Shown in pieces: positions 1 to 64,000 of a DNA stretch of 64,000 bases; the first letter of the stretch is position 1; every line of letters starts with the position of its first letter. A program made the position numbers and the translations under genes. The DNA comes from a virus. The notes below the pieces were generated by a model. It saw nothing but the letters and a program-made list of their open reading frames with translations. It was not told the DNA's origin and ran no database searches. The stretch is from the IMG/VR virus record IMGVR_UViG_3300016472_000923. One strand, given 5' to 3'.

Positions 1-29
1 TTGCAAAGATTTTCCCCATCATCGATCCT

Positions 30-1358
30 TTAGTTAGAAGCTTCTTCCCATCCAAAATTATACAGCACATCACCGTTGTTTTGGGTATAGGCCACCACGA
101 GACTCAAGGTATCGCTCACACCATCAACATCGCGGCCCAACTGTAATCTGCGTCTGACATCCTCCGATATTTCTACTTCGTCTCGGCTAGAACTCAAACC
201 ACTGTAGACCATAGTACCGTCACCGACCTGGAATCTAGCTTCATTGGTCTGCACCACTGAATTTGTGACATTGGCCCATTGGGTGTTGGCTATGGCGTTG
301 CTGGCATTGAGTATCAATTGGAACTGACCATATCTCACATCGATGGGCAAGAGATCGATCTGTGATGGAACCACGGCAGCATCAGGATAGGCATTGCCCA
401 AACGGATGCTGGCTAGATTGAACTTGACATTACCTGTAGGTACCTTGTATGCAGTGGTTCCATTGGTCACATACTGCACCGTGGTCACGGGATTGTAACC
501 ACCTTCTGATATCACGGTGCTGCAGATCTGCCGCATGGTGGCAGCACCGGCCGTAGCAGCGGTATTGGTTATCTCGTATCTGCAGTTCAAGGTAGCCGTG
601 GTCATGTACACATTGGTGTTGCCGGCCTGGTTGGCATGATTGAACACATGGCAGATATAGAATACGCCGTTGATCACGAATCCCACTCGCACTGAACCCA
701 CGCCTAGCCATTCTATGTCAGTCCAGAAGATCTGTGTCAGCGTGGGATCTAGTGTGATACCCGAAGGCCCCGACCCATCCATGGGGTCTTGGTTCCAATC
801 GGCCTGGGCTATGCGGGTGTTGACCACAGACCCCGTGACCGAACTACGGATCACCATGTAGAGATCCGCACCATCGGCTTCGAAATATACACCATTGCCG
901 GAAGTGAAGTAGCCCACTCTCTGCCGGCAACCTGCTTGCAAGGTGCCCATGGCAAAGGTGTTCATGATCAAGAGGCTTTTGCCGGGCTGATAGACCTGCA
1001 CTGTGCGACACTGGCTGATCACAGAGTCGCCGTTGGCACCGGTCACGGCCATGGTGAACGAACTGGAGTTGGCATCATAGGTGAAAGCACCAGACCCAGC
1101 GGTTTTCTGGGCAAACTGATTGCCATTGAGATAACGGTTCTGGCTGTCAAACAGCGTGAAGGGCTGGGTTACTCGCAGACGGCCAAACGCATCAGTGCCG
1201 GTGTTGCCATTGATTACAGTGTTGCCATAGCCCGAGGAACCTGTGGACACCCGGATGATGGGCTGGCCAGCAGCATTATAGTCCATGGCCTGATGCAGGT
1301 CATTGAGCTGATAGTTGGGAAACGGATGCTGGTAGTCAGTGGGCCCTTGGATGCTCAT
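30..1358 (-). CDS. Conserved phage protein, probably virion-associated beta-sandwich protein
   Basis: 442-aa ORF; TDAFGRLRV..PFTLFDS and IDIEWLGVGSVRVGF-type segments resemble a common large-phage family; ATGA coupling to upstream gene. Confidence 0.6.
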   Translation of the reverse strand: MSIQGPTDYQHPFPNYQLNDLHQAMDYNAAGQPIIRVSTGSSGYGNTVINGNTGTDAFGRLRVTQPFTLFDSQNRYLNGNQFAQKTAGSGAFTYDANSSSFTMAVTGANGDSVISQCRTVQVYQPGKSLLIMNTFAMGTLQAGCRQRVGYFTSGNGVYFEADGADLYMVIRSSVTGSVVNTRIAQADWNQDPMDGSGPSGITLDPTLTQIFWTDIEWLGVGSVRVGFVINGVFYICHVFNHANQAGNTNVYMTTATLNCRYEITNTAATAGAATMRQICSTVISEGGYNPVTTVQYVTNGTTAYKVPTGNVKFNLASIRLGNAYPDAAVVPSQIDLLPIDVRYGQFQLILNASNAIANTQWANVTNSVVQTNEARFQVGDGTMVYSGLSSSRDEVEISEDVRRRLQLGRDVDGVSDTLSLVVAYTQNNGDVLYNFGWEEASN

Positions 1359-1729
1359 CTAGGATATCCCCGGAATGCTTTCACAGGACTTGTTGTACCT
1401 GTGTCTGCGGTCTCTTGACTATTTCGGGTTCCCACTAATTTTTTGCCGCCTTTGATGCCAGCCAATTTCAGGGCTCGATCAATGAGTTCATCTTCGTTTT
1501 CCAAACTCGAGATCACAGCATATTCTCCAAATGCGCCTTCCTCTGCAAATTCCGGAAGATTAGCAGGAACATCGCCTGCGCGGGCGCGGGCCAATGCCAG
1601 TCCAAATCTGTAGGTTTTATAAGGATCTTGGCTGGTGAGCCCAGGAATCACATAGGTGTTGGCCAATGCGCTCTGCTGACTGGGATCTAGTTTTCCCATT
1701 TGCTCGGTTATGAATTCTCTGGCTCGCAT
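1355..1729 (-). CDS. MRAxEF/GYPR paralog C, putative internal head protein
   Basis: Begins MRAREFITE and ends TSPVKAFRGYPR; paralogous to 2487-2885 and 3763-4143. Confidence 0.7.
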   Translation of the reverse strand: MRAREFITEQMGKLDPSQQSALANTYVIPGLTSQDPYKTYRFGLALARARAGDVPANLPEFAEEGAFGEYAVISSLENEDELIDRALKLAGIKGGKKLVGTRNSQETADTGTTSPVKAFRGYPR

Positions 1730-1739
1730 AATATAATAC

Positions 1740-2474
1740 TTATACCTTTTGCTGGATCTGATCAGCCCAAGCCGTGGTACTGAGCCAGCGTTGATAGATC
1801 GAATCTGCTGTGCGTTGATGCTGTGCCAAATATGGCTCTATGCCTGAGATTATGCCTGTGCTGTCCTGAACTGTGTCGTACTGTGTTCTTGCCTCTGCCC
1901 ATAGTGGATCCTCGTCATGGGCCCAGGCTTGTGCTTTGTCCGCATCCATCTCGATATGGAACTGCATGGCTAGATGTGGTCCCATGCTCCAGGCTTGATT
2001 GGGACAAGCAGGGCTAGATGCCAACTTTGTTGCGCCTGGGGGCAAGTCAAACGCTTCATAGTGCCACTGTATCACCACAGGAGTGGGATCGTCTCCAAAC
2101 CAATCTTTCACAGCAGGATCATCAGTGTAGGTTATAGGCTGCCAACCTATCTCAGGCCTAGGACTGGTTTTGATTTCGGCACCCAACGCACGGCTCATGA
2201 GTTGTCCTCCCAAACAGTGTCCTATCACGGGGATATCATTGAGGACGGCCTGCAGAATCAGGATCTCTGCCTGACGGTTGCTGAGCAAGGGATCGTTTGA
2301 ACTCATACCACCGCCCATCACAGCCAGTGCCGAGAATGGCTCTATGCTGGAAGGAAATTCTTCGCCGTCACCAGCATTGCGGATTTCATAATGGATGCCT
2401 TTGCGATCCAACCAGGTACGGAGATAAGCTGCTCGTTCAGGAGTTTGATGCTGGAGGATCAGTACGGGCTTCAC
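1740..2474 (-). CDS. Class I glutamine amidotransferase-like protein (stand-alone GATase1 / gamma-glutamyl hydrolase)
   Basis: MGGGMSSND, PVIGHCLGGQL (nucleophile Cys), EIGW, QWH, QFHIE (His-x-Glu); triad intact. Confidence 0.88.
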   Translation of the reverse strand: MKPVLILQHQTPERAAYLRTWLDRKGIHYEIRNAGDGEEFPSSIEPFSALAVMGGGMSSNDPLLSNRQAEILILQAVLNDIPVIGHCLGGQLMSRALGAEIKTSPRPEIGWQPITYTDDPAVKDWFGDDPTPVVIQWHYEAFDLPPGATKLASSPACPNQAWSMGPHLAMQFHIEMDADKAQAWAHDEDPLWAEARTQYDTVQDSTGIISGIEPYLAQHQRTADSIYQRWLSTTAWADQIQQKV

Positions 2475-2486
2475 AGTTGAGCCCGA

Positions 2487-2885
2487 TTAGCGAGGATAAC
2501 CTTTGAAACCTCGGACAGGACTGGTCTTCTGCACCCAGTCGGCTTCGGTGCTGCGATTGTCGGTGATCTTTCGCACTTCGCCAGCACCCACCATGCGTGC
2601 TGCTGCATTCACTATCTCTAGATCTGCATCACTGTAAGTTGCAAGTAGTGGGTCGCCAGCAAAAGCACCAGCGGGTTCTGTCATGTGATCAGGAGCGCCA
2701 GCCATGGCTATGCCAAAACGCCATTGGGTGTAGGGACTGCCGCCTTGCTTGTTTTGGCTGATGTCGGGCATGCTGATCAAGCCCTTCATGGCAGATCTCT
2801 GCGATTTAGGCAGTTTTTTGGCATTGGCAGGCACATCTTCTGCAGCGCCAAATCGGGCTTCGTTAATAAATTCGCGTGCTCGCAT
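2487..2885 (-). CDS. MRAxEF/GYPR paralog B, putative internal head protein
   Basis: Start reassigned to ATG 2885, which overlaps the upstream stop (TGATG); MRAREFINE...TSPVRGFKGYPR. Confidence 0.7.
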   Translation of the reverse strand: MRAREFINEARFGAAEDVPANAKKLPKSQRSAMKGLISMPDISQNKQGGSPYTQWRFGIAMAGAPDHMTEPAGAFAGDPLLATYSDADLEIVNAAARMVGAGEVRKITDNRSTEADWVQKTSPVRGFKGYPR

Positions 2886-3760
2886 CACTGATCTTTCATT
2901 TTCATCTGGGCAAACGGAGGATCTCCCTGCACATTCTGCCATAGTTCACGATTACCTAATATCTCTACCCATACATTGGTGTGGGGTTTGTTAAGCCGCC
3001 AAAAGTCAAAATCTATGTGACTGCTGACTGGTCGGCAATACAATGTGCGTTCTTTGGGCACACATAGTTGCTGACTAGTTGTACGCATTTTCTTCCTAGC
3101 AGTGCTATACCTCATGATATTTAGTTGTGGGTGGTTGATGTAAACTTGACACATGCCATCTACTAGATCCTGTGGTCGTTTGGCTGCTTCAACCAACGCT
3201 TGAGCTTGTGCTAGTCGACTTTCACTGCTGATCCTGCCCAGCGTCTCGCTTTCGTCGTTGAGATTGCGTTGATAGCCAGCATCTTTGATCCAAAGGCCGT
3301 GATTGCTGCGAGCCACTGTGTCGCTGGGATCAATCTTTTTGACCACATAGCGATATGGTGCGGTACCATCATCGTCCGTGGCTTCAATGAGATAGCAGTC
3401 GTCTTGATTGAATACCATGGTACATCCGCCCAACTCACGCTCGATCAGCAATTTCACAGCATCTTGGGGATCGCGAAACAACAAAGCCCGGGCTATGATC
3501 CTGCCATCGGGGCTAGAGTCTGCTGTGCCGGCTTCTACTTCAGTCTCATCGTCATAGACATCAAGGCTGGTGTTGAGTATGCTGAGTCCAGTGCTGTTGA
3601 TACCTTCTTTGTAGCCAGTGACTTGATCATGCATCATCATGCGATTGATGTTGTGGCTGTTGTCTTCAATGAAATCCAGTGTAGGAGTATAATTTCTATC
3701 GCGGTTCTTGGCACCGGCCCATCCTATGCCAGGAAAGTACTTGGCGACGATGATGCACAT
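2885..3760 (-). CDS. N-terminal nucleophile (Ntn) hydrolase, NRDE/TANGO2- or C45-like
   Basis: Cys2 after Met (MCIIVA), KNRDR, EGINSTGL, RSNH motifs. Confidence 0.75.
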   Translation of the reverse strand: MCIIVAKYFPGIGWAGAKNRDRNYTPTLDFIEDNSHNINRMMMHDQVTGYKEGINSTGLSILNTSLDVYDDETEVEAGTADSSPDGRIIARALLFRDPQDAVKLLIERELGGCTMVFNQDDCYLIEATDDDGTAPYRYVVKKIDPSDTVARSNHGLWIKDAGYQRNLNDESETLGRISSESRLAQAQALVEAAKRPQDLVDGMCQVYINHPQLNIMRYSTARKKMRTTSQQLCVPKERTLYCRPVSSHIDFDFWRLNKPHTNVWVEILGNRELWQNVQGDPPFAQMKMKDQ

Positions 3761-3762
3761 GG

Positions 3763-4143
3763 CTATCTGGGATAACCGCGGAAAGGTTTTACGGGACTGG
3801 TAGCGTTGGTACCGTTGGGCTCAAGGCTGCCCGGACCGATGGTCTCTTGTGGCTTCATGCCCAGTTTTTTAAGTATGGCTTTGAGTTTGATTCTGTCAGC
3901 ATCGGTATAGGCCGAAAACGCTGGCAGATTACCAAAGAAACTGATGGTGTCAACCTTGTCTAGTTCTTCGGGATCCATGCCAGCTAGTGTGGCTACTCGA
4001 TAGAAGTCATAGTAGCGACCCCAGTAGGTGTCACCATTGCCGCCAGGGCCAATCATGCCCGGATGTGCCATCTCAAATTCGTGGCGAGCGTCGGCCCTTT
4101 GACCTTGACGCTTGCCTTCGGTGACAAACTCCTTGGCTCGCAT
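3763..4143 (-). CDS. MRAxEF/GYPR paralog A, putative internal head protein
   Basis: MRAKEFVTE...TSPVKPFRGYPR. Confidence 0.7.
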   Translation of the reverse strand: MRAKEFVTEGKRQGQRADARHEFEMAHPGMIGPGGNGDTYWGRYYDFYRVATLAGMDPEELDKVDTISFFGNLPAFSAYTDADRIKLKAILKKLGMKPQETIGPGSLEPNGTNATSPVKPFRGYPR

Positions 4144-4152
4144 ACGAATATT

Positions 4153-4437
4153 TTAGCTGGGCTGCCGTACTGCTCGACTACCGCTGGTCTGGGTACCTAT
4201 TTCTTGGGCGGTAAAATTAGAACCTATGATGGTTAGTTGATTACCCACTCCCACCCAGACATCTGAAGCTGTATAAGCAGGAATAGATGATGCATTGCTG
4301 AAAATATTGCCTGTGGTTGGTGTTCCAGTTATCATGTTGACATTGTAAGTGACGGCTGTGTTACCAGTTGAGATCCTGCACTTGTCGGTGGTCCAGGCCA
4401 GAGCCGAAACTGAAGTATAGACATTTGCTTGAGACAT
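4153..4437 (-). CDS. Small hypothetical protein, probably structural
   Basis: 94-aa Thr/Ser/Asn-rich ORF with AAGGA SD, inside the operon. Confidence 0.6.
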   Translation of the reverse strand: MSQANVYTSVSALAWTTDKCRISTGNTAVTYNVNMITGTPTTGNIFSNASSIPAYTASDVWVGVGNQLTIIGSNFTAQEIGTQTSGSRAVRQPS

Positions 4438-4452
4438 TATAATTTTCCTTGT

Positions 4453-5547
4453 TTACCAAGCCCGGCACGACCAGTAGCGTGCTTTGGTCCTTGGTCCTGG
4501 ATTGTCGCAGCGATGCCGGGCACGGAAACTACGCCGTCTCGCTGGGTCACTTTTTTTGATCTTCATGGTCTTCTGACCAGCACGTTTGGCCGAAGTACCG
4601 CCGTGACCAAAGTTTACTTTTTTCACATTACCAGTTTTGGGATCTTTGACATAGACTTTGAACTTCTTGACATCGCCACGCATGGGCTTGCCCAGAGGTA
4701 CTTTGCGACCACGATATTCGGCTTCGCCGATGGGATCTTCTTCACTGGTAGTATCATTGTCCACTCCGGTCTCTTGATAGCCGGTTTCTTGTTGGGTAGG
4801 ATCTTCGTCAATTGTGGTTACTTTATCAGTATCTCCGTCGGCGCCCACAGGAGCCAGTGCTGCAGCTTTTGCTGCCAACGGATCGGTGGTATTGGCTTCT
4901 TCTTCCATGCGTGTGCAGCCAGCCAATTCCAACATGCGGCTCATGAAATCTTCCGCTACAGGTTCTGCGGGTTCAGCCGGTGTGTCAATGTCACCATCAC
5001 CATAGTCGTCAACGATCTGATCCATCATGATCTCTAGGATGTCTTCCTGCTGATCGTCGGGGTGAAGCCGATTGTGTTGTGCTACCTTGGCAAACATGTT
5101 TTCGAGATAGGACTGAGTGGCCTGGCCCATCTTACCGTTGAAAGCATCATACAGCATGTCAAAGTCTTCGCTGCTGGCGATGTTTTGCAGGTCGATGTCA
5201 ATCTCGCTCATCACACCTTCGTCCAATTCTTCTTCTCGCTCGTCGCGTCCAGCACCGTAATCTTTGGTTTGTGGGTGAGTGTTAGGATCAACATCACTGT
5301 CTTCGTTGGTAAATCCCATAGCACGACTGTTGCCCACGGCACCATAACGAGCAATGTCTTCAACGATTTCGCAGCCAAAAGATTCAAGCAAGGCTGTCAC
5401 AGCATCGTCGCCGTAGATAGTCACAGAATCCTTTGAGGCTTCTAGCACATAGCTTTCTAAAAGACTGTCTGGTGCCAGTTCTATATCCAACTCGTCACCG
5501 GGCTGGATGTTTTCAACAAGATCGATATAATGTTTTAGTCCCGGCAT
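4453..5547 (-). CDS. Acidic protein with a basic C-terminal domain (RARH-C...YWSC), putative head/core protein
   Basis: Very acidic body; C-terminal EYRGRKV...KVNFG...RRRSFRARHRC...ARYWSCRAW, a domain seen in many phages. Confidence 0.65.
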   Translation of the reverse strand: MPGLKHYIDLVENIQPGDELDIELAPDSLLESYVLEASKDSVTIYGDDAVTALLESFGCEIVEDIARYGAVGNSRAMGFTNEDSDVDPNTHPQTKDYGAGRDEREEELDEGVMSEIDIDLQNIASSEDFDMLYDAFNGKMGQATQSYLENMFAKVAQHNRLHPDDQQEDILEIMMDQIVDDYGDGDIDTPAEPAEPVAEDFMSRMLELAGCTRMEEEANTTDPLAAKAAALAPVGADGDTDKVTTIDEDPTQQETGYQETGVDNDTTSEEDPIGEAEYRGRKVPLGKPMRGDVKKFKVYVKDPKTGNVKKVNFGHGGTSAKRAGQKTMKIKKSDPARRRSFRARHRCDNPGPRTKARYWSCRAW

Positions 5548-7265
5548 TATTTGTTCCCGTAGCGTTGATAGAGAGCCCAGAGGCTTTGCTCTTTGGCTTC
5601 GGCCAGTTCTGGTGCATGGATGGCACCCTGACGACCAGGATCGCGATTGAACGGTGCGCCTGTGGTTTGACCTGTGTTTTTGCGACCGTTTAGTCCGCCA
5701 CTTAAATCATTGACCATAGTGTCTGTGTCGTATGTCTGCTCTTCGGGACTGTTAGCTAAATCGCCTTCTTCTAGGCTTTCTTCACAACCACAGGGTATAT
5801 GCCCGCATGTGGGACAGGCTTCTTCGTAACCATGGGAGGATTCCATGCCAGCCAGTTTGAGGATCTGTGCCAGTTTGACAGCATCATCTTCTGTGGCGTT
5901 GACGCTCAGGCTCTTCTCGCCATTCTCGCCCATGCTCATGTTGATGCTCATACCTTCGTTCAGCACTGTTTTGAGCTTGTTGTCAAAACTTTCTGCGATG
6001 GCGCCTTCATAAACACCTTTGCCAAAAATGCCTTTGGATTTGCCGCCAGCAGGGGCAGTGGCTACACTACCGGCTACTGTGGTTTCTTCCACTTCTTCTT
6101 TGTCTTCGTCTTTGGCTTCAGCAGTCTTCTTGGCCTGTTTGGTAGCAGTGGCATACATCACGGCCTCGCCGCGATCGCCATAACGCTTTTCAAATCCAGC
6201 CTTGTCTTTCTTCATCGACTTGACGATCTCTTCACGCTTTTTCATCTCAGATTTGGTGAGTTCACGCTCGGGGATTACTTCTTCGTCGCCAGTGACTTCC
6301 ACATCCATCTCTTCTTCGCCTTCGGGGCGATTGGCTTTGAGGTAATCGCGAGCACTATCGATATACTCTTGAGCGATAGCGATCTTTTTCTGTACCCACT
6401 CAGGCAGATTCTCGTCGGCATCTAGGATGTCTTGCAGTTCTTTGGCAGCGTCTTCAATGGTACGAGCTTGACTCATGGCCATCTCGCCTTCTTCATCGTA
6501 CTCGTCCTTGTCGTAGTCTTCTTCCAGTTCTTCTTTGCGGACATTGGTCTTGCCACGGGCACCCATCTTCTTACCTGTGCCTTTGGGACGACCACGACCA
6601 CGCTTGACCACTCCACCTTCGTCGTCTACTTCATCATTGCGATCCACGGGTTCCAGTGTTGTGACACGACGGCGTCCATCGATGTCTTGGAACCGCTTGC
6701 GGCTACCATCTCGGAATGTCACCGTGTAGTCATCTTCACGACCATCTACATCTGCACCTATTTTACGATACATCATTTTCTTGTCAAAGAAATCAACGAA
6801 GCTTTCTTCGATCTGGCTTTCATTCATCTGTGCTTTTTCATCACTGGTGTCACCAGTGACTTTGTAGGTTTTTCCGTCGATAGAAAATGTAGGTTTGCCA
6901 GCTCGGATGGCATCCAACCGAGCTTTGGTAAAGTCGTTGCCTTCTTCCATGTCTTCTTCTTTGATCTTGCCCCACTTGCCACCGTGTGCTTGTTTAGCAC
7001 GGATAGCAAAATTGAGTTCAGCGGTCTTGCCTTTGAGTTCGTCGGGCACCTTCTCGCCACGCTCACGATACTTTTCTGTCTTGTCAAGATTTGCTTTCTT
7101 CATGGCCTTGAGATCGCCGATGTCTTTGCCTTTGTATTTGCCACGCTCAGCAGGATTTGTCTTGATGGGAGGTTCAATCTTTTCAGCCACCTGCTCAACG
7201 CTTTCGTTGAGATTTTTCTTCTCAACTGAGTTGAGTTTAGCGAGGATGTCGTACATGTTGTTCAT
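5547..7265 (-). CDS. Modular charged prohead-core/internal protein with an AT-hook
   Basis: 572 aa, E/K-rich; KRGRGRPKG; LPEWVQKKI and YATATKQAK modules separated by acidic linkers. Confidence 0.6.
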   Translation of the reverse strand: MNNMYDILAKLNSVEKKNLNESVEQVAEKIEPPIKTNPAERGKYKGKDIGDLKAMKKANLDKTEKYRERGEKVPDELKGKTAELNFAIRAKQAHGGKWGKIKEEDMEEGNDFTKARLDAIRAGKPTFSIDGKTYKVTGDTSDEKAQMNESQIEESFVDFFDKKMMYRKIGADVDGREDDYTVTFRDGSRKRFQDIDGRRRVTTLEPVDRNDEVDDEGGVVKRGRGRPKGTGKKMGARGKTNVRKEELEEDYDKDEYDEEGEMAMSQARTIEDAAKELQDILDADENLPEWVQKKIAIAQEYIDSARDYLKANRPEGEEEMDVEVTGDEEVIPERELTKSEMKKREEIVKSMKKDKAGFEKRYGDRGEAVMYATATKQAKKTAEAKDEDKEEVEETTVAGSVATAPAGGKSKGIFGKGVYEGAIAESFDNKLKTVLNEGMSINMSMGENGEKSLSVNATEDDAVKLAQILKLAGMESSHGYEEACPTCGHIPCGCEESLEEGDLANSPEEQTYDTDTMVNDLSGGLNGRKNTGQTTGAPFNRDPGRQGAIHAPELAEAKEQSLWALYQRYGNK

Positions 7266-7275
7266 TGCTATTTCC

Positions 7276-7878
7276 TTATCGGCGGAAGCCAGTGGCTGGT
7301 TTGGGAGGACGCTTGATCGTAGTCATGGGACTCTTCACACCCATTGGCAGATCGTTGGTGGTTTCAGCGGCTGGTGTCTTGCCTCCAGCTACTGTGAATT
7401 TTGCTGCTTCTGCGGAGTTCTTGACCACAGCATGGTCTTTGCCTACAGCAGAATAGTCTTTCTTGAGATCTCGCTGTTCTTTGGTATCAGCAGGATAGTC
7501 GGACTGCAACAGCGGCGAACCTTGTTCTTCGATACCCAACAACTCACGATCCATGCCTTCTTGCCAATGCAGTTCATTGATGGCCATACGGTTCTCGCTC
7601 ACGCCCAAGAGTTCCACTATCTGGGCCACCTGTTGGCGGTTGGCTGGGTAACGCAAGATCACATCCATCATGGTAACACGCTCGTTGGGATAGTTTTCAA
7701 AGCCCTCGGGCTTGCTCAACACTGGTGTGGTCTTGACATCGCTGACGCTCTTGGGATCAAACTTTTTCATTTGTTCTTTGAACGCGGCCATGAAGCCATC
7801 GGGCAGGTCACCCACGAATTTGATGCGATAATCAAAGGTTTTTTCGCTCTCGGCGAGGTATGTAGCAAAGTTTTTCAT
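7276..7878 (-). CDS. Conserved hypothetical head-associated protein
   Basis: Starts MKNFATYLAE (similar to a T4 capsid-targeting sequence); late promoter at 7897-7902. Confidence 0.6.
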   Translation of the reverse strand: MKNFATYLAESEKTFDYRIKFVGDLPDGFMAAFKEQMKKFDPKSVSDVKTTPVLSKPEGFENYPNERVTMMDVILRYPANRQQVAQIVELLGVSENRMAINELHWQEGMDRELLGIEEQGSPLLQSDYPADTKEQRDLKKDYSAVGKDHAVVKNSAEAAKFTVAGGKTPAAETTNDLPMGVKSPMTTIKRPPKPATGFRR

Positions 7879-7899
7879 ATCAGGATCCTATGGATATAT

Positions 7900-8427
7900 T
7901 TAGCGTTTCGTGTCTTTTGACGGTTCCGTGGTAGATTTGCCCAAGAGATGATTCAAGAGCTCGTTGCGATCCAACACATGGCCTTGTGCTGTGGGCAGAG
8001 ACAGGTTGTCTTGTCCACCTTCTCTGTCCAACTTGACCTTTTTCATCTGCATGTCGATCATCTTGAGTTTTTTGTTCATCTTCGCGGTCTTGGCCGTGAT
8101 AGCATGTCCCAGCATGGTTCCGGCCACGGCAAATATTTCTGATGCATAACGGCTGTCAACTTGCATGCCAAGATTCATTAGATCATCAAAGCTCTCCTGG
8201 GCACGCCGTGCCAGGTCGTCCATCTCTTGATCGCTGGACTCTAGCCCCTGGACTGCTGGGAGGGCTGCTTCGATCTTGTCAAGAGACGCCAGAGTTTCTG
8301 GCAGGATGGGCAGTTGCGCCGCATCACTCGCAGCCTGTTGATCAGTGTCGTTGGGTTGCTCATCGTTTTCTCCCGATGCTGGCAGATCGAATAATTCTTC
8401 CAGTCTTTGATTCTGCGGTAAAGTCAT
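7900..8427 (-). CDS. Possible terminase small subunit (gp16-like)
   Basis: 175-aa helical protein with a layout resembling T4 gp16; late promoter; weak similarity only. Confidence 0.4.
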   Translation of the reverse strand: MTLPQNQRLEELFDLPASGENDEQPNDTDQQAASDAAQLPILPETLASLDKIEAALPAVQGLESSDQEMDDLARRAQESFDDLMNLGMQVDSRYASEIFAVAGTMLGHAITAKTAKMNKKLKMIDMQMKKVKLDREGGQDNLSLPTAQGHVLDRNELLNHLLGKSTTEPSKDTKR

Positions 8428-8442
8428 ACCGATATTTACCGG

Positions 8443-8874
8443 TTATTTTTTACCATTTCTGAATAACTGGTCTTCTGTGATCACACGGAAGGTCAGACCT
8501 TGCCTGCGACACCATTTGGTGGCAGCGTCCCATTTGCAGTAATTGACAGCGACCACGGCTCGGTCTCTATTAGACGCCTTGCTTTCGATGATGCTTTGTT
8601 TTTTGGGTTTGATCTCGACCAGTTCGGCCCGTTGGCGCCCGTTCTTGTCAGCATAGACCACCAAAAAGTCAGGTATGTAGTTGGTCATGCGACCAGTGAA
8701 GGGATGGCGATATGGAATAGAGATTGATTCTGATGCCCACTGCAGGATGTGCTTGTTGTTGTCACAGAATTGCATGAAGGCCAACTCCCATCCCGATCGA
8801 TACCTTGGAAGACCTTTGCCCACATATTTGTCTGTGTTAATGGGACGGAACACACCCTGCGCAAACTTGCTCAT
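8443..8874 (-). CDS. gp4: Head completion nuclease, T4 gp4-like (TnsA-like)
   Basis: YRSGWE..FM.FCD.N..I.QWASE..IPY, YIPDF, VEIKP. Confidence 0.88.
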   Translation of the reverse strand: MSKFAQGVFRPINTDKYVGKGLPRYRSGWELAFMQFCDNNKHILQWASESISIPYRHPFTGRMTNYIPDFLVVYADKNGRQRAELVEIKPKKQSIIESKASNRDRAVVAVNYCKWDAATKWCRRQGLTFRVITEDQLFRNGKK

Positions 8875-9239
8875 GGTAACACATTGCGAGCGGCCCAGAC
8901 ATTGGGTTGCACAGGATTGTTCACGCCCAATAGCGTGGTTGGGCTGCGCAGGCCATTGAGATAATAAGCCAGGGTGTTGGTGATTTGTATCTGATTCTGG
9001 TCCTGCATCTGCTCAACGAGGTCCAGCACAGGCACACCTGTCTGGTCGCTGATGCGGAACAGCACCGAAGTAAAACTGTCCGCTGCATCTGCTGTGTCAA
9101 ACACAGACAAGAAAAAACTGTTGACCACATCGTACTCGTTGGCATCCACATCTACGGCAAACTCATAGAATTCGTCAAAAACTCTCACAGTGAGATCAAC
9201 AGCAGGATTTAATGTGTTAACGGAATTCTGTCCAGGCAT
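8871..9239 (-). CDS. Hypothetical protein
   Basis: 122-aa ORF coupled between tail genes. Confidence 0.65.
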   Translation of the reverse strand: MPGQNSVNTLNPAVDLTVRVFDEFYEFAVDVDANEYDVVNSFFLSVFDTADAADSFTSVLFRISDQTGVPVLDLVEQMQDQNQIQITNTLAYYLNGLRSPTTLLGVNNPVQPNVWAARNVLP

Positions 9240-9241
9240 GA

Positions 9242-10402
9242 TTATCTTTTAGGTATAGGAAAGATCGGTGCATTCAACTTTTGTTGGATAGTGGTTCCGG
9301 CGCTGCCCACTGGCTGATTGCGGATCACACCAGGCAGGGTCTGTTGGATGACTTCTTGCACTCCTTGTCGGGTTTCAGCTCTAGCAATGGCTTGTAGATT
9401 TTTACCTTTGAAAGTATTATAGGCTGTGCCAGCTTTTTGTACAGCTCCGATCACTCCTGCCACAGACCCGGCCTGCAGATCTTGGTAGATGCCTAGACCA
9501 GCATCAAGCAAACCACCCTGGCCCAATATGCTCTGTGTGCCGCCGGGCCGGCCAATGGGGCTCTGTACCTGATCGTAGTAAGTGGGATTGGCAAATCCCA
9601 CTGCATTGGTATCAGGTCTGGCTTTGCCAATGGCACCCGAATAATATTTCACCGTTTCATACTGTATGGTCATGGTGTTTTCCATGATACCGTTGTCTTG
9701 GTAGTAGTCGTACTGATCATGGCTCCAGTCGGTGATCAAGGGATTGATCAAAACATACTCTACGAATTTATGCTGATTGAATCCATAGATTTGGATGTCT
9801 CTGAAGAACGGTGGTTTGGTCGGTGCAGACCCTGGCACGCCGCTTTGTGTGCCATCGGAATATGACTCGCCTACATAACCCCAATCGTTGACGAATCGAT
9901 CGTTGGCATAGATGTCTCGGTTGTTGTAGTCGAATCCCTGTGTACGATTTGCATTTACGCCGATGGCACCGTTCTGTGCTGGGGTGTTGTTGTTATATGG
10001 TTGGTTTGGATCTTTGTAATAATAGGCGTAATAATTGTACCAAAGCGTGCGTATGAGATCGCCACCATCGTCGTGGAATACACATCTCACCGGCTGGTAA
10101 TTGATCTTTTTTTGCACCAGTCTTTTACGATTGTACTGATTCATCGTGTCAACTTCCATCTGGTACTTGGGAAGTTCGATATTTTTGACCAAGAGTCCCA
10201 CGGTGCTGGAATCAGTGCTGTTGAATATCTGACGCAGTGGTGGTATGGCCGAAGTGTTTAGATTGAAGTAGACATGGAATAGGAACTTGAGGCGAGGACT
10301 GTTCTCATACCCATTGGTGCGAAAAGTTTTGCTCGCATGAGTATAATCTTTGAGGAAATCATTCCCAAAGAATGTATTGAGAAAGTCCTGACCAAAGGCC
10401 AT
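9242..10402 (-). CDS. Tail tube-like protein (gp19/gp54-like tube initiator)
   Basis: PRLKFLFHVYF, ELPK, NQYNRKR, FHDD, INPLITDWSHD: tube-fold signature; follows gp19. Confidence 0.7.
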   Translation of the reverse strand: MAFGQDFLNTFFGNDFLKDYTHASKTFRTNGYENSPRLKFLFHVYFNLNTSAIPPLRQIFNSTDSSTVGLLVKNIELPKYQMEVDTMNQYNRKRLVQKKINYQPVRCVFHDDGGDLIRTLWYNYYAYYYKDPNQPYNNNTPAQNGAIGVNANRTQGFDYNNRDIYANDRFVNDWGYVGESYSDGTQSGVPGSAPTKPPFFRDIQIYGFNQHKFVEYVLINPLITDWSHDQYDYYQDNGIMENTMTIQYETVKYYSGAIGKARPDTNAVGFANPTYYDQVQSPIGRPGGTQSILGQGGLLDAGLGIYQDLQAGSVAGVIGAVQKAGTAYNTFKGKNLQAIARAETRQGVQEVIQQTLPGVIRNQPVGSAGTTIQQKLNAPIFPIPKR

Positions 10403-10408
10403 GGAGCG

Positions 10409-11041
10409 TTATGCTCCTACGCCAGCACCCGTGATAGCGCCTGCGATGGTTCTAGCGGTAGCAGTACCAACACCAACACCAAACGGTGACTGATTGGCGT
10501 TGTCAAATCTTATGCTCAATGCAATGGTCACTGGTTCGCTGGTACCGTAGTTCAGATCGTTGTAATTGGCCGACACTAGATAGCAACCATACAGTTCCCA
10601 TGATTCTAGCACAGTGGGTTCAACCGCACCGTTGCCACCGTCAAGCACTTGACAAACAGTGGTAAACTTGTAGTCGATACCAGATGCCGCAGAAGCCTGT
10701 TCAAGGAAATCCAGTTGCTTCTGTAGTTGTTGACCAACTAATCGAGTGACTTCGTTGCTGGCATCGTCGCGCAGATTGATAGTGACAGGTTCCCATGAAT
10801 GCTTACCAGCAAGATACAATTTGCTGTTGTAAATGTCGATGGGTATCTCATCAAAACTCACAGACGGTCTGGTGAAATCCATGACCTGTTTGGTGAGTTC
10901 TGTGGTGGTTGCATTGATACCAAAGTTCTGGAAGAAAACCCGGAACCGGTATTTTAATTTTGGCATCAATAGGCCTTGTTCAGATGAACTCTGATCACTG
11001 GCCAAGGGCACTGTCATTCTGTTAAGTGATGCGGAAGGCAT
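10409..11041 (-). CDS. gp19: Tail tube protein
   Basis: PKLKYRFRV, AGKHSWEP..INLRDD, WELYGC, IRFDNA; directly after the sheath gene. Confidence 0.85.
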   Translation of the reverse strand: MPSASLNRMTVPLASDQSSSEQGLLMPKLKYRFRVFFQNFGINATTTELTKQVMDFTRPSVSFDEIPIDIYNSKLYLAGKHSWEPVTINLRDDASNEVTRLVGQQLQKQLDFLEQASAASGIDYKFTTVCQVLDGGNGAVEPTVLESWELYGCYLVSANYNDLNYGTSEPVTIALSIRFDNANQSPFGVGVGTATARTIAGAITGAGVGA

Positions 11042-11085
11042 ATTCGTAATTCTCCTTGATGCAATTATTTATGGCCGGCGAGGCC

Positions 11086-11115
11086 AAAAAAAATGGGGGT
11101 CAATGCCCCCATTTT
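11086..11115 (-). terminator. Intrinsic terminator after the sheath gene
   Basis: AAAATGGGGG-tcaatg-CCCCCATTTT stem with a U-tract on the minus strand. Confidence 0.8.
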
Positions 11116-11132
11116 CTTGTCTAGCGATACCG

Positions 11133-14100
11133 TTAGACGGTGGTCGACGATGCGACTTGTCCAGCTGATATCTCGCCGGTGTTCTTGATTCGCAATGGAA
11201 TATAGATGAACTCCACTGCTTTCACGGGCTCTATAGCGATATCAACCCAAAGCTCGTTGCGATCAATTCTAGCCGGTGTGTTGTTGCTCTCGTCACAGAC
11301 CACTAGGTAGTCATAGATACCGCGCTTGGCTACTAGATCGATCATGAGACTGTTTACAGCATTGGTCATCTCGTTGCGAGTGATCTGATCGTTGGGCTCA
11401 AACACAAACTGAGAACCAATCTCTTCCAGGCGTCCGCGGACGAATGCTATCAACCGTGCCACGTTGATACGATCCAAAGCCGAAGTAGTTGCTGCTTCAG
11501 TCTTGTTGCCATAGTTGACTATACCTGCACCTGGAATAAAGGTTATAGGATTGATCTTGTTGGTATACAAGGTATCACGCAAGCCCTGACCCGTGGCTAT
11601 GGTCACGAATTCACCTGTCTGGCCGTTGATATATCCAATGCGTTCAGCATTGTCTACCAGGCCGCGACGCACGCCAGCCGGGGCCAACCAGGGGAACGCC
11701 ACTTCGTCGTTGCGGATGAAAGTACGGACCATCATATGGCTAGGAGGCTGTACCACTGGGCTGCCACTAAGATCTGTGGTCTGGCAGCTAGGATAGAATG
11801 TGGCCAAATAAGTGTCAGCCGTTACCAATCCAGATTCCGTATCTGTAGTCACTCCAGCGGTGTTTGTAGCCCAGGCAGTGATGGCAGTGCCAGTGGGTTC
11901 AAGACGCAGAGGAGTGTCGCCAATCACGAAGCCAGTGTTGCTGCGCTCGTTGTTGAGTGCGACCATGTTGGGGATCAGTTCAGGATATTGTGGTGTTGCC
12001 AAAAGATTGAACTGTACTTGCTCTTCACGCAATGTATCTTGCGTGTCGATGGCCGATTTCATTGCTGCCACCACCAAAGCACGCACCGCTTGCCGTCCCA
12101 TGTAGGGTGAACCGTCGTTGCGATTTCCTGAAGCTGTGACCCAAGCATTGGTCTCCAGCGTGGACCAGTAGGCAGTATTTGTAGGAGCGTTACCGGTGCT
12201 GTTCTGGATACACACATAAAGCACAGCATTGTACAACACTTTGTCTCCCACCACATAAGCTGTGGAAGCTGAGTAGGTGTCAAATGAGAAGTCAGTCGCG
12301 TTGAAATAGTCGCTTTGGAAAGATTTCACATTGAATCCTGACCGGCGTGTGTTGAACAACAACATACCTTCAGGATACAAAGTGGGTTCAGGAGCGTCAA
12401 TGTCCAAATAATCACTGGTCAGCAAGCTGGTGATAGTGGGGATATTGTCTGTTATAGGGTTGGTCGTACCATTGGGGGCCCATCGGGCATCTGCAAACAA
12501 TATACCGTCTGCGGTGGTCTGATCTGAATTGACGATCTGGACCCATTGCAACACACCGTCTACCTGCTGCCAGCGTTTGATCACAGGATACAGTTCGAGA
12601 TTTGATGTATCGATCCAAAGGTCGCCTTGCACCAGAGCGGTTCCATCACTTTGCTCAGTGGGTGCTGTCACAGAAACAATTGGGCCTGCAGGGTCAGTTT
12701 GCGTGAGATTGAAACCACGCACATCGTTGGTCACTGTCTGATAACCTTTCCAGCCGCCGTCGTCCTGGATCATGATATCCACTTGGTCGGTAGCAGAATA
12801 ATACCAGTAACGGCCGTCTGCGGGATCTTGATCGGGTGCGGTGTCGCTGGCTGTGTACTCTAGAGGCACCCAACCCGAAAGGATCAGTGCCGAAGTTGAA
12901 CCAGGCTGCAGTCTCACTCCGGTGACATCAGTGTTGAATCCTGCATCAAAAACTGGTCCGCCGCTGAGCGAACCCCCGTCGAGGACAACCACTCCGCCCA
13001 AGCTGTGCGTGATAGCGACAGCGCCATCCGATGTAACAGCAGCAGACACAGGTGCACCTGCAGGTATCGCTGCCGAAAATGCTGACACGAAAGCAGCAGC
13101 CGTAGATCCGGCCAAGGTAGCAGTGACCGCTGTGGTCAGTGTGCCGCTGTTGGCCACGCTGTACTGTATGGTAAAGGTTTCGCTAGAAACGAAAGTGGGC
13201 GTATCATTGTCACCAGTGGTCACAGTGGCACCAGTGTTTAACCGTTCAAAAACTTTCAGCGTGAATGTGTTGTTTCCTGAACCAGATTCTGGTGCCACAT
13301 TGTATTGTGTATAAGTGGAACCGGCTGGTATGTTCTTACCACCGCCTGCAGGATCAAGCGCAGCATTGGCTGACTGATCGTTTTCATAGATAGGCGCAGC
13401 TTGCTGCACAAACAGGCCCAGTGTAGCATCATACTTTTTGACGATGATGTCAGCACCAGAATTTACTGCCGTGGTCACATTCCACACAGAGCCAGTGGGC
13501 CGAGGTGTGGTCTGGCCAGTGGCCCAGCGCGGGTTGGTATAGTTGGGGCTTTGCTGCAGCGCAGGTGAATAGTAAGTACCTGCTGTGATGCCCAAGGTTG
13601 TCAGTGGGGTGCCAGTGTCGTTGGCGATGGTGATAGCACCATCAGGAGTAGAATCAACTGTGCCCGAATCGCTGTCAGCATACAGCCAAAGTTTGTTGCT
13701 GGTCAGTGTGAGATTGGTCTCGGCCGTGACGCCAGCGATGCCAGCACCGTTGATGTCGGAAACCAAGCTGGCCAAGGTCTGCCCAGTCAATGTGACTTCA
13801 ATTTCGTTGATCTGGATCTTGTTGCCCACTGTCAGAGCATTGCCGGTCACAGTGTTTGATCCTTGCACTGTGGGCCAAGAATTTTTCCAATCATCGCTAC
13901 CAACGAGTACCCAAGCATTGTCATTGTTTTTGTAGTACACAGGGTTGTTGGTATTGGTGGCTACCACTGCATAGTCACCAATGGCGCCTACGGAGCTAGC
14001 CGGGATGCCACCGCTGAGTTCTGCAGTATCTGTGATCACCGTGGGTGTCTGTAGTGTGAATGCTCCCGTGGTTTGATTCCACTGGAATATACCCCAGGCA

Positions 14101-14525
14101 GTGCTGGCAGTATCCAGCCAGTATGTATCAGCAGCTGGAGCGCCGGTAGGACGCACCAGGCTGGCAGTAAGTTCAGCAAGATCGATGTTGGCGCGCTGTA
14201 CATAAGCACGATTAGAGATGCCCAAGGCACTGTAAGCAGCCAGCAAGCCATATTCGTTGAGCTCGTATCCGTTGATTGGTGTGCCAGCAGATGTCTTGTA
14301 GAAAAACGGATTGCCAAATGTAGCAGATAGATCGCGCTGGCTAGTTATGAGATAAACTTTGCCGGCATTTGCTGCCAGGGTACCGGCGGCCACACCAACT
14401 CCGGTTCCGGAAATCTTATTCTGTGCTGTGGCGATCAAGAAATAAGGTACCGAGTTAGTCGCTGCAGGAATGTAGTTCGACTCGTCGATTACTGTTACTT
14501 CTACGCCAGGGGATACAAGTGCCAT
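11133..14525 (-). CDS. gp18: Tail sheath protein, enlarged (1130 aa)
   Basis: MALVSPGVEV start; C-terminal PWLAPAG..RG, ALDRINVARL, FEPND, IEPVKAVEFIYIP. Confidence 0.93.
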   Translation of the reverse strand: MALVSPGVEVTVIDESNYIPAATNSVPYFLIATAQNKISGTGVGVAAGTLAANAGKVYLITSQRDLSATFGNPFFYKTSAGTPINGYELNEYGLLAAYSALGISNRAYVQRANIDLAELTASLVRPTGAPAADTYWLDTASTAWGIFQWNQTTGAFTLQTPTVITDTAELSGGIPASSVGAIGDYAVVATNTNNPVYYKNNDNAWVLVGSDDWKNSWPTVQGSNTVTGNALTVGNKIQINEIEVTLTGQTLASLVSDINGAGIAGVTAETNLTLTSNKLWLYADSDSGTVDSTPDGAITIANDTGTPLTTLGITAGTYYSPALQQSPNYTNPRWATGQTTPRPTGSVWNVTTAVNSGADIIVKKYDATLGLFVQQAAPIYENDQSANAALDPAGGGKNIPAGSTYTQYNVAPESGSGNNTFTLKVFERLNTGATVTTGDNDTPTFVSSETFTIQYSVANSGTLTTAVTATLAGSTAAAFVSAFSAAIPAGAPVSAAVTSDGAVAITHSLGGVVVLDGGSLSGGPVFDAGFNTDVTGVRLQPGSTSALILSGWVPLEYTASDTAPDQDPADGRYWYYSATDQVDIMIQDDGGWKGYQTVTNDVRGFNLTQTDPAGPIVSVTAPTEQSDGTALVQGDLWIDTSNLELYPVIKRWQQVDGVLQWVQIVNSDQTTADGILFADARWAPNGTTNPITDNIPTITSLLTSDYLDIDAPEPTLYPEGMLLFNTRRSGFNVKSFQSDYFNATDFSFDTYSASTAYVVGDKVLYNAVLYVCIQNSTGNAPTNTAYWSTLETNAWVTASGNRNDGSPYMGRQAVRALVVAAMKSAIDTQDTLREEQVQFNLLATPQYPELIPNMVALNNERSNTGFVIGDTPLRLEPTGTAITAWATNTAGVTTDTESGLVTADTYLATFYPSCQTTDLSGSPVVQPPSHMMVRTFIRNDEVAFPWLAPAGVRRGLVDNAERIGYINGQTGEFVTIATGQGLRDTLYTNKINPITFIPGAGIVNYGNKTEAATTSALDRINVARLIAFVRGRLEEIGSQFVFEPNDQITRNEMTNAVNSLMIDLVAKRGIYDYLVVCDESNNTPARIDRNELWVDIAIEPVKAVEFIYIPLRIKNTGEISAGQVASSTTV

Positions 14526-14623
14526 AATGTCATCCTTATAAATGGTTACCTATATTTATAGGTACCGGCCTAAGAATGGTGGTTTGCGGAACCTTAATTA
14601 AGGCCTAGTCGCTAAATACCGCT

Positions 14624-14968
14624 ATGCGCCCTTTATGCCAAGTTTGCGGTAAAAATGCCCGTGCCATCAACGGGTATCACAACGACAAAGTCTACTATCG
14701 CAGTAGGTGCAATGCCTGCATCCGCAAAGGGCGGAAGAAGAAACCCAGTGTGCCGAGATGGCAGGCAGCAGGCTATGATAAGAAACCAACTTGCGACCGC
14801 TGTGGTTTCAGGGCCAAACATGCCAGCCAACTAATCGTCTATCATGCCAACGGAGATCTCAACGACTGTGAACTCCGCAATCTAAAAACTGTTTGCTTGA
14901 ACTGTGCTGCCGTGATCACGCGGCAAGATGTATCTTGGCGGCGCGGAGATCTTGAACCAGATCTGTGA
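14624..14968 (+). CDS. Zn-finger / degenerate HNH protein
   Basis: Four CxxC pairs; VYHANGD..N..NLKTVCLNC; TAAATA at 14613-14618. Confidence 0.7.
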   Translation: MRPLCQVCGKNARAINGYHNDKVYYRSRCNACIRKGRKKKPSVPRWQAAGYDKKPTCDRCGFRAKHASQLIVYHANGDLNDCELRNLKTVCLNCAAVITRQDVSWRRGDLEPDL

Positions 14969-15572
14969 TCTGGGCGTAGAGTTCGTCAAGTGTGCCATCA
15001 TTGGCGATCACTTTGTCAAATTTCGTTCCGATCCAGGCAGTTTCGCTGGCGTGGATACCTCGCTGCCGCAAGGCTTCTTTTGGATCCCCGTATGCCCAGT
15101 GACGATCGCTGTTGGCAGCCAGTGCCGCATCGTACCAATCAGGCTCAGGGCCGCGGGTGACACGGATCACATAGCCTCCCTGTTTGCGGATGGCTCTAAT
15201 TTCATTGGGAAATCTGCAGTCGGAAATCACCACATCATCTGAAGTTTTGCGCAGTTTGTTTTCTAAACTAGCGATCCAAATGTCATCATGGAAAGCACTG
15301 CGGCATACTTCTGTACCCCAATGCTGCAGGATATATCGAGGAGTGATCACCCGGTCCAGTCGTTGACTCCACCACTCGTCGGGCTGCTCGCGCCACTCGC
15401 GGCTGCTTTTGCTACGCCCTTCCAGCATGTCTCGATCCCAACCAAAAACCGCAGCACAAGCATCTTTTAGGGTGGCTGCGAAACTGTCCCTGCGGAATTC
15501 GTGGATGTTCACTAGATAGTCTGCTATGGTATCCTTGCCCGAACCAATCAGGCCACATACTCCAATGATCAT
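14916..15572 (-). CDS. Deoxynucleoside monophosphate kinase (T4 gp1-like)
   Basis: MIIGVCGLIGSGKDT P-loop, SFA..LK, LQHWGTE, ISDCRFPNE, HASE; start reassigned to 15572. Confidence 0.9.
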   Translation of the reverse strand: MIIGVCGLIGSGKDTIADYLVNIHEFRRDSFAATLKDACAAVFGWDRDMLEGRSKSSREWREQPDEWWSQRLDRVITPRYILQHWGTEVCRSAFHDDIWIASLENKLRKTSDDVVISDCRFPNEIRAIRKQGGYVIRVTRGPEPDWYDAALAANSDRHWAYGDPKEALRQRGIHASETAWIGTKFDKVIANDGTLDELYAQITDLVQDLRAAKIHLAA

Positions 15573-16054
15573 TGTACTGTCTCCTCTAACCATTCTTTGC
15601 ATTGCGGCCATGACCGATAGATATGGGCGCGGCCGCCGGCGCTGATCCATTCGTGGCAATTGCTGTCGCGATCATCTATCAAGATGTCGCCTGGGCGACA
15701 GTGCCGCCATTTGTCATGGCTGAATGGACCAAAAAACACCGGTACGCCGGGGAAATAGTGATTGGCCCACCATACCTTGTCCTGGGCAGCATAGGGCATG
15801 CTGTAATCATGAGGCAGAGCAGTCAGGAAAAATATTTCGTCTGTACCAGAGCGGCATCGAGACTGGATCCACTCGACCAGATCCATGGCTCCGGGTTTAA
15901 GTGGCAGGTTATAGTAGAATCTTTGATTTTGTCTGATCTTTTGCCAATCAGAGTCCGGTATGCGCTGCCCGTAATCCCAGTCTCGAGCCACTATGGATTT
16001 GGCATAACCCATCCAGTCGGCGACAACATCATCCATGTCAACGAAATAATTCAA
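15569..16054 (-). CDS. 5'(3')-deoxyribonucleotidase, HAD family (NT5C)
   Basis: DMDDVVAD, FLTA, K..W, ILIDD; likely TTG start at 16054 after an AGGAG SD. Confidence 0.85.
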   Translation of the reverse strand: MNYFVDMDDVVADWMGYAKSIVARDWDYGQRIPDSDWQKIRQNQRFYYNLPLKPGAMDLVEWIQSRCRSGTDEIFFLTALPHDYSMPYAAQDKVWWANHYFPGVPVFFGPFSHDKWRHCRPGDILIDDRDSNCHEWISAGGRAHIYRSWPQCKEWLEETVQ

Positions 16055-16581
16055 ACCAACTCCTTGATCTTCAGGTACTCCAAAGTATCCCATAGCAGAT
16101 CTATCTGCCGGCGACAATCTTCTAATGCATGGTGACTGGCTGGGTATTTGTTCAACCCGGGACAGAGTCCGTACACTGTACGAGCATCTCTGACTTTGAA
16201 ATACTGCCAGGGCAGCACTATGTTGTAGCTTTTGTAGGCGTGTTCCAGGATGTTCATATCAAATGTGGGACCATTTGCCCATACTCGATTGCATTGCCAG
16301 GTCAGCCGATGTAACTCTTCCAAGGCCTGTTTTAACGGAATCCGTCCTTCGGGACTGAACGCTTCTTCTTGTGCCTCTCGTGGCTGGGTGGCCCACCATT
16401 CTATGGTACCTTGGCTGATGTTGCGGTCGGGTTGGCTGTCGGGATCGACCCTGGCATAGTACCAACGATCGCTGTATCCATCGGTGCGTTGTAAAGGATC
16501 AAAGACCTGGGCAGCGATGGTCAGGATGCAGGCGTCCACGCCAGTGCCACAGGTTTCAATATCAATCATTATGTCAGCCAT
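16051..16581 (-). CDS. DEDDh 3'-5' exonuclease (RNase AS / Rv2179c-like)
   Basis: IMIDIET, WANGPTFD, RDART, HHALEDC. Confidence 0.85.
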   Translation of the reverse strand: MADIMIDIETCGTGVDACILTIAAQVFDPLQRTDGYSDRWYYARVDPDSQPDRNISQGTIEWWATQPREAQEEAFSPEGRIPLKQALEELHRLTWQCNRVWANGPTFDMNILEHAYKSYNIVLPWQYFKVRDARTVYGLCPGLNKYPASHHALEDCRRQIDLLWDTLEYLKIKELV

Positions 16582-16624
16582 GCTGACATTTTAGCATAGA
16601 TTTTGAGTTAATACTAGATGATTT

Positions 16625-17404
16625 TTAACCGATTACGAAGGTCAAAGGCTGAGAACCGTCGACATACAGTTTGAGTTCTTCCACGCATTTGTCTATCTGG
16701 GCTTGACCTTCGGCCTTCATCTGGGCACCATTCAGGGTCGATCCGCCTTGGGGACCAGCAATAGTGGCAAACTTTTCTCGAGCTTCGCCTATGATGATCT
16801 TGGCTGCGCCTGTCATGCAATCTCGGAACCACTGGCTGATTTGGTAATCAGCTAGTAGCGTGATTTCGGGTTTGAGATTGTAGGTCCACAGCAGAACAGT
16901 TTCGCCCGACCCGCGAGGATCACGGATCAGTTGCAGTTTTTTTGTCACAGGGTTCCAGGTATAGTTGATATAGCCGCCAAACATACGAGCAGCCAGTTCC
17001 ACATACTGCTGATAGAAGTCATAGGTGGCCATGCCACCGGTGCTTTGATTGAAGTTCAGTAGGTAAACATTCAAGGTGGCGGCCCCAAACGGATCAAAAC
17101 TGTAACCGCCCGAACCAGTGATACCGATGGTGCGCCGGAAGATCTGGCGGACCTGCATGACTTCCTGCGGCAGGTAATACTCGTTTTGTCCTTCGATCAA
17201 CTGCATGAAACTGTAGCTCTCTTCGTAGGCGTTTTGGGCCCGCTGGCGATAGATACCCAGGGTGCGCTGATAAGCAGCCTCGTAGTGGCTGGGATCCAGC
17301 TCTAGATCGATGATGTAGTCGCCCAGTTGCAGTTGTACATATTCTATCAACTGCTTTTTCAGTGGGTCGAGGCTGTCGTTGAGTGGGTTCTGACCATTGG
17401 CCAT
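16625..17404 (-). CDS. gp13: Neck protein, gp13-like
   Basis: QLGDYIIDLELD, REKF..IAGPQGG..LNG, PLTFVIG end; late promoter. Confidence 0.8.
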   Translation of the reverse strand: MANGQNPLNDSLDPLKKQLIEYVQLQLGDYIIDLELDPSHYEAAYQRTLGIYRQRAQNAYEESYSFMQLIEGQNEYYLPQEVMQVRQIFRRTIGITGSGGYSFDPFGAATLNVYLLNFNQSTGGMATYDFYQQYVELAARMFGGYINYTWNPVTKKLQLIRDPRGSGETVLLWTYNLKPEITLLADYQISQWFRDCMTGAAKIIIGEAREKFATIAGPQGGSTLNGAQMKAEGQAQIDKCVEELKLYVDGSQPLTFVIG

Positions 17405-17427
17405 ATCTGGGCTCCTTGCCCAGATAT

Positions 17428-18579
17428 TTATCGGATCTTCAGCAGTATCAAGTTCTCGTTACCGCGACCATTGAACTTGACTTCGGTGGCTCGGATGTCC
17501 TTGAAAAACTTGCGGTGCTGTGCCACACCGCCCTGCAACAGAGCTCGGATCTGTTCTGCAGGCTTGCGTAGCGTTTTTTGTACACTGTTGGTAGGATCAA
17601 ACCCGATCAGCATGTTGTTTTTTACAGTAAACGATCCAGCATGGGTGTCTGCTACCACATAGATCAACTTGCGTTTCTTGCTATCATACAGCCAGGCTTC
17701 CTGTGCTTCTACTAATTTGGTCACAGGCTCAGATTTGAGTTTAAGCTCCGCAAATTCATCCTGATACTTGAACTTCTGTGTGAGTTTTTCTTTGCTCACT
17801 GGTTTTTTGGTCCTGGGCTTGCGTTCCACTTTCTTGATCTGTATATAACTGCCGCAGTCGGCGATCACGGTCTCGCAGAATTTGATCAGACTTCGCAGTT
17901 GTAGCTTGCCAAAGTTACTGTAACCTTCTACAAGTTGAGCATCTCGGCCCTTGGCCACTTCTTCCAGTTCCGCCACACGGCGTTTCCATGCGTCGGCGAT
18001 TTCGCCCACCATCTGCGGAGCCACATTCATACCGCGGATCACAGCCATGGGTTTGAAATCGGCGTTCATCTTGCCACCAGCATGCAGGACTTGGATCATC
18101 TCATCATACATGCCTTCGATCTCGCCTGCAGCCTCGCTCATCTTTTCACGCAATCGATCCTGGATGTTGGGCTTGGCTATCACTTCTTCGGCTGTGGCTA
18201 CCACTTCTTTGATTGCTCTGACTGTTTCTAAGTGCTCGGAGATGGTGTTGTCTAATCGCAATTCTTCATGCTCCAGCAGAACCAGGCCCATGGTGTTCAT
18301 ACGACACAACCAGCCAGTTTGATTAAGCACTGTGGCTTCAGGGACCTTGGCGAACAATTTGGCATCTCGTGGCCTATCGTGCCGGGTCAGCCAATCGATC
18401 ACGCACTCTTTGGCTTCTTTCTTGCCATAGTGATAGTTGTACCAAGTGAACGCACCTATGATGGCTCCTTGCCTGCTTTCGCTTTCGGGCTGGATGCGCC
18501 ATTCGGGCTCGTTGCCGGTATATTTGGTGTCGGCGCTACGGGGATTCATCGATTTGGGTGCTTTGACAATAGTAGCCAT
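17428..18579 (-). CDS. Hypothetical early protein
   Basis: ~383-aa basic ORF behind a near-consensus sigma70 promoter; function unrecognised. Confidence 0.65.
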   Translation of the reverse strand: MATIVKAPKSMNPRSADTKYTGNEPEWRIQPESESRQGAIIGAFTWYNYHYGKKEAKECVIDWLTRHDRPRDAKLFAKVPEATVLNQTGWLCRMNTMGLVLLEHEELRLDNTISEHLETVRAIKEVVATAEEVIAKPNIQDRLREKMSEAAGEIEGMYDEMIQVLHAGGKMNADFKPMAVIRGMNVAPQMVGEIADAWKRRVAELEEVAKGRDAQLVEGYSNFGKLQLRSLIKFCETVIADCGSYIQIKKVERKPRTKKPVSKEKLTQKFKYQDEFAELKLKSEPVTKLVEAQEAWLYDSKKRKLIYVVADTHAGSFTVKNNMLIGFDPTNSVQKTLRKPAEQIRALLQGGVAQHRKFFKDIRATEVKFNGRGNENLILLKIR

Positions 18580-18603
18580 GGGTTCTCCACTGTGATATGC
18601 GTA

Positions 18604-18632
18604 ATTATAGCAGGTCATTCTTTTCTGGTCAA
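18604..18632 (-). promoter_or_regulatory. sigma70-type early promoter
   Basis: TTGACC-N17-TATAAT with extended -10 TG. Confidence 0.8.
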
Positions 18633-18653
18633 CACACCCATAAATATACTACT

Positions 18654-20048
18654 ATGCCCAGATTATCCATGTGGCGTCCTAACAAGACGAACGATTACCG
18701 CTTTTTCGACCGTACTATTTCGGAGATGTACACCGTGGGTGGGGTGGATATCTACATCCACAAATACCTTGGCCCAAAAACTGGGGAAGGCGATTCAGTA
18801 GAAAGCGGAAACTACGATGCCACCCAGCCCAATTACTCAGTGGAAGATCCGTTGTTCATACAGGATCTCCTGCTGTTGGAAAATCGCGACAGGTCCTATG
18901 ATGCTGACATCTATCAGATGCGCGGAGTTTTCAATGTAGGTGATATAGACTTTGATCTCACGCAGTTTGGTTTGTTCTTGAACAATGATACCTTGTTCAT
19001 CACTTTCCATTACAACGATATGATAGACACCATTGGTCGCAAACTCATGAGTGGTGATGTGCTGGAGATTCCAAACCTCAAAGATCCCAACCCGTTGAAC
19101 GCTGCCATAGCCAAGGCCCTGCCCAAATATTATGTGATCCAGGACGCTGCCTATGCTGGGGAAGGGTTCGCTAGAGAATGGCTGCCGCACACCTGGCGTG
19201 TGAAAGCCACGCCCATGGTCAATGCCCAAGAGTATCAAGACATCTTGGACAAACCGTTTGAGACCACGAATATCTGGGATCCTATCAACTTCTATCCACA
19301 AGGCACCATCGTGCTGTCCGGCGACACATATTATCAAGCCAGGATTGACACACCCGTGGGCACAGACATCACCAATACGACCTATTGGCTCGAGATCACT
19401 GATCCCACAACTATCGCAGATGTAGATAGCACTCGCAACAAAGACCTACAGATCAACGATGCCTTGTTGGCGCAGGCCGAGATCGATGTGCCATTAAGTG
19501 GGTATGACACAGTTAAGTTTTATATCTTCCCTACCAACCCCGATGGTACTCCAGCAGATCCCAATTCAGTGACCATCGACAGCACCAATATTGATGTGGA
19601 CGCCACAGGAGTCAATGTTGCTGACGCGGCACAGACACCACAGGCCGACGGCTATACCATGGGATACTTGACTGGCGACGGCATCGCACCCAATGGTCTA
19701 CCTGTGACACCAGGCATATCGTTTCCCACTAATCCCCAGCAAGGAGCATATGCCCTGCGCTTGGATTATTTTCCAAATCGACTGTTCCGTTACGACGGTC
19801 GGCGCTGGATCCATATCGAAGATGCGGTGCGCACCGATCTCAGCAATGGGCCGCTTAACAATACCCTGCGTAGCAGTTTCGTCAACAATACATACACAGT
19901 GAGCACAACAGATCTTGGCAACATACCCAGCCGACAGAGCTTGAGTGAGTTGCTGAAACCTCGTGCCGACAACGGCGATGATGGTGGCTTCAAACCCGCC
20001 AACCCAAGACCAGGCACTTATCCTGGACAAAGAAACGACACGGACTAA
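18654..20048 (+). CDS. gp14: Neck / head-closure protein, gp14-like
   Basis: IQDLLLLENRDR.Y, DLTQFGLFL, GDVLEIP; TAAATA at 18641; lies between gp13 and gp15. Confidence 0.65.
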   Translation: MPRLSMWRPNKTNDYRFFDRTISEMYTVGGVDIYIHKYLGPKTGEGDSVESGNYDATQPNYSVEDPLFIQDLLLLENRDRSYDADIYQMRGVFNVGDIDFDLTQFGLFLNNDTLFITFHYNDMIDTIGRKLMSGDVLEIPNLKDPNPLNAAIAKALPKYYVIQDAAYAGEGFAREWLPHTWRVKATPMVNAQEYQDILDKPFETTNIWDPINFYPQGTIVLSGDTYYQARIDTPVGTDITNTTYWLEITDPTTIADVDSTRNKDLQINDALLAQAEIDVPLSGYDTVKFYIFPTNPDGTPADPNSVTIDSTNIDVDATGVNVADAAQTPQADGYTMGYLTGDGIAPNGLPVTPGISFPTNPQQGAYALRLDYFPNRLFRYDGRRWIHIEDAVRTDLSNGPLNNTLRSSFVNNTYTVSTTDLGNIPSRQSLSELLKPRADNGDDGGFKPANPRPGTYPGQRNDTD

Positions 20049-20051
20049 TCA

Positions 20052-21425
20052 ATGTCTCAACAATTTTTTTATGATGCCCAAATACGCCGGTTCCTGATAC
20101 AGTTTGCCAGGATCTTTTCAAACTTTTCGGTAGAATATGGTGGCACCAACCCTGACACACAGGCCCTGGTGCGTGTGCCCGTGAGATATGGTGATGCCAC
20201 ACGGCAGGCACAGACCATCATACAAGAGAACTCGGCCAGCAACATGCCGTCGACGCCGTTGATCACATTTTACATCACGGCCTTGGAATATGCCCGTGAC
20301 CGGCTGCAAGAACCTTATCATGTCAGCAAGGTACAAGTCCGGCAACGGACCTATGACACCAGCACTGATACCTACGAGACCACACAAGGCAATGCTTTCA
20401 CAGTAGAGCGGCTGATGCCTGTGCCTTATACCTTGACTTTGAACGCGGATTTTTGGACGAGCAACACCAATCAAAAATTCCAGTTAGTTGAACAGATAGC
20501 CACCTTGTTCAACCCCAGCTTGGAGATACAGAGCACTGATAACTATCTGGACTGGACCAGCCTGTCAGTGGTAGAACTTGAGCGTGTGAATTGGTCTAGC
20601 CGTGTCATACCAATGAACGCTGAAAATCCCATAGACATATTCACCATGACGTTTAAACTGCCGATCTTTATCTCTTCACCGGCCAAGGTCAAGAAATTGG
20701 GCGTGGTACAGAAGATCATCATGAGCATGTATGACGAAAACGGCGATGCCAACGAAGCCATACTCAACAACGACTTGCTTTTAGGTACCAGACAGAAGTT
20801 CACGCCTTACAACTTCCAGGCCTTGCTGATCGGCAACAAAGTACAGGCACTGAAGTACAGCCAGACTGTACCTGTGCCCAATGACAATACCACGCCACCG
20901 CAATCGCCGCCCAGCAACGAATTCTGGCAAGCTGTGGTCGGCATGTACGGAGTGTTGCGACCGGGCATCAGCCAGATCAGATTTGACAATCAATGGGGCG
21001 ATGACACACAGGTCATTGGCACAGTAAGCTATGATCCCACCGATGATCGATTCCTGTTGATCAATATAGACGAAGACACCTTGCCACAAAACACGCTGGA
21101 TCCTGTGGATGCAGTGATCAATCCCTTGACCGCTGGGCCTGGAGAAGGGCTACCTGCAGCAGTGGCAGGCCAACGGTATCTAATACTAGATGACATGGGA
21201 GGAGATACCACTGCCTGGGGCAACTTTGCCGGGGCTCGGGCCAATGACATCATCCAATATGATGGAGACTTTTGGTTTGTAGCTTTTGAGTCGGCAGACC
21301 AGACTACTAATGTAGAATTTGTAACCAATATCACCACCGGCTTGCAATACCGCTGGACTGGCACTGAATGGGTCAAAAGTTACGAAGGGCTGTATCCTTC
21401 GGGAGAATGGAGCCTGGTGTTGTGA
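20052..21425 (+). CDS. gp15: Tail terminator / sheath stabiliser, gp15-like
   Basis: FFYD.QIRR, VPVRYG, MPVPY, EQIATLFNP. Confidence 0.8.
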   Translation: MSQQFFYDAQIRRFLIQFARIFSNFSVEYGGTNPDTQALVRVPVRYGDATRQAQTIIQENSASNMPSTPLITFYITALEYARDRLQEPYHVSKVQVRQRTYDTSTDTYETTQGNAFTVERLMPVPYTLTLNADFWTSNTNQKFQLVEQIATLFNPSLEIQSTDNYLDWTSLSVVELERVNWSSRVIPMNAENPIDIFTMTFKLPIFISSPAKVKKLGVVQKIIMSMYDENGDANEAILNNDLLLGTRQKFTPYNFQALLIGNKVQALKYSQTVPVPNDNTTPPQSPPSNEFWQAVVGMYGVLRPGISQIRFDNQWGDDTQVIGTVSYDPTDDRFLLINIDEDTLPQNTLDPVDAVINPLTAGPGEGLPAAVAGQRYLILDDMGGDTTAWGNFAGARANDIIQYDGDFWFVAFESADQTTNVEFVTNITTGLQYRWTGTEWVKSYEGLYPSGEWSLVL

Positions 21426-21853
21426 ACGCAGTAGGCGTATGGTTTTACAGCATCAGCACCGACCGTTATCTTTATCTCATGCGAGATGATGCCAAGCACC
21501 CAGGATCGTGGGGATTGCCCGGAGGCAAAGCCGAGGCTGGCGAAAGCCTGTTGGTAGCGATGAAACGCGAGTGTGAAGAAGAGATTGGCGGTTTTCCAGA
21601 TTTCGTCAAACTCATCCCTTTAGAGATGTTTACCAGCGACGATGGTAGATTTAGATATCACACATTTTTCTGCGGCGTGGATGAGGAATTCATTCCTCGA
21701 TTGAACCATGAACACCATGGGTATGCCTGGATTGACAGCGACCATTGGCCAAAACCCTTGCACCCAGGACTGTGGTCTACTTTAAACTTTGATGCGGTGC
21801 AATCTAAAATCAAGTCTATCACCCAAAGCATGCAGGATCAGACATCGCAATAA
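21422..21853 (+). CDS. NUDIX hydrolase
   Basis: WGLPGGK.E.GE......RECEEEIG Nudix box, LNHEH; GTG start overlaps the upstream stop. Confidence 0.88.
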   Translation: MNAVGVWFYSISTDRYLYLMRDDAKHPGSWGLPGGKAEAGESLLVAMKRECEEEIGGFPDFVKLIPLEMFTSDDGRFRYHTFFCGVDEEFIPRLNHEHHGYAWIDSDHWPKPLHPGLWSTLNFDAVQSKIKSITQSMQDQTSQ

Positions 21854-22503
21854 CTGATCCAAGATCTGTAGTCTTGGCAGATGACATTGCGCAGTCTACG
21901 CCACTCCGGAGGCATGCGGCTTTCTACTCCTACCAAGATGAATAGTGTGGTATCATAAGCAGCCATGACCCGTCCAATATCTGCTACAGTGTGGTCGGTC
22001 AACCAAGGCGTATCAAGGCTGGCGCCCAATAAAAAGATTTCACGGTGGCCGTCAAATGCGGGAAGATACACTGCTGTGGCCTGGCTGTCCATCGATGGTG
22101 TCATGGGTATGAGATACAGGCGGCCGGGGTAAGTCAGTACAACCCTGGGTGTGGTATATACCGTGCATCGTTCTTCGTATCCTTGCGCGACCATGGCATC
22201 AATTTCAGATCTTTCTTTACCAATCCAAAAATCTAAAATCATGTCTTGCCAGATGCGGCCTGTGGCATAGGTCTGTAATCGTTTTTTACCAAGCAAGCCT
22301 CCACGATGCCGTTGCAATCTAGCGAAATCAAACAAGCCTCGATCCGCATCGCTAATTATGACTGCGGCACGACCTGAGATGTGATGATTTTCAATGGGAT
22401 TAGGAATCCACTCGCGGCTTTGTTGTTTCATACCACCGGACCAGCGTGTTTCTGTGACTAGAAACTCGCCGCTGTAATCACGGCGATAGCACGGCAATGT
22501 CAT
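21838..22503 (-). CDS. Hypothetical protein, possibly MAF/DUF115- or glycosyltransferase-like (degenerate)
   Basis: AFDGHREIFLLG segment resembles ALDGHRPIYLLGFD of 32174-32758. Confidence 0.5.
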   Translation of the reverse strand: MTLPCYRRDYSGEFLVTETRWSGGMKQQSREWIPNPIENHHISGRAAVIISDADRGLFDFARLQRHRGGLLGKKRLQTYATGRIWQDMILDFWIGKERSEIDAMVAQGYEERCTVYTTPRVVLTYPGRLYLIPMTPSMDSQATAVYLPAFDGHREIFLLGASLDTPWLTDHTVADIGRVMAAYDTTLFILVGVESRMPPEWRRLRNVICQDYRSWISYCDV

Positions 22504-23270
22504 AGTCGTCCTACTAAGACCTCTATGACACCAGGACCATCGCTATCATGATTTTCCAGGGCTTTGCCGATTATCACCCCCGGTTGATACAGTGGTGCGG
22601 GTAGCACACAGGCATGACCTGGCACATTACTGCTGCACAACACATCACCGCGATTGACATAGCCCACTACTTGGCAGGGCACACGGCCCAGCAAGGCCAC
22701 AGTGACCGCGGTAGGAGAATCTTCAGTAGCGTTCATTATCACCGCTGGTGCGGTGGATACTACACCGGCTATTTTAGTTGACGCTAGGCTTGAAGATTGT
22801 GTCACTTCTTGCTGACCACCAATCTCCAGCACTGTACCAGGTTCATAGATCTCATCCGCGATGTACCGTTCTGCGATGTCAGCGTATTGTGCAGATGTGG
22901 CCTTGGCAAATACAGTGTTGAAATAACCGGTGGCATTGCCAATATTGCCGGTGCCATTGGCTTGGCTGTTGACTATGCCAGCCGAAGTAAAAGCTGCTAT
23001 GCCTGATCCGCCCACTGTAATAGCGATACTGCCACCTGAACTCAACACTTTTACATTAGAAGTTCCATTGGATATAGAATCGGCGCTCAAAGTACCAATC
23101 TCAGCATCAACATAGGCCACAGTAGCGAGATTGCCGCCGCCACCGGCCGTGGTACCATCATGCACTCTCAGCGTCCAGTTGGTAGTGTCCACGGTAATCT
23201 CGCCCAAAGCACCAGTAAAGGCGTTGTTTTGTGTGGCAGTGCCTCGGCGATATTGTACTTGTGTGCTCAT
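22500..23270 (-). CDS. Short fibre-like protein: Mtd/hyaluronidase-type N-terminus plus C-terminal chaperone-like domain
   Basis: QYRRGT..N..FTGA.GEITVDT..LRVHDG; ATSAQYADIAE...GRVP...IGKAL. Confidence 0.7.
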   Translation of the reverse strand: MSTQVQYRRGTATQNNAFTGALGEITVDTTNWTLRVHDGTTAGGGGNLATVAYVDAEIGTLSADSISNGTSNVKVLSSGGSIAITVGGSGIAAFTSAGIVNSQANGTGNIGNATGYFNTVFAKATSAQYADIAERYIADEIYEPGTVLEIGGQQEVTQSSSLASTKIAGVVSTAPAVIMNATEDSPTAVTVALLGRVPCQVVGYVNRGDVLCSSNVPGHACVLPAPLYQPGVIIGKALENHDSDGPGVIEVLVGRL

Positions 23271-23296
23271 TTTTTATTCCTTGCTGATATTTATGT

Positions 23297-25696
23297 TTAT
23301 GCCCCGCGCATCATAGAACCATTGAACCAGGAAATTGTTCCTGTTCCTGCATTTTGTACAGTTCTATTGGCTCCACTGGTTTGTTGTGCATATATTTCAA
23401 AATAATCACCCGTGCCGTTAGCATATACCAAACAACTGATGTTCATGGTCCAGAAATCGTTGGCAAATGCTGTGCCAGATTGATTCCATGATCTCCGGAA
23501 TGCTGCACCGTTCTTGTAGACCACGATCATACACTCGCCAGTCCCGGGACCGCCACCGTCCATACGGATGGCCGAATTGAGTTGATAGTATCCTTCGACT
23601 GTGGGAGTGAATGTTGAACTGGCAAAATTACTATTGGTGTCAAAATCTTCTGTCCCAAATAATACTTTCTGCAGTGACCCGGATGTGATAGTTTGTGCTG
23701 TACCCGAACTGGGATAAGCCGAAAATGCTGGCCCATTGACTGCTTGTTTTCCCGCAACAGATATTGGACCTGTTACACTCAACCCACCAGAGTTAGTCAA
23801 GCTCAATATAACACTGCTGTAGGCACTGTCCACAACTTCCAATCCGCCAGTACTGGTCAAGCGGAATGTCTTGTTGGGATTGGTAGCTCCGCCGGAAGAG
23901 TTTGTGGCTTTTAGGAAGTCTGCGTAGCCTGTGCCGCCTTGGGTGTTGGCTGCGCTGACTTGGATACCGGAACCTATGGCCGTTGCCGGAGCATAGGCAA
24001 TGATGGCCTGTCCGCTGCTAATAAGATTTCCAGCCGTTATGTTGCCAGTGGTAGTGATCACTGCATTAGCGGTCAGTATATTGCCATTGATTGAGTTGAC
24101 GATAAAGTTATCATTGCTGACAAAACCTTCAATGTAAAAACTACCAAGGTCATAACTTTCTGTCACTGCAGCGGTCACGCTGCCTAGGTCTTCGGACACT
24201 GTCACTGCTTCGGTGACCAGCCCCATGTCGCCGCCAGTGGCAAAAATACTTTCACTGCCTACAGATGATATGGTAATAGTGTTATTGGCAGCATCAGTGG
24301 TGATAGCTATGCCCGATCCCTCGGCTAAGGTCAGAGTATCACTAGTGTTATCCGCGCTGACTGTTGTTTCTCCTGAAACTGCGATGTTACCAAAGGCATT
24401 GATTCCCGTAAGTTGGCTACCGTTGCCAAGTATATAGGACCCTGTAACATTGCCACTGGCTGTAACGGTAGTGGCAGTGACAGCACCATTAGATACTAAA
24501 TTCCCACCCGACACATTGCCGGTGGCATTTACAGTACCAGCTGTGGATAAATTGCCAACCGTAGCTGTACCTGTGGCAGTTATGGTAGTGGCAATGACAG
24601 TGGAATTGGATATTAGGTTACCACCCGAGATGTTGCCTGTGGCATTGACAGTACCTGCTGTACTGACATTACCAAATATACCCGTACCAGTAGTGGTAAT
24701 GTTAGTAGCAGTGACGGTAGCATTGGATACCAGATTACCACCTGAGATGTTGCCCGTGGCATTGATAGCACCAGTGGCAGATATATCAGTTGTGTTGACA
24801 GTGGTCACTGTCAGCGAAGTACCAGTGATAGTGCCGTTGGATGTCAGATTGCCACCCGAAATATTGCCAGTGGCATTGACAGTACCCGATGTGCTGACAT
24901 TGCCAAATGTGCCTGTACCTGTGGTAGTGATCGTTGTACCGGTTATGGCCGAGTTGGACACAAGATTGCCACCCGAAATATTGCCAGTGGCATTGACAGT
25001 ACCCGATGTGCTGACATTGCCAGTGGCACTCACACGTCCTGTGACATCCAGGCCTGATGTGGAAAAAACTGCTATGTTGCCGGTACCACCTATGCCCACA
25101 GTGACATTGCCGCCTGAGCTGACAACATTGACGTTTGATGTACCGTTAGAGATACTGTTGAGGCTGATGCCAGTGACACCGATGGTCACTGTCTTTGATG
25201 TGTTGTTGCCGGTGATGGCGATGTTGTCGCCTGCGGTCAGCGTGACTGTTCCGCCTACAGCATTGGCCAATACTGCAGTTCCATTGGCATAGATATTGCC
25301 AAACGCATAGGCAGAGTTCTGTTCAAATACCAGAGCAGTGGTGCCGATGACGATAGGATTGTTGGTAGTCAGCTTCCATTGCGTGTCTTTGTACTCATCG
25401 CCTTCGGTGACCATGACGATCATGCCGGCCTGGATCTCGCCAGTCTCATTGCCGTCTGTGGTGCGCACCCAAGTGCCGTTGTTGCCCGCGCCCACGGTCT
25501 GCACATAATATAGACCGTTTTGGCTGCCAGTGCTCTGTCCAGCCACCAGCACCCGATCGTCCGCAACCAAGCTCACACCATCCACAGTGGCCGGGGCCCC
25601 ACCTGCCAGTGTGATGTTGCTCAGTGTGATCACACGCACCGCTTGCTTGTAGTCGATGTCGGAGATCTGCTCCGCCCTGATCCGCGTCAATCCCAT
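23297..25696 (-). CDS. Tail fibre protein with 39-aa repeats and a C1q-like tip
   Basis: T/G/N-rich repeats; C-terminal GPAFSAY..LFGTEDFDTNSNF..FTPTVEGYYQ. Confidence 0.75.
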   Translation of the reverse strand: MGLTRIRAEQISDIDYKQAVRVITLSNITLAGGAPATVDGVSLVADDRVLVAGQSTGSQNGLYYVQTVGAGNNGTWVRTTDGNETGEIQAGMIVMVTEGDEYKDTQWKLTTNNPIVIGTTALVFEQNSAYAFGNIYANGTAVLANAVGGTVTLTAGDNIAITGNNTSKTVTIGVTGISLNSISNGTSNVNVVSSGGNVTVGIGGTGNIAVFSTSGLDVTGRVSATGNVSTSGTVNATGNISGGNLVSNSAITGTTITTTGTGTFGNVSTSGTVNATGNISGGNLTSNGTITGTSLTVTTVNTTDISATGAINATGNISGGNLVSNATVTATNITTTGTGIFGNVSTAGTVNATGNISGGNLISNSTVIATTITATGTATVGNLSTAGTVNATGNVSGGNLVSNGAVTATTVTASGNVTGSYILGNGSQLTGINAFGNIAVSGETTVSADNTSDTLTLAEGSGIAITTDAANNTITISSVGSESIFATGGDMGLVTEAVTVSEDLGSVTAAVTESYDLGSFYIEGFVSNDNFIVNSINGNILTANAVITTTGNITAGNLISSGQAIIAYAPATAIGSGIQVSAANTQGGTGYADFLKATNSSGGATNPNKTFRLTSTGGLEVVDSAYSSVILSLTNSGGLSVTGPISVAGKQAVNGPAFSAYPSSGTAQTITSGSLQKVLFGTEDFDTNSNFASSTFTPTVEGYYQLNSAIRMDGGGPGTGECMIVVYKNGAAFRRSWNQSGTAFANDFWTMNISCLVYANGTGDYFEIYAQQTSGANRTVQNAGTGTISWFNGSMMRGA

Positions 25697-28600
25697 GAGT
25701 TCACCATAATCATGCAATATTTAGCCAAAAAAATAGGGCACAGCAGTGCCCTATTTGCTGCTCCATGAGCTTACAGCCTTCCCACTACCACTTCGATCAT
25801 GCCATCTGCGCCGTCAAAGTCGGCCAGGGCCTTGCCTATGATGGATCCTGTGATGGGATCTGTTTCTGCACGGGCACGGCCATCTCCGGTGGCTACCAAC
25901 ATGTCGCCTTTGCGTATGGTCCCTGTGACGCGGGTGGGCACGCGACCTGTCAGAGCTACTGCCACGACATAGTCTCCAGACAGACCTGCATTCATGATAT
26001 AGCTGGGATTGGTGGAAACCACGCCTGCGATTCTACGGCATGCATCAGTGCTGCATGTTGTGACTTCTTTGGCGCCACCAAAACACACCACTGTACCGGG
26101 TTCAATGATCGAATCGGCTTCGTACATCTCTGCTAGGTCGGCATATTGGGCCGAGGTAGCCGTGGCAAATATGGTGTTGAAATACCCAGTTGAGCTACCG
26201 ATATTTCCAGTTCCATTGGCGTTGCCGTTTAGGAAGTTGCCTGTGAGCACAAATGCGTTGCTGCCATCACCTTCGAAAGTCGCCGATCCGCTGGACAGAC
26301 CGGTCACTGTGGTTGTAGTGGTCAATATACGAGCATCAATCACATCACTGACTTCAGGTGCTTCGGTGAACACCAAGCTGTTGCCCGACACACTGTAAGC
26401 CGTGGTCGGGATCTGCACGATACCGTTGATTGAAACTATGGTGCCTGCCGTGGTTGAATCTTGGCTCAGCGTGAATGTGTTGGCCACGCCGTTGCCAACA
26501 AACGAGTCGGCCACGATCACAGTGAATGTGGTACCAGCTGATGTCCAAGAATCGTTGTCGTAATACTCCAGACTATCAGTGGTTGTATTGAAACGGAGCA
26601 TGCCGGTGACGCCGGTACTGGGTCGCTGAGCCGTGTTGCCCACAGCGATCAACACAGATGTGGTGGCTCCCACAGCCAAAGCAGCATTGGCGGTATTGGC
26701 GCTGTTGACCAGGGCATTGCCAATGATGGTCTTGCCTACTATGTTGCCTGTGCCAGAAACTTCAAGATTGCCCAAGGTACCTGTGGTAGTCACGGTCAGC
26801 GCACCGTTGCTGTTCAAATTACCACCTGCGATGTTGCCAGTGGCATTGACAGTGCCTGCTGTAGACAGATTGCCCACAGTAGCTGTGCCTGTGGTTGTCA
26901 GTGTAGTACCGGTGATAGTGCTATTAGAATTCAAGTTACCGCCGGTGATATTACCAGTGGAGTTGACAGTACCAGTGATTGATGCATTACCCACTGTCAT
27001 CAAATTAGTTGATTTATCAAATGTAAAGCTTGATGAAGCTCCTAATAAATCGCCGTCGTTGAACTGTACCTGTGTATTTGCTCCAGCAGCATCAATGTTG
27101 CCAGAAATGTTACCAATGAAGTTTGCTGCAGTGACGTTACCGGTGAATACTGCTCCTGTGCCCGTGACATTGGCCGTGGCATTGATATTGCCACCATTGA
27201 TGTTGCCTGTGGTACTGATTGTGCCTGATGTTGCACTGATAGCACCAGTTGTTGTCAACGTGGTACCAGTGATAGCGGCGTTGGATACTATATTGCCACC
27301 TGATACATTGCCGGTGGCGTTGACTGTTCCAGTGGTGGAAACATTGCCAAATGTACCAGTGCCCGTAGTGGTTATAGTAGTACCGGTTATGGTACCATTG
27401 CTGTTGAGATTACCACCTGTGATGTTTCCAGTGGCGTTGATTACACCTGAAATTGAAGCGTTACCGGCCGACACATTGCCAGTCAATACCAAACTGGTAC
27501 CAGTGGCAGCGCCAATGTTAGGAGTGACTAAATTAGCACCAGCCTTGACGATGATATTACCACCACCATCAAATGCTGTGGTATCATTGTCAACTTTGGC
27601 AGAAAAAACCGTTCCTGTCAACAATATACCAGCTGCTGTATTTGCTGTGTATGTCTGGCTGGAAGAAAACTGGGCAAACTCAATGTTAGAAGTTCCAAAG
27701 GTTATGGTCCCAGTGGGAGCGTCAACCACCCAGGCAGATCCTTTGTTGACATTACCGGATGTGACGAAGAAGTAGTCATTGTAACTGAGTTGGGTAGTGC
27801 TGTTGGCTCCGTACTCATCAGCATCTGTGGTGCGGATGATAGCCGTGGCGTTGGCCCAGTAGTAAATACCGTTGAGCGCAGCATTGCCTTCGTTCTTGAC
27901 CAAAATACGAGTATTCGCTGTTTGCACATTGGCATCATCGATTAGATTAAAAGACCCAGTGGTTGAGATAGTACCACCAATGCCGTTGGCAGCACCATTG
28001 GGCTGTGTATAAGTGATGGTGCCACCTGTGGTAGCAGCAAGAGTAGTAGTGGTAGCAGCTACCACCGATTGGTGATAGGTAAGTCCGGTTGCGACCATGG
28101 TGTCTACATAGACCTTGCTGGCAGCATCTGTATCTTGTGTAGGATAACCAAGATTATTGATCCACTGGTTGTTCATCACGATGTTGCCAGATCCATCCCA
28201 TTGCATTACGCCACTGGCAGAATTTAGGATAAGATCGCCTGATGTAGTGGTCACTGTTCCGGTATTCACTATGGCAGCAGTAACATTGCCCGTGGCTGTG
28301 ACTTGACCTGAGGTGCTTAAATTACCAACCGAAGCGTTGCCTGATGTGGTCAGTGTGGTGCCAGTGATAGCAGAGTTAGATACTATATTGCCGCCTGATA
28401 CATTGCCAGTGGCATTTACAGTACCGGTGGTAGATACATTACCAAAAGTACCAGTACCAGTTGTGGTTATCGTCGTTCCGGTGATAGTCCCGTTGCTGTT
28501 GAGATTACCACCTGTAATATTGCCAGTGGCATTGACTGTACCAGTTGTAGATAAATTACCTACCGTAGCGGTGCCCGTAGTGGTTATAGTAGTACCGGTT

Positions 28601-28990
28601 ATGGTACCATTGCTGTTGAGATTACCACCTGAGATATTACCTGTGGCATTGACCGTGCCTGCGGTGGATAAATTTCCAACTGTGGCAGTAGTCGTCACAG
28701 TGGCAGATCCATTGGATGTCAAATTGCCGCCTGACACATTACCAGTAGCGTTTACAGTACCTGCTGTAGATAAGTTACCAACAGTAGCTGTGCCTGTGGT
28801 TGTCAGTGTAGTACCGGTGATAGCGCTGTTAGAATTTAAGTTACCACCAGTTATGTTACCGGTAGCGCTGACCGTTCCAGATGTGGATACATTACCAACC
28901 GTGGCCGTGCCTGTGGTTGTCAGTGTGGTGCCAGTGATAGCAGCGTTGGAATTCAAGTTGCCACCTGTGATGTTGCCAGTAGCATTGATC
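24440..28990 (-). repeat. 117-nt (39-aa) coding repeats in two fibre genes
   Basis: Period 117 nt; identical 60-nt copies at 24846-24905 and 24963-25022. Confidence 0.85.
25727..25756 (-). terminator. Intrinsic terminator
   Basis: AAATAGGGCA-cagcag-TGCCCTATTT with a minus-strand U-tract. Confidence 0.8.
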
Positions 28991-29490
28991 TGCCCTGTGA
29001 CAGAAATGTTGCCAATAGAGACATTGGCAACAGTTGTGGTACCAATCACGGTCAAGTTACCAGCCACATTGGCATCAAAGGTATGGAAGTTGGCGTAACT
29101 GGTGACATTCAGTGTAGTGTTGCTGACCACGGTGTTGGTAAACACAGTAGCAAATTCATCGTTGGCTTCTATCCAAGCAAAAGCGATATTGTCAGATGAG
29201 CCGCGCTCGCCTATGAAACCTATGTCAAATGTGGGGCTGCCAGTCTGATCTTTGGCTAAAAGCAGCAGAGGATCCTCGATCACAACGTTGTAAGTGTCAA
29301 TCGTGGTGGTGGTACCTTGCACGTCCAAGTTGCCCTGCACTGTGAGGTTACTGGCATAGGTGAGGTTGTTGGCTAATTTTCCTGCGGTAACAGAATAATC
29401 TTGTACTTTGGTACTGGCATTGATGCCAAGATAGGTATTACCTGCTGAGGAATCAGTTACCTGATTGTTTAGAATTCGGGTCAATGCCAT
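25771..29490 (-). CDS. Long tail fibre protein with 39-aa repeats and a C-terminal chaperone-like domain
   Basis: 1239 aa; repeats of GTVNATGNISGGNLNSN...; C-terminal ATSAQYADLAE...EVVVGRL. Confidence 0.8.
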   Translation of the reverse strand: MALTRILNNQVTDSSAGNTYLGINASTKVQDYSVTAGKLANNLTYASNLTVQGNLDVQGTTTTIDTYNVVIEDPLLLLAKDQTGSPTFDIGFIGERGSSDNIAFAWIEANDEFATVFTNTVVSNTTLNVTSYANFHTFDANVAGNLTVIGTTTVANVSIGNISVTGQINATGNITGGNLNSNAAITGTTLTTTGTATVGNVSTSGTVSATGNITGGNLNSNSAITGTTLTTTGTATVGNLSTAGTVNATGNVSGGNLTSNGSATVTTTATVGNLSTAGTVNATGNISGGNLNSNGTITGTTITTTGTATVGNLSTTGTVNATGNITGGNLNSNGTITGTTITTTGTGTFGNVSTTGTVNATGNVSGGNIVSNSAITGTTLTTSGNASVGNLSTSGQVTATGNVTAAIVNTGTVTTTSGDLILNSASGVMQWDGSGNIVMNNQWINNLGYPTQDTDAASKVYVDTMVATGLTYHQSVVAATTTTLAATTGGTITYTQPNGAANGIGGTISTTGSFNLIDDANVQTANTRILVKNEGNAALNGIYYWANATAIIRTTDADEYGANSTTQLSYNDYFFVTSGNVNKGSAWVVDAPTGTITFGTSNIEFAQFSSSQTYTANTAAGILLTGTVFSAKVDNDTTAFDGGGNIIVKAGANLVTPNIGAATGTSLVLTGNVSAGNASISGVINATGNITGGNLNSNGTITGTTITTTGTGTFGNVSTTGTVNATGNVSGGNIVSNAAITGTTLTTTGAISATSGTISTTGNINGGNINATANVTGTGAVFTGNVTAANFIGNISGNIDAAGANTQVQFNDGDLLGASSSFTFDKSTNLMTVGNASITGTVNSTGNITGGNLNSNSTITGTTLTTTGTATVGNLSTAGTVNATGNIAGGNLNSNGALTVTTTGTLGNLEVSGTGNIVGKTIIGNALVNSANTANAALAVGATTSVLIAVGNTAQRPSTGVTGMLRFNTTTDSLEYYDNDSWTSAGTTFTVIVADSFVGNGVANTFTLSQDSTTAGTIVSINGIVQIPTTAYSVSGNSLVFTEAPEVSDVIDARILTTTTTVTGLSSGSATFEGDGSNAFVLTGNFLNGNANGTGNIGSSTGYFNTIFATATSAQYADLAEMYEADSIIEPGTVVCFGGAKEVTTCSTDACRRIAGVVSTNPSYIMNAGLSGDYVVAVALTGRVPTRVTGTIRKGDMLVATGDGRARAETDPITGSIIGKALADFDGADGMIEVVVGRL

Positions 29491-29561
29491 GCTTTTTCTC
29501 CGGCCTCAAGGGCTATCAGAGTTATTTACCGTTTCTAAAAAAAACTATTGTATGGGTGTAT

Positions 29562-31160
29562 CTAAGTGCTGATGGTAGCACCAAGCGCAACACGCTTCCA
29601 TGCACCGCTGCTGTACACGGCTAGACAGGCATTACCGCTGTCACCATTGGTCACATATATCAGCTGCCCAGCAGCAGTATTTCCCAAAGCATTGGCCTGT
29701 GCTACGGAGTAGGAAGGCAGTTGTACGCTTAAGGTAGCAGCAAGATTTCCAACACCAGATTCATCAACGGATATGGCGTTGGTTCCAGCATCATTGGTTA
29801 TTTCGCTTATAGTAGCCACAGGAGAGATGAATCTCACCGTGACAGTGTCTGCCACAGCCGGTGGTTCTGCAAAAGTTATCACATTGCCTGTTACTGTATA
29901 AGCCACACCGGGCTGCTGCACCACACCATTGTTGACTACTATGATGCTGTTAGCGGTAGCAGTTTGTTCCAAAGTAAAAGTGTTGGCTACACTATTACCA
30001 TCTATGACCTGCGTGGTTATAGACCCAAAGGTGTTACCCACAGATATCCAATCTGTGCCAGTGTAGACTTCGGTGATTTCTGTAGCTGAATTGAATCGTA
30101 TAGTACCTGCAGCAGCATTTCCCGGGCGCTGGGCAGTATTGCCCGTGGGCAAAACCATGCCAGTGGCAGCATCTATGACCAGTAATCCATTGACCGCAGC
30201 GGTGGGCGTGATCGTGATGTTGGCAAAGGTACCGTCAGTGGTGATGGTGGTGTTGGCAAATACGAGATTTCCAGTGTTTGTGGCGATTTCATCGTCGACA
30301 TAACCTTTGGTAGCAGCGTCACTGTCGACCACGGGTGTAGCCAACCCATTGATATTGACCGAAGCAAGGATTATGTTGCCGGCACCTAAAATTTGGGTAG
30401 ATCCAATCACGGCATTGGCCGTGGTCTCAATGTTGCCCGTGGCTGAAATTCCGTCCTGGAAATATACATAGGCGTTGGCTGCGGAAGACACATTTTCAAC
30501 CACGAGGTCAGTGAAGTTGCCAGTGTTCGCTGAAACGGTGCCACTGGTGATATTTCCGTTGCCCACCGAGCCAACTGTCAATACCACATTGGCTGAATCA
30601 AATAGAAGATTGGCACTGGCACCAAAGTCACCATTGTCATTGTATTGTATTTGCCCCGACGATCCTGCCGGTTGTTGGAAATCAATGGGCGATCCGTTAG
30701 CATAAAGATAATTGTCAGACAGGATATTGCCTGCTGAAAGGTTGCCAGTGATGGTCAGTACTGTGCCATCCCAGGTGAGATCAGAGTCAGTGATAGCATA
30801 ACTGGCAGCGTTGGCAAACAACACGCCATTGGCAGTAGCGGTGCCAATGCGTAGATCTGTAACATTGGACAGATTGCCTTGGAATACATTGGCAAACAGA
30901 AAGTCTGCGTAACTGCCAGCGCTGCCTATATTGCCGCTGTAAACAGGGAGATAAGCAGCCACGTTAGCATTGCTGTAAGTGGCGCCTCCGGCCAGTGTGA
31001 CAAACTGTGTGCCATCAAAATACTCGATGGCAGTGCTGTCACTGTTATATCGTATCAGCCCGGATTCAGGAAATTCTGGACGAACCGCGGAATCGCCGCC
31101 AGGCAGCACAGCACCGGTGCTGCCACTGGGTATGCGGCGGTTTTTGACGAAATTTCCCAA
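29562..31160 (-). CDS. Virion structural / fibre-associated protein
   Basis: GxTAQRP..G.IRFN modules, GSSGQIQYND module, Ig-like NGVVQQP module. Confidence 0.7.
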   Translation of the reverse strand: MGNFVKNRRIPSGSTGAVLPGGDSAVRPEFPESGLIRYNSDSTAIEYFDGTQFVTLAGGATYSNANVAAYLPVYSGNIGSAGSYADFLFANVFQGNLSNVTDLRIGTATANGVLFANAASYAITDSDLTWDGTVLTITGNLSAGNILSDNYLYANGSPIDFQQPAGSSGQIQYNDNGDFGASANLLFDSANVVLTVGSVGNGNITSGTVSANTGNFTDLVVENVSSAANAYVYFQDGISATGNIETTANAVIGSTQILGAGNIILASVNINGLATPVVDSDAATKGYVDDEIATNTGNLVFANTTITTDGTFANITITPTAAVNGLLVIDAATGMVLPTGNTAQRPGNAAAGTIRFNSATEITEVYTGTDWISVGNTFGSITTQVIDGNSVANTFTLEQTATANSIIVVNNGVVQQPGVAYTVTGNVITFAEPPAVADTVTVRFISPVATISEITNDAGTNAISVDESGVGNLAATLSVQLPSYSVAQANALGNTAAGQLIYVTNGDSGNACLAVYSSGAWKRVALGATIST

Positions 31161-31168
31161 GGACCACC

Positions 31169-31477
31169 TTAGATCGTGGTGTAACTGACTACAGCACCTA
31201 GGCTGGCACTGGAGTTGGCCTGCACTGTATCATTGGTGTCAAGCAGCAGTTTTTCACCAGCTTGGTAAAGTTGATAGGTATCACCGCCGGTGATCAGTAT
31301 GTTGGCCAGAATAATGGTCTGAGCATTAGCGGAACCGCCCGCGGGCACTGTCCAAACATTAGCCAGCACGTTTGAACCACTGCTATTGGTCAAAGTCAAC
31401 CAAGTGATAGCAGTACTGGATGCGCTGACATATATGTTTGCGGTACTGGATGAAACTGAAGCAGTCGTGATTGACAT
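31169..31477 (-). CDS. Small structural protein
   Basis: 102-aa beta-rich ORF within the fibre operon. Confidence 0.6.
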   Translation of the reverse strand: MSITTASVSSSTANIYVSASSTAITWLTLTNSSGSNVLANVWTVPAGGSANAQTIILANILITGGDTYQLYQAGEKLLLDTNDTVQANSSASLGAVVSYTTI

Positions 31478-31486
31478 TTGTTGTCC

Positions 31487-32173
31487 TTAAAATATGATAC
31501 CAAAAACTATGGCCTTGCTTTTGCTGACCAACTCGTCCTGGGTGTTGTTGCTGTCAACGAAGTAAACGCCAGTGCCGCCAGATCCGGCAGCATCAGCATA
31601 GACTATGGTATTGCTGGCCACGTTGGCCGGCGTTGACGCCAGGTGGGCCAAGGTCAAGCGTCCATTGAGTCCCAGCGCATTGCCCACGGTATTGAATGTA
31701 AAAGCAGCCGAAGCTCCCAACACCGAGGCATTGTTGAACTGTATTTGGGTGTTGCTGCCCGCCGGTGTGGCGGTTATGTTAGCACCTTCTACTAGGATGT
31801 TGGCATAGCTTCCCGTGGCACCACTGTTGCCAGATGCTGTGTTAGAACTAACCTGCCAGACGTTAGCATTGCCATTGAACTGTATGGCCGCATAGGTAGG
31901 CAACACATTGCCTCCGCCTGTCTGCACAACCAAACCAAGATTTCCATAGCCCAGTGGGTTTCCCGGTCCAAGATTGTTTTCACCGGCCAAGATGAATGGT
32001 GCTGTGGTTTCTAATATCGTGGTATTACTGGCTATCGAAGTTCCTTGCACCAGCAGGTTGCCATTGACTATGAGATAACCTTCACCCACACCGATGTTGC
32101 CCGCGGTAGAACTGTTGAACGGACCAAGATTTATCTGGTAATCACCGCTGAAGGTTTTCTGAGATGTAGCCAT
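31487..32173 (-). CDS. Structural protein
   Basis: GSNTQIQFNN module; ends SKSKAIVFGIIF. Confidence 0.65.
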   Translation of the reverse strand: MATSQKTFSGDYQINLGPFNSSTAGNIGVGEGYLIVNGNLLVQGTSIASNTTILETTAPFILAGENNLGPGNPLGYGNLGLVVQTGGGNVLPTYAAIQFNGNANVWQVSSNTASGNSGATGSYANILVEGANITATPAGSNTQIQFNNASVLGASAAFTFNTVGNALGLNGRLTLAHLASTPANVASNTIVYADAAGSGGTGVYFVDSNNTQDELVSKSKAIVFGIIF

Positions 32174-32758
32174 TTAGGATTCCTTTGGCTTATTTAGCGT
32201 TTCTTGAAACTGCTTTATCGGCATGCGTTCATAATTATGCAGTCGACCAAATTCGCCAATTTCCTGGGTGGTGGGCCCGTACACCCGGATGAATTTCTGG
32301 TTGTGGAAATCTCGCATGACTTTGGTTGCCTGTTTTATCCAGTTGCCGGTAAAAGTGGGCTGGCTGCCCAATCGCTTGTAAAACTGCGTGTCAGCGTAGA
32401 CATTGTTGAATCTGCCGTCCAGACCGGCACCGAGATCAAACCCCAGCAGATAGATAGGCCTATGTCCGTCCAAAGCAGCCAATGCCATGGCTATGGGTCC
32501 AGAACTGTAACCAAAATAGGCTTTGGGAACTTGATGAGCCCCTGATCCGGGCAAGGGTCGCCGCGTGTAAAATCGATTGCACTTAGAATAACCCGAATGC
32601 TGTATCTCTTCGGCTATGGGACGATCGGTGGCCACCAGGGCCGTGGGGCTGTGTGTCCTATAAAGTGCATTGCACCCATAGACATCACCAATCTTCATCA
32701 GAACATTGACATCGATGGCAGCTCTACTGACACCATTGCCCAGAACAAATGCGGCCAT
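32174..32758 (-). CDS. MAF/DUF115-like nucleotide-sugar transferase-fold protein
   Basis: AFVLGNGVSR, YGCNALYR, LVATD, SSG..A, IYLLGFD. Confidence 0.6.
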   Translation of the reverse strand: MAAFVLGNGVSRAAIDVNVLMKIGDVYGCNALYRTHSPTALVATDRPIAEEIQHSGYSKCNRFYTRRPLPGSGAHQVPKAYFGYSSGPIAMALAALDGHRPIYLLGFDLGAGLDGRFNNVYADTQFYKRLGSQPTFTGNWIKQATKVMRDFHNQKFIRVYGPTTQEIGEFGRLHNYERMPIKQFQETLNKPKES

Positions 32759-32791
32759 AAAAAATCCTCCCTGTATGTAGCAGGGAGGATT
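32759..32791 (-). terminator. Intrinsic terminator
   Basis: AATCCTCCCTG-tatgtag-CAGGGAGGATT with a U-tract. Confidence 0.8.
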
Positions 32792-32811
32792 GGGTTGCCA
32801 ACAAATTTAGA

Positions 32812-33501
32812 TTACGAGGTATAGTTCTCGACGATGGCCAACACATAGGTATCGTTGCCCTGTGTTCCAGAGATGATCTCTGTGCCTTCGTCTGTGAAGA
32901 AGTTCACCAGATACTTGTTGTTGGACCAGTCGATAGCATACTTGTTGGTCAGCTTCTTGATCAGGATGTCCGTGGAATCGCCATTGAAGATCGCGATGTT
33001 CATGTTGCCTTGTGTCAAAGCTGATGTGGCTTCATTAGCCAGTGTGCAAACACCAACTTCAAACGCTGTACCTGTACCCGAACCTGCTGCACCAGCCACA
33101 AAGATGTCACCAGCAGCAGGGTTGGCTTTGGAAGCACCACAGGCTGTCCAGTTGGTTGTGCCTACTGTGTTGATGATGTAGGAACGACCAACCACTAGAT
33201 CTTCGTCGTTGACCGATGTGGTATCAGCTACCAGATACTGGCGGCTGCCTTTTTGTGTGATGATGAAACCAGCGGCTTCAGCGGCACCAGGACCACCTGT
33301 GGGTAGATATACCTGAACACGCACCACTGGATAGGCTGCTGTGGCGATAGAACCACCACCTAGGTTGTTGGCACCACCTACCACGCCGATGAACTGTGAA
33401 GTGTTCAGCGTGTCGGGATAGACTGGATTTGTGAGTTCACCGACATTGTTGAAACCAATGTCTTTGGTTGTTGTTTTTTTAATCTTGAGAGGACGTCCCA
33501 T
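32812..33501 (-). CDS. Structural protein, possible head decoration
   Basis: MGRPLK start, QKGSRQYLV; strong SD; own late promoter and terminator. Confidence 0.6.
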   Translation of the reverse strand: MGRPLKIKKTTTKDIGFNNVGELTNPVYPDTLNTSQFIGVVGGANNLGGGSIATAAYPVVRVQVYLPTGGPGAAEAAGFIITQKGSRQYLVADTTSVNDEDLVVGRSYIINTVGTTNWTACGASKANPAAGDIFVAGAAGSGTGTAFEVGVCTLANEATSALTQGNMNIAIFNGDSTDILIKKLTNKYAIDWSNNKYLVNFFTDEGTEIISGTQGNDTYVLAIVENYTS

Positions 33502-33600
33502 TTGTTTTCTCCTTAAAGAAGTCCGATCGGGGTTCTAGCCCGTACGCGGTGGGGTTTAGGCGCCGCATAAAACGCAGGATCGCGTTGACAAGTATTTAGT

Positions 33601-34206
33601 CTAGGGTGCCGTTTGCCAGCTCTTGGCGTAGGTATAATTCCAAGTTGGCCTGATGATGGTGTTGCTCTGGAATTCTCGATTGGAGTTGTCAGATGAGGCA
33701 GTCTCGGTACAGACTACCGTGAACTCATGACTGGTGAAATTGTCTATGGCACCACCTGACACATCAGCACCTTGTATGGTATAGGTCACCAGCCCGGATT
33801 GATAAGTCAAGAGATAGGGCCCTTGGGCACGGCCGCCTTGATCGGTGGTGGTCTGGCCGCCATAAGAGATACCTTGTCCGTTGAAACTGTTGGAGTTCTG
33901 TTGCCGGATCACTACCCAACGACCTGTCACAGTGATACGACATTGACTGGCAGGATAAGTGATCATGGTGTCGGGATCAGTGTAGGCTGTCAGTGTGTTA
34001 CCTATCACAGCGATGGACCAGCCTTGGCCTGATAAGCTCAGGGTACCGCCTGATAGTGGACTGGGATGTGTGAGACTGAGTCCAAAGGTAGCCCCATCAT
34101 TGTAACCGCTTTGGCTGAATCTCCATAGCCCTTGCTCTTGGACTGACAGACCGTTGCTGGCAGTGAGTTGGGCGGTGCCTGTGTAAGGAGTGATGAAGGT
34201 GGGCAT
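33601..34206 (-). CDS. Hypothetical protein
   Basis: S/T/G/Q-rich ORF; start reassigned to ATG 34206, just after TAAATA at 34211-34216. Confidence 0.55.
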   Translation of the reverse strand: MPTFITPYTGTAQLTASNGLSVQEQGLWRFSQSGYNDGATFGLSLTHPSPLSGGTLSLSGQGWSIAVIGNTLTAYTDPDTMITYPASQCRITVTGRWVVIRQQNSNSFNGQGISYGGQTTTDQGGRAQGPYLLTYQSGLVTYTIQGADVSGGAIDNFTSHEFTVVCTETASSDNSNREFQSNTIIRPTWNYTYAKSWQTAP

Positions 34207-34223
34207 GCAGTATTTAATCAAAA

Positions 34224-34249
34224 CAAAACCGCCGTGGAAGGCGGTTTTG
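34224..34249 (-). terminator. Intrinsic terminator
   Basis: CAAAACCGCC-gtggaa-GGCGGTTTTG. Confidence 0.8.
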
Positions 34250-34269
34250 GTGATCGATTACCGGGCCGA

Positions 34270-34455
34270 TTACTTCTTGGCTTCGGCTTTCTTCTCTTCT
34301 TTTTTCACTTCTTTTTTGGCTTCTTTCTTCTCTTCCTTCTTGGCAGGAGCGGCAGCGGCGGGCTTGGCTTCTTCCTTCTTGGCAGGAGCAGCAGGAGCTT
34401 GGGCGAAAGCGGTGACAGCAAACAGGGCAGCAACAGCAGTAACGACTGATTTCAT
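34270..34455 (-). CDS. Small secreted Lys/Ala/Glu-rich peptide (Asr-like composition)
   Basis: Sec signal MKSVVTAVAALFAVTAFA, then PAKKEE repeats; GGAGA SD. Confidence 0.7.
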   Translation of the reverse strand: MKSVVTAVAALFAVTAFAQAPAAPAKKEEAKPAAAAPAKKEEKKEAKKEVKKEEKKAEAKK

Positions 34456-34558
34456 ATGTTTCTCCAATTGGTATATGAGATTGTGGTCGGACCTCCCAAC
34501 CACAATAGCATTTATGACTTGACGCCGTTAGTGCAAAGATTTGTGTAACAAGATCAAC

Positions 34559-34585
34559 AAAAAACCCGCCGAAGCGGGTTTTTTG
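34559..34585 (-). terminator. Intrinsic terminator after the capsid gene
   Basis: AAAAACCCGC-cgaa-GCGGGTTTTT (UUCG loop on the minus strand). Confidence 0.85.
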
Positions 34586-34608
34586 ATTTGGTCCAACAAG
34601 TTCTCGAT

Positions 34609-35820
34609 TTAGGAGAAGCTTAGGTTCGAAACAGCGATCTCACCAACATAGTCGCCAGCGTTACCGAAGGACGAAGCTGTGTTTGTAAGCTCGATGTAGC
34701 CGTAGCGTGTCATGAAGCTCACGACGGGTTCGAACGTTGTGGGATCCAGAACGACACCGGACGACATCAGGGGGATGTAGGGGCAGTAGAACGCAGCAGC
34801 GTCAGCCTCAGACGAACCCTTGTAGCCGACCAGCACAGGTGTGGAGTCGCTGGCATAAGAGTCAACGAACACACGCATTGCGCCGTTCAGTGTACCAACA
34901 AACTTGGTGTTGGTGGGAGCTTCGAAAGTACCTTCTGTGGTACGAGCGAAAGCAGAAGTTGTAGCAGACTGCAGAACAGTCAGCGAAGCAGGCGACACAA
35001 CAGCCCAGTTACCAGCGCCACGGCGTGTACGCTGAGCGATCAGGTTAGCAACACGGTTGATCAGAACGGCCAGAGCGGCGTGCTCGTCACCAACGAATGT
35101 AGCAGTACCAGAAACGGTAGCTTGGTTGTATGTGAACTCTGTTTGAGCCAGGCTGCGCAGCGACAAGAGGATCTCTTGGTCGATTTCAGCTGTGATCTCT
35201 TGAGCCAGGGCAGCCATGATCTCGGCTTCAACGTCGATACCATGCATGGCCTGTGCGTCTTGAGCAGCTTCAAAGGTCCAACGAGCTTGCAGCTTACGGG
35301 TTTTGGCTTCAACAGCTTGCTTCAGGATCTGCACGCTGATCTGACGACCACCGGAACCTTCCAGCGTAGCTGTGTTGGCACCTGTGTAAGTGGTCTGTGT
35401 TCCACTAACTGTACCAGAGCTAACTGAGCTTGCTGAAGAGTAAGCAGTAGCGATCTTGAAGGGGCTCAGGGCCTCTTCACCAGCAACAGTGGATGTTGCG
35501 GCTGCGGATTGGTCTGTCATGGTGTTGGCATATCGCACACGCAGAGTGTGGATCTGACCAACGGGACCGGTCATGGGCTGCACACCAACCAGTTCGTTGG
35601 CGATGACAGTGGGCATGACCCGTCGAATCACCGGCAGGATCACGCGGTTCAGCGTGGCGATATTGCCGGAAACTGTGGTACCAGCAGAAGCGTTCTCTTT
35701 CAGGTACTTGCGTGTGTTCTCGAGGATCACACCCATGGTGTTGCGACGGCTGCCTTTGAGGCCTTCCATGAGGGCTTCTTTGGTCTCGTCCCAACGGCTT
35801 TCTAATAGTTCTTGTGACAT
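34609..35820 (-). CDS. gp23: Major capsid protein
   Basis: LVGVQPMTGPVGQI, AKTRKLQARWTFE..QD, EIDQEIL, FYCPYIPL, FMTRYG. Confidence 0.96.
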   Translation of the reverse strand: MSQELLESRWDETKEALMEGLKGSRRNTMGVILENTRKYLKENASAGTTVSGNIATLNRVILPVIRRVMPTVIANELVGVQPMTGPVGQIHTLRVRYANTMTDQSAAATSTVAGEEALSPFKIATAYSSASSVSSGTVSGTQTTYTGANTATLEGSGGRQISVQILKQAVEAKTRKLQARWTFEAAQDAQAMHGIDVEAEIMAALAQEITAEIDQEILLSLRSLAQTEFTYNQATVSGTATFVGDEHAALAVLINRVANLIAQRTRRGAGNWAVVSPASLTVLQSATTSAFARTTEGTFEAPTNTKFVGTLNGAMRVFVDSYASDSTPVLVGYKGSSEADAAAFYCPYIPLMSSGVVLDPTTFEPVVSFMTRYGYIELTNTASSFGNAGDYVGEIAVSNLSFS

Positions 35821-35842
35821 CTAAGTCTCCTTTATCTAACTA

Positions 35843-36937
35843 TTACAGTCCTGCCAGGCGTTTGATGTCGATCACGTTGGAACGAGAGTCTTCATCTTCA
35901 ACTACCTTGACATTTTTATCACCAGTCACTGCTACATGGCTTTCAGCGATCACCTGACGGGCTTTCGTTGTTTTGCCTTCTGCAAGCACAGCTGGTAGAT
36001 ATTTCTCAAAAGCGCCTTTCAGTCGAGCTGTTTGTACGCTTTCCAAGAGATTCTTCATGACTTCACGCTTCTCTTCGTTGAGAGGAGCCAGCAATTCTTC
36101 CATTGTAGCAGTACGCTCATTGGATTCCTTGATCATGCGAATCTCACGCTCTTTGCTCTCCACGATGACTTTGGCGTCTTCGGCAGAGCGGGTGGCTTCG
36201 GCTAGTTGCTGATCTTTTGCCTCAATTTCCTTGCGGAGTTTGCGGACTTCGGCGTTCTCATTGAGGTGAGTGGCACCAAATTCTGCAGCATAGGCTTCAA
36301 AAATCTTGCGACCAAAATTGTTCTCGCGAGCAATCTTGATGTCTTCGTGCAACTGGCTGAGTTCAGCCTTGAGATGATGGCTTACAGCCTGGGTCATCTT
36401 GGCAGCAGATTCTTTGATAAATCTTGCTTTCAAGTTTTCCAGGGTATCACGGGCTTCGCGCACCAGACGGACCTTGGTTTCAACAATGTCCTTCTTATCT
36501 TGAGCGAATTCCATGATCTCTTCAGCCAGGGCCTTGACAACAAATTTTTCCAATTTCTGGAGGCCTTCGTTGTGGCTCCGACGGTCTTTGCGCAGTTCGC
36601 CAATTTCTTCAGCAAGTTTAGAAACCATGAAGTCGTTAAACTTCGTGGCTGATTCTTTTAACTTGATCTGTCCATTGACTCGATCAGCGGCCACGGCTGC
36701 TTTTTCTTCAGCCAGGGCTTGGATCTCTGCTTGCAGACCTTCTGTTACCATCTTGTCCAGGGCTTCCACCATTACTGTTTTGTCATGCTCATAGCGCTGT
36801 GCAAACTCTTCGCGGAGTTCTGCACGCACCTGCTCGCGAGCTTCTGTGAGCTTGGCTTCCCAAGCTTCAGAGATCTCTTGGCGGGTGTCTTCGTTTATAA
36901 GATCGCTATCTAGTAAGGGTTTCAGTGCATCTAACAT
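35843..36937 (-). CDS. gp22: Prohead core scaffold protein
   Basis: Coiled-coil, E/K-rich; sits between protease and capsid genes. Confidence 0.8.
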   Translation of the reverse strand: MLDALKPLLDSDLINEDTRQEISEAWEAKLTEAREQVRAELREEFAQRYEHDKTVMVEALDKMVTEGLQAEIQALAEEKAAVAADRVNGQIKLKESATKFNDFMVSKLAEEIGELRKDRRSHNEGLQKLEKFVVKALAEEIMEFAQDKKDIVETKVRLVREARDTLENLKARFIKESAAKMTQAVSHHLKAELSQLHEDIKIARENNFGRKIFEAYAAEFGATHLNENAEVRKLRKEIEAKDQQLAEATRSAEDAKVIVESKEREIRMIKESNERTATMEELLAPLNEEKREVMKNLLESVQTARLKGAFEKYLPAVLAEGKTTKARQVIAESHVAVTGDKNVKVVEDEDSRSNVIDIKRLAGL

Positions 36938-36946
36938 GCGTTTCTC

Positions 36947-37573
36947 CTAGATTTTGAGATCCTTGATGAGGCGTTTGACTTCCTCTTTCAAGTATCTCTG
37001 TACTTTGTTGTCCGATCCAGCTTCGCGTGCAATCTCCAGGGCACGATGACCATAAGGCATGTTCATCAGACCTTCATAGATAGCTTTGGGATATGCGTTT
37101 GGTGCGCTGGGTTGGGCAACAACATCGACAGTGACGATTTCAAAGTCACTGACATGTCCGTTGGCCTCGTTAACGTTTCCGCTACCGCGGCTCGAAACTC
37201 CTAGCTTCACACCCGATTCCAGCATGGTTTTGACCAGCTGTCCCATGGGTGTGGGCAGTATCTTGAGTTTACCAAAACCATTAGGGCCATCCATCCACAT
37301 TTCTGTGATCATATGGCTCACACGGTCAAGGTTTACTTTTAAGTCATCGGGGTGATCTACTTCGCCGAGCACTGAGTATCCAGAATTGATCTGCTCGTTC
37401 AGTGTTTTCACTGCACGCTCGATCTCATTCACAGGGTACACACGCTCGTTGGCGTTTTTTACACCGCCTTGGATGCAGATGCCCTTCATGTAGAGATTCT
37501 TACCTTCTTCGCTGCCTTCTACTACGATACGGGCAGCGTCGAAAGTAAGATTTTCTCTGAGGTAAAGAGCCAT
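36947..37573 (-). CDS. gp21: Prohead protease
   Basis: NANERVY, LGEVDHP, GVSSRGSG, DVVAQPSAP. Confidence 0.93.
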   Translation of the reverse strand: MALYLRENLTFDAARIVVEGSEEGKNLYMKGICIQGGVKNANERVYPVNEIERAVKTLNEQINSGYSVLGEVDHPDDLKVNLDRVSHMITEMWMDGPNGFGKLKILPTPMGQLVKTMLESGVKLGVSSRGSGNVNEANGHVSDFEIVTVDVVAQPSAPNAYPKAIYEGLMNMPYGHRALEIAREAGSDNKVQRYLKEEVKRLIKDLKI

Positions 37574-37586
37574 TTACCTGCGGTCC

Positions 37587-38402
37587 TTATTGCCCGGGCA
37601 GAGGCGATTTGGTGTTGACACCAGTGGCCTGAGCTAGATGCGGTTTGGTAGCGGGCTTGGGATCCTGCGTGCTTTGAGCAGGAGTATTGCCTACTTTGCC
37701 AATGGCATCTTTGGCTGTGGGCGCAGGACGACCTTGTGCTTCGCCGCCTTGATCAAGATTGGTGGGCTTGGCTACAGCACCTTTGGCACCCGAGTCAACA
37801 GCGTAAACAGCTTTTTTATTGACACCGGCTTCTTCGGTCTTGACTGGAGCAGGAGCAGCTTTCAAGCTCACAGCTTCCATCATGCCTTCGGTTTCCATTT
37901 CATCGTCGACCACTTCTTCGGCATCCATGTCAGGCGTGTCCATGTCCATCTCAACTTCGGTTTCCTCTTCGCCGCCTTCACCGCCCATCAGGGCTTCAAA
38001 CTCGGCCATGAGTTCGTCTAATTTGTCTTCAAGGTCAACCACGCGGTCTTCCAGTTCAGCGTCGGCCATTTCTTCACCTTCGCCCTCTACTGCCATGCCT
38101 TCTTCTTCGACTTCAATGTCGTCAATGAGATCATCGGCTTGATCACCGCCCATGGTTTCTTCCATGCCCATGTCGTGCATGCCCTCATCCATCTTGTCTT
38201 TCTTGTCATCGTACTCGATGTCTTTGGTGACTTTTTTGCCAGCTTCCTCGGCTTTTTCATCTTCGTCGTGAGTGGACTCTTCATCCATCATCTCTTCGTA
38301 GATCTGGCGGCTTTTCTCCACAACGATGTCGTGGAACAGCTCACGCGCCTTGGCTGTTTCGTCATTGATCACATATTCGATCAGTTGTTCAAATTTATTC
38401 AT
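37587..38402 (-). CDS. Acidic prohead core protein (gp67/68-like position)
   Basis: Extremely D/E/M-rich; lies between portal and protease genes. Confidence 0.6.
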   Translation of the reverse strand: MNKFEQLIEYVINDETAKARELFHDIVVEKSRQIYEEMMDEESTHDEDEKAEEAGKKVTKDIEYDDKKDKMDEGMHDMGMEETMGGDQADDLIDDIEVEEEGMAVEGEGEEMADAELEDRVVDLEDKLDELMAEFEALMGGEGGEEETEVEMDMDTPDMDAEEVVDDEMETEGMMEAVSLKAAPAPVKTEEAGVNKKAVYAVDSGAKGAVAKPTNLDQGGEAQGRPAPTAKDAIGKVGNTPAQSTQDPKPATKPHLAQATGVNTKSPLPGQ

Positions 38403-38514
38403 GAGACCCTCCAAAGTAATGGCTCTGTGAGATATTTAATATCTACAGATAAAACTGGGGGTTTACACGGTAGAAAATAGCAGAAATGACAGATTTTTGA
38501 CGGTAAGTCAAAAA

Positions 38515-38733
38515 TCACATCATGGGTTGTGCCGGAGGAGCGTACTGTTGTTGTACTCTCTTGATTTTTTCTCGGAATTCAAATGCACGAACGTCCTGCA
38601 TCCTGCGCAGTTTGTTGATCTGCCGCAGGGTCAGTTTGGTCTTGCGCAGATCTCCAAGTTTGGGCTGGCTGTTATCTTGTGCCAGATCTTGATATGGTGT
38701 GCGAGCGTCTTCGTAAAGTTCGTTGAATATCAT
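38515..38733 (-). CDS. Small conserved head-cluster protein
   Basis: RKTKLTLRQINKLR; TAAATA five nt upstream of the ATG. Confidence 0.65.
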   Translation of the reverse strand: MIFNELYEDARTPYQDLAQDNSQPKLGDLRKTKLTLRQINKLRRMQDVRAFEFREKIKRVQQQYAPPAQPMM

Positions 38734-38741
38734 GTTGATAT

Positions 38742-40568
38742 TTATGCTGGTGGCGGTGTCACGGGCTGGGAGACCACTGCTGCCCCAGGCTGTGATCCGG
38801 GTGCCGGAGCTGTGGTCGTGACTTCAGGCGGAGGTTCGGCTGCAGTGAAATTAGCCAGATCTTGGCCAGCAGCTATATCAGTTTCCATGCCTGCTGGGCT
38901 GATGCCCACGCCACGGAGATCCTGACCAGTGGCAGCCGGTGGTTCGGCTTTGGCACGCTCTTCATGCCAGAGTTTTTCGTTTTCTGCAATCTCATCTTCT
39001 GTGAGACCCAGATACCGGGCCAGCAAGAATCGTTTAGAAAGATAGGGTACCTGTTCCAACGCCGAAAAAGTATTCACACGAGTAGTATCCAACTCGGCTT
39101 CTCTATAACTGGCAAAATTCTGTGGCGGGTTGAATGTGATGTTGAACAGGCCAGCATCAATGTTGAATCCTCGCCAACGGAGGAACATCTTGAACTCGTC
39201 ATCGAGTTTTTCGATGATCAGGCGCTGCAAACGCTCACAATATTGGTTGAAACGATATTCTTGTATGAGAGCTGTGCCTACACGACCGTCGCTCAGTGGT
39301 CGATCCGAGTCGTCCGGTCCAGTGGGCAGATAAGAACTAGGCACACGGAGTCCACGACACATCTTGTTGTTGAAGTACTTTAAGTCGTCAATCTCGCCAA
39401 GATTGGAGCCGCCCGGCAGGACTTCAACAGAGGAGCCGCGGCCATCGGCAGTCTGGGGGAAAAAGTAATCTTCGTTGATGCTGAGCGGATTGTAGCTGGC
39501 ATCCATGATGTGATGTCCTTGGCCAGATCCGCCACCGTTGTGGCTGGGTATGCGCCGTTGATGTATCTCGTTTTTCACCCGCTCAACGAAACTCATGGCC
39601 ATGTGGCTGGGCATGTTGCCCACATCAATCTTGAACATTCGCCGTTCTGGGGCCCGGGCTACACGATAAATCAGCACAGAATCTTCCAGCAGTTCTTTCT
39701 GTTTGAACACGCGGAATATGACTTCCAATATGCTCTGCCCAAATGGCCAATAGAAATCCAGGCCTTCGGTTAGACTGAGATGGACTATGTGTTTGGCGTC
39801 AATCACTGACTCATTCATGGCCGCTGCAAATCTGCTGAGTCCTGCGCCTTGCGATCCAGAATTGGGCAAGGTATAATTGTAAGGTGCGAGATAGGCACCT
39901 GACGGCGGGTTCACATTGAAATCTGTGGTAGTTTTGGAGGCTACCGTGAGATTCTGGAAGTTGGGATTGATGTCGCGGATCACATACTGCTCAGGCCGTT
40001 TGCCCTCGCTTTCGTTTACAATCACGCGGGCGACCTTGGTCATATCCACCCAGTACATCTCAAATGTCTCAGGATCGCGCACGAAAACCTGGTCACCATA
40101 TTTGATGGTATTGCGGAAGATCTTGAAGATGCGCTGGTCCAACTTGTTTAATTTCACCCATTGCTGCAGTTGCTTGCGGATGATCTCTACTTCGTTGTCG
40201 GTGGGAGTTTCTGTGTATTGGATGGCAAAAGGCACATTTTCGTTGGGCGTGGTCTGGGTGGAAAACTCTGAAATGATATCCAAACAGGCGTTGATCTCTG
40301 AATCCATGTCCATGGCTTCGTACTGATTGTAACGCTCGATGCGATTGGGATGACCGATGTAGACTTCGGGCAATCGGCTGGCGTAATTGCGATAAACGAT
40401 GTCAGCATGCCCGGCCAAAGGGTTGTTGCTGCCTGGGGGCGTGTCACGGCCGTCGTTGCGTCCGTAGCCCGGTAACCCATCTGAAGCATAGCCACTGAGT
40501 GGACTCATCTGTCCAGATGTGTTTGAGACTTTAAAGTATTTTTTCCAACCTTTTTGTGCTTCAGCCAT
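38742..40568 (-). CDS. gp20: Portal protein
   Basis: LLEDSVLIYRVARAPERR.FKIDVGNMP, EDYFFP, LPGG.NLGEIDDLKYF. Confidence 0.95.
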   Translation of the reverse strand: MAEAQKGWKKYFKVSNTSGQMSPLSGYASDGLPGYGRNDGRDTPPGSNNPLAGHADIVYRNYASRLPEVYIGHPNRIERYNQYEAMDMDSEINACLDIISEFSTQTTPNENVPFAIQYTETPTDNEVEIIRKQLQQWVKLNKLDQRIFKIFRNTIKYGDQVFVRDPETFEMYWVDMTKVARVIVNESEGKRPEQYVIRDINPNFQNLTVASKTTTDFNVNPPSGAYLAPYNYTLPNSGSQGAGLSRFAAAMNESVIDAKHIVHLSLTEGLDFYWPFGQSILEVIFRVFKQKELLEDSVLIYRVARAPERRMFKIDVGNMPSHMAMSFVERVKNEIHQRRIPSHNGGGSGQGHHIMDASYNPLSINEDYFFPQTADGRGSSVEVLPGGSNLGEIDDLKYFNNKMCRGLRVPSSYLPTGPDDSDRPLSDGRVGTALIQEYRFNQYCERLQRLIIEKLDDEFKMFLRWRGFNIDAGLFNITFNPPQNFASYREAELDTTRVNTFSALEQVPYLSKRFLLARYLGLTEDEIAENEKLWHEERAKAEPPAATGQDLRGVGISPAGMETDIAAGQDLANFTAAEPPPEVTTTAPAPGSQPGAAVVSQPVTPPPA

Positions 40569-40595
40569 GGGATATCCTCTATGGGATATTTACCG

Positions 40596-42788
40596 CTAAT
40601 TGTTAGTTGCCTGGAGGATCTTGTTGCTGATCGAGTTTTGGTCGCGCATGGCCGCCACTAGACTTTCCAACGCAGAAAGTTGAGCACCCATCATGCTCAA
40701 CTGTTCTCCCATGTTGTCAGTGAAGCCCGGAATATTCACCGGTATAGTCTTGCCGTCGGGCAAAGGAACCACGGCTTCAGTTCCGTGCAATGTAGCAGCA
40801 TAACCTGATTTTGGACCAGCTGCTATGCCGCCGTCTTTCATGTATATGTGCGGTGGATCGTTGAATGCTCGGCCTGACTTGAATCCATGTTTGTCCAATA
40901 GACCTTGCGAGATGAGATAATCAGCTTGGCTGGTCTGGATGTCTAAAGCGCGACCTTGTTGATGCAGACTACGGCCCGGAGCTGCTCGCGGATTGTTGCC
41001 CGAATTGACATTGGCTTGTTCTTCTGGCGAACGGAAAGCCGAATTTATCTGCAGCTTGTCTCCGGTCATGGACTTGTATTCCATGGCCATGTTCATGAAT
41101 GCTGCTTTGACAGCAGGTTCCAACTTGTCAAAGTGTTCTCTGCTGCCGGTGTTGGTACCAAACTTTATCACATCTTCGGGCCTGGCCTGCCCAGCGGCTC
41201 CTGCGCCTTCAGCTCCAGGGCCACCACCTATCTGATAGCCCAGATAGCCCAGATAGCCTCCCACTGCACCACCAATGGCTGTGCCTAATCCTGGAACGAA
41301 TGATCCCAAGGCAGCACCTGCAGCAGCACCTGCTGCGGTAGAGGCCAAGCTGCCACCCATGGTACCTCGCCCACCTTTGCCGTAGCCCCCAGGTGCTGCA
41401 CCCGAGGGTGCTGTGCCCGCAGGTGGTTTGATTCCCAATTCTTTGCTGATTTCCGCAGTGGCTTTGTTGAGCACACCGGTGAACGCATTCACAGCAGTAG
41501 AAGCAGCTGGCAGGGCCTGGAAAGCCATGTTGTTGAGATTGCGACCCATCTGCTCAAGAGATTTCTGCGCATCTACGGTCTTGTTGGTAAGATCGTCGGT
41601 GCCAGCCTGGGCTTCTTTCTGTGCCCGGGCCACTTTGATCGCGTTGTCTTCTATGGTGGCTCTGGCAAAATCGCTGGCTTCGTTGTATTTGATGAATGTA
41701 CCTGTGCCATCGCCCACGGCCTGGGCATATGTCCTTTGCACTTCAAGATTGTTGCGTATGGCCTGTTGCAGTTGTCGTGTGGCTTCGCCCTGATCAATCT
41801 GTCCGGCCTTCATGCGCTCGATGATGTTGGTTGCTTCGCCTCCGGTACTCTGGAACAGTTTGATCGCAGCTTCACTTTGGGTAAAGCCCGATGTAATATC
41901 TCTCACACCCTGTGCCATTTCGTTCAGACCTGCTCCGGCCAAGCGGCTCTGAAAGTCCAACAGAGCCTTGGCTGTTTTTTCGTCTAGGGTGTCCAAGGTA
42001 GCCCGGAACCGACCTTCGCTTAAGGCAGCATCCTGCTGTTTCTGCAGGGCTTCACGACTGGTACCTGTGAGCCTGGCCAGTTGATCCAGTTCGTCTGCGT
42101 ATTGTTTGCTGCCCTGGATCAGTTGTTGTTGTGTTTTGTTTTGGGCATAACCCAGCCGAGTCTGTTGTGTGATGTAGCCGGCTGTGGTCTCGCCGATCTC
42201 GTCAGCGGTAAATCCAATCCTGCGCAGCTGATCACCAAGGTCGCTGTCAATGATGCCACCCACGATGCGGCTGAAATCTTCTGCACCAGATCCCACACTG
42301 CCACTGAATCGTGCCAGGGCCTGGGCATTGCTAGATACTGTGCGTTGGAATCCCTGCAGAGTCTGCCCAGATCTCAGGAACTGTTCTCTCAGTCCAGACA
42401 TGCCTTGGGCTGTGAGTCCACCAATCTTGCTGACTTCCTGGAAGGCCGTGGTGGCTTCTTGTAGCTGCCCGATGAGGAATTTGCTGCCCTCGGCTACCAG
42501 TTTCAGCGCACCAGCTACAGCGTTACCGGCATAGGGTATGGCCTTGGCCATTTCTCCCAGCGCTCCAGTCACACCGTCGATGATGGGATTGAGTTGTTTG
42601 AAGTCCGTGGCGCCTTCGGCTAGATTCTTGGCGAATCCGCCCATGGTCTTGCTGAGATCCAGTCCGGCTTTTTTGAGACTCTCGCCGAATTCCGAAGTCC
42701 CGCGACCCAACTTGCGCAGTTCCTGATCAGTGAGATCTGCACCGGTACGCAGTTTTTCAAATAGTTGTTCTAGTTCTCGTTCGTCCAT
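40596..42788 (-). CDS. Tape-measure-like protein with a C-terminal M15 peptidoglycan peptidase
   Basis: Long A/Q/G-rich helical body; INSAFRS.EEQ, SLHQQGRALD, DPPH; ends with GGI..GP.SGY..LHGTEAVVPL. Confidence 0.72.
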   Translation of the reverse strand: MDERELEQLFEKLRTGADLTDQELRKLGRGTSEFGESLKKAGLDLSKTMGGFAKNLAEGATDFKQLNPIIDGVTGALGEMAKAIPYAGNAVAGALKLVAEGSKFLIGQLQEATTAFQEVSKIGGLTAQGMSGLREQFLRSGQTLQGFQRTVSSNAQALARFSGSVGSGAEDFSRIVGGIIDSDLGDQLRRIGFTADEIGETTAGYITQQTRLGYAQNKTQQQLIQGSKQYADELDQLARLTGTSREALQKQQDAALSEGRFRATLDTLDEKTAKALLDFQSRLAGAGLNEMAQGVRDITSGFTQSEAAIKLFQSTGGEATNIIERMKAGQIDQGEATRQLQQAIRNNLEVQRTYAQAVGDGTGTFIKYNEASDFARATIEDNAIKVARAQKEAQAGTDDLTNKTVDAQKSLEQMGRNLNNMAFQALPAASTAVNAFTGVLNKATAEISKELGIKPPAGTAPSGAAPGGYGKGGRGTMGGSLASTAAGAAAGAALGSFVPGLGTAIGGAVGGYLGYLGYQIGGGPGAEGAGAAGQARPEDVIKFGTNTGSREHFDKLEPAVKAAFMNMAMEYKSMTGDKLQINSAFRSPEEQANVNSGNNPRAAPGRSLHQQGRALDIQTSQADYLISQGLLDKHGFKSGRAFNDPPHIYMKDGGIAAGPKSGYAATLHGTEAVVPLPDGKTIPVNIPGFTDNMGEQLSMMGAQLSALESLVAAMRDQNSISNKILQATNN

Positions 42789-42848
42789 GCTTTTTGATCA
42801 GTGCAAATCCTGGCCTATAAGTAAGTTATCTATTTATATGGTGAAAAA

Positions 42849-43691
42849 ATGTCAAACAATCCCAACCCACTGAGCCAATTTTTCCGGCAGCCGGCCATCT
42901 ATATCCGCTTGCCCAGCGCAGGTCGCAACTGGCCCGCTGGGTCCATCGACATGCCTGCCAACGGTGAAATACCTGTTTATCCCATGACAGCCATGGACGA
43001 GATCACTTACCGCACCCCTGATGCCCTGTTCAACGGCGAGGCCGTGACTTCTGTGGTGCAGAGTTGTGTGCCCAACATCCGCGACGCATGGAGCATCCCG
43101 GCCTGCGATCTTGACACCCTGCTGGTTTCGATCCGCATAGCCAGTTACGGCAATAGCATGGACATTGACACAACTTGTCCTGCTTGCCAATCTGAAAGCC
43201 AGTATGGACTAGATCTACGATCAGTGATTGACAAGATCCGAGCCGATGACTACACCAAACCGTTGACCGTGGGTGATCTAACCATCTACTTGCGACCGTT
43301 GAATTACAAAGAAGTCACAGCCAACAGCATCCTGCAGTTTGAACAACAAAAAACCGTGCAAGTGCTGTCTGATGCCAACACCCCCGACGAAAACAAAGTG
43401 CAACAGATCAATCGCATGATGAGATCCATGATGGAGGCCACAGTCAATGTGCTTAGCCAAAGCATCAGAGAGATACGCACGCCCACAGCCGTGGTCCAAG
43501 AACCCAGCCAGATTCTGGAATTCATGCAAAAATGTGATCGTGCCATGTTCAATCAGATACGAGATCGAGTGATACAGATGCGGCAAGTCAGCGAGATACA
43601 ACCATTGAAGATGCGTTGTATGAGTTGCCAACATGAATACGAGCAAGCATTCACCTTGGACAATGCTCGTTTTTTCGTATCAGACTCCTGA
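42849..43691 (+). CDS. Baseplate hub / tail assembly protein, gp26-like
   Basis: IRLPS.G, PMTA.DE, D..L..IRIASYG, two CxxC motifs. Confidence 0.75.
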   Translation: MSNNPNPLSQFFRQPAIYIRLPSAGRNWPAGSIDMPANGEIPVYPMTAMDEITYRTPDALFNGEAVTSVVQSCVPNIRDAWSIPACDLDTLLVSIRIASYGNSMDIDTTCPACQSESQYGLDLRSVIDKIRADDYTKPLTVGDLTIYLRPLNYKEVTANSILQFEQQKTVQVLSDANTPDENKVQQINRMMRSMMEATVNVLSQSIREIRTPTAVVQEPSQILEFMQKCDRAMFNQIRDRVIQMRQVSEIQPLKMRCMSCQHEYEQAFTLDNARFFVSDS

Positions 43692-43711
43692 TTTCCAACG
43701 AGCAACAGATC

Positions 43712-43906
43712 GTGGCCATGGTAGATGGCATGGATCAGGAGTCAAAAGAAATTCGCCGTGAAGCATTGAAATTTGTTTGGTACATGCGTGGCGGTTTGAC
43801 TTACACCGAAGCCATGAATCTCAGCCACGGAGAACGAGAAATCGTTTCCGGAATCATCAAAGAAAATCTTGAGACCACGAAGAAAAGCGGATTGCCTTTC
43901 TTCTAA
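43712..43906 (+). CDS. gp51-like hub assembly protein, possibly made as a -1 frameshift extension
   Basis: WYMRGGLTY.EAMNLS..ERE; -1 frame is open back through the TTTTTTC at 43670. Confidence 0.6.
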   Translation: MAMVDGMDQESKEIRREALKFVWYMRGGLTYTEAMNLSHGEREIVSGIIKENLETTKKSGLPFF

Positions 43907-44348
43907 GAGACTTGCTGCGCAAGTCTGTTGATTTCGCTTTGCTCATCAACTAGTGTTAACTCTGAGCGAAGCGAAAGATTCGTCATCATCCAGATAAAGC
44001 GGTCACACTTAGCCCGTTGCCGGGCTAAGAAAAATGTGCATCATCCGAGTATCACAGTCACACAGCGTTAGAGCTACGGAACCAACTTGTTCCACGCAGG
44101 CGGTTGTCCGGTACCTGCTCACTCCGTCTTATCACAACGGCAACACACAGACCGTACGCTATCACGATCCACATGCCTGAGGTTTTTCTCCTCTCTTTTT
44201 GCCTTTTATCCTTTTCCAACAACCAAATCACAGGCCTTACAAGTGATCATCATCCCGGGGGGTAGTGGTTGAGTGCCCACGGGTGCGGTGGGTCTTCCGT
44301 CACTGTGAACCGTGGTTCCAGATCTAGGGCGCACGAGTTTGGCCTGCG
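43907..44348 (-). ncRNA. Candidate structured ncRNA (~440 nt) of unrecognised family
   Basis: About 10 stems, a GCAA tetraloop, a G-U-rich 14-bp helix that forms only on the minus strand, and a pseudoknot. Confidence 0.55.
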
Positions 44349-44789
44349 CTAGCCTTGACTACCTAGTTTGCCTTTGATGTGTGAGCCATGTACTCGAACC
44401 TGTATGTGACCATTGTAGTATTCGTCTGATTCCAGTACCTTGCGGGCGAATTGTTCACGAGCCTCTATATAACTGCATTCAGCCTTGCTTCGGCAGTAAT
44501 ACAATATCTCGCGTGTGAAATTCTCTGTGCCTAACTGCTTGACTTCTTTGTTCAACTCGTCGTTGCTGCCGTAGTATTCTTGCCAATCGCTGTCGATCTT
44601 GCTGCGTATCTTTTTTTTCTTTTTGGTGCCGTTTTTGAGTTTGACTGTTCGATATGTTGTTTTGCGGAACTTGCTGAGTTTCTTGCCTATGTATTTCTTG
44701 CCTGATATCTTATTCGTGATGAGATACACGAAGCCCACATACTCTTCGGGTATTTCGGTGATCTCTTGTGATTCGAACAGCCATGTCAT
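44349..44789 (-). CDS. Small GIY-YIG-like endonuclease with a basic insert
   Basis: GFVYLITN..SGKKYIGKK, YYGS, FTREIL, E..EQF, YYN. Confidence 0.75.
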   Translation of the reverse strand: MTWLFESQEITEIPEEYVGFVYLITNKISGKKYIGKKLSKFRKTTYRTVKLKNGTKKKKKIRSKIDSDWQEYYGSNDELNKEVKQLGTENFTREILYYCRSKAECSYIEAREQFARKVLESDEYYNGHIQVRVHGSHIKGKLGSQG

Positions 44790-44799
44790 TCATTGATAG

Positions 44800-46563
44800 T
44801 TATGCCAAATCTATGTCAGTATTATAAGAAGTAAATCCACCTTCTTTGACCACACGCAGGATGTTTTCCACCCGTCCAGCCAATTCGTCTCTGTGCGACA
44901 CAAGCCAAATGCTCTTGTTGCGCTCGCGACTCATCTTCTTAAGTAACGCAAGACTGTTTTCCACGCCTTGTGTGTCCATGCCCGAATCCACCAACTCGTC
45001 GATGAACAGCACATTGATCGGAGAATACAGACTTTCCCAAACATCTCGGAATGCCCACGACATTGACAGTATCAGTCTATTGCGTTCGCCGCGGCTGAGA
45101 TTGTCAAAATCAAGATCTCGGCCCAGCTCTGTGATCTCTACTGTGAGATCATTTTGGAAGATGACCTGATGAGGTAGTCCGATCCTATCCAGATAGTGTG
45201 TGAGGCGGTTGTTGAGATAAGAAAGATTCTGCTCGATGATCTTCTTGCGGATGAAAGAATCTTTATTGGTCAATAGTTTCAACAAGAAATCTTGATGTTC
45301 TTGCAACCGAGTGAGTTCGTTCAAGGTGTCATAAGAAACGACCTGTAGAGCCTGAGATTGCATGTCTAAAATTTGCTCGCCATAGGGATCGATCTCAGCT
45401 GACCTGTTGGTGAGATCACGACGCAACCCGTCGAGGCTGTTACGATGATTCAATGCTTGCTCGATGTCGTCATAGAACACTGTGGGCGCTGTGCCCAACT
45501 CACCGACACTGGCGATGGTGTCCAGATGCTCTTGACGCTGTGTGTCATTGGTCAGCATCTGTAGAGCTGCTTCCTGCAAGCTGTCTTGTTTGGCTTTTTT
45601 GATTTCGTCTTGTTTGTGATCATGCAGATCCTGGCCACAGGCATAGCACCGATGATCGTCGAGGGCAGCGATCTCCCGTTTCAGCTTGTCCACGGTCTTC
45701 TGCAGTTTTTCGTCATCGGCGTCAATCTGCCGTATCCAGCGCCGGGCTTCGTCGATCTGCTTGCGGCGTTGATGGTATGTTTCCAGATCGCGATGTGCCT
45801 GTATCTCTGCTTCGATGTTGATATTGGCCAGACCTGCGATGGCAGTTTCCAACTGATCGCAGTCTTCGGTCTGTTTTTTCAACCATAGAGTCTGGCGTTT
45901 TTTTAGACTTTCGATCTGCTCTTCGATTCTTTTATTCGCTTCTTGCACCGCGCGGATGCGCATTTCTTCCTGACCAATGGCATCTTTGGTTTCTCGGTTT
46001 ATTTCTTTGACTCGCTCTGCTCGTTCGCTCAGCAAGGTGATGCCCAGCAGTTGCTCGATCATCAATCGTTGGTCGTTGGCCTTCATGGCCAAAAACGGCT
46101 CGGTATAAGTGTTCAAAGCCAATACATGCTTGAACATGTCGTGTGTCATGCCCAAGGCCGACTCTATTGCGTCTTGCGTTTCGCGGCTATCGCCCTGGCT
46201 GTCATCTTCGGCAGCTTGTTCTTGATTGTTGACATAGAATTTAAGCACATTGGGCTTTCTACCCCGTTCTATTCTGTAATCGCGTCCGTTGATAGAGAAC
46301 TCTAAGCTGACCAACATGGCTTTGCCATTGGTCTTGTTGACTAGGTTGTCACGGCGGATGTTGGTTAGAGCTTGGCCATACAAGGCATAGGAAAGAGCGT
46401 TGATGATGGTGGTCTTGCCTGTGCCGTTCCTTGAACCATCGCCGCCGAGATCTAGATTTTCTCCCAGGACCAAAGTGAGGTCCTTGCGATCAAAATTAAT
46501 GGCCTGTGTGGCATTGCCCACCGACATGAAGTTTTTGACTGTGAGATCTTTGATTTGTATCAT
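44800..46563 (-). CDS. gp46: Recombination ATPase (Rad50/SbcC-like)
   Basis: NGTGKTT Walker A, CYAC hook, LSRGE signature, FIDE Walker B, SH. Confidence 0.93.
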   Translation of the reverse strand: MIQIKDLTVKNFMSVGNATQAINFDRKDLTLVLGENLDLGGDGSRNGTGKTTIINALSYALYGQALTNIRRDNLVNKTNGKAMLVSLEFSINGRDYRIERGRKPNVLKFYVNNQEQAAEDDSQGDSRETQDAIESALGMTHDMFKHVLALNTYTEPFLAMKANDQRLMIEQLLGITLLSERAERVKEINRETKDAIGQEEMRIRAVQEANKRIEEQIESLKKRQTLWLKKQTEDCDQLETAIAGLANINIEAEIQAHRDLETYHQRRKQIDEARRWIRQIDADDEKLQKTVDKLKREIAALDDHRCYACGQDLHDHKQDEIKKAKQDSLQEAALQMLTNDTQRQEHLDTIASVGELGTAPTVFYDDIEQALNHRNSLDGLRRDLTNRSAEIDPYGEQILDMQSQALQVVSYDTLNELTRLQEHQDFLLKLLTNKDSFIRKKIIEQNLSYLNNRLTHYLDRIGLPHQVIFQNDLTVEITELGRDLDFDNLSRGERNRLILSMSWAFRDVWESLYSPINVLFIDELVDSGMDTQGVENSLALLKKMSRERNKSIWLVSHRDELAGRVENILRVVKEGGFTSYNTDIDLA

Positions 46564-46692
46564 TTCGAGTCTTTGTATCCTGAGAGTTTTTTTCCAAATG
46601 ATGCGCTTTGATATTTGTCAAGCGCATGAATCCCGTGGATGCTATCTTTCGATATAATTGCGTGATTGTTTTTATTCATCTATTGTAACACA

Positions 46693-48201
46693 TCATGCTA
46701 CGATTTTGCAATCTTGGTACCTGGCAAGTTCTGGGACATAATCTACCAGATGCACACCACGAGAATGATCTAGTCGAACATTGAATTGGAAAAATTCAGA
46801 TAGATCCTGCGGAATATATCGGGTCTGGAAATAGTTTAGATATCCATCGATGCTGCTGGCAAACAAAGGATCATTGTGATAACAATCTGTTTGTTGTACT
46901 TGCAGCAATGATTCTATCGCCAAGTCTTGGTCAGGAAAAAGATATGGCGAGAAATTTTCCGCCATGTTACAATGCACCAATGTGTTTGAAAAATTCTTAT
47001 CTATAAACTGATACAAGTGGTGCAAATGCGCTATGTTGTAGATACTAACCGTGGTATTGACATGTACCTTGTGACCGCGAGAGCGCAGTATCTTCCAGTT
47101 GTCGATGATATCTTGCCAGGCACTGGGCCATCTGATATAATGATTGAGACGATCATACCCGTCAATACTGAACACGAAGTGCAAATTTTGGAAGTGTGGC
47201 AATAAAGACAACAGTTTTCCGTTAAAATTTGTACCATTGGTGTTGACCAATATTTCGATATGGGTCTTGTTTTGTTCTATACACTGCTGCAAAAATGCAT
47301 AGAATTCTTTCATCACCGTGGGTTCACCACCTGCTACATAGACCTTGAACGCGTGGTCTAAATCCACGATGTCAAAACCGGTTTTGTGTTTTTGTCTTGT
47401 AATCCGGGTCTTGGGAATTATGCCGATCTGACGGTATTCTCTTTCGATGAGATGGCTGTTTTCTGCATTGCAAGTCCGGCATTGCAAATTACATTTGTTA
47501 CTGGCTCGCACTTCATAGTAGGCTGGTTTTTCTAGCTTGGCAAGATCGTCGAGATCGTTTATACCCAGACGATGGGCCCATTCCACTGTTTCCTGCTGTC
47601 TTGCACTAATGATACCTTGGCTTTCTAACCTATAGCAGGCCGAACAATGTTCTGGTATCATCTCGCCTGCTAACATTTTCTCTCGTATGACCTGATATCC
47701 GGGATCGTTACGGAAATCTTTGAAGTCCTGTAGTTTGGTCACGGGCTGCAAGGATCTACAACACACAGTGGTATGATCGTAGTTGACTAACAGTTCGACA
47801 AAAGGAAAAATACAGAAGCTCTTGTTCGATTCTACCAAAGCCGAGAAAAAAACAAAGGTCTGTCGCATGGCCTCATCGATGAAACGCACCGGAGCAACAG
47901 TCCTGGTCACGGCCTGTATTGTGCGAAAAAATCCATCAGGATGGCTCCATTGTTCCATGGGTTGATCTAGAACAACAACCTCGTCAAACTCATCCATCAG
48001 TCGTACCAGTCTACCAAATTCCATGTCATAGATGCTGCTGTGATAATATCCGGGCACAGCATAGGATGATTGAACTGCCGGCTGTTCTAATTCAGAAATA
48101 AGACCATGGCACACTGAGCCCTCGTGTCTGCTCAAAAGCCTTGTGCGAATATCTGTATCTTCGGTATTATTCCCCAAGCACAGTATTTTTTTTGACATCA
48201 T
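46693..48201 (-). CDS. Radical SAM protein with an auxiliary Fe-S (twitch/SPASM-like) domain
   Basis: CNLQCRTC, GGEP, TNGT, SIDG; upstream C..PF..CC..C..C. Confidence 0.85.
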   Translation of the reverse strand: MMSKKILCLGNNTEDTDIRTRLLSRHEGSVCHGLISELEQPAVQSSYAVPGYYHSSIYDMEFGRLVRLMDEFDEVVVLDQPMEQWSHPDGFFRTIQAVTRTVAPVRFIDEAMRQTFVFFSALVESNKSFCIFPFVELLVNYDHTTVCCRSLQPVTKLQDFKDFRNDPGYQVIREKMLAGEMIPEHCSACYRLESQGIISARQQETVEWAHRLGINDLDDLAKLEKPAYYEVRASNKCNLQCRTCNAENSHLIEREYRQIGIIPKTRITRQKHKTGFDIVDLDHAFKVYVAGGEPTVMKEFYAFLQQCIEQNKTHIEILVNTNGTNFNGKLLSLLPHFQNLHFVFSIDGYDRLNHYIRWPSAWQDIIDNWKILRSRGHKVHVNTTVSIYNIAHLHHLYQFIDKNFSNTLVHCNMAENFSPYLFPDQDLAIESLLQVQQTDCYHNDPLFASSIDGYLNYFQTRYIPQDLSEFFQFNVRLDHSRGVHLVDYVPELARYQDCKIVA

Positions 48202-49214
48202 AGTGTGTTGTAAATCTGTAACAATAATTTGGGATCGTAAAACTCGCTTTCAATCCGGGTGATCTGATCCACCACGATTTGATCCACACTTTCAAATTTC
48301 ACATCTCCGGGATTCATGTCCTCTTCTAACACAGATCTCTTGTTGGGTATCAATGCCATCTCTCTCAGCCCGTGCTTGGTGATGAAAGTTTCTTTGATGT
48401 AGTTGGCTTCTTCGTAACTGATCTCGATGTCCAACTGAACCCGCACATGCATATTTGGCTTCAATATCCGCTCGGCATTGTCTATCACATGGCTGAGATC
48501 CCAGACATTGTACAAGGGTTGATCCGGCCAAGCATGATATTCAGGGTCCTTGCCCCATTCCAGGATCATCATACCTCGATGGCCATCGCCGGCATCGGCG
48601 AAATTGTGTGGGAACGCATTGCCAATATAGTTGATGTTACGCTTGTTCTGTCGAAGATGGAAATGTCCAGAGAACACCTGATCATAGTGACCAAAGTGCT
48701 CTACAGCGATTTCCCCGTGGTCGGGCATTTCTACCATGGCGTTCATTTTGAAGTGTGGCAACTCAAAATGACCAAACATGTATCGGGCATTCATTTTGGC
48801 GATCTTTTTGTGATCGTCGCCCACCAACCAAGGTGCGATTATGACATCACCTTCTTCAAACCAATCATTACAGATATGGATGTTGGGTATGTGTCGAGCC
48901 CATTCTGTGGAATAGATATCACGCCGGTCTCTATAGTAAAGATCGTGATTGCCGGGAATGAAATAGAATCGATCAAATGCAGCGCTCAACTTCTCCAAGG
49001 CCCTGAGGCTGTACTGTAAAGTCTGCATGTTGATTGACGCCCGATGGTGGCTCCAGTCGCCCAGGAACATTCCGGTTTCGCAGCCATGTGCTTTGGCAGT
49101 GGCAATGAACCAGTCCACAAATCGCTCGCAGTCCTGATTGTGGAGCAGACTGTTTGACTTCAGTCCAAAATGGATGTCGGTAAACACCGCGGTCTTGCGG
49201 AATAGATTAGTCAT
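48198..49214 (-). CDS. gp47: Recombination nuclease (Mre11/SbcD-like)
   Basis: TDIHFG, LGD, GNHD, GHFE, SGHFH. Confidence 0.92.
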   Translation of the reverse strand: MTNLFRKTAVFTDIHFGLKSNSLLHNQDCERFVDWFIATAKAHGCETGMFLGDWSHHRASINMQTLQYSLRALEKLSAAFDRFYFIPGNHDLYYRDRRDIYSTEWARHIPNIHICNDWFEEGDVIIAPWLVGDDHKKIAKMNARYMFGHFELPHFKMNAMVEMPDHGEIAVEHFGHYDQVFSGHFHLRQNKRNINYIGNAFPHNFADAGDGHRGMMILEWGKDPEYHAWPDQPLYNVWDLSHVIDNAERILKPNMHVRVQLDIEISYEEANYIKETFITKHGLREMALIPNKRSVLEEDMNPGDVKFESVDQIVVDQITRIESEFYDPKLLLQIYNTL

Positions 49215-49220
49215 TTGACG

Positions 49221-49249
49221 AGTATACTATTCTGCAGAAGAAATCGCAA
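49221..49249 (-). promoter_or_regulatory. sigma70-type promoter giving a leaderless gp47 transcript
   Basis: TTGCGA-N17-TATACT, then 6 nt to the ATG. Confidence 0.6.
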
Positions 49250-50120
49250 CCGCTGATGCCGCGGCTGTGGTCCCGGACTGCGAATACTGGCGTGTCCATG
49301 ACGGATTCAGTCCATTCATCTCCAGGATGTCATCCCGGATGTTCTGCATCTTTTTTTCGATGTTGAGCACTCGAGTAAAGGAGTTAGTGATGGCTGCTGT
49401 GTAGTAGGCGAAAGGATTCTGCGATTTGGATTCATCAAACTGCAGTCCGATCTGGCTGAGCTGTAGCAGGGCCTGACCGCGCATTTCTTCGTTGTAAGTG
49501 TATCCGCGCCAGTTGCTTCTCGTGGCATAGCGTTCGCACAGTTTCATGAACATCTGTGCCAATTTGCGAGTCATGTTGCCGTGATCGCGATTGTATTCTC
49601 CGGTGTCCACATCGCCCAGCCAGTGGCTTTTGCCCACGATGTAAGGTACCTTGTGGTCGGTCACTCGGTAGTGGAAAAAGGGTGGGAAATTCACACGCAC
49701 ATGTGCTGTATCCAACACCGGTTCGTCGATGAGGTCCGCCAAAGGATCCTCAGGCGGCAGTTCTTCAAACCCCAAGATATCTTCGATCTTTTTCTTTTTA
49801 GTCTGGGACTTGGGAATCTTTTTGGGCGCCTTGGGTATGTGTTCCCATGTCATCACACGGAACACTAGATCAGTGTTGGCTATCTTTTTTTCATTGACTT
49901 CTTGTCCGGTTTCTCGGGTCAACCTTGCGGCCCGGTTGCGTCGTGCTTCGGCTATGGTGCGCTGGTTGATCTTGCTGGCGCTGCTCAGGATTATGTCATA
50001 CTGATGATCGTTTTTAGGATCACGGAATGCGCAGTAGGTGTTCTTGCTGAGATGTATTTCTTTGAGTAAGTCGCGGTTGTTAAGGTAGTTTACCTTGGGC
50101 GTGGGAGCGATGATAGACAA
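49227..50120 (-). CDS. gp55: Late-transcription sigma factor
   Basis: YLNNRDLL, NWRGYTYNEEM, FDESKSQNPFAYYT..ITNSF.R....EK. Confidence 0.88.
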   Translation of the reverse strand: MSIIAPTPKVNYLNNRDLLKEIHLSKNTYCAFRDPKNDHQYDIILSSASKINQRTIAEARRNRAARLTRETGQEVNEKKIANTDLVFRVMTWEHIPKAPKKIPKSQTKKKKIEDILGFEELPPEDPLADLIDEPVLDTAHVRVNFPPFFHYRVTDHKVPYIVGKSHWLGDVDTGEYNRDHGNMTRKLAQMFMKLCERYATRSNWRGYTYNEEMRGQALLQLSQIGLQFDESKSQNPFAYYTAAITNSFTRVLNIEKKMQNIRDDILEMNGLNPSWTRQYSQSGTTAAASAVAISSAE

Positions 50121-50240
50121 CTGTGTTTCTCCTTAGGATCTATTTATTGTACAGGATTTGACACAGATGTCAAATCTTTGACTCCATAAAAATAGCCGTT
50201 TTTGATCTCGGTAAATACTGCGATAGGATCCTGATCACAC

Positions 50241-53200
50241 ATGCCACAGATACAAATCAACGGAGAATTGCGAGAAGTCAGCCAGGCCGAATATGATGCC
50301 TTGACCCAGAATGGTCAGGCTTCTACTCCTGCTGCAGGTTCTTACGAACAATATGCTGCTGCCAGGGCCAAAGAACAGGCCGTCAACAAGCTGGCCGCTG
50401 GAGACGCCGCGGTAGGCGAAACCACCAATGTCAGCCCGGAATTCCGTCAAGAACTCACCAACATCAGGACCAGCGCTGATTCGGCAGCCGGCAGCAACAA
50501 AGATGCCTATGCGCAGCGATATGCACAAGAAGAGCAAGACCTTTACGCCAATGCGCCTTCCAGCAGAGCTGCGCTAGAGGCAGAGTTATCTGCGCCAGCG
50601 CCAACCACACAGCCTGGTGCAGTGGGCGTGGGCGTGCCTTATCAGCAAGGCACCGATGCACAGGTGGTCGGTACACTAAACACAGCCAATCCCATACCCA
50701 ATCAACCCACCGGATCGATAGTGAGCTCACCTGTGCGAGGACTCACAGATGGCGGCATCACTTCGGGTGCACCGGCCGTGGGTGCTGAGTCTGCGCCCAG
50801 TTATCCTACCGAAGATCCTCAAATCCCCCCACCGTCCACTGAAGGTGCCGGACCGTTTACACCACCACCACCGCCTGATGCTGCTTTCTTGCAAGCCCAG
50901 GTGGCCCAAGAACAACGGTGGCAGCAGGCCGCTGCTGCCAACCCTGAAGGCATACAGGACAACGGATCAGTTAAAACAGTCAATGATGCTGGAGTCGCTA
51001 CCACTATCAATCGCGACGGATCCTACGAAATCAGCGATGCCAACGGAACATTCCGTTATGATGCTGCCGGACAAGAAACATCCTATACTTCGCCCACCAT
51101 TAACGGTTTCTCAGTGACCACAACCCCCGACGGTGTTCAGTACACCAATTACACCCAAGGGCCACTGACCACTTCGACCATAACCAAAGATGGCGAGCCC
51201 ATCAGCACCACTGTATCATATGATACAGGTGTCACCAGATTGACCTCTATAGAAACCGCAGGCGGCCAGCCTGTCGGTATCGTTGATGTTGCTCAAGGCG
51301 GCGGCGTGACAGAAAGATTGGTAGTCAATGCCAACGGCGAGATCGTCAGCCAAGAACAGATAATACAAACAAGCAAGCAAGTGGCTTCTGAAGCCGAGCT
51401 CCAGGCCATCGCTGAAAATCAAAAACTGCGCGAAGATCTCATCGCAGCCAAGCAACAAGTAGATGCTGGCACGCCGCTCAGTGCAGAACAGACAGCAGCA
51501 TTGGAACAGCAGGCTGAAGCAGCTAGAGAAGCCGATGCTGATCTGGCCGCTGCTGAACAAGCCGTGGCCGAAGCTGATCCCACAGTGGTGCCTGCCGGAG
51601 AAGATCCACAGGTTGATACTTTTGTTGATCCTAATGAAGATCCTTTGCCCAGCCTTGACACAGTAGAGCTGGCGCCTGAAGCAGTTGACACAGCCGCTGA
51701 TCCCGAAGTGGCAGCAGCTGAAGCTGCCCAGACACCCGAAGAAGTTCCCTTGACCGAAGTCGACACAGGTCCGGCGCCGTTGACCGACGAAGAGATCGCA
51801 GAGTATCAGGCACAGACCGCTGTGGATCCTGGTGAAACAGGAGCCAGATTCCAGGAACCTTTTGTCAGCGATGAAGCCGCAGCAGCCGAAGCAGTCTACT
51901 TTGAAGAAAATCCCGAAGAGATAAGGGCAGTGATCGATGCACCAGAACCGCCTGAAATAGAATCTACCAGCGAAGAGGTCGAACTCTCCCTGGAAGAAAT
52001 TGAACAACAAGTGGCCGAAACTGAAGCCGATACCGAACTCACAGCTGAACAAGAGGCCGCTGATCCCGAGATAGCACCACAGGATGATTTTGCGGTACCA
52101 GACAGCGAGATCGATCGTGGAGATGACCTTGTGGTCACAGACACCGGCGGCGTTCCGACCCAAACTTTGGCAGAATTCGTTGGTGAGGACACTGGCGGAG
52201 TGCCCACAGAGTCACTGGCCAACATCGACGGCGACACAGGATTCGTGCCATTAGATGATCCGCAGTTTGGTACATTTGCCGGAGACACCGGTGGTGTACC
52301 CACGCAGTCGCTGATAGATATCGATGGCGACACTGGTTTTGTGCCCCAGGACGATCCGCAGTTTGGTACCTTTCAAGAACAAATCGAGGAACAGCAAGAT
52401 CTTTTTGGTGATCAAGACAGCGATCTCACTGTCACAGATACCGGTGGTGTCCCAACCCAGACTCTAGCAGATTTCACCGGCGAAGACACCGGTGGTGTGC
52501 CCACGCAGACACTGGCTAATCTCACAGTCACGGACACCGGCGGAGTACCCACACAGTCCTTGGCTGACATCGACGGTGACACTGGTTTTGTGCCGACGTC
52601 GGACATACGCATCAATCCTGACGAAGTATCTGATACCGGTGGAGTGCCCACACAGACTCTGGCCGATCTGCAGACTGACCCTGGACTGCTGCCGGACCAA
52701 GTCGCGGCCCAGCAAGCAGCCCAACAGCAGGCCACGCTAGATCGTGCGCGCCAGCAGGCTATCTTGCAACAGCAAAGGAAACAGGCCAACGACGGAGATT
52801 GGCGGGTCAAGTTGCGCCTGGCGCCCGGAGCACAGTATCTCTATCGTGCTGCACAGCCCGGAATCCTGCAACCCTTGGCCGTGACCGATGGTGTGGTATT
52901 CCCCTATACTCCCCAAGTCACTACGGCCTACAAGGCTACCTACAGTGCCTATGATCTCACACACTCAAACTATCGCGGATATTTCTATCAAGGCAGCCAA
53001 GTAGACGACATACAGATCAACGCCAAGTTCACCGCGCAAGACAGCAACGAAGCCAACTATCTCCTGGCCGTGATACACTTTTTCCGATCAATAACCAAGA
53101 TGTTTTACGGCAATGATCCACAGCGTGGTGCACCTCCTCCCTTGGTGTTTCTGCAGGGATTTGGTGAATATCAGTTCAATCTTGCACCGTGTGTTGTAGC

Positions 53201-53552
53201 GCAATTTAACTATGTGCTCCCCGACAACGTCGACTACATACGAGCAGGAAGTCCCAACATCAATGGAACCAATTTGTTGCAAAGACGCACTAGGCAAGAC
53301 CTGCCTACCAATTCTTTTTCGTCGGCCTGGGGTCGCATACAAAGTGTGCTGGGAGCGCAAGGCATCAAGAAAGGTGCCGTGCCTTCGCCACCCCCACCCC
53401 CTACCTTGGGTACCAACAGGCCAACCTATGTGCCCACGACCATGGATATCAACATTATCTTGCATCCCATCCAGAGTCGCAGCCAGGTTTCAAAACAGTT
53501 CAGTCTGCAACAATATGCCAGCGGAGATCTGCTTAAAGGAGGATTCTGGTAA
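50241..53552 (+). CDS. Baseplate/tube-cap-like protein with an ~850-aa acidic, repeat-rich N-terminal extension
   Basis: C-terminal DWRVKL, FPYTP, THSNY, TKMFYG..GAPPP domain; DTGGVPT repeats. Confidence 0.65.
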   Translation: MPQIQINGELREVSQAEYDALTQNGQASTPAAGSYEQYAAARAKEQAVNKLAAGDAAVGETTNVSPEFRQELTNIRTSADSAAGSNKDAYAQRYAQEEQDLYANAPSSRAALEAELSAPAPTTQPGAVGVGVPYQQGTDAQVVGTLNTANPIPNQPTGSIVSSPVRGLTDGGITSGAPAVGAESAPSYPTEDPQIPPPSTEGAGPFTPPPPPDAAFLQAQVAQEQRWQQAAAANPEGIQDNGSVKTVNDAGVATTINRDGSYEISDANGTFRYDAAGQETSYTSPTINGFSVTTTPDGVQYTNYTQGPLTTSTITKDGEPISTTVSYDTGVTRLTSIETAGGQPVGIVDVAQGGGVTERLVVNANGEIVSQEQIIQTSKQVASEAELQAIAENQKLREDLIAAKQQVDAGTPLSAEQTAALEQQAEAAREADADLAAAEQAVAEADPTVVPAGEDPQVDTFVDPNEDPLPSLDTVELAPEAVDTAADPEVAAAEAAQTPEEVPLTEVDTGPAPLTDEEIAEYQAQTAVDPGETGARFQEPFVSDEAAAAEAVYFEENPEEIRAVIDAPEPPEIESTSEEVELSLEEIEQQVAETEADTELTAEQEAADPEIAPQDDFAVPDSEIDRGDDLVVTDTGGVPTQTLAEFVGEDTGGVPTESLANIDGDTGFVPLDDPQFGTFAGDTGGVPTQSLIDIDGDTGFVPQDDPQFGTFQEQIEEQQDLFGDQDSDLTVTDTGGVPTQTLADFTGEDTGGVPTQTLANLTVTDTGGVPTQSLADIDGDTGFVPTSDIRINPDEVSDTGGVPTQTLADLQTDPGLLPDQVAAQQAAQQQATLDRARQQAILQQQRKQANDGDWRVKLRLAPGAQYLYRAAQPGILQPLAVTDGVVFPYTPQVTTAYKATYSAYDLTHSNYRGYFYQGSQVDDIQINAKFTAQDSNEANYLLAVIHFFRSITKMFYGNDPQRGAPPPLVFLQGFGEYQFNLAPCVVAQFNYVLPDNVDYIRAGSPNINGTNLLQRRTRQDLPTNSFSSAWGRIQSVLGAQGIKKGAVPSPPPPPTLGTNRPTYVPTTMDINIILHPIQSRSQVSKQFSLQQYASGDLLKGGFW
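52140..52670 (+). repeat. Ten DTG(G/F)VP peptide repeats
   Basis: Seven DTGGVPT(Q/E)(T/S)L and three DTGFVP units. Confidence 0.85.
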
Positions 53553-53851
53553 TGGCCGTCTATAATTCAACTAGCCCGTATTTTGATACCACTTACAGTC
53601 AGTTTTACTTGGATGTCATGACCAATAGACCCATTCCCAAAGAAACGGATGATCAGATATTGAAACTGACGGAGGTATATCAGTACCGACCTGACATGCT
53701 GGCCTATGACCTCTACGATCTGCCAGAACTTTGGTGGGTGTTTTATCAGAGGAATCCCAACACTCTCACAGCACCGCCTTGGGATTTTGTTGCTGGCACT
53801 GAGATCTATCTGCCCAAGATAACCACCCTTCGCGCTGTGTTGGGATTCTAA
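53552..53851 (+). CDS. Baseplate wedge protein, gp53/LysM-like
   Basis: YQYRPDMLAYDLY....LWWVF. Confidence 0.75.
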   Translation: MAVYNSTSPYFDTTYSQFYLDVMTNRPIPKETDDQILKLTEVYQYRPDMLAYDLYDLPELWWVFYQRNPNTLTAPPWDFVAGTEIYLPKITTLRAVLGF

Positions 53852-53854
53852 CCA

Positions 53855-55390
53855 ATGGCCAGCCTAGCAGCACTACAAGCCCAAAGAGGCAAACTGATCG
53901 AGCAGATATCGCAGAGCGAGGCTGCCAAACAAAGAGCCGAGAGTTCAGCAGCTCGATATCAGCGTATTGCTCAATCCTCCACGAACCCAAAAGTCCGTAA
54001 CGAATACGAAAGCCTAGCAGATGAGGCCCTGGGCGAAGCTCAACTCCAAGCAGCCAAGATCACTCGCTTGAACGGAGAACTGCAACAAGTTGACACTCAG
54101 ATAGCCCAGGTACAGAGCCAACAAGGGGCACAGGTCAGTTCTGGTCAAGTTGTCAAACAAGCGCAGACAGCCCGAGACGACGGTGCCAGCGCTGTCAGTC
54201 CTCCGCCACCGGTGTTGGTCAATGAAAATGGTCGCGTATCACCAGCGCAAGATCGTCCAGCTACCAATGCACAAAAACCCACAGCAGGCACACCAGGGGC
54301 AGTAGATACCGGCACTAATGCTGCCACGCGTCGCCAGGCAGTCACACAGAGCACTCCTCCTGTCACTGCCACCCCTGGTGGTGCTAGACCATCCACTGGG
54401 TCACCATCACCGGCACCCACACCTACTCAGCAACGAGGAGCCGCCGCTGGCAGTGATGATTCCGGTGCCACACCGGTCAGGGTGCGACTCAACAACCTGT
54501 TTGGCGGTCTAAACAATCGCATCACTCCTCAAGAAAATGTGTTGGACCAGTATGCCAGTTATACCTACAACATCGCGGTTTACCTAATGAGCCCCGCACA
54601 GTACAAGACCTTGATCCGCAGCAAGAAAAGGACGGTGTCGGGCTATCAATTGCTGTTCATGAGCGGCGGTGCTGGTCCCTCAGGATCGGTGGTGCCTGCC
54701 AATCAGATCACTGCAGAAGATCCTGTGCTGGCAGCGCAAGAAAGGATCGCCAATCTTGGGCGCAATGAGTTTTTCAGCCTTGACTACTACATCGATGATG
54801 TGCAAGTCAAAAGCCTTATCCCTGGCAAAGCCACAGGTGGCGCACACAATGTCACAGAGTTAAAGTTCAAGGTCATCGAACCCTATGGTTTGACCTTCTT
54901 GGATAACCTCTTTGCTGCTACCCAACAATATATCATTGTGTCGGGTGGTGATGTCAACAAAAATTACGCAGCTCAGAATTACCTCATGGTCATCCGTTTC
55001 TATGGATATGACGATCAAGGCAACTTAGTGCAGGCCAGTCGCAGCGGACAAGACGCTGCCGGCACTGATGTCAATGCTGTAGTGGAAAAATTCATACCTT
55101 TCCAGTTCACCGGCATCAAGTTCCGCATAGCCAACAAGGTGGTAGAATATGATTGTTCTGCTGTGTGTCCGCAGTATAATGTCAACACCGGTGCCAGCCG
55201 TGGCGTGATACCCTACAATATCGAATTACAGAGCCAGACACTGAAAGATCTCTTGACCGGCACCCCCAAATTTGCTGCCAACAACAGCGAAGGAAGAGTG
55301 GTGGGAACCACAGCGCAGCCTGCTGCTGGAGCACGAACCCCGACCAACACCCAAGGTCTGGGCATGCTGTCTGATGTGCAGGGAGCCTAG
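53855..55390 (+). CDS. Baseplate hub-like protein, N-terminal part
   Basis: NVLDQYASYTY, YYIDDV, FKVIEPYG..FLD; lies between gp53 and gp5. Confidence 0.55.
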   Translation: MASLAALQAQRGKLIEQISQSEAAKQRAESSAARYQRIAQSSTNPKVRNEYESLADEALGEAQLQAAKITRLNGELQQVDTQIAQVQSQQGAQVSSGQVVKQAQTARDDGASAVSPPPPVLVNENGRVSPAQDRPATNAQKPTAGTPGAVDTGTNAATRRQAVTQSTPPVTATPGGARPSTGSPSPAPTPTQQRGAAAGSDDSGATPVRVRLNNLFGGLNNRITPQENVLDQYASYTYNIAVYLMSPAQYKTLIRSKKRTVSGYQLLFMSGGAGPSGSVVPANQITAEDPVLAAQERIANLGRNEFFSLDYYIDDVQVKSLIPGKATGGAHNVTELKFKVIEPYGLTFLDNLFAATQQYIIVSGGDVNKNYAAQNYLMVIRFYGYDDQGNLVQASRSGQDAAGTDVNAVVEKFIPFQFTGIKFRIANKVVEYDCSAVCPQYNVNTGASRGVIPYNIELQSQTLKDLLTGTPKFAANNSEGRVVGTTAQPAAGARTPTNTQGLGMLSDVQGA

Positions 55391-55392
55391 TC

Positions 55393-57216
55393 ATGACCGG
55401 CAGCCTATTTGATCTTCAACTTGGCGGAACCGGCGCCGGTGATGGAGCAGCCATCGCGGTAGGTAACCAACCGGCTGCCAACGCGGGCAAAACAGGTGCC
55501 AAGACAGCACAGGCTCCAGCCCCCAGCAAGGCCGATGCGGCCCGGAACAAGACTTTGGTATCTGGATTGGTCGATGCCTTGAATAAATTTCAAGCCGAGA
55601 TATCGGGCCCGGAAAAAGACAAGCCTCAACTCTATCCTGACACCTATAATATAATCATAGTAGACGAAGTACTCCAGCAGGCCAAAGTAGTTCCTCCTGG
55701 CCAGACCAATCTCAAACAGACGCCAATGACGCAGGCCCAGACTGCCAACCAACAGAAGAACCCTGCCACACAAAAGGTCGACAACAATGCCAAGACCACC
55801 AAGGTCATAGCGGGTACCAGCATCGTGCAGTTTTTGGATCAGTTGGTTCGCACCAGCACCTACATCTATGATCAGCAGATAGCCATCTATGATGCCAAGA
55901 CCAAAGAGCTCAAGCCCAACGGCACACCCGCAGAAACCGTGGGTTGGTACAGGATCGGCTTAGAAGCCACACCGCAGTTGGACAAGTTTGATACCAAGCG
56001 CAACGACTATGCCTATGACATCACCTATCAGCTCAACATCTACGCTGTCAGCGATGTCAAAAGTGACTTCTTTCCCAGTCCCAAATTCCGCGGCACACAG
56101 AAAAAATACAACTACTGGTTCACCGGTGAAAACACACAGGTTCTGGATTTCAGTCAGGATTTCAACTATCTCTACTACATCGTCAGCAACGGCCCACGGC
56201 AACCTCGTACTACCACCAGTGATTTCCGAGAAGTAGAAAAAAGATACTACCAGGTCAACAGTCCGCAGAGCAGCCAGGGGCAAGACGACGACAAGGTCAA
56301 CGAGCCCAGTGCTAATGCTGCTGACTATCTCTACAGCCCAGGCGATCAAAGCCGTGTCAAGCTCAAGATCATAGGTGATCCAGCTTGGATCTTCCAAGGC
56401 GAGACTTGGTCAGGTGTACAGGGATTGAAATTCAACTACGGACCGTTCTTGCCTGACGGAACCATCAATTATGAGGGACAAGAAATATTGTTTGAGTTGG
56501 CATGGAACAAGCCCGCGGATTACGATCTCGAAACAGGTATAGCGGATCCCACTACCAAAAATTTCAAAAAAACAGCAACCTCTGCTGGTGAAGCCCGACA
56601 GAGTTATGTTTACAAGGCCATAGAGTGTACCAGCACTTTCAGCCGCGGCAAGTTTGAACAGGATCTCAATGGCGTGTTGATGATCTATCCCATACCCCAG
56701 ACCACTGCCCGCGCCGAAGCCAATGCAACTCCTACTGTGCAGACATCAAGATCAACCACTGCGCCCACAACCGCCAAAAAGGTAGCAGCTCGTCCCAATG
56801 CTCCAGCGCCCAGTGGCATACGGGCAGACACAGCGGATCTCGCTGTCACCGACACCATGTCCGCAGAAGGATTTGGTGGTGTGGTTGGAACCAGCCCAGC
56901 TCCTACACCGCCCACCAGCGGTGGTCAGGCCGTGGGGCCAGCAGCCGGCACAGCAGCCAGTCAGCAAGTAGCAACGACCAGCGGACAAATAGCCACAGGC
57001 ACAGCCCAAGGTCAACCGGTGTCGGTGCCTGTGAGGACGACTTCTGGATCTACAATCAATGTGACCGATCAAGGAGAGATCAGCGATCTGTATGTAAATG
57101 ACAAGATCAGTCGTGCCGAATACGAGCGGTCACTGGCCAGATTAGAACTAAATCAAGCGCGGGCAAACTCACCAGTGACGAATAAACCCAATCAGAAGAT
57201 AGCTAGAGCAACATAA
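55393..57216 (+). CDS. Baseplate hub-like protein, C-terminal part
   Basis: KKYNYWFTGENT.VLDF, LKIIGDP.W, STFSRGKFEQDL. Confidence 0.55.
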   Translation: MTGSLFDLQLGGTGAGDGAAIAVGNQPAANAGKTGAKTAQAPAPSKADAARNKTLVSGLVDALNKFQAEISGPEKDKPQLYPDTYNIIIVDEVLQQAKVVPPGQTNLKQTPMTQAQTANQQKNPATQKVDNNAKTTKVIAGTSIVQFLDQLVRTSTYIYDQQIAIYDAKTKELKPNGTPAETVGWYRIGLEATPQLDKFDTKRNDYAYDITYQLNIYAVSDVKSDFFPSPKFRGTQKKYNYWFTGENTQVLDFSQDFNYLYYIVSNGPRQPRTTTSDFREVEKRYYQVNSPQSSQGQDDDKVNEPSANAADYLYSPGDQSRVKLKIIGDPAWIFQGETWSGVQGLKFNYGPFLPDGTINYEGQEILFELAWNKPADYDLETGIADPTTKNFKKTATSAGEARQSYVYKAIECTSTFSRGKFEQDLNGVLMIYPIPQTTARAEANATPTVQTSRSTTAPTTAKKVAARPNAPAPSGIRADTADLAVTDTMSAEGFGGVVGTSPAPTPPTSGGQAVGPAAGTAASQQVATTSGQIATGTAQGQPVSVPVRTTSGSTINVTDQGEISDLYVNDKISRAEYERSLARLELNQARANSPVTNKPNQKIARAT

Positions 57217-57217
57217 A

Positions 57218-59728
57218 ATGCCCGAGAATATAAACCGAACCAAAGGCCGCTCGGCCGGATACAAGTTTGATCGAGGCGGAACACCCACAGAGTCAGGTCC
57301 AGTCATTGGCATCGTGAAAAACAATGTAGATCCCACACGAGCCGGAAGATTGCAAGTCTATGTAGAGCAATTTGGTGGCGAGGACGAGTCAGATGAAAGC
57401 CTGTGGCGAACGGTCAACTACATCCCGCCTTTTTATGGTGTTACCGCCGGAGGTGGTGCCAACGGAGAGACGCCCGGCACATTTACAGGCAATCAGCAAA
57501 GCTATGGCATGTGGTTCACTCCTCCCGATCTAGGCACCCAGGTCATATGTTTCTTCGTGGCCGGCGATCCTAACCAAGGATACTACATTGGGTGTGTACC
57601 AGATCAAGGCATCAATCATATGTTGCCTGCCATTGGTGCCAGCCGGCGTTTCCAGCTGCAAAACGGCCCTCAGGACAGTTATTTCGCAGGCGCCAGCCAA
57701 CTTCCCGTCACAGAGATCAATGTCGATAACGAAGAGATTTCCGAAGATCCTAGATTTTTTGACAAAGTCAAACCTGTGCATAGCTATCTTGCCGGCATAA
57801 TGATGCAGCAAGGACTGATAAGAGATACAGTGCGCGGCCCTATCACATCAAATGCCCAGCGTGAGTCGCCATCTTCGGTATTTGGTATCTCCACACCTGG
57901 CCAGGCCATATATCAAGGTGGCCTCAATGAACGAGACATCAAAGGGCAATTGGAACGCGGGCTGCTCAAACCACAGGACGTGCAGGTCATAGCGCGGCGT
58001 GGCGGACATACTTTGGTCATGGACGATGGAGATCTAGAAGGTCGTGATAACCTGGTCCGCATCCGTACCAGCAAAGGCCATCAGATCACCATGAGCGATG
58101 ATGGTGACTGTTTCTACATCATACATGCCAATGGTCAGACTTGGCTGGAATTTGGCAAACAAGGTACCGTGGATGTGTTCAGCACCAACTCTGTGAACAT
58201 ACGCACACAGGGTACTATCAACCTTCATGCTGACAAAGACATCAACATGTATGCTGGCGGCAGTTTCAATGTGAAAACTCCAGTGATGAAATTAGAAGCT
58301 GAGGCCAGCCTAGATATAATTGGCACAGGTAAGATGACACTTTACAGCAAGAACCTCATCGGCATCAAGAGTGATGGCAGCCTGAATCTCAAAAATTCGT
58401 CTGCAGGATCTTGGGACGGTGGCAGCTCACTCAACCTCAAAGCAGGCTGTATCAATCTTAACAGTGGTGGCGGAGCTCCAGTAGACACTCCTACCAATCT
58501 TAAAGATCTCAATCTTGTGGATACCAAATTCGTGCAAGGTACCGGTTGGACAGCACAACCCGGAACGCTGAAAACAATAGTGACTCGGGCTCCTACTCAC
58601 GAGCCCTATCCTTATCATAACCAAGGTGTCAATGCGACCACTACCTTAGGTACCACACCTGCACAGGATCTCACAGACAAGACAGCCAATGCTCTGGCCA
58701 GCACCGCTGCTGTTCCTGTGACCAATGGCATCGACACTGCTGCCTATCTTGAACAGCCGCCGGCTGAAATATCAGTGGGATCACTGGACACCAATCAGGT
58801 TACAGGACTCATGGCCCAGACAGCAGCCGATGTGGGCCAAGCCGCGGATGTGGTCAGCTTGGATAAAGGCATAGGCAAATACGGACTGACACCAACTCAA
58901 CTGGAATCATCGGGATTTTTGAAACCCGGTACAGTGCAGACCTATCTCCAAGACCCGGCACAGTTGGAATCAGTGCTGAGTTCACCGTCGGTATGGACTG
59001 GCAAAGGCGATGTAGTTGGTCTGAATAATCTGCTGGGCGATGTCAATCTCCAGAGCCTTACACAGAACGAGATACTGAGCAGCAGCCTCCAAGGTCTGCA
59101 GGCAGCAGGCATCGTCACTGGACAGGAAGCACCACAGCAGTTGGCCGCTTTTGTACAAAGCGCCAGCCGGTTTGGTGTCGACAATGCTGTGGCTTGGGTA
59201 CAAGGAGTAGCACCACCCGATGTGGCAGCCAGCATAGGTTCGGTGGCGAAAAATGCCCAGTACGCAGTGAATTTCGTTGACGATAAAGCCAGTTCAGTGG
59301 TCACCGGACTGAATCTAGGTGGCTTTTCTAGCACAGTTGAGCGTGGCGAAGTGGATCAAGCCCTGGCTGAAGTCATCGGTGATGACAAGATACCCACACC
59401 CAACTATGACACTGGTCTATATACATCTACGCCCACTTCAGATCTTACCTATGATGAAACTGAAGACGAGCAAGTGCAGGAAGAGATAGATGCCGAGCGA
59501 GAAGCACGCGGACTAGCGCCATTGACCGATCCAGCCACGGGCACTGTGACTACCCGTGTGAGCGAAGTGGCAGATCCCCGTAGCCAGACCATAATACGAC
59601 TGCGCAACGAAATATCAGATCTTGAACAGATCATAGCCGGGCGCACTCGCCGTGGTCAGGACACCACTGTACAATATGTTGAACTGGCCCGACTGCAAGC
59701 ACAGTTGAACACCTTGCAAAACGGGTAA
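57218..59728 (+). CDS. Baseplate central spike, gp5/VgrG-like
   Basis: OB-fold DPTRAGRLQV...PPDLGTQV; RTSKGHQITMSD; beta-helix; APTHEP. Confidence 0.8.
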   Translation: MPENINRTKGRSAGYKFDRGGTPTESGPVIGIVKNNVDPTRAGRLQVYVEQFGGEDESDESLWRTVNYIPPFYGVTAGGGANGETPGTFTGNQQSYGMWFTPPDLGTQVICFFVAGDPNQGYYIGCVPDQGINHMLPAIGASRRFQLQNGPQDSYFAGASQLPVTEINVDNEEISEDPRFFDKVKPVHSYLAGIMMQQGLIRDTVRGPITSNAQRESPSSVFGISTPGQAIYQGGLNERDIKGQLERGLLKPQDVQVIARRGGHTLVMDDGDLEGRDNLVRIRTSKGHQITMSDDGDCFYIIHANGQTWLEFGKQGTVDVFSTNSVNIRTQGTINLHADKDINMYAGGSFNVKTPVMKLEAEASLDIIGTGKMTLYSKNLIGIKSDGSLNLKNSSAGSWDGGSSLNLKAGCINLNSGGGAPVDTPTNLKDLNLVDTKFVQGTGWTAQPGTLKTIVTRAPTHEPYPYHNQGVNATTTLGTTPAQDLTDKTANALASTAAVPVTNGIDTAAYLEQPPAEISVGSLDTNQVTGLMAQTAADVGQAADVVSLDKGIGKYGLTPTQLESSGFLKPGTVQTYLQDPAQLESVLSSPSVWTGKGDVVGLNNLLGDVNLQSLTQNEILSSSLQGLQAAGIVTGQEAPQQLAAFVQSASRFGVDNAVAWVQGVAPPDVAASIGSVAKNAQYAVNFVDDKASSVVTGLNLGGFSSTVERGEVDQALAEVIGDDKIPTPNYDTGLYTSTPTSDLTYDETEDEQVQEEIDAEREARGLAPLTDPATGTVTTRVSEVADPRSQTIIRLRNEISDLEQIIAGRTRRGQDTTVQYVELARLQAQLNTLQNG

Positions 59729-59736
59729 ATACCTAC

Positions 59737-60111
59737 ATGCCCACATTTATTGGATTCAATACCATCAACCAATATAAAAAATTCACTCTCGTGGATTTTG
59801 AATTGATCAAACGCGATTTGGCCAATGCATTTAACATACAGCAGGGCACCTTGCCTGGTCGTCCGGGTTACGGTACTATCATGTGGAGTTATGTATTTGA
59901 AAATCAAACTCCCGAAACCGAGCGTGCTATCTTGGCCGAATGCCAGAGAGTGGCCGGCGGAGATCCCAGGATATACCTAGTCAGCGCCAACAGTTATCCC
60001 CAAGACAACGGCATATTGATAGAACTAGAAATACAAGTGGTAGCCACTACCACGGCCGAGCGCTTGGCGATATTCTTTGACCAAGAAACACGCCGCGCCA
60101 GCTTCGTGTAA
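59737..60111 (+). CDS. gp25: Baseplate wedge subunit, gp25-like
   Basis: LIKRDL.N.F, G...GRP.YG..MW.YVFE, DPRI. Confidence 0.82.
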   Translation: MPTFIGFNTINQYKKFTLVDFELIKRDLANAFNIQQGTLPGRPGYGTIMWSYVFENQTPETERAILAECQRVAGGDPRIYLVSANSYPQDNGILIELEIQVVATTTAERLAIFFDQETRRASFV

Positions 60112-60159
60112 AACTACCCAGTTTTTGTCAGCCATAAATACAAGACTTAGTGAGTGACC

Positions 60160-63100
60160 ATGGCCAAGACTGCACGACAAACCGCGATATTTGGAGTAGA
60201 AGACTGGAAGAGACTGTATCAGACCTTCCGTGAAGCTGACTTCCAAAGCTACGACTTTGAAACACTTCGCAAAAGTTTCGTTGATTATCTCCGTGTGTAC
60301 TACCCAGAGACATTCAATGATTACATAGAAAGTTCGGAATTTATCGCGCTGTTGGACGTCATGGCCTTCATGGGACAGGCCCTGGCCTTCCGCAACGACC
60401 TCAATGCCCGTGAAAATTTTCTAGACACTGCTGAACGACGCGATTCAGTGGTTCGTCTGGCCAACTTGGTCAGCTACACTCCCAAGCGTAACGAAGCTGC
60501 CCAGGGTTTCCTAAAAGTTTTTTCCGTGTCGACCACAGAGAATGTCATCGACTACAACGGCATCAATCTAGCCAATATCACCGTGGATTGGAACGACCCT
60601 ACCAACCCAGACTGGCTGGAACAGTTCACGCAGATCATCAATGCTGCTCTGGTAGACAGCCAAAAGTTTGGTCGTCCGGGCAATGAACAAAATATCCTGG
60701 GTGTGCGTACTTCTGAATATGCCATCAACTTGGTGCCAGGTTTCCTACCTGTGCTGCCCTACACATCCACAGTAGACGGCATCAACATGCCGTTTGAAGC
60801 CGTGAGTTCGACCTCCGAGGGGCGTGACTACATCTACGAACCTGCTCCTAGGCCTTCTGGCGTGTTTAATATCCTCTATCGCAATGATCAACTGGGATTT
60901 GGATCCGACAACACCGGATTCTTTTTCCTATTCAAGCAAGGTGTGCTACAGAATCAAGATTTCAACTTGGCCGAAGCACTGACCAATCGCACGGTCAATA
61001 TCAACATCGAAGGATGTAACGATCAGGACCATTGGTTGTACAAACTGGATGATCTTGGCAGCATCGCCGATGAGTGGGATTATGTGGAAAGCATCTATGC
61101 TGGTGCAGTGGAACAACTACCCCCGGATCAACGCCAGCTCTACAGCATCACCAGCAGGGCCAATGATCAGATCACCTTGACCTTTGGTGATGGCGTGTTC
61201 GCAGAGATACCCGTGGGCACATTCCGCGCTTATGTGCGGGCAAGCAACGGACTGGAATACATCATCAATCCCGAAGAGATGCAGGCTGTAAATCTGCAGA
61301 TCAGTTATGTCAGTCGCTTTGGCCGCTTGGAGACCTTGACCTTGGTTTGCGGTATCACTGAACCTGTGAGCAATGCGCAAGCTCGCGAAACCATCGAAGA
61401 GATCAAACAGCGTGCTCCGGCTCGCTACTACACACAGAATCGCATGGTCAACGGCGAAGATTACAACAACTTCCCGTTTACCAAATACAACAGCATCATC
61501 AAATCCAAAGCCGTGGCTAGGTCTGCAGTGGGCACCAGCAGATATATCGATCTCACTGATGTTACAGGAAAGTATTCTTCAACCAATATCTTCGCATCAG
61601 ATGGACTGATCTACAGAGAAAACCAACTGCCAACTTTTGACTTTGATTGGGTAAACCGCAATGAGATCGTGGATGTGATCAACAACAGTGTCGAACCATT
61701 GTTGCCCAGCCGTGGGTTCATACAGTTCTACTATGATCCCACAAACTTTCCCCGGGTGAGCTTTACGGTATTTCAACAAGCATGGTTCCAAAGCACACGC
61801 CTGGTCAATGAAACCACGGGCTATTTTTACATCAACACTCCAGCACAACCTCAGCCCATCGGCAGCTACACATCAGGTGCCAACAAATATATCACACAGG
61901 CCGCCTTGATACAGTTCGTTCCGCCCACTGGGTATTACTTTGATGCCAATAATAGACTGGTAGCTGGGGTACCTACGCGGGCCGATGAGAAGCTGTCAAT
62001 CTGGGCCACTGTCACAGCCGTAGTCCTGGATGGAACCAACAACGGATTGGGTAATTTCACGGATGGAACAGGTCCGGTGACCATAAACAATTTTGTTCCC
62101 ACAGGAGCTTTGGTCAACCAGGTCATACCCAAATTCGTCACGGATCTTCCATCGGCCTTGGAACAAAGCATGATACAGCAGATTGAACTGTACAGAGATT
62201 TTGGACTGGGCTATGATTATCTTGGCACAGTCACCGGCACGGCCGGCACATGGTATCTCATAACCAGCACCAACTTGGCCAAAGATGCTGCATTCAGCCT
62301 GACCAATGCAGGCAACACCACAGGTGCAGGACTAGATGCATCCTGGTTGATCCAGTTCGTCACAGACGGCGTGAGCTACACTGTGACCAACCGGCAACTG
62401 GATTATCTTTGGGCATCGGTGATACAAACTAGATTCTTCTATGATGGCAGCCAGGAAGTCTATGACAGCCGTACTGGATTGACCATCACGGATTATATCC
62501 GGGCGTTGAAAACCAATAGTCGTCCTGACAGCAATGAGCCTTTGGCTGGCGATGTGCTCATGGACATCATAGCTCAACCAGTGGAAAGTGATGGATATGT
62601 CAATGATTACCAGGTAGTGGTCAGTTACAGCGACAGCGATGGTGACGGAGTAGCCGACGATCCTGATTTCTTTGATACCTTGGTCGCGCCCACTGTCAAT
62701 GCCTCGCAGAAAAAAGTATTCTTAGAACTGCTTACTGATACAGATGGACTGGAGAGATATCTTCCAGTTGAAGAGGGCCGCATCAATACCAGTTATGCTA
62801 CCCTTGATGAAGTCGAGCTGGTCAAAGCACAGTTTGTCAATGGTCAACTGTTTTACACCACCACCAGTGGAAATTTCTATGAACTGGTAGTGGGCACGGT
62901 AAATGGAACCATACAGCGTACCTTGGTTGAACAAACAGACTTTATCAGCCGCACTGGTCGCCAGGGGCTTTATTTCCAATATCGCCACAATAGTCCATTG
63001 ACCAATGTGATAGATCCGGGTGCAACCAACATCATTGACCTTTATATCGTCACGCAAGAATATTATACTCAGTACCAAAATTACATCAAAGATACAACTG

Positions 63101-63639
63101 GTACAGTGCCAGAACCGGCCATCCCCACCATAGCACAATTGACCACGGCCTACAGCGGACTCAATGATTATAAGATGATATCTGACAACGTGGTCTTGAA
63201 TTCTGTGTTGTTCAAGCCCTTGTTTGGTGCCAAGGCCGCGCCTGAATTGCGTGGCGTGATCAAGGTAGTTCGGGCTCCCAACACCACTGCTTCTGTGAGC
63301 GAAATCAAGAGCCAGGTAGTGGCCAACATGAATGATTATTTCAGCATTGACAAATGGGACTTTGGTGACACATTCTTCATGAGCGAATTGTCTGCTTTCT
63401 TACATGAGCGTATTGGATCAATCATTTCTTCAGTGGTGTTAGTGCCACTCAACCCTCTCAAGACATTTGGTGATCTTTATGAAATCCGTTCAGCCCCAAA
63501 TGAAATTTTCGTCAACGCAGTCACAGTGGCCGATGTTGAAGTCATCGATGCACTGACACAGAGTGAATTGCGCACAACTACACCAGTGTCGGGTCTCTAC
63601 CCAACTGAAAATTCTCTCAGCCAGACAGGTGAATACTGA
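60160..63639 (+). CDS. gp6: Baseplate wedge subunit, gp6-like
   Basis: YDFETLR, RENFLDTAERRDSV.RLA..SY.PKR, FGDG, QNRMVNGEDY. Confidence 0.85.
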   Translation: MAKTARQTAIFGVEDWKRLYQTFREADFQSYDFETLRKSFVDYLRVYYPETFNDYIESSEFIALLDVMAFMGQALAFRNDLNARENFLDTAERRDSVVRLANLVSYTPKRNEAAQGFLKVFSVSTTENVIDYNGINLANITVDWNDPTNPDWLEQFTQIINAALVDSQKFGRPGNEQNILGVRTSEYAINLVPGFLPVLPYTSTVDGINMPFEAVSSTSEGRDYIYEPAPRPSGVFNILYRNDQLGFGSDNTGFFFLFKQGVLQNQDFNLAEALTNRTVNINIEGCNDQDHWLYKLDDLGSIADEWDYVESIYAGAVEQLPPDQRQLYSITSRANDQITLTFGDGVFAEIPVGTFRAYVRASNGLEYIINPEEMQAVNLQISYVSRFGRLETLTLVCGITEPVSNAQARETIEEIKQRAPARYYTQNRMVNGEDYNNFPFTKYNSIIKSKAVARSAVGTSRYIDLTDVTGKYSSTNIFASDGLIYRENQLPTFDFDWVNRNEIVDVINNSVEPLLPSRGFIQFYYDPTNFPRVSFTVFQQAWFQSTRLVNETTGYFYINTPAQPQPIGSYTSGANKYITQAALIQFVPPTGYYFDANNRLVAGVPTRADEKLSIWATVTAVVLDGTNNGLGNFTDGTGPVTINNFVPTGALVNQVIPKFVTDLPSALEQSMIQQIELYRDFGLGYDYLGTVTGTAGTWYLITSTNLAKDAAFSLTNAGNTTGAGLDASWLIQFVTDGVSYTVTNRQLDYLWASVIQTRFFYDGSQEVYDSRTGLTITDYIRALKTNSRPDSNEPLAGDVLMDIIAQPVESDGYVNDYQVVVSYSDSDGDGVADDPDFFDTLVAPTVNASQKKVFLELLTDTDGLERYLPVEEGRINTSYATLDEVELVKAQFVNGQLFYTTTSGNFYELVVGTVNGTIQRTLVEQTDFISRTGRQGLYFQYRHNSPLTNVIDPGATNIIDLYIVTQEYYTQYQNYIKDTTGTVPEPAIPTIAQLTTAYSGLNDYKMISDNVVLNSVLFKPLFGAKAAPELRGVIKVVRAPNTTASVSEIKSQVVANMNDYFSIDKWDFGDTFFMSELSAFLHERIGSIISSVVLVPLNPLKTFGDLYEIRSAPNEIFVNAVTVADVEVIDALTQSELRTTTPVSGLYPTENSLSQTGEY

Positions 63640-64000
63640 TGGTACAACGCCGCACAGTTGATCTACTTCCGGAAATATTTCGCACCGAAACCAATCGCCA
63701 GTTCCTAGCCGCAACACTAGATCAACTGACCGCAGAACCAAATCTCAAACGAACCCAAGGTTATGTGGGACGCCGGGTCGGCCCGGGTGTGAACCCTGCA
63801 GACAATTATGTCACAGAACCCACGGCCACACGCCAGGATTACCAGCTTGAACCGGCTGTGACTTTCTTTGAGCCCGAAACCAACCGAGCAGTGGATGCCA
63901 TCACTTATCCGGGCATGATTGATGCGTTGAATTTGCTGGGCGCTGATACCCAACGGCAAGATCGCTTGTGGCAGAGCCAGTACTATACCTGGGACCCATT
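63639..64000 (+). CDS. Large baseplate protein, 5' part (truncated by the window edge)
   Basis: ATG overlaps the gp6 stop; MVQRRTVDLLPEIFRTETNRQFL stays open to the end of the window. Confidence 0.65.
   Translation, partial: MVQRRTVDLLPEIFRTETNRQFLAATLDQLTAEPNLKRTQGYVGRRVGPGVNPADNYVTEPTATRQDYQLEPAVTFFEPETNRAVDAITYPGMIDALNLLGADTQRQDRLWQSQYYTWDP

What the first reader, a model, noticed from the sequence alone, without database searches (positions are those of the whole stretch)
43907..44789. Small GIY-YIG-like nuclease followed directly by a ~440-nt structured, pseudoknotted non-coding RNA: candidate nuclease-RNA system
Seen: this is by far the longest non-coding gap in a tightly packed window, and it starts at the stop codon of a 146-aa GIY-YIG-like gene. 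As minus-strand RNA it folds almost throughout. Stems include GCGCA/UGCGC-type pairing next to the stop, CCCAC/GUGGG, and CAACCA/UGGUUG enclosing AUCAC/GUGAU. A 14-bp helix (44143-44176) has 7 G-U pairs that would be A-C mismatches on the plus strand. Its loop AUAGCGU can pair with ACGCUGU (44062-44068) to form a pseudoknot. GCAGG/CCUGC and GGAAC/GUUCC arms form a junction, and CUUAGCCCG-GCAA-CGGGCUAAG carries a GNRA tetraloop (44008-44029). The protein has a very basic insert (KFRKTTYRTVKLKNGTKKKKKIRSK) and is too short for the long DNA-recognition tail of typical GIY-YIG homing endonucleases. Known: compact nucleases paired with an adjacent structured RNA exist (IscB/TnpB with omega/HEARO RNA; type III toxin-antitoxin). 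I recognise no RNase P, tmRNA or intron core here. Inference: a co-transcribed RNA that binds, guides or regulates the nuclease.
Basis: partly seen in the sequence, partly recalled or inferred. Interest (0 to 1): 0.85.

Follow-up and report, generated by a model that had tools for sequence, protein, structure and literature searches.

The report
Extended Polynucleobacter-1 twin-box phage RNA
The gene-free gap behind a small nuclease gene of this uncultured T4-like freshwater phage encodes a real, knotted non-coding RNA of about 450 bases. Its first third is an orphan motif catalogued in 2010. The nuclease looks like a neighbour, not a partner, and the uncatalogued part carries one short word twice for a reason still unknown.

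Summary
Window 43907-44354 (minus strand) is a conserved, covarying, pseudoknotted RNA.

- **Known part:** 44217-44354 is a full-length Rfam RF01718 (Polynucleobacter-1) match at 108 bits (cut-off 37). Weinberg 2010 already placed this motif downstream of one gene family.
- **Uncatalogued part:** the remaining ~310 nt match no Rfam family but are conserved in at least 150 IMG/VR phage contigs. On 65 sequences, 83% of cells pair against 66% in shuffles (0/500).
- **The ORF** is a SegE-type GIY-YIG nuclease (Pfam 1.9e-32) with an invariant catalytic set.
- **The nuclease-RNA system reading is weakly supported.**
  - In an RNA-first census, 71 of 86 loci have the nuclease directly upstream. Fifteen have another gene between them or no GIY-YIG in the locus.
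  - A 302-kb, 85%-complete record with a divergent copy has no homolog.
  - Three cultured phages with the nuclease, the only ones tested, lack the RNA.
  - There is no guide-like segment and no protein-RNA co-variation.
- **Strangest feature:** two direct 7-13 nt boxes 55 nt apart are identical in 125 of 126 sequences, despite about 60 inferred coupled changes. No complementary partner was found.

This scan has reported the same RNA family before in other genomes. Function is unknown.

The parts
44349..44789 (-). 146-aa stand-alone GIY-YIG nuclease gene (SegE-type catalytic domain only; PHROG 447)
   Evidence: Pfam PF19835, E 1.9e-32, profile positions 1-123 of 123. PHROG 447, E 4e-37. Y22, Y33, G35, R93, E109 and N126 are invariant in 108 homologs.
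43907..44354 (-). Whole structured RNA element (~450 nt). It fills the convergent intergenic region between the nuclease stop codon and the stop codon of the plus-strand 64-aa gene.
   Evidence: Among 80 nuclease-first loci, the 5' domain was found in 62 and the 3' part in 73. About 88 of 120 RNA-first loci carry the 3' part.
44217..44354 (-). 5' domain, equal to the Rfam RF01718 Polynucleobacter-1 RNA motif. The UAG stop codon of the ORF lies just 5' of its first helix.
   Evidence: cmscan 108.3 bits (gathering score 37), model positions 1-141 of 141, E 2.9e-24.
44179..44193 (-). H1, a small hairpin with a variable stem
   Evidence: Compensatory changes are visible in alignment A1. MAFFT aligns it poorly, so the pair counts are low.
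44142..44177 (-). H2, a 15-bp G-U-rich hairpin whose loop forms pseudoknot PK1
   Evidence: 14 of 15 pairs show double changes and 78% of cells pair. It is part of the minimum-free-energy fold.
44157..44162 (-). PK1 5' strand (the loop of H2), pairing with 44062-44067
   Evidence: 6 of 6 pairs show double changes and 93% of cells pair. These are among the top mutual-information pairs. RNAalifold picks this pairing by itself.
44062..44067 (-). PK1 3' strand
   Evidence: Same evidence as the PK1 5' strand.
44134..44138 (-). H3 5' strand (second pseudoknot), pairing with 44103-44107 inside the loop closed by H5
   Evidence: 88% of cells pair and 3 pairs show double changes. Pair 44136/44105 is U-A in 92 sequences and C-G in 32.
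44096..44118 (-). H5 helix (44114-44118 with 44096-44100). It encloses the near-invariant 17-nt core that holds the H3 3' strand (44103-44107).
   Evidence: 89% of cells pair and 3 pairs show double changes. The invariant columns are listed.
44070..44125 (-). H4 (44121-44125 with 44070-44074), which encloses H5 and the lineage-specific insertion hairpin 44078-44092
   Evidence: 90% of cells pair and 4 pairs show double changes.
44038..44061 (-). Twin unit 1: a conserved 5-nt word (44056-44060), a spacer, and box 1 (44038-44050; core 44040-44046)
   Evidence: Box positions are identical to box 2 in 125 of 126 sequences.
44008..44029 (-). H7, an 8-bp hairpin between the two boxes (GNRA loop in this window only)
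   Evidence: 94% of cells pair and 4 pairs show double changes.
43983..44006 (-). Twin unit 2: the same 5-nt word (44001-44005), a spacer of fixed length, and box 2 (43983-43995; core 43985-43991)
   Evidence: Length from the start of the 5-nt word's flank to the middle of the box is 21 nt in 121 of 126 sequences.
43927..43950 (-). H8, a hairpin with a covarying outer stem, tandem G-A positions and a 2-bp capped tip
   Evidence: Outer stem: 6 of 6 pairs show double changes. Inner 2 bp: 98% of cells pair.
43908..43926 (.). H9, an 8-bp hairpin at the point of convergence. It is terminator-like for the plus-strand genes and may also end the RNA.
   Evidence: Terminator scan, plus strand. 7 of 7 pairs show double changes.

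Best explanation
This is a large (~450 nt) structured RNA of freshwater T4-like phages that works in its own right. It is made as the 3' end of the leftward gp46 (Rad50-like) / nuclease transcript.

**Shown**
- Its 5' third is the Polynucleobacter-1 motif.
- Its 3' two thirds form an uncatalogued domain with two pseudoknots around a near-invariant 17-nt core.
- A twin-box module follows, then two hairpins that end at the convergent late (baseplate) genes.
- The GIY-YIG gene is its usual but dispensable upstream neighbour.

**Inferred**
- The folded domains hold two stretches, for which I found no pairing partner, at a fixed distance on either side of hairpin H7. These are the twin boxes.
- The boxes must match each other letter for letter. 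I therefore think they work by nucleic-acid matching: to a common strand, or to the complement of each other. Reading by a protein seems less likely.
- The RNA then acts as a scaffold or decoy for that partner during infection.

The cellular function is not known.
For: **It is a real RNA**
- RF01718 matches at 108 bits.
- The 3' part is conserved behind the gene in 73 of 80 nuclease-first loci and in about 88 RNA-first loci.
- Covariation on alignment A1: 83.3% of cells pair against 66.5% in shuffles (0/500). The covariation score is 0.458 against 0.18 for shuffles and 0.09-0.135 for slid controls.
- G-U pairs fix the strand.
- No conserved ORF was detected, no conserved mini-ORF, and no tRNA or other Rfam family down to E 10.

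**It is made with the upstream gene**
- It starts a median of 13 nt after the preceding stop codon in 92 loci, whichever gene that is.
- No sigma-70-like promoter lies in the ORF end.

**It is independent of the nuclease**
-.

**Twin boxes**
- Three polymorphic box positions are identical in 125 of 126 sequences.
- Parsimony gives 27, 16 and 19 changes, all joint.
- At least seven of the eight combinations of the three positions occur.
- Rare variants also change in both boxes, even in distant members.
- A reader tolerant of all these variants would not enforce identity.
Against: - The transcript, its ends and its abundance are therefore inferred.
- No partner for the boxes was found:
  - in cis;
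  - within +/-3-7 kb in 125 loci;
  - in the 87.7-kb record.
- The tree used to count changes comes from the RNA itself. Recombination among phages could inflate the counts.
- Nuclease adjacency in 71 of 86 loci, plus a second nuclease family (PD-(D/E)XK) in several of the exceptions, leaves room for a nuclease-linked role.
Confidence: 0.6

Rival explanations
1. Nuclease-RNA system. The RNA binds the domain-only GIY-YIG nuclease and guides, targets or regulates it, making up for the missing DNA-binding tail.
For: - The RNA begins at the nuclease stop codon.
- 71 of 86 RNA-first loci have the gene directly upstream.
- The nuclease has an invariant catalytic set but no DNA-binding domain.
- The twin boxes call for a nucleic-acid matching mechanism.
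Against: - The RNA occurs without the nuclease, including in an 85%-complete 302-kb record.
- The nuclease family is found in 500 cultured-phage records. The three tested (Melnitz, phiN3, S-SRM01) lack the RNA.
- No nuclease residue covaries with the box haplotype above background: maximum MI 0.81, only in the gappy C-terminal tail, against a control median of 0.78.
- No variable guide-like terminal segment exists.
Confidence: 0.12
2. Cis-acting 3' UTR element. It is a long-lived structured end that protects the operon mRNA from 3' exonucleases. With H9, it also insulates the early/middle transcription unit from the convergent late genes.
For: - It always abuts the preceding stop codon and fills the convergent gap.
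- The terminal hairpin is terminator-like.
- Its position at the end of the gp46 cluster is kept whichever gene comes last.
Against: - A stabiliser or terminator does not need about 450 nt, two pseudoknots, a 17-nt near-invariant core or matched boxes.
- The minus strand has no U-tract after H9 in this window.
Confidence: 0.15
3. DNA- or R-loop-level element. The transcript stays annealed to, or re-anneals with, its template. A box in the RNA pairs with the complementary DNA strand of the other box. This could prime replication or mark a recombination site. The boxes are kept identical because a copy of one must pair with the complement of the other.
For: - Identity rather than complementarity of two direct repeats is what such copy-to-complement matching predicts.
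- Mixed G/A states, which RNA-RNA wobble would tolerate, are almost absent at 1 in 126.
- An A/T-rich variable tract and stable mini-hairpins follow box 2.
- Earlier agents of this scan proposed an origin-primer role.
Against: - The RNA strand is not G-rich; skew is 0.03-0.11 across the family.
- All other conserved features behave as RNA helices with G-U pairs.
- The four fixed differences between the boxes are all transitions. I read these as wobble-compatible, which fits an RNA partner better than DNA identity.
- There is no replication data.
Confidence: 0.1

Closest known systems
Polynucleobacter-1 RNA motif (Rfam RF01718; Weinberg et al. 2010, PMC2864571)
   Same: Window 44217-44354 is a full-length, high-scoring member (108 bits). 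It comes from the same freshwater or estuary habitat and lies downstream of a conserved gene, as the authors noted.
   Different: The family model covers 141 nt. Here it is only the 5' third of an RNA of about 450 nt. The pseudoknotted 3' domain and the twin boxes are not in Rfam. The authors found no member in a sequenced, purified phage. Here the carriers are T4-like phage contigs.
IscB/TnpB omega-RNA and HEARO RNA
   Same: A compact nuclease gene lies next to a large structured RNA.
   Different: The nuclease here is GIY-YIG, not RuvC/HNH. The RNA has no terminal variable guide, is separable from the nuclease gene, and gives no HEARO or omega-RNA Rfam match.
Type III toxin-antitoxin (ToxIN)
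   Same: Repeated RNA units are kept identical within a locus, beside a nuclease gene.
   Different: ToxI is a tandem array of whole repeats upstream of an endoribonuclease toxin, which processes it. Here only two short boxes match inside otherwise different units. The RNA lies downstream, and the enzyme family is DNA-directed (family knowledge, not tested).
T4 gene 60 bypass element with the mobA homing endonuclease (recalled from memory, not checked here)
   Same: Two matched short words about 50 nt apart flank a hairpin, next to a free-standing nuclease gene.
   Different: No reading frame crosses the boxes, and mini-ORFs are not conserved: 45 and 77 of 126 in frame. Matching extends over 7-13 nt, not one codon.
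Large phage-associated RNAs GOLLD and ROOL
   Same: Large, ornate, pseudoknotted RNAs of unknown function carried by phages.
   Different: No Rfam match to either. This RNA is smaller, has different architecture, and sits in a fixed syntenic place in T4-like phages.

Membership tests
Rfam RF01718 Polynucleobacter-1 | Covariance-model score at or above the curated gathering score, over the whole model | tested here: met
   108.3 bits against 37; model positions 1-141 of 141.
Rfam RF01718 Polynucleobacter-1 | The model's helices are present and covary in relatives | tested here: met
   All helices pair in the cmscan alignment. Covarying pairs were found in 126 homologs, for example 44345-44349 with 44329-44333 and 44243-44248 with 44226-44231.
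Rfam RF01718 Polynucleobacter-1 | Lies downstream of the GOS11034 gene family (Weinberg 2010) | not testable with these tools
   It lies downstream of a GIY-YIG gene. That GOS11034 is this gene family is likely, but GOS cluster sequences are not on hand.
GIY-YIG nuclease superfamily (Pfam PF19835, SegE_GIY-YIG) | Profile match above the cut-off | tested here: met
   112.5 bits against 25; E 1.9e-32.
GIY-YIG nuclease superfamily (Pfam PF19835, SegE_GIY-YIG) | Catalytic residues: two motif tyrosines, Arg, Glu, Asn | tested here: met
   Y22, Y33, G35, R93, E109 and N126 are invariant in 108 homologs. Equivalence to I-TevI residues is inferred from motif order, not from a structure.
Seg-type free-standing homing endonuclease | C-terminal DNA-binding domain and sporadic distribution | tested here: not met
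   The protein is 146 aa and the profile covers residues 3-129. The gene is near-universal and syntenic in the clade.
RNA-guided nuclease system (omega-RNA type) | A variable guide segment at one RNA end, and obligate co-occurrence of RNA and nuclease | tested here: not met
   No such segment exists. The RNA occurs without the nuclease and the nuclease without the RNA.
Group I intron carrying a GIY-YIG gene | Intron core (P3-P8) on both sides of the ORF, and flanking exons | tested here: not met
   No intron family matches down to E 10. The ORF start lies only 10 nt after the end of the gp46-like gene. The next gene is convergent.
Box C/D-like RNA | Conserved C-box and D-box words forming k-turns | tested here: not met
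   The C-box-like word holds in only part of the family. Half the members have A at box position 9 and half have A at position 5.

The most novel reading that the evidence does not exclude
The twin boxes are a self-matching device. A box in the transcript anneals to the complementary DNA strand of the other box, or both boxes anneal to one fast-evolving guide or target strand. That would lock the RNA onto the phage DNA at this spot. It could then prime replication or direct a nuclease such as the neighbouring GIY-YIG enzyme. Either would be a new kind of RNA-DNA recognition module in T4-like phages.
Probability: 0.08. Interest if true: 0.9.

Novelty: new variant of a known kind. Interest (0 to 1): 0.55.

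Why it matters
- Polynucleobacter-1 has been an orphan motif since 2010. The only paper that names it among those searched is the 2010 discovery paper.
- This work shows the motif is the 5' domain of a much larger, multiply knotted RNA. That RNA is carried by hundreds of uncultured freshwater T4-like, partly jumbo, phages at a fixed place beside the recombination genes.
- Two direct boxes stay identical through dozens of coupled changes. I know of no described RNA with this covariation pattern. It points to a matching mechanism, not a folding constraint, and gives a clean genetic test: mutate one box, then both.
- The finding also warns against reading every nuclease-plus-RNA adjacency as an RNA-guided system.

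Tried and rejected
**Searches that found nothing**
- tRNA or tmRNA: none.
- Any other Rfam family down to E 10 in 43700-44900: only a chance microRNA hit.
- blastn of the 1.1-kb region against 50,697 cultured phage records: no match.
- PDB sequence search with the nuclease: no match at E 1.

**Readings rejected**
- *Coding reading of the gap.* The longest internal ORF varies in place and strand.
- *Mini-ORF or gene-60-like bypass reading of the twin units.* The frame is kept in only 45 of 126 (unit 1) and 77 of 126 (unit 2) sequences.
- *A third strand inside the RNA pairing with the boxes.* The best MI with any other column is at most 0.37.
- *A complement of the 7-mer at a fixed place within +/-3 kb.* None found.
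- *Own-haplotype complement followed by the G-run predicted from the fixed box differences.* 3 hits against 1.6 expected in 1.04 Mb of loci.
- *A 12-nt perfect complement at window about 1249-1260, inside a 442-aa ORF* (chance about 0.02). That part of the protein is not conserved in five other long records, so I treat it as chance.
- *The third box-like word in the 5' domain (44245-44255).* It does not change with the twin boxes.
- *Co-variation of nuclease residues with box haplotype.* Not above background.
- *G-richness expected of an R-loop-forming RNA.* Absent.
- *Host clues from the genome collection.* True hits are phage contigs binned into MAGs of unrelated phyla. The rest are GC-rich chance matches.

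Full report
**What is there**

The window is part of an 87.7-kb IMG/VR virus record that CheckV rates 25% complete. It carries T4-like genes:
- a tape-measure-like gene;
- a T4 baseplate-family gene (42849-43691, plus strand);
- a Rad50/gp46-like gene (44800-46563, minus strand);
- a radical-SAM gene.

The flagged ORF (44349-44789, minus strand) is a SegE-type GIY-YIG domain: Pfam E 1.9e-32, with the profile covered end to end, and PHROG 447. Y22, Y33, G35, R93, E109 and N126 are invariant in 108 homologs. It is probably an active nuclease that lacks any DNA-binding tail. The 442 nt up to the stop codon of the convergent 64-aa gene hold no ORF that looks conserved.

**Part of it is known**

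cmscan places a full-length Polynucleobacter-1 RNA (RF01718) at 44217-44354, minus strand. The score is 108.3 bits against a cut-off of 37. The stop codon lies just 5' of its first helix.

The supplement of Weinberg et al. 2010 says most members lie downstream of one gene family, with possible homology to a cyanophage P-SSM2 locus. It also says none was seen in a sequenced, purified phage. The gene-RNA adjacency is therefore a published observation, although the gene was not named there as GIY-YIG. No later paper in the library names the motif.

**The rest is an uncatalogued, real RNA domain**

The nuclease has 592 confirmed relatives in IMG/VR, and I kept 80 loci. The 3' 310 nt of the gap are conserved in 73 of the 80. 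The 5' domain is found in 62.

An alignment of 65 distinct sequences shows compensatory changes in nearly every helix. With a structure I wrote down from the window, counting gives the following:

| Measure | Structure | Shuffled | Slid controls |
|---|---|---|---|
| Cells paired | 83.3% | 66.5% (0/500 reach it) | 37-46% |
| Covariation score | 0.458 | 0.18 | 0.09-0.135 |

- A second pseudoknot (44134-44138 with 44103-44107) crosses the 44114-44118 with 44096-44100 helix around a near-invariant 17-nt core.
- Abundant G-U cells fix the fold to the minus strand.
- The GNRA loop and the 44078-44092 hairpin are particular to this lineage.
- The last hairpin looks like the terminator of the plus-strand genes.

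**Is it the nuclease's partner?**

I scanned IMG/VR for the 17-nt core and classified 86 loci that carry the RNA and have enough upstream DNA.

| Upstream context | Loci |
|---|---|
| Nuclease directly upstream | 71 |
| Another gene between nuclease and RNA | 7 |
| No GIY-YIG in the locus | 8 |

- One of the loci with an intervening gene carries a 308-aa ORF that looks methyltransferase-like by eye. I did not scan it against Pfam.
- In the GIY-less loci the upstream gene is a phage PD-(D/E)XK endonuclease (PF24608) or, once, an amidoligase-like gene.
- One GIY-less locus has a 115-bit RF01718 match.
- Five whole records around such loci have no homolog of the nuclease, including a 302-kb record rated 85% complete.
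- Conversely, the nuclease family is widespread in cultured phages: 500 records, mostly cyanophages, plus Methylophilales phage Melnitz, Sinorhizobium phiN3 and phiM12, and others.
- Melnitz, phiN3 and S-SRM01 have no such RNA behind the gene.

In 92 distinct loci the RNA starts a median of 13 nt (range -12 to +54) after the stop codon of whichever ORF precedes it. I read it as the 3' end of the gp46-cluster transcript. The nuclease is the usual last gene, and the coupling reflects synteny within a clade.

**Twin boxes**

Two direct units lie 55 nt apart on either side of hairpin 44008-44029. Each has a fixed 5-nt word, a spacer and a box of 11-13 nt (box 1 at 44038-44050, box 2 at 43983-43995).

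In 126 distinct sequences, three polymorphic box positions are the same in both boxes in 125 cases each:

| Position pair | Matched states |
|---|---|
| 44046 / 43991 | A/A 66, G/G 59 |
| 44042 / 43987 | G/G 62, A/A 62 |
| 44040 / 43985 | U/U 95, A/A 28 |

- At least seven of the eight combinations occur.
- Rare variants, and deeply divergent members, also change in both boxes.
- On a tree built from the rest of the RNA, parsimony needs 27, 16 and 19 changes, every one joint.
- The four fixed differences between the boxes are all transitions.
- No column of the RNA pairs with these positions.
- No complement was found within the loci or the 87.7-kb record beyond chance.
- A 12-nt complement inside a distant ORF is not conserved elsewhere.
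- Nuclease residues do not track the haplotype.

Identity, not complementarity, of two direct words implies matching through a complementary intermediate or a common partner. I could not tell which.

**Verdict**

- The nuclease-guide reading is not excluded but has little support.
- The best description is an extended Polynucleobacter-1 RNA, a new variant of a known but unexplained family.
- Earlier agents of this scan described the same family, with the same twin boxes, in other genomes. I reached the same points independently before reading them.
- The origin-primer idea raised by some of those agents gets no support from base composition here, but it remains untested.

Noticed in passing
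window 33499-33587 (-): Rfam RF02980 freshwater-2 RNA at 66.7 bits (cut-off 49.9). This is a second catalogued metagenome-derived RNA motif in the same phage.
   Followed up: no
L007, L008, L030, L032, L038, L043, L052, L054, L065, L071, L079 (between the nuclease stop and the 3' domain): A divergent subgroup keeps the 3' domain and the twin boxes. It replaces the RF01718 domain with a different stretch of about 120-150 nt that matches no Rfam family. Some members carry a third copy of their own box word there.
   Followed up: partly
L126:3963-4484 (+); similar ORFs in L105, L117, L154, L195: Where the GIY-YIG gene is missing, the gene just before the RNA is a phage PD-(D/E)XK endonuclease (PF24608, E 2.5e-29). 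Two unrelated nuclease families therefore take the same slot.
   Followed up: partly
window 1249-1260 (-), inside ORF 30-1358: A 12-nt stretch pairs perfectly, with wobbles, with both twin boxes. About 0.02 such hits are expected in the record. The protein segment is not conserved in five other carrier records, so I treat it as chance.
   Followed up: yes
window 43964-43976 and 43932-43944 (-): A 13-nt segment can pair with the 5' half of hairpin H8 as an alternative fold. It is absent from many family members.
   Followed up: no
window 43637-43906 (+): Another first-stage note proposes a -1 frameshift joining the baseplate-family ORF (42849-43691) to the 64-aa ORF (43712-43906). The two ORFs are adjacent in nearly all related loci.
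   Followed up: no
L171:3911-4304 and 5169-5240: A related phage contig that carries the RNA behind an amidoligase-like gene also encodes a permuted tmRNA and a tRNA.
   Followed up: no
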